Of a stretch of DNA of 12,846 bases, positions 1 to 12,846 are shown piece by piece. Location of the stretch: the NCBI GenBank assembly GCA_037147375.1, contig JBAWVI010000018.1, positions 1 to 12,846 on the forward strand. Direction: 5' to 3'. The position numbers were made by a program, and so were the translations under genes. The DNA is from an archaeon. GTDB taxonomy: Archaea > Iainarchaeota > Iainarchaeia > Iainarchaeales > CSSED10-239. The notes below the pieces were generated by a model. It was not told where the DNA came from and ran no database searches. It worked only from the letters and a program-made list of their open reading frames with translations. The number at the start of each line of letters is the position of its first letter. The first letter of the stretch is position 1.

Positions 1-1
1 G

Positions 2-1048
2 AGAGCATCAGTTATTTATGAAGAAACAATAGATGCCACAGCTAAGTTTTTTAATTGCAAACGAGAAGAAGTAATATTTACAAATAATTCCACTGATTCA
101 ATTAATATGGTTTCTCAATCTTTACTTTTATCAAACTATTTTAAGAAAGGAGATGAAATTCTTCTAACGGTTATGGAGCATCATGCAAACTTAGTTCCTT
201 GGCAGGTTCTTTCTCAAAGGTTAGGACTTAAGCTTAAGTTCATTGAAATTAAAAAGGATTTTACTCTTGATTATGAAGATTTTAGAAATAAGTTATCTAA
301 GAAAACTAAGTTTGTTGCAGTAACACATATTTCAAACACAATTGCAACTAAAAATAACATAGACTTAATAATTAAAGAAGCACATGAGTTTGGATCTCTT
401 GTTTTTATAGATGGTTCACAGAGTGCACCACATGAAAAACAAGATTTTAAGAAGATGAATGCAGATTTCTTTGTGTGCACCATGCATAAAATGCTAGGGC
501 CTACAGGAATTGGTATCTTACTTGCAAAAGAACCTCTTCTCAAGAAACTATCTCCAACAAGATTTGGAGGAGACATGGTTTCAAAGGTTACTTTACAAAA
601 ATCTGAGTGGAATACACTTCCTTACAAGTTCATGGCAGGAACTCCAAATATTTCTGGTGTTTTTGGAACTAAATCAGCTCTTGAATATTTAACAAAGGTT
701 GGTCTTGATAATATTCATAAACATGATAAAGAACTTCTTTCATATGCTCTGAAAAGAACAAAAGAAATTGATAACCTCGCACTATATAATCCAGGAGATT
801 CAAACAAGCAAGGATCTATTCTTCTTTTCTCTCTTAAGGGAATAGCATGTACTGATTTATCAGCTCTTCTAGACGATATGTCAGGAATAGCAACAAGAGC
901 AGGAATGCATTGTGCAGAGCCAATAGTTTCAAGATTTAGTAAAGAAGGTTTAACAAGAGCTTCCTTCTATCTTTATAACACAAAAGAAGAAGTAGATATC
1001 TTCATAGATTCATTAAAGAAGGTAGATAAGATAGTAAATAAGAAATAA
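2..1048 (+). CDS. sufS: Cysteine desulfurase, SufS/class V aminotransferase family (5' end truncated by the window edge)
   Basis: The reading frame is open from position 2 (RASVIYEETIDATAKFFNCKREEVIFTNNSTDSIN precedes the ORF-track Met at 107). Family motifs are present: HHANLVPWQ, THISNT and DGSQSAPH. The PLP-lysine context is TMHKMLGPTGIG and the catalytic-Cys loop is RAGMHCAEP. The stop codon TAA is at 1046-1048. Confidence 0.88.
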   Translation, partial: RASVIYEETIDATAKFFNCKREEVIFTNNSTDSINMVSQSLLLSNYFKKGDEILLTVMEHHANLVPWQVLSQRLGLKLKFIEIKKDFTLDYEDFRNKLSKKTKFVAVTHISNTIATKNNIDLIIKEAHEFGSLVFIDGSQSAPHEKQDFKKMNADFFVCTMHKMLGPTGIGILLAKEPLLKKLSPTRFGGDMVSKVTLQKSEWNTLPYKFMAGTPNISGVFGTKSALEYLTKVGLDNIHKHDKELLSYALKRTKEIDNLALYNPGDSNKQGSILLFSLKGIACTDLSALLDDMSGIATRAGMHCAEPIVSRFSKEGLTRASFYLYNTKEEVDIFIDSLKKVDKIVNKK

Positions 1049-1085
1049 GCACTCTTTTTAAATATTTAATCTCCTTTCTTTACTC

Positions 1086-1109
1086 ATAAATATATTTATA
1101 AATATATTT
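1086..1109. repeat. Exact tandem duplication of the 12-mer ATAAATATATTT in the sufS/top6B intergenic region
   Basis: I read it directly at 1086-1097 and 1098-1109. It is followed by an 11-mer, TATATTTCTAT, that occurs at 1113-1123 and again at 1150-1160. This is low-complexity AT-rich promoter DNA, so any function is uncertain. Confidence 0.5.
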
Positions 1110-1180
1110 AAGTATATTTCTATATATAATATATATAGACAAACTAGATTATATTTCTATTTATAAAAACGTGATAATAA

Positions 1181-2935
1181 ATGGTTGAACAAGATAAAAA
1201 AGAAGAAACTAAGCTTAAAGATAATGGTAAGGATGGAATAGACGCAGATGTTCTTTTCACTGAATTTAAAGAACACTCAGTTGCAGATTTCTTTAAAAAA
1301 AATAGACAAATGCTTGGACTTTACGGTAAGCAAAGAACTTTAACAACAATTGTTCATGAACTTGTAACAAATTCTTTAGATGCTTGTGAAGAAGCAGGTA
1401 TTCTTCCTGATATAGAGGTTAAAATCTCAGAGATAGGAGATGAATACTATGAGATAGGTGTTATTGATAATGGTCCAGGAATACCTGAAGAAAAAATAGG
1501 GTCTGCATTAGGTAAACTTTTAGCAGGAACTAAGTTTCATAGACTTGTTCAAACAAGAGGTCAACAAGGAATAGGAGTTTCAGGAATTATTCTTTTCTCA
1601 CAAATAACAACAGGAAAACCAACTAAAGTAATTTCAGGAACAAACAATGGAAAAACAGTTTCTCTTGAAATCTCAATAGACTCAAAAACAAATTCTCCAA
1701 AGATTACAGATAAGCATTATTTAGAAAAAAAGTTCAGAGGAACAGCAATTAGATCTAAGTTTAAAGAAATACAATATAAGAAAGGGCAATCTTCAGTTGA
1801 TGAATATTTAAGAAGAACCGCAATTTCAAATCCACATGCAACAATTAAGTTTGAAGATCCTTTCCAAGAAATTACTGAATATAAAAGATCAGTTAAGGTT
1901 ATGCCAAAAATACCAACTCAAGTTAAACCACACCCTAGAGGAGTAACTGTTGATGAAATGGTTTCTTTAGCAAGATACACACAAGCAAGAAAGGTTTCAA
2001 GTTATTTAATGCAAACATTTGATAGATTTGGACAAACTGCAGTTGATAATGTTGAAAAATTAATTCATTTTGATATTAATAAAGATCCAAAAAAATTAAC
2101 TTGGGAAGAAGCTGAAGAGATAGTTCATGCAATTAAAGAAACTAAGTTCATTGCACCAAACACAGATAACCTAGTTCCAATCGGAGAAGAGTTTATTGAA
2201 AAATCTCTTAAGTCAATTGTTAACCCTGAATTTTGTTTTGTTTATACAAGAAAACCATCTGTTTACAAAGGTGGATATGCATTTCAAGTTGAAGTTGGAC
2301 TTGCTTATGGTGGAAACGCAGGAAGATTAATTTCAATTGAAGCTCCTGAGAAACCAAAGAATGCAAAACCAAAGAAAGATAAAAACGGTAAAATAATAAT
2401 TGAAGAAGAAGAAAAACCAAAAGAAATTAGAGCATCAGAAGTAATTAGGTATGCAAATAAAGCTCCTCTTTTGTTTGATGCTGGTGGATGTGCAATCACA
2501 AAGACTGTAGATTCAATAGATTGGAGAAGATATGGTATTCAAAACTTTGATACAAGTCCTTCAACTGTTTTTGTTAACTTAATCTCAGTTCATATTCCAT
2601 ACACAAGTGCAGGAAAATCCGCAATTGCAGATGAAGAAGAAATTTTAACAGAAACAAAACTTGCTCTTCAAGATGTTGCAAGAAGACTTGGAACATATAT
2701 TATTCAAAAGAGAAGAGAAGAAGATAAGAAAGAAAAAAGAAAAGTATTTGCAAAGTATGCTCCTGAGGTTGTTAAGGCATTAGTTCACACAACTGGTGCT
2801 GATGGTAAAATGTTACAGAAAAACTTGGACAAAATGGTTCTTGAAAAGCTTAAGATGGATGATGAGGCTGAAGCAAGAGGAGAAAAGATCCAAGATGATT
2901 ATTCTGAAGATAAATTATCAAGTGATGATGAATAG
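1181..2935 (+). CDS. top6B: DNA topoisomerase VI subunit B (GHKL ATPase)
   Basis: Bergerat-fold N-box ELVTNSLDA (Asn codon at 1370-1372) and G1 box DNGPGIP are present, followed by QQGIGVSG. There is an H2TH-like segment (HPRGVTVDEMVSLARYTQARKVSSYL). The transducer region carries RYANKAPLLFDAGGC and the switch-lysine context PYTSAGKSAIA. GTGAT lies 5 nt upstream of the ATG and is SD-like. The gene sits directly upstream of top6A, as is typical. Confidence 0.95.
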   Translation: MVEQDKKEETKLKDNGKDGIDADVLFTEFKEHSVADFFKKNRQMLGLYGKQRTLTTIVHELVTNSLDACEEAGILPDIEVKISEIGDEYYEIGVIDNGPGIPEEKIGSALGKLLAGTKFHRLVQTRGQQGIGVSGIILFSQITTGKPTKVISGTNNGKTVSLEISIDSKTNSPKITDKHYLEKKFRGTAIRSKFKEIQYKKGQSSVDEYLRRTAISNPHATIKFEDPFQEITEYKRSVKVMPKIPTQVKPHPRGVTVDEMVSLARYTQARKVSSYLMQTFDRFGQTAVDNVEKLIHFDINKDPKKLTWEEAEEIVHAIKETKFIAPNTDNLVPIGEEFIEKSLKSIVNPEFCFVYTRKPSVYKGGYAFQVEVGLAYGGNAGRLISIEAPEKPKNAKPKKDKNGKIIIEEEEKPKEIRASEVIRYANKAPLLFDAGGCAITKTVDSIDWRRYGIQNFDTSPSTVFVNLISVHIPYTSAGKSAIADEEEILTETKLALQDVARRLGTYIIQKRREEDKKEKRKVFAKYAPEVVKALVHTTGADGKMLQKNLDKMVLEKLKMDDEAEARGEKIQDDYSEDKLSSDDE

Positions 2936-2955
2936 ATATTTAGAAGTTGATTAAT

Positions 2956-4110
2956 ATGGTTGAAAAAAAAGATAAGAAAGAAGTGCATAAGCAGAAGCTT
3001 GAAAAGTACGAGGTTGAAACAAGTAAGGAGATTGCTGATAAACTTCAAAACATAGCAACAAACATTGTTCACCAAATTGAGCATAATCATTCTCCAACCT
3101 TTTCAACAAGAGTTAGAGGATTATCAAATGTATACTTTGATGAAAAGGAAGGGTATATTCAATTAGGAGATAAAACAGTTACTCGTCCTTTCCTAAACCT
3201 TGGTGCTGCAAGAAAGTTTATGCAAACAATGATTGTTAATGATAAATGTTGTGAATACTTAAAGCATGATAAGACTGCATCAATCAGAGAAATTTATTAC
3301 GAACTTAAACACACTGTTGAAAACACAAAAGAAAACACATTTGATGCACAAGAAGAATCAAATGATGTTATAGTTGATTTAGAACATTCAGTAAATACAA
3401 TTAGAGAAAAGCTTGGGCTTCATGCTGAACCTCGTGGTTCTTTATATGGAGATATTACTTTAAAAGATTTAAAACACAATAATGATGTTTTCAATTGTAA
3501 TTCATTAGGACGTGGTGGATGGTCAATCATGTCGAGAATTGAGCCTGAGGAAGTTGAAATTGTTGATGTTCAAGCAGAAATGGTTTTAGTTATTGAAACT
3601 GCTGCAATGTATAATAGATTAATTGAAGAAAGATATGCACACAAGCATAAAGCTATTCTTGTAGGAACTTCTGGACAAGCAGCAAGAGGAGCAAGAAGAT
3701 TAATACATAGACTTCATTATGAATTTAAACTTCCAGTTGTTGTTTTTACTGATGGAGATCCTTATGGTTGGTACATTTATTCAGTTTTAAAAAGTGGATC
3801 AATGGCACTTGCAGCTCACTCAAAATATCTCGCAGTACCTGATGCTAAGTATGTTGGAATGACATTAACTGATGTTGAAACATACGGACTTCAAAACGTA
3901 ACTGAAAAGATGAAAGATGGAGATGTAAAGAGAGCAAAAGAAATGCTTGATTATCAATGGTTCAAGTCAAAAGAATGGCAAGAACAATTAAAGATTGCAA
4001 TAGATAAGAAGATAAGAATTGAGCAACAGGCTCTTGCAAACAAATCACTTGATTTCGTTGCAAAGAAATATCTTCCAGAAAAAATAGAAAATAAGATATT
4101 CTTAGATTAA
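2956..4110 (+). CDS. top6A: DNA topoisomerase VI subunit A (Spo11 homolog)
   Basis: The 5Y-CAP catalytic tyrosine motif SIREIYYEL is present (second Tyr codon at 3298-3300). The Toprim glutamate is in VLVIETAAMY and the DxD motif is in FTDGDPYGWYIY. The ORF-track start at 2947 is TTG inside an SD-like TTGAT. I prefer the ATG at 2956 (MVEKK...). Confidence 0.94.
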   Translation: MVEKKDKKEVHKQKLEKYEVETSKEIADKLQNIATNIVHQIEHNHSPTFSTRVRGLSNVYFDEKEGYIQLGDKTVTRPFLNLGAARKFMQTMIVNDKCCEYLKHDKTASIREIYYELKHTVENTKENTFDAQEESNDVIVDLEHSVNTIREKLGLHAEPRGSLYGDITLKDLKHNNDVFNCNSLGRGGWSIMSRIEPEEVEIVDVQAEMVLVIETAAMYNRLIEERYAHKHKAILVGTSGQAARGARRLIHRLHYEFKLPVVVFTDGDPYGWYIYSVLKSGSMALAAHSKYLAVPDAKYVGMTLTDVETYGLQNVTEKMKDGDVKRAKEMLDYQWFKSKEWQEQLKIAIDKKIRIEQQALANKSLDFVAKKYLPEKIENKIFLD

Positions 4111-4131
4111 GTTCTAAGAATATAATCTTTC

Positions 4132-4680
4132 TTATTTAAAATAATCTATTCTACTTTTTTGTCTATATGATGCTCTAGTTACTTCTGCTTTTATATTTTC
4201 AAGAAACTTAGCTAGTTCTCCTAAATTTTTTGAGCCTTCTCCTTTAGCATCTAGTGTTCTCTTAATTTCTCTGACTAAGCTACTTGTATATTCTTTTTCT
4301 ATCTTTTGAAAATAAGTAGCATTATGTACTTTTGAATTTTGGATTATATTATTTATTTCTTTATTTAGTTCTGTAATTCTTTTTAAGTGTGTTCCTTTAA
4401 ATCTATCAAGAGGAATTCTAATTCCAAGTTCGTTTATTAATCGTTGTATAAGTTCTTCTCTTTTTCCTAAATTTGCTTCAAAAATTTCACCAGCAATTGC
4501 GTATCTCGTCTTATTATTCTCTAACATCTTTCTTTCCTTTATTTTTTCTGAAAGCTTATCTTTTAAGTCATATTTAATTGCAAGCGATGCTTTCTTAGAT
4601 TCTTTATTTAGGGTAGCTTTTTCTTTTTGCAATCTTTCAAGTAATTGCATTTTTGGTTTATAATTTGGTTTTCCTGGCAT
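4132..4680 (-). CDS. Hypothetical Lys/Glu-rich helical protein, paralog family member P1
   Basis: This is a long ORF with no competing frame. A perfect GGAGG sits 8 nt upstream of the ATG at 4680 (minus strand reads ttGGAGGaattaattATG). The ORF-track start at 4695 is the TTG that overlaps this SD element. P1 shares the N-terminal motif (..LLERLQKEK) and the central motif YFQKIEKEYTSSL (4276-4314) with the ORFs at 4707-5225 and 7302-7835. Confidence 0.7.
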   Translation of the reverse strand: MPGKPNYKPKMQLLERLQKEKATLNKESKKASLAIKYDLKDKLSEKIKERKMLENNKTRYAIAGEIFEANLGKREELIQRLINELGIRIPLDRFKGTHLKRITELNKEINNIIQNSKVHNATYFQKIEKEYTSSLVREIKRTLDAKGEGSKNLGELAKFLENIKAEVTRASYRQKSRIDYFK

Positions 4681-4706
4681 AATTAATTCCTCCAATATTT
4701 TAATTA

Positions 4707-5225
4707 TTATTTTTTCCTATTTCTTTGTCTTTCAATAGCCTTAATCAATTCTTGTTTAAATTTAAGTGTATATTCTTTTAATTCAAGTATTTTTTTATTT
4801 ACTTCCTTAATATCTGCAAGAGATGAATAATCAAATTCATACATTAAATTATTGACCTTTGGTCTTAATTCCTTTGTAAACTCTTCATATACTTTTTTAA
4901 AGTAAGGTCCCTCTGTATTTTCTATTGTTTCATTTATTTTTTGGATAAATCCTTTTATTGCAATTAATTCAATTCTACTTTGGTTCTTTTCAGGTAATCT
5001 TTTTAGAAGTTGATCAATCCACTCTATTTTTATGATTTGTTCGTGTTGTATTGTTCTTAATCTATGTTTTTCTTTATAAGTTCTTAATTTTTGTTTTTCT
5101 TCTAATTTTTTATTATTTTCAACTAATTTTTTTTTATTTTGTGTTTTAATTAAAAAAGAATTATTACTATTCAGTTTAGATTCTTTTTCTAATCTTGATA
5201 TTATTGGTATTTTTTTAAGTTGCAT
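4707..5225 (-). CDS. Hypothetical Lys/Glu-rich helical protein, paralog family member P2
   Basis: This ORF lies 26 nt upstream of P1 on the same strand and is probably the first gene of a P2-P1 pair. Its N-terminus is MQLKKIPIISRLEKESK and its central motif is YFKKVYEEFTKEL (4866-4904). It has no SD element, and a TATA-like tract is centred about 26 nt upstream of the ATG, which is compatible with a leaderless mRNA. Confidence 0.68.
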   Translation of the reverse strand: MQLKKIPIISRLEKESKLNSNNSFLIKTQNKKKLVENNKKLEEKQKLRTYKEKHRLRTIQHEQIIKIEWIDQLLKRLPEKNQSRIELIAIKGFIQKINETIENTEGPYFKKVYEEFTKELRPKVNNLMYEFDYSSLADIKEVNKKILELKEYTLKFKQELIKAIERQRNRKK

Positions 5226-5242
5226 AAAAGATTCTAATTTAA

Positions 5243-5258
5243 TTTATATATATTATAT
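5243..5258 (-). promoter_or_regulatory. Putative archaeal TATA box for the P2-P1 transcription unit
   Basis: The minus strand reads ATATAATATATATAAA, located 18-33 nt upstream of the P2 ATG at 5225. This spacing fits an archaeal TATA box positioned near -26 for a leaderless transcript. The surrounding sequence is AT-rich, so specificity is low. Confidence 0.35.
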
Positions 5259-5445
5259 CTATTAACAAATATCTTCTTTAAAGATATATTTTTAAATAGA
5301 TTTACTCAAATATTAGATCTTAGACAATTATGATTTACAACAGCTTGTTTTTTTTGTTGTTCTTATTAATTCTATTTTTAAATCTTTACTCATACTATTA
5401 TATAACTAAATTAAATAATGTGCATGAGGTTTTAAGTGATTAAAT

Positions 5446-6042
5446 ATGGTACCTGAATTATTATCTTTATTTGTTTTATTCTTTGTAATCTTAGATCCGT
5501 TACAAAGTTTCGCATTCTTCTTTGTTAGAACAAATGCTTTAACTAAAAAAGAAAGAGTAAATATCGCTCTTCTTGCAACAGGAATTGCAATAGTTATATT
5601 ATATGCATTTCTTTTCTTTGGAAAAGGAGTACTTGATTTATTTAATACAAACATAGATAGTTTTAGAATAGCTGGTGGTATCTTACTTGCACTTTTAGGA
5701 ATTACAATGTGTGGTTATTTAAAAAGTAATGATGATGATAAGGATAATGCAAAGGATTCACACACAACAATAGCAACTGTTATTGCAACCCCTCTTCTTT
5801 CTGGACCAGCAGCAATAACTGCAACAATCATCTCGGTTGTTGATCATGGAAGATTATTAACTGGAATTGCTATAGGTCTTGTATTACTTTTAACTTTTGG
5901 ATTATTACTTTTATCTGTTGTGTTTAATAAAATACTTAATAAAAGTAAGGTTGCAATCAAGGTAATGACCACAATCTTAGGATTAATTACTCTTGCATGG
6001 GGTATTGATTTCATATTAACTGGACTTCACTTTGTTGTATAA
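5446..6042 (+). CDS. MarC family (UPF0056) integral membrane protein, copy 1
   Basis: The protein is about 198 aa and multi-pass hydrophobic. MarC-family signatures are present: FRIAGGILLALLG, IATVIATPLLSGPAAITATIISV and the C-terminal ILGLITLAWGIDFILTG. For comparison, E. coli MarC has LRIAGGLIVAFIG and PLAMPSTAGPGTIAMIISS. GTGAT lies 5 nt upstream of the ATG. Confidence 0.9.
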   Translation: MVPELLSLFVLFFVILDPLQSFAFFFVRTNALTKKERVNIALLATGIAIVILYAFLFFGKGVLDLFNTNIDSFRIAGGILLALLGITMCGYLKSNDDDKDNAKDSHTTIATVIATPLLSGPAAITATIISVVDHGRLLTGIAIGLVLLLTFGLLLLSVVFNKILNKSKVAIKVMTTILGLITLAWGIDFILTGLHFVV

Positions 6043-6081
6043 AGTGAATGGTTCCATTTCTTTAATTTTAAAGGATTGATT

Positions 6082-6681
6082 ATGGGTATAGACTTTATAA
6101 ATTTATTAGTTTTATTTTTTGTAATAATCGATCCAATCAAAAGTTTTATTTATTTCTTTGTTAAAACAAACACTTTAACAAAACTTGAAAGAAGAAAGAT
6201 TGCATTTCTTTCAATAGGTATTGCTATTGCTCTTCTTTATGTTTTTCTTTTCTTTGGAGCACAGGTTCTTGAAGTTCTAAACATAAACATAAATGTATTT
6301 AGAATTGCAGGAGGTATTCTTTTAGGTTTATCTGGAGCTGCAATGTGTGGAGTTTACCTTTCAAAACCAACAACGAAAGAAGAAGCAAAAGAAGACGAAA
6401 ATCTAACAACCGCAATTGTGATTGCAACTCCTCTTCTAACAGGCCCTGCAGCAATAACTACAGTAATTATCTCTGTTGTTGATAATGGTTTACTTATGAC
6501 TGGTCTTGCAACAGCACTAATATTTGCATTAACTTTAGTTCTTTTCTTATCATCGACTTTCTTTACAAAAATATTTAATAGAAGTAAAGTAACCTTGAGA
6601 GTAATATCTACAATCCTTGGGCTTATAACCTTTGCAAATGGAATTAAGTTTATAATGGTTGGGCTTCACGTGATTGTATAA
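6082..6681 (+). CDS. MarC family (UPF0056) integral membrane protein, copy 2
   Basis: It carries the same signatures: FRIAGGILLGLSG, AIVIATPLLTGPAAITTVIISVVD and ILGLITFANGIKFIMVG. The ORF-track start at 6076 is TTG within the SD-like AAGGATTGAT. I prefer the ATG at 6082. Confidence 0.9.
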   Translation: MGIDFINLLVLFFVIIDPIKSFIYFFVKTNTLTKLERRKIAFLSIGIAIALLYVFLFFGAQVLEVLNININVFRIAGGILLGLSGAAMCGVYLSKPTTKEEAKEDENLTTAIVIATPLLTGPAAITTVIISVVDNGLLMTGLATALIFALTLVLFLSSTFFTKIFNRSKVTLRVISTILGLITFANGIKFIMVGLHVIV

Positions 6682-6699
6682 TTTAAATTTTGATTTTTA

Positions 6700-7290
6700 A
6701 TGTTTCTTACTTACTTTTTGCTTGTTCCTTTATTTTTTGTAATAATTGATCCTATAAGATCATTTGTTTATTTTTTTCTACATACAAATAAATTAAATAA
6801 ATTAGAAAGAAAGAAGATTGGATTTCTTGCAATTATTATTGCTAGTTTAATTTTAATTATATTTGTTATTCTTGGTGAATCTTTTCTTGAATTAATACAC
6901 ATAAACATAAACGTTTTCAGAATTGCAGGAGGAATAATGGTTTCATTATTGGGTTTAAATATAATTGGAATTGTAAATAGACAAGCAAGTCAATATAAGT
7001 TAAATGATGATGTATCAATTGCAACTGTAATTGCAAGTCCTCTTATTGCTGGTCCAGCAGCAATAACAACAACAATAATTTCTGTTGTAGATTATGGAAA
7101 AATAGTAACATTAATCTCTATTCTTACTGTAATAATTATTGTTCTAATATTATTTTTAATTTCAATAAGATTTAGTAAGATATTTGATAACAGTATAATT
7201 TTATTTAAAATAAGTTCAATAATTTTAGGATTAATTACTTTTTCAAATGGAATAAAGTTTATAATGATTGGGCTTCATGTAATAACTTAA
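6700..7290 (+). CDS. MarC family (UPF0056) integral membrane protein, copy 3
   Basis: It carries the same signatures: FRIAGGIMVSLLG, IATVIASPLIAGPAAITTTIISVVD and ILGLITFSNGIKFIMIG. It is closest to copy 2, and the similarity is visible at the nucleotide level (for example ...ataaacataaa.gt.tt.agaattgcaggagg...). Confidence 0.9.
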   Translation: MFLTYFLLVPLFFVIIDPIRSFVYFFLHTNKLNKLERKKIGFLAIIIASLILIIFVILGESFLELIHININVFRIAGGIMVSLLGLNIIGIVNRQASQYKLNDDVSIATVIASPLIAGPAAITTTIISVVDYGKIVTLISILTVIIIVLILFLISIRFSKIFDNSIILFKISSIILGLITFSNGIKFIMIGLHVIT

Positions 7291-7301
7291 AAAGAAGGTT
7301 A

Positions 7302-7835
7302 TTATTCTATTTTAATATGCCGTGCATTTATTTTTAATGCGTCAATCAGACTCTTTTCAAATTCAGTATTAAATGTATCAATTAAATTCATAGTTTCATG
7401 AAATTTTTTTGTTTCAAATCCATTTTTTATAATTTTAATTAATTCAGAAGTATATGCAGCCTGTATTTTTTGAGTGTATTTTTGAGGGACGCTTCCTCTA
7501 TATCCAGTAAGGAAGTGTAAATTATTACTCTCCATATCATCAAAGTGAATATACATTTCCTTAATTTTGTCTGATATTGCATTTTTTCTATCATAATCGA
7601 TTTTTATCTTCTGCTCTTCCATCGCTCTAACCATCTCTCTAAAAAAATGGTCACGCCATTTTAATGCAATCTTTTTGTTATTGTACAGTTTATCTTCTAC
7701 TGTGTTCCCTTTATATTTTAGCTTTTCTTTAATAAATTCGCTAGCAACCTTTTCAGTTATATATCTTTTGGTAGTGTTTGCAGATTTTTTTTCTAATTTT
7801 AGTCTTTCAATAATTGGTAATTTTTTTGCAGGCAT
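7302..7835 (-). CDS. Hypothetical Lys/Glu-rich helical protein, paralog family member P3
   Basis: The N-terminus MPAKKLPIIERLKLEKK and the central motif YTQKIQAAYTSEL (7440-7478) match P1 and P2. GGAGAG lies 6 nt upstream of the ATG. A palindromic TTTATAAA at 7890-7897 is a possible TATA box of its own. The gene lies 67 nt downstream of the porB stop on the same strand. Confidence 0.7.
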   Translation of the reverse strand: MPAKKLPIIERLKLEKKSANTTKRYITEKVASEFIKEKLKYKGNTVEDKLYNNKKIALKWRDHFFREMVRAMEEQKIKIDYDRKNAISDKIKEMYIHFDDMESNNLHFLTGYRGSVPQKYTQKIQAAYTSELIKIIKNGFETKKFHETMNLIDTFNTEFEKSLIDALKINARHIKIE

Positions 7836-7902
7836 AGTTTTCTCTCCAGTTATTATCCAAATATAATAAATATATTGTCTGTAATTAACTTTATAAAGCT
7901 AA

Positions 7903-9948
7903 TTATTTAAGATTGCTAATTTTTTCTTTCAAGAGAAGTTCTTTCCATTCTTTATCAACATATTCTTGTATTTTCTTAATCTCTGCTTTATTTTTAAGAA
8001 CTGCATTAAACTTAGTTTGGGTTTTTAAAAAGTTTTCAACTGGTTCTCTTTTTTCTGGTTTATAATTAATCTTATATTTCCCATCTTCATATTCATATAA
8101 AGGATACGAATTTGTTTCAATTGCAAGCTTACTAATAGATATTGTTTGATCACTTGGTGCTTTCATGTTTGTTGGGCAAGCAGCAAATGCAATTAATACA
8201 CTTGGTCCTTTCTTTTCAAATGCTTTCTTAACTTTATCGTGCATATCTCCAAGATCAGCAGGATTAATTGTAGCAACATAAGGGATATTGTGAGCAATAG
8301 CAATCTTTGCTAAATCCTTTTGAAATTCTTTCTTACCATCTACAATTTTTCCAGATGGAGTTGTTGATGTTGATGCCCCCATTGGAGTTGCAGACGATCT
8401 TTGGTTACCAGTGTTATGAACAACTATACCATCAGCAATGAAGTTATGTTCTCCTTCAACTCTTAAATCAAGAGTTGGTTCTTTTCCAACGAACTTAATA
8501 CTTTTAATAATTTCAACATCAAAGTTCTTATTTCCAATTAATAATTTTTGATATTTATATTGAGATGGATATTTATCTATATTCCAAGAATCTTTCTCAC
8601 TAAAGCAAATACTATAATATTCACTATCTCTTAATAATTCTCTATACACTACTTTAGTTCCTTTAAGCTTCTTTTGAGTTGTAATCTTTCCAACTCTATA
8701 ATCTAATGTTTGTAATAATAATCTTAATTTTATAATTAGATCTTTACTTGCAGATACATATCTACAACTATCCTTAATTTTTTTATAAATATATCCATCA
8801 GATAACATTAATCCTTTAATGAATGCTTTCTTTTCTTTATCTGGAATTGTAAATATCCATGAAGGCAATGTTTTTGTTTTTGCACCTTTATTGAATCCAA
8901 GAGAATTAATGAAATTTGCAAGATTGATTGAATTTGAATAAACATAAACTTTATCTGTTCTTATAGCTTTATGTTTAAATGTGTTTTGTAATATTCTAAT
9001 TAATTCTTTTCTACCTTCTGTTTTTTCAGGAAGAGCAAACCCAACCTCTCCTTTTTGTTCTCTAATCCAACCATCTCCAACCCAAAGACCTAAAAATAAC
9101 ATTAAATCATCATTTGATTTGCTTGGTATTGAGATTTCATTTAGATTATTTGCTTTGTTTTTCCCTTTTTGTGCTAATTTTATTTTGTTAAATGAATATG
9201 ATTTATCTCCTTCTAATTTTTTAAGGGTTATAACTTGATCTCCTTTCTTCAAATCTTCGAGTGTTTTCCAGATTAATTCATTTTCTTTTCCTCTTCCATT
9301 TCTGTTTACAATTAAGAAAGGATGGTTTGTTGTTGCTTTGATATTGTGATGGAATGTTTCAATTTCATAAACTGGTTTTGTTCCATTATCAAATACTCCG
9401 CTACATTTCTTTAATACAAGTTTATGTGTCTTTTGATCAAATGCATAAACTATTTCTCCAGTTTTAACTTCTGTTATTTTCTTTAATCCATCTTTAGTAA
9501 ATATAAGCGAATCTTTACTTAAGCAATTCATATATCCTTCATTATCATAACAAATATAAACGAAATTATGTCCCCTTTCAAGAGCTCCAGATAATGATTG
9601 AAGTCCAATATCAAACGTTCCTCCATCTCCACCAAAAGCCATAAACTTAATATTTTCTTTAATTTTTCCTTTCTTCTTTTGTGCAAGGTATGCAGTTTCT
9701 ACTCCTGAAATAGTTGCAGCAGCATTAGCAAATAATGAATGTATCCAAGGTACGTTCCAAGAAGTATATGGATAAATTGTTGTTGTAACTTCAGCGCAAG
9801 AGGTTGCACTTGCAACTAAAACATGGTCATCAGTTGCTGCAAGAGCTGTTCTTAAGATCACAGTTATTGGACATCCTGGACAAGTCCTATGACCAGAAAC
9901 AATTTTTTTCTTTTCATGTATTTTTAAAGCTAATTCTTTTGCATTCAT
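7903..9948 (-). CDS. porB: Pyruvate/2-oxoacid:ferredoxin oxidoreductase beta subunit (ThDP-binding), interrupted by an in-frame intein
   Basis: The N-extein is 141 aa. It contains GHRTCPGCP, ATSCAEV and the ThDP motif GDGGTFDIGLQSLSGALERGHNFVYICYDNEGYMN. The C-extein is 169 aa and contains TGNQRSSATPMGASTSTTPSG and AACPTN. Together the exteins total 310 aa, the normal size for PorB. The substrate (pyruvate or another 2-oxoacid) cannot be decided from sequence alone. Confidence 0.94.
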   Translation of the reverse strand: MNAKELALKIHEKKKIVSGHRTCPGCPITVILRTALAATDDHVLVASATSCAEVTTTIYPYTSWNVPWIHSLFANAAATISGVETAYLAQKKKGKIKENIKFMAFGGDGGTFDIGLQSLSGALERGHNFVYICYDNEGYMNCLSKDSLIFTKDGLKKITEVKTGEIVYAFDQKTHKLVLKKCSGVFDNGTKPVYEIETFHHNIKATTNHPFLIVNRNGRGKENELIWKTLEDLKKGDQVITLKKLEGDKSYSFNKIKLAQKGKNKANNLNEISIPSKSNDDLMLFLGLWVGDGWIREQKGEVGFALPEKTEGRKELIRILQNTFKHKAIRTDKVYVYSNSINLANFINSLGFNKGAKTKTLPSWIFTIPDKEKKAFIKGLMLSDGYIYKKIKDSCRYVSASKDLIIKLRLLLQTLDYRVGKITTQKKLKGTKVVYRELLRDSEYYSICFSEKDSWNIDKYPSQYKYQKLLIGNKNFDVEIIKSIKFVGKEPTLDLRVEGEHNFIADGIVVHNTGNQRSSATPMGASTSTTPSGKIVDGKKEFQKDLAKIAIAHNIPYVATINPADLGDMHDKVKKAFEKKGPSVLIAFAACPTNMKAPSDQTISISKLAIETNSYPLYEYEDGKYKINYKPEKREPVENFLKTQTKFNAVLKNKAEIKKIQEYVDKEWKELLLKEKISNLK
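8413..9525 (-). mobile_element. Intein (371 aa) with a LAGLIDADG homing-endonuclease domain inside porB
   Basis: The first residue is Cys (codon 9523-9525), within CLSKDSLIF (block A). Block B is TTNH. LAGLIDADG motif 1 is LFLGLWVGDGW (9067-9099) and motif 2 is FIKGLMLSDGY (8791-8823). Block F is LDLRVEGEHNFIA. The terminal sequence GIVVHN ends at 8413 and is followed by the Thr+1 codon at 8410-8412. I checked these coordinates codon by codon against the sequence. Confidence 0.9.
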
Positions 9949-9964
9949 AATTTTTCACAATAGT

Positions 9965-10786
9965 TTATTTTTTCATTTTTGAATATGATTTTTTCATTTC
10001 ATTTACAAAATGTAATACTAATTGATTGTAATGAGATCCAAGCATATTTGTTTCATCATCATGTGGTGCTGATTCCCATTCCCCTACCTTATCATCATAA
10101 CTAATTTTTCTTTTTTGTTCAACTGATGGGTTAAATAAGATTGCATTAAGTTTTTCAAGTTCTTTTTCATCTAATCTTGGTAAATAATCTTTTTTTTTAA
10201 ATGATTGAAACGAAGTATCATTACTCCAATTAAAACCAATTCTTTTAACATCTTCTCCATCTTTTTCTAGGATGCCCTTTATTGATTTTCTTTCAGGTAA
10301 ATGAGAATCATCTTTTGCATATCCTGTAAGGCTTGCAGGCATTCTTGGAGCCCTAGATGAGTCTACAAATACAAACAAAGGATTATCAAGTTTTTGTCTA
10401 TAATTTTGCATCATTTTTTTTAGTTTATTTTGCGCATCTAAAACTTCAAATATACTATTAGTAGATGGATATTCAATTAGTGTGCTTATTATTTTTTTAT
10501 TATTTTCAATCGAACTTGTGTATATTACTCCTGTCCTTTTAATTCCAACTACAATAATTGGTCTTTTTGTTTGTTTGTTAAGTCTAGATACAAATGATTC
10601 AGTAATGTATGCTTCTCTTGCTAAAAATTTTGCATTAATAACTTCATAAGGACTAAATTTAAATTTATATCCTGGCATTCTATAAAATAAATGTTTTTGT
10701 GGAACTTCTTTAATTATCTCTACATTCCTTTCTTTTTTAGGAACTTCCTTTTTAGAAAATAATTTTTTAATAATCTTTAGTGGCAT
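9965..10786 (-). CDS. Hypothetical 273-aa protein embedded in the por operon between porA and porB
   Basis: This is a long ORF with no competing frame. It starts 3 nt after the porA stop, with AGGA 6 nt upstream of its ATG, and it ends 16 nt before the porB ATG. It contains no cysteine. I recognise no family motif. Its N-terminus is Lys-rich (MPLKIIKKLFSKKEVPKKERN). Confidence 0.72.
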   Translation of the reverse strand: MPLKIIKKLFSKKEVPKKERNVEIIKEVPQKHLFYRMPGYKFKFSPYEVINAKFLAREAYITESFVSRLNKQTKRPIIVVGIKRTGVIYTSSIENNKKIISTLIEYPSTNSIFEVLDAQNKLKKMMQNYRQKLDNPLFVFVDSSRAPRMPASLTGYAKDDSHLPERKSIKGILEKDGEDVKRIGFNWSNDTSFQSFKKKDYLPRLDEKELEKLNAILFNPSVEQKRKISYDDKVGEWESAPHDDETNMLGSHYNQLVLHFVNEMKKSYSKMKK

Positions 10787-10789
10787 ATC

Positions 10790-11947
10790 TTATCCTTTAA
10801 GTCCAATATATCTATTCTTTGGTGCTTTTCCAGCTGAAACATCAATTATTAATTTTTCAATATCCTTTTCATAAATATCTCTTCCACCAAGTCCAAATAC
10901 ATAACTATAAACTTCTGCATTTATTTTATTTCTTGCAAGAGTAATCATTATGTCTTTGTATACTGGAGGATAAGATCCTGGTCCTTCACTTCTTTCAAGA
11001 ACAATAATCTTCTTTGCTTTCTTTAAAGCTTGCGCATAATCATCATATAAGAAAGGTCTATAAAGAATAGGTCTTAGTAATCCTACATTTCTTTTTTCTT
11101 TCCTAAGTTTATCAATAACATCTTTTGTGGCTTCAGCAGTTGATGATAAAACAATAATTACAATTTCGGAGTTATTTGCAAAATAATCTTCATAAATATT
11201 AATTTTTTTATTAAATAATTTATTAAATTCAATAGATATTTTTGAATAGTTTGATTTAACTTCAGCAAAAGCATTAAACATGTTTACTCTTATTTCAAAA
11301 TAAGTATCTGGAAGAACAAGAGAACCAATTGATATCGGTTTCTTTGTGTCTAAGAGATTATATTCTGGTTTGTATTCTTTAATAAATTCTTTTACTTTTT
11401 TATTATCAAAAACCTCAACTCCAGTTACGTTGTGGCTTGTAATAAATCCATCTTGGCAAACCATAATTGGTAAGTTTACTGATTCTGCAAGTCTTAAGGA
11501 GAAAAGAGTCATTTCATAAGCTTCTTGTGCATTCTCACAATAAACTTGCATCCATCCTTGATCAAGACAAGACATAGAATCAGAATGATCACAATGTATG
11601 TTAATTGGAGCAGAGATTGCTCTATTTACTATTGGCATCAAGATAGGTAATCTAAATCCAGATGCTACACTTAAAACTTCATACATGTAAAGCAAGCCCT
11701 GAGATGAAGTTGCAGTTACTGCTCTAACTCCACAAGCCTGTGCTCCAACAACAGCAGAGAGAGCAGAATGTTCAGATTCAACTCTAATTATTTCTGTGTC
11801 TACTTCTCCATTAGCTTCATATCTTGCAAATGCTTCAATAATTGGAGTTTGAGGTGTGATCGGGTACATTGCCATAACTTCAGGATTAATTTGTTTTAAA
11901 GCAAAGGCAACTGCCTCTCCACCAGATAATGCAATTTTTTTATTCAT
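10790..11947 (-). CDS. porA: Pyruvate/2-oxoacid:ferredoxin oxidoreductase alpha subunit
   Basis: The N-terminus LSGGEAVAFALKQINPEVMAMYPITPQTPIIE is typical of PorA. Also present are ESEHSALSAVVGAQACGVRAVTATSSQGL and VCQDGFITSH. GAGGA lies 7 nt upstream of the ATG and overlaps the end of porD. Confidence 0.95.
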   Translation of the reverse strand: MNKKIALSGGEAVAFALKQINPEVMAMYPITPQTPIIEAFARYEANGEVDTEIIRVESEHSALSAVVGAQACGVRAVTATSSQGLLYMYEVLSVASGFRLPILMPIVNRAISAPINIHCDHSDSMSCLDQGWMQVYCENAQEAYEMTLFSLRLAESVNLPIMVCQDGFITSHNVTGVEVFDNKKVKEFIKEYKPEYNLLDTKKPISIGSLVLPDTYFEIRVNMFNAFAEVKSNYSKISIEFNKLFNKKINIYEDYFANNSEIVIIVLSSTAEATKDVIDKLRKEKRNVGLLRPILYRPFLYDDYAQALKKAKKIIVLERSEGPGSYPPVYKDIMITLARNKINAEVYSYVFGLGGRDIYEKDIEKLIIDVSAGKAPKNRYIGLKG

Positions 11948-11950
11948 AAT

Positions 11951-12238
11951 TTATTCCTCAACCATCTTTATGCACTTAACAGGACACACCTCTGCACATA
12001 TCCCACAACCTTTACAATAATCTAAATCAGTTTTTGCTCTTTTTATTTGTCCCTTCTTAACTTCTGCTAAGATGCAGTTTTCTGGACAGGAATTATAGCA
12101 CATCATACACTGGATACATTTCTTTGAATCCCATTCAGGTTTCTTGTATCTCCAATTTCCTGTCTTGCTGTTTATGGATGTTCCTCCAGGAAGAACTCCA
12201 CCAAGCATGTGCTTATTTTTAATTTTATCTTGCTTCAT
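11951..12238 (-). CDS. porD: Pyruvate/2-oxoacid:ferredoxin oxidoreductase delta subunit (2x[4Fe-4S] ferredoxin)
   Basis: Two CxxCxxCxxxCP motifs are present: CIQCMMCYNSCP and CKGCGICAEVCP. The 95-aa size and the position between porG and porA fit the delta subunit. Confidence 0.94.
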   Translation of the reverse strand: MKQDKIKNKHMLGGVLPGGTSINSKTGNWRYKKPEWDSKKCIQCMMCYNSCPENCILAEVKKGQIKRAKTDLDYCKGCGICAEVCPVKCIKMVEE

Positions 12239-12245
12239 ATTAATC

Positions 12246-12797
12246 TCATTTTTTAAAGTAATTATATCCTGCCTTAAGGCATTCTATGTTTGGTTTTACA
12301 AGTTGTTCTTTTCCTTTCTTTTTAAACTCATCTTCAATTGTTTTATTTACAATATCAAGCTTAATATCAAAAAGCTTACAGAGAACACCAAGAAGAACCA
12401 TGTTTGGATTATTTTCTTTTGTTTTTTCAAGAGATATTTTAGTTCCAGAAATAAAATATGCTAGTTTATTCTTAATTTCTTTCTTTATCTCTTGTTTATC
12501 TGTGTTAACAATATAAATTGCATTATTATAATCTTTTGTTCCTGGAAGAGTTGTAAGAAGATTTGCATCAATAACTATAACACAATCAGGATTTATTATT
12601 GGTTCATGTATTCTTATCTTATGTTTTGAAATTCTAACAAATGCTTTAACTGGTGCTCCTCTTCTTTCAGGCCCATATTCAGGAAAAGCAAGAACATTAT
12701 ATCCTGCAAAAAGAAGAGATTCTCCTAAGATTTGAGCAAGCGTTTTAGCACCAAGTCCACCACGACCATAAATAATTACATTTAGATTATCTTTCAT
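12246..12797 (-). CDS. porG: Pyruvate/2-oxoacid:ferredoxin oxidoreductase gamma subunit
   Basis: IIYGRGGLGAKTLAQILGESLLFAGYNVLAFPEYGPERRGAPVKAFVRIS is typical of the gamma subunit. The ORF-track start at 12806 is the GTG of an SD-like GTGAT that sits 4 nt upstream of the ATG at 12797 (MKDNL...), so I prefer 12797. Confidence 0.93.
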   Translation of the reverse strand: MKDNLNVIIYGRGGLGAKTLAQILGESLLFAGYNVLAFPEYGPERRGAPVKAFVRISKHKIRIHEPIINPDCVIVIDANLLTTLPGTKDYNNAIYIVNTDKQEIKKEIKNKLAYFISGTKISLEKTKENNPNMVLLGVLCKLFDIKLDIVNKTIEDEFKKKGKEQLVKPNIECLKAGYNYFKK

Positions 12798-12846
12798 AAA
12801 TATCACTGTATATATAATATATAGGATTAGTAAATAGATGTTTTTT

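Follow-up and report, generated by a model that had tools for sequence, protein, structure and literature searches.

The window, by which we mean the whole stretch of archaeal DNA analysed here (12,846 nucleotides), carries a four-subunit por operon on its minus strand (Table 1). The porB ORF of this operon (7903..9948) specifies 681 aa with zero internal stops and includes an in-frame insert with the organization of an intein. Scans for tRNA and Rfam families across the window found no RNA genes. The characteristic features of PorB are all present, i.e., the ThDP-binding motif, the four Cys residues of the proximal [4Fe-4S] cluster, and the porG, porD and porA partners. The N-extein holds three of the Fe-S ligands (C23, C26, and C51) as well as D108 of the GDG motif and the Mg-binding N136, and the C-extein holds the fourth ligand (in AACP; C220 after splicing). 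By alignment position, the four Cys residues correspond to C24, C27, C52, and C225 of the oxalate oxidoreductase (OOR) beta subunit, which bears out the three-plus-one distribution proposed when the sequence was first read. Ligation of the proximal cluster by the CxGC motif is documented, and the GDG...N spacing (N136 = D108+28) equals that of Asp90/Asn118 in the OFOR of S. tokodaii. Since the PorB equivalog model scores 330 bits, under its whole-protein cut-off of 405 bits, and a related 2-ketoisovalerate (VorB-type) model matches the product as well, the substrate specificity is not proven.

Table 1. Features of the por operon and of the porB intein in the window.
Feature	Position	Strand	Evidence or remark
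Remaining four-subunit por operon	10790..12806	-	Pfam POR, Fer4 families, POR_N, PFOR_II
porG	12246..12806	-	POR/Fer4/POR_N/PFOR_II matches across operon neighbours
porD	11951..12238	-	operon neighbour of porA and porG
porA	10790..11947	-	operon neighbour of porD
porB N-extein, residues 1-141	9526..9948	-	TPP_enzyme_C match at residues 58-142; ends ...YICYDNEGYMN
Complete class-1 intein, 371 aa, ORF residues 142-512	8413..9525	-	Cys1...His-Asn, then Thr+1
Hint N-lobe (splicing), intein residues 1-105	9211..9525	-	blocks A and B
Block A CLSKDSLIF	9499..9525	-	translation; begins at ORF residue 142
Cys1 codon	9523..9525	-	translation
Block B TTNH (T65-T-N-H68)	9322..9333	-	translation
Linker, intein residues 106-135	9121..9210	-	segment with lowest conservation and lowest model confidence
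LAGLIDADG homing-endonuclease domain, intein residues 136-312	8590..9120	-	LAGLIDADG_3, fold match
LAGLIDADG motif 1 LMLFLGLWVGDGW (LGLWVGDGW, D151)	9067..9105	-	acidic residue retained
LAGLIDADG motif 2 FIKGLMLSDGY (D243)	8791..8823	-	acidic residue retained
Hint C-lobe, intein residues 313-371	8413..8589	-	blocks F and G
Blocks F and G LDLRVEGEHNFIADGIVVHN	8413..8472	-	translation; ...VVHN end is ORF residue 512
Terminal His-Asn	8413..8418	-	translation
Thr+1 codon	8410..8412	-	first C-extein residue
porB C-extein, residues 513-681 and stop codon	7903..8412	-	begins TGNQRSSATP

We consider it highly probable that the segment 8413..9525 is an intact bifunctional intein, that is, a Hint domain interrupted by a LAGLIDADG endonuclease, located in porB between Asn141 and Thr. 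The sequence-only reading had placed a 371-aa intein with all class-1 elements at 8413-9525; ORF translation showed these coordinates to be exact and located every motif, including the acidic residues D151 and D243 of the two LAGLIDADG motifs. Profile searches detected both the Hint and the LAGLIDADG domains, and the scores of four profiles exceed their curated cut-offs: Intein_splicing (67.3 vs 35.8 bits) and LAGLIDADG_3 (41.1 vs 22.5 bits) from Pfam, and intein_Nterm (TIGR01445; 29.1 vs 24.5 bits) and intein_Cterm (TIGR01443; 25.2 vs 15.6 bits). The linker in the window reads GKNKAN at the position where the family has a near-invariant GDYKVN. The GC content of the intein is 0.266 as compared with 0.31-0.34, and its GC3 is the same as that of the exteins, so that composition gives no sign of a recent foreign origin.

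Removal of the intein yields a PorB of 310 aa that is colinear with the solved PFOR and OOR beta subunits. The spliced sequence aligns with PDB 9bt4_C (E value 1e-70) and PDB 5c4i_C (E value 3e-69) without gaps across the junction (...vcvDNEaYMNTGiQRSS... in 9bt4_C), and the expectation that excision would restore the PorB signature is thereby upheld. Similarly, the NCBIfam model PRK11865 (PorB) matches residues 8-142 with its positions 6-134, and the closely related PRK11864 takes over from residue 511, at its position 133; the first match ends approximately where the second resumes, which indicates that the host protein is colinear without the insert. The insertion follows N141 in the DNExYMN|TGxQRS loop, five residues beyond the Mg-binding N136. 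The proposal that the site is the last residue of the GDG...N motif itself was thus incorrect, although its assignment to the catalytic centre holds: N141|T is equivalent to Asn996|Thr997 of the D. africanus PFOR, both of which line the cofactor pocket. The same motif of PorB also holds a second insertion site.

An AlphaFold (AF2) model of the intein was obtained with high confidence (pLDDT 89.8; pTM 0.89). Its best fold matches in the PDB are inteins that bear an endonuclease, namely TliVMA (7qsu; E value 2e-22; TM 0.74), PhoVMA, PI-PkoII, and PI-SceI; the hedgehog Hint domain is matched as well, and on the basis of this model the porB intein is predicted to have the Hint fold. The modelled residues 139-310 form two helix/strand repeats, in keeping with the twofold alpha-beta-beta-alpha-beta-beta-alpha core of a monomeric, double-motif LAGLIDADG endonuclease.

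The same site holds an intein in at least 120 clusters of proteins and in the representatives of 191 GTDB species, from uncultivated DPANN and other archaea, Omnitrophota, Aerophobetes, and Patescibacteria, many of these taxon labels being those of metagenome bins, some possibly wrong, with neighbouring genes checked for one bacterial host. This host is an Omnitrophota single-cell genome whose intein contig bears RecR and DnaX, so that the carrier is genuinely bacterial. In a homologue set chosen by similarity to the query, so that apparent intein conservation is inflated, C1, the block B Thr and His, the terminal His-Asn, and T+1 are invariant in 121/121 sequences, the LAGLIDADG Asp is kept in 116/121 (motif 1) and 118/121 (motif 2), and the length ranges from 365 to 372 aa; 78 of the 371 columns are invariant, with C41 among them and C307 near-invariant. 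Purifying selection acts on both the endonuclease domain (median dN/dS 0.088) and the splicing lobes (0.065 and 0.056). In a search of 1.84 billion representatives, the closest non-PorB relatives were about 32-36% identical across all 371 aa, leaving a gap between the PorB intein family (at least 55%) and all other sequences (about 36% or less). One degenerate variant at the same site (P0247) has lost both catalytic Asp residues and carries two deletions, with the splicing residues retained.

PorB homologues without the intein share up to 95% identity and are colinear through the site. A syntenic locus (L001) lacks exactly 1113 nt, with 85.6% DNA identity in the flanks and 95% amino acid identity in the exteins, and its empty-site junction reads GATAACGAAGGTTATATGAAC|ACTGGAAATCAAAGGTCATCT. 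Alignment with intein-less PorB, proposed as a check in the sequence-only reading, therefore favours the intein. An even closer pair, P0012 with the intein and P0131 without it, differs by the precise presence or absence of 1116 nt, the exteins being 99.3% identical in amino acids and 97.0% in nucleotides. In the extein tree, alleles with and without the intein interleave, and sister alleles of the two kinds share 94-99% extein identity. The mean pairwise identity is 64% for the intein vs 59% for the host protein, and the two histories are incongruent: certain pairs share 81% identity in the intein and 47.5% in the extein, others conversely 85% in the extein and 58% in the intein, and the nearest neighbours of intein and extein agree in 20 of 68 cases. 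The conserved splicing residues, the low dN/dS, the incongruence and the decayed variant together fit an ongoing homing cycle. The presence/absence polymorphism could reflect precise loss instead of gain. It is possible that the porB intein is homing across domains at present, moving between Archaea and Bacteria via a target site near-identical in both. A 273-aa ORF was considered as a gene linked to the intein and rejected, as its homologues adjoin an intein-less porB (L007) and the intein loci L006 and L008 are devoid of it.

From the conserved residues and the evolutionary pattern we infer that the porB intein is competent to splice and that its endonuclease is active at a defined target site. 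In the standard class-1 pathway, translation of the 681-aa precursor would be followed by an N-S acyl shift at Cys1, aided by the block B Thr and His, after which the thioester would be attacked by Thr+1. Cyclisation of the terminal Asn, aided by the penultimate His, and an O-N shift would then release a normal PorB of 310 aa and a free intein of about 43 kDa. As only the spliced protein unites the four Fe-S cysteines with the ThDP/Mg loop, PFOR activity should depend on splicing. The free intein, or its endonuclease domain, would probably cut intein-less porB at GAyAAyGArGsnTAyATGAAy|ACnGGnnTnCArCG, and repair of the break would copy the intein in. Such homing would account for both the patchy presence among near-identical alleles and the spread over distant lineages.

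It is unlikely, in our judgement, that the intein splices but is immobile, i.e., that it is inherited vertically as a passenger and retains its endonuclease domain for structural reasons or for a role beneficial to the host. The very uniform length of the 121 homologues and the retention of the intein in many lineages would be consistent with such a passenger, but intein and extein similarities are strongly discordant in both directions, the closely related sister alleles differ in the presence of the intein, and the catalytic Asp residues are conserved in an endonuclease domain with a dN/dS of 0.09. Moreover, the variant that lost both Asp residues also gained deletions, as expected if selection maintains endonuclease function. 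Redox- or cofactor-conditional splicing has been proposed for some other inteins, and the porB intein might be a switch of this kind, which in DPANN archaea and ultrasmall bacteria would keep the oxygen-sensitive PFOR from maturing before a reducing state is reached. The insertion separates the Fe-S ligands from one another and interrupts the ThDP pocket, so that activity is gated by splicing, the degree of conservation is unusual among selfish elements, the Cys1 nucleophile is a thiol, and the family also has the invariant C41 and the near-invariant C307. If true, this could explain both why the intein is conserved more than its essential host enzyme and why it is so widely retained. We nevertheless regard it as very improbable: neither the +1 position nor the last three residues of the N-extein holds a Cys able to form a known disulfide trap, an invariant Cys is not special among 78 invariant columns, and close relatives do well without the intein.

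The annotation of this contig suggests a different arrangement, in which a free-standing LAGLIDADG endonuclease gene (542 aa, from Met140) disrupts porB and leaves a pseudogene; an assembly chimera would be a variant of it. The NCBI protein P0002, which begins MNCLSKD..., is indeed labelled as a "LAGLIDADG family homing endonuclease". This call itself, however, contains the entire C-extein, the frame is single and unbroken over 681 aa from the PorB N-terminus to the PorB C-terminus, and the endonuclease domain lies between Hint blocks A and B on one side and F and G on the other. More than 100 independent assemblies, derived from different samples, share this architecture and its invariant junction residues. 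A pseudogene or an assembly artefact is refuted by the unbroken frame and by an architecture common to the whole family, and we give this arrangement practically no credence.

The porB intein is a standard class-1 intein whose host protein and insertion site were found undescribed in the literature, although IMG annotates such genes automatically ("beta subunit/intein/homing endonuclease"). Full-text literature searches turned up no paper describing an intein in PorB or PFOR. Published intein surveys emphasise replication proteins, and pyruvate is not mentioned in the main text of one of them (Novikova 2016); the inteins mentioned in a Thiomargarita paper are confined to DnaB, DnaE, and RNR, and those in a paper on the Obsidian Pool nanoarchaeon to RNR. 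The sequence-only reading had called the host unusual, which is fair with respect to the published emphasis, but the breadth of the family and the IMG labels indicate that it is not rare. The finding adds a ThDP- and Fe-S-dependent enzyme of central carbon and energy metabolism to a list of intein hosts dominated by replication and ATPase proteins. Because the NCBI endonuclease call starts inside PorB, metabolic reconstructions of DPANN and candidate phyla can miss or mislabel the step from pyruvate to acetyl-CoA or the reverse. Uncultivated lineages show every stage of the homing cycle, from the empty site through the intact intein to the decayed endonuclease, and with the same allele occurring in Bacteria and Archaea the intein should be useful for tracing gene flow in anoxic communities. 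It is also a potential source of tools: the putative new LAGLIDADG enzyme would have a defined target that is highly conserved, and the Cys1/Thr+1 splicing domain is compact.

Among known systems, the VMA inteins of Thermococcus litoralis and Pyrococcus horikoshii (7qsu/7qss/7qst) and PI-PkoII (2cw7) share the architecture of a Hint domain with an inserted LAGLIDADG endonuclease. In structure they match the porB intein best (TM 0.65-0.74; E values 1e-17 to 1e-22), the sequence matches being weak, and as with the porB intein their insertion site in the host is a loop that binds a cofactor or nucleotide. They differ in the host protein and share 15-21% identity over the structural alignment; unlike this comparison set, the porB intein has Thr+1 and a ThDP/Fe-S enzyme as its host. 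The DnaB mini-inteins (Npu and Ssp; 4o1r and 1mi8) come closest in sequence to the splicing lobes, in which blocks A/B and F/G align; their ...DLTVPGxHNFVANxIIVHN aligns with ...DLRVEGEHNFIADGIVVHN of the porB intein, although their crystallised forms are without an endonuclease domain and their host is a replicative helicase. Outside PorB, the inteins most closely related to the porB intein over its whole length are metagenomic ones in SufB and in a T4-like portal protein (gp20). These differ in host gene and insertion site, although SufB is, like PorB, an Fe-S-related protein.

PI-SceI of the yeast VMA1 is the model of a bifunctional homing intein, which splices and homes into the empty allele via a LAGLIDADG double-strand break. 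It differs from the porB intein in being eukaryotic, in having an extra DNA-recognition region, and in sequence (13-15% identity). Nevertheless, the two share a fold, and the PI-SceI cycle of invasion, fixation, decay and loss resembles the pattern seen for the porB intein.

The product of the porB ORF contains an in-frame insert of 371 aa, which begins with CLSKDSLIF at residue 142 and ends with VVHN at residue 512. Translation of the ORF puts the insert at 8413..9525, exactly the interval proposed by the sequence-only reading, and places all of the motifs which that reading had quoted. It had also called for a profile search for Hint and LAGLIDADG domains. Judged against the curated cut-offs of Pfam and NCBIfam, all four profiles score above threshold on the ORF: Intein_splicing (Pfam; 67.3 bits, cut-off 35.8), LAGLIDADG_3 (Pfam; 41.1 bits, cut-off 22.5), intein_Nterm (NCBIfam; 29.1 bits, cut-off 24.5), and intein_Cterm (NCBIfam; 25.2 bits, cut-off 15.6).

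Without the insert, the 310-aa product aligns with the beta subunits of pyruvate:ferredoxin oxidoreductase (PFOR; 9bt4_C; E value 1e-70; ...vcvDNEaYMNTGiQRSS...) and oxalate oxidoreductase (OOR; 5c4i_C; E value 3e-69), in both cases with no gap at the junction. The match to the NCBIfam PorB model (positions 6-134) takes in residues 8-142, and that to the related PRK11864 model picks up at residue 511 (model position 133), so that removal of the intein restores PorB, as had been claimed. The exteins include five Cys residues, C23, C26, C51, C133, and C220. By alignment position, C23, C26, C51, and C220 correspond in the OOR beta chain to C24, C27, C52, and C225, and a paper on the OFOR of S. 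tokodaii describes the CxGC motif as a proximal-cluster ligand (PMC5020499). The two exteins thus share the Fe-S ligands and the ThDP loop between them, in agreement with the earlier reading. The insertion point had been described as a catalytic-centre site and as the final residue of the GDG…N motif, and only the former holds. In the S. tokodaii enzyme, Mg2+ is held by the Gly-Asp-Gly motif (89-91) and Asn118 (PMC5020499); the same D+28 spacing in the PorB of the window leads to N136, the Asn of the DNE triplet, while the insertion point follows N141, five residues further on. In the numbering of a docking study of D. africanus PFOR, Gly962-Asp963-Gly964, Thr991, Val993, Tyr994, Ser995, Asn996, Thr997, and Cys840 surround the cofactor pocket (PMC12691758). 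Based on the offset from the PDB sequence alignment, N141 and T+1 correspond to Asn996 and Thr997, and the insertion is therefore inside the active-site pocket.

A search with the spliced extein revealed intein-less PorB proteins at 95, 92, 89, and 86% identity. The 95% relative belongs to a 90-kb contig (L001) whose aminotransferase, Topo VI, MarC, and por genes are syntenic with those of the window. Window positions 9527..9952 and 7916..8415 match L001 at 7997..8422 and 8421..8920, respectively (85.6% DNA identity), so that exactly 1113 nt are missing from L001. Across the restored junction the two differ at 9 of 72 nt and encode an identical peptide. A still closer pair, P0012 with the intein and P0131 lacking it, has exteins of 99.3% protein and 97.0% DNA identity and a clean presence/absence difference of 1116 nt. 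In a neighbour-joining tree of the exteins, intein-bearing and intein-less alleles are interleaved, with four sister pairs of opposite state.

Using the full-length protein as query, intein-bearing PorB proteins form at least 120 clusters at 90% identity, nearly all of 667-702 aa. Among 121 aligned sequences the intein measures 365-372 aa; no sequence deviates at N-1, C1, the Thr and His of block B, the terminal His-Asn, T+1, G+2, or Q+4, and the LAGLIDADG Asp residues are retained in 116 and 118 of them. When one genome per GTDB species was scanned, 191 species proved to carry the intein. The nearest are archaeal MAGs (72-73%), followed by Candidatus Iainarchaeum and Candidatus Forterrea multitransposorum (65%), which makes a DPANN (Iainarchaeota-like) archaeon the probable source of the window. 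By label, further archaeal hosts include Woese-, Nano-, Micr-, and Aenigmatarchaeota, Bathyarchaeia, Hadesarchaea, and Methanophagales, and the bacterial hosts include many Omnitrophota as well as Aerophobetes, Parcubacteria/Patescibacteria, Cloacimonadota, Planctomycetia, and Dependentiae. RecR (265 bits, above cut-off) and a DnaX fragment precede the por operon on a contig from a single-cell Omnitrophota genome (L030), and at least one host is therefore genuinely bacterial. Within a library of 1.84 billion representatives, inteins of PorB stand apart as a group with identities of 55% or more.

In some PorB genes (P0016, 1023 aa; loci L020, L087, and possibly L015) a second insert, about 343 aa long, occupies a different site of the ThDP motif, running from C to N between GDGG and S(F/Y)DIG. 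This insert includes a LAGLIDADG_3 domain (46 bits) and has Met in place of His before the terminal Asn, and a Pfam profile search gave no match to a Hint domain. This is probably a second, divergent intein allele. The corresponding site in the window is empty (GGDGG-TFDIG).

The intein is on average better conserved than its host protein, with a mean pairwise identity of 64% versus 59% in the family alignment, and 61-66% versus 52-57% at the GTDB loci, both within and between domains. A Cloacimonadota and an archaeal-labelled allele share 81% identity in the intein and 47.5% in the extein, while the reverse holds for one Omnitrophota allele, which has 85% extein and 58% intein identity to its relatives. 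The nearest neighbour by intein is also that by extein in 20 of 68 cases. Median dN/dS values (Nei-Gojobori; 28-38 informative pairs per region, from 49 pairs with 80-98% identity) are 0.088 for the endonuclease domain, 0.065 and 0.056 for the splicing lobes, and 0.136 for the linker. It is possible that the intein is a passenger which splices but is not mobile; such a passenger fits poorly with the incongruence, with the presence/absence polymorphism, and with selection acting on the endonuclease domain. The reading as a conditional, redox-sensitive switch is attractive, as PFOR is oxygen-sensitive and comparable regulation has been proposed for other inteins, yet nothing specific to the PorB intein speaks for it: Cys is found neither at +1 nor at any position from -1 to -3, and C41, though invariant, is one of 78 such columns.

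At 8413..9531, the NCBI annotation of the window contig implies instead that porB is disrupted by a free-standing endonuclease gene. The annotated protein (P0002; 542 aa) is named 'LAGLIDADG family homing endonuclease' and starts at Met140 of PorB; the N-extein is omitted and PorB is not named. The single open frame and the Hint blocks contradict this reading. The practical risk shown here is the mis-annotation of PorB; in IMG such genes are labelled 'pyruvate/2-oxoacid:ferredoxin oxidoreductase beta subunit/intein/homing endonuclease'.

P0247 (607 aa; representative library), a rarer variant at the same PorB site, keeps C1, TxNH, and HN followed by T, while its LAGLIDADG motifs read IASGQ and NTNGV, with both catalytic Asp residues gone and deletions of 18 and 32 aa. 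It represents the same allele with its endonuclease in decay. The homing cycle known for PI-SceI and the VMA inteins would be expected to show such stages, namely empty sites, intact inteins, and a decayed endonuclease. Together with the intein/extein incongruence, these stages point to repeated horizontal invasion. At 78 loci the DNA around the insertion is nearly fixed at codon positions 1 and 2 (GAyAAyGArGsnTAyATGAAy before and ACnGGnnTnCArCG after the insertion point), and this flank is plausibly a target common to both domains of life, at which the endonuclease would cleave.

The invariant residues, read against the established class-1 pathway, suggest how splicing would proceed. Cys1 would undergo an N-S acyl shift, Thr+1 would be the acceptor of the transesterification, Asn371 would be cyclised with the help of His370, and an O-N shift would follow. 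The predicted products are a 310-aa PorB, able to bind ThDP/Mg and build a [4Fe-4S] cluster, and a free intein/endonuclease of 371 aa.

Gene layout of the window in left-to-right order on the + strand
Feature	Position	Strand	Remarks
Class-V aminotransferase (cysteine-desulfurase-like)			Leftmost gene
Topoisomerase VI B and A			Right of aminotransferase
Small lysine-rich ORF	4132..4695	-	Right of topoisomerase VI genes; no Pfam match; 54% homologue in L001
Small lysine-rich ORF	4707..5225	-	Right of topoisomerase VI genes; no Pfam match
MarC x3, tandem	5446..7290	+	Membrane proteins of 198, 201, and 196 aa
Small lysine-rich ORF	7302..7835	-	Right of MarC array; no Pfam match
porB	7903..9948	-	681 aa
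273-aa ORF, unknown	9965..10786	-	Between porA and porB; no Pfam match
porA	10790..11947	-	Four-subunit por operon
porD	11951..12238	-	Four-subunit por operon
porG	12246..12806	-	Four-subunit por operon

The window is AT-rich (29% GC), with the lowest GC (0.19) at 5001..5500. The 273-aa ORF is absent from L001. Homologues with 40-44% identity occupy the same position in two other relatives, L004 and L007, the latter with two tandem paralogues; only 7 clusters, every one hypothetical, were found among 5.8 billion proteins, and the sole profile match is a weak one to a ribosome-hibernation-factor family (E value 7e-4). Among the loci of relatives compared, its presence showed no correlation with that of the intein. 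Unrelated genes are repeatedly inserted between the por subunit genes of this lineage (L001 6258..6836; L007 940..1677; L090 2268..2996), examples being an HD-domain gene (porD/porA), a methyltransferase (porG/porD), and a 242-aa ORF (porA/porB); the operon looks like an insertion hotspot. MarC is single-copy in L001, L004, and L007, and the three copies of the window, which have 67-84% DNA identity to the lone L001 copy, are a local triplication. The small lysine-rich ORFs around the array are probably helical; their N-termini look alike (MP.KK.PII.RL..EK...), and BLASTP at E 1e-3 found no match among the three.

In the literature covered, with subscription journals thinly represented and InBase outside the scope, we found no description of an intein in PorB or PFOR. 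The element is of a thoroughly known kind, and what the PorB intein adds is its wide, patchy, cross-domain distribution and its strong conservation, together with the mis-annotation risk noted above. The nearest solved sequences to both splicing lobes are the DnaB mini-inteins, and those nearest to the middle part are PI-PkoII and the VMA inteins. A confident AlphaFold model built on 21 family members (pLDDT 89.8, pTM 0.89) best matches the endonuclease-bearing TliVMA and PhoVMA inteins in the PDB (E values 2e-22 to 1e-18; TM 0.65-0.74), followed by PI-PkoII and PI-SceI, whereas for mini-inteins and the hedgehog Hint domain the match is confined to the splicing lobes. Outside PorB, the next relatives among the 1.84 billion representatives are inteins of SufB and of T4-like portal proteins (about 32-36% identity). 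Inteins in metabolic enzymes have precedent, since the nearest relatives include those in SufB, and in M. jannaschii PEP synthase is one of several metabolic enzymes with inteins.
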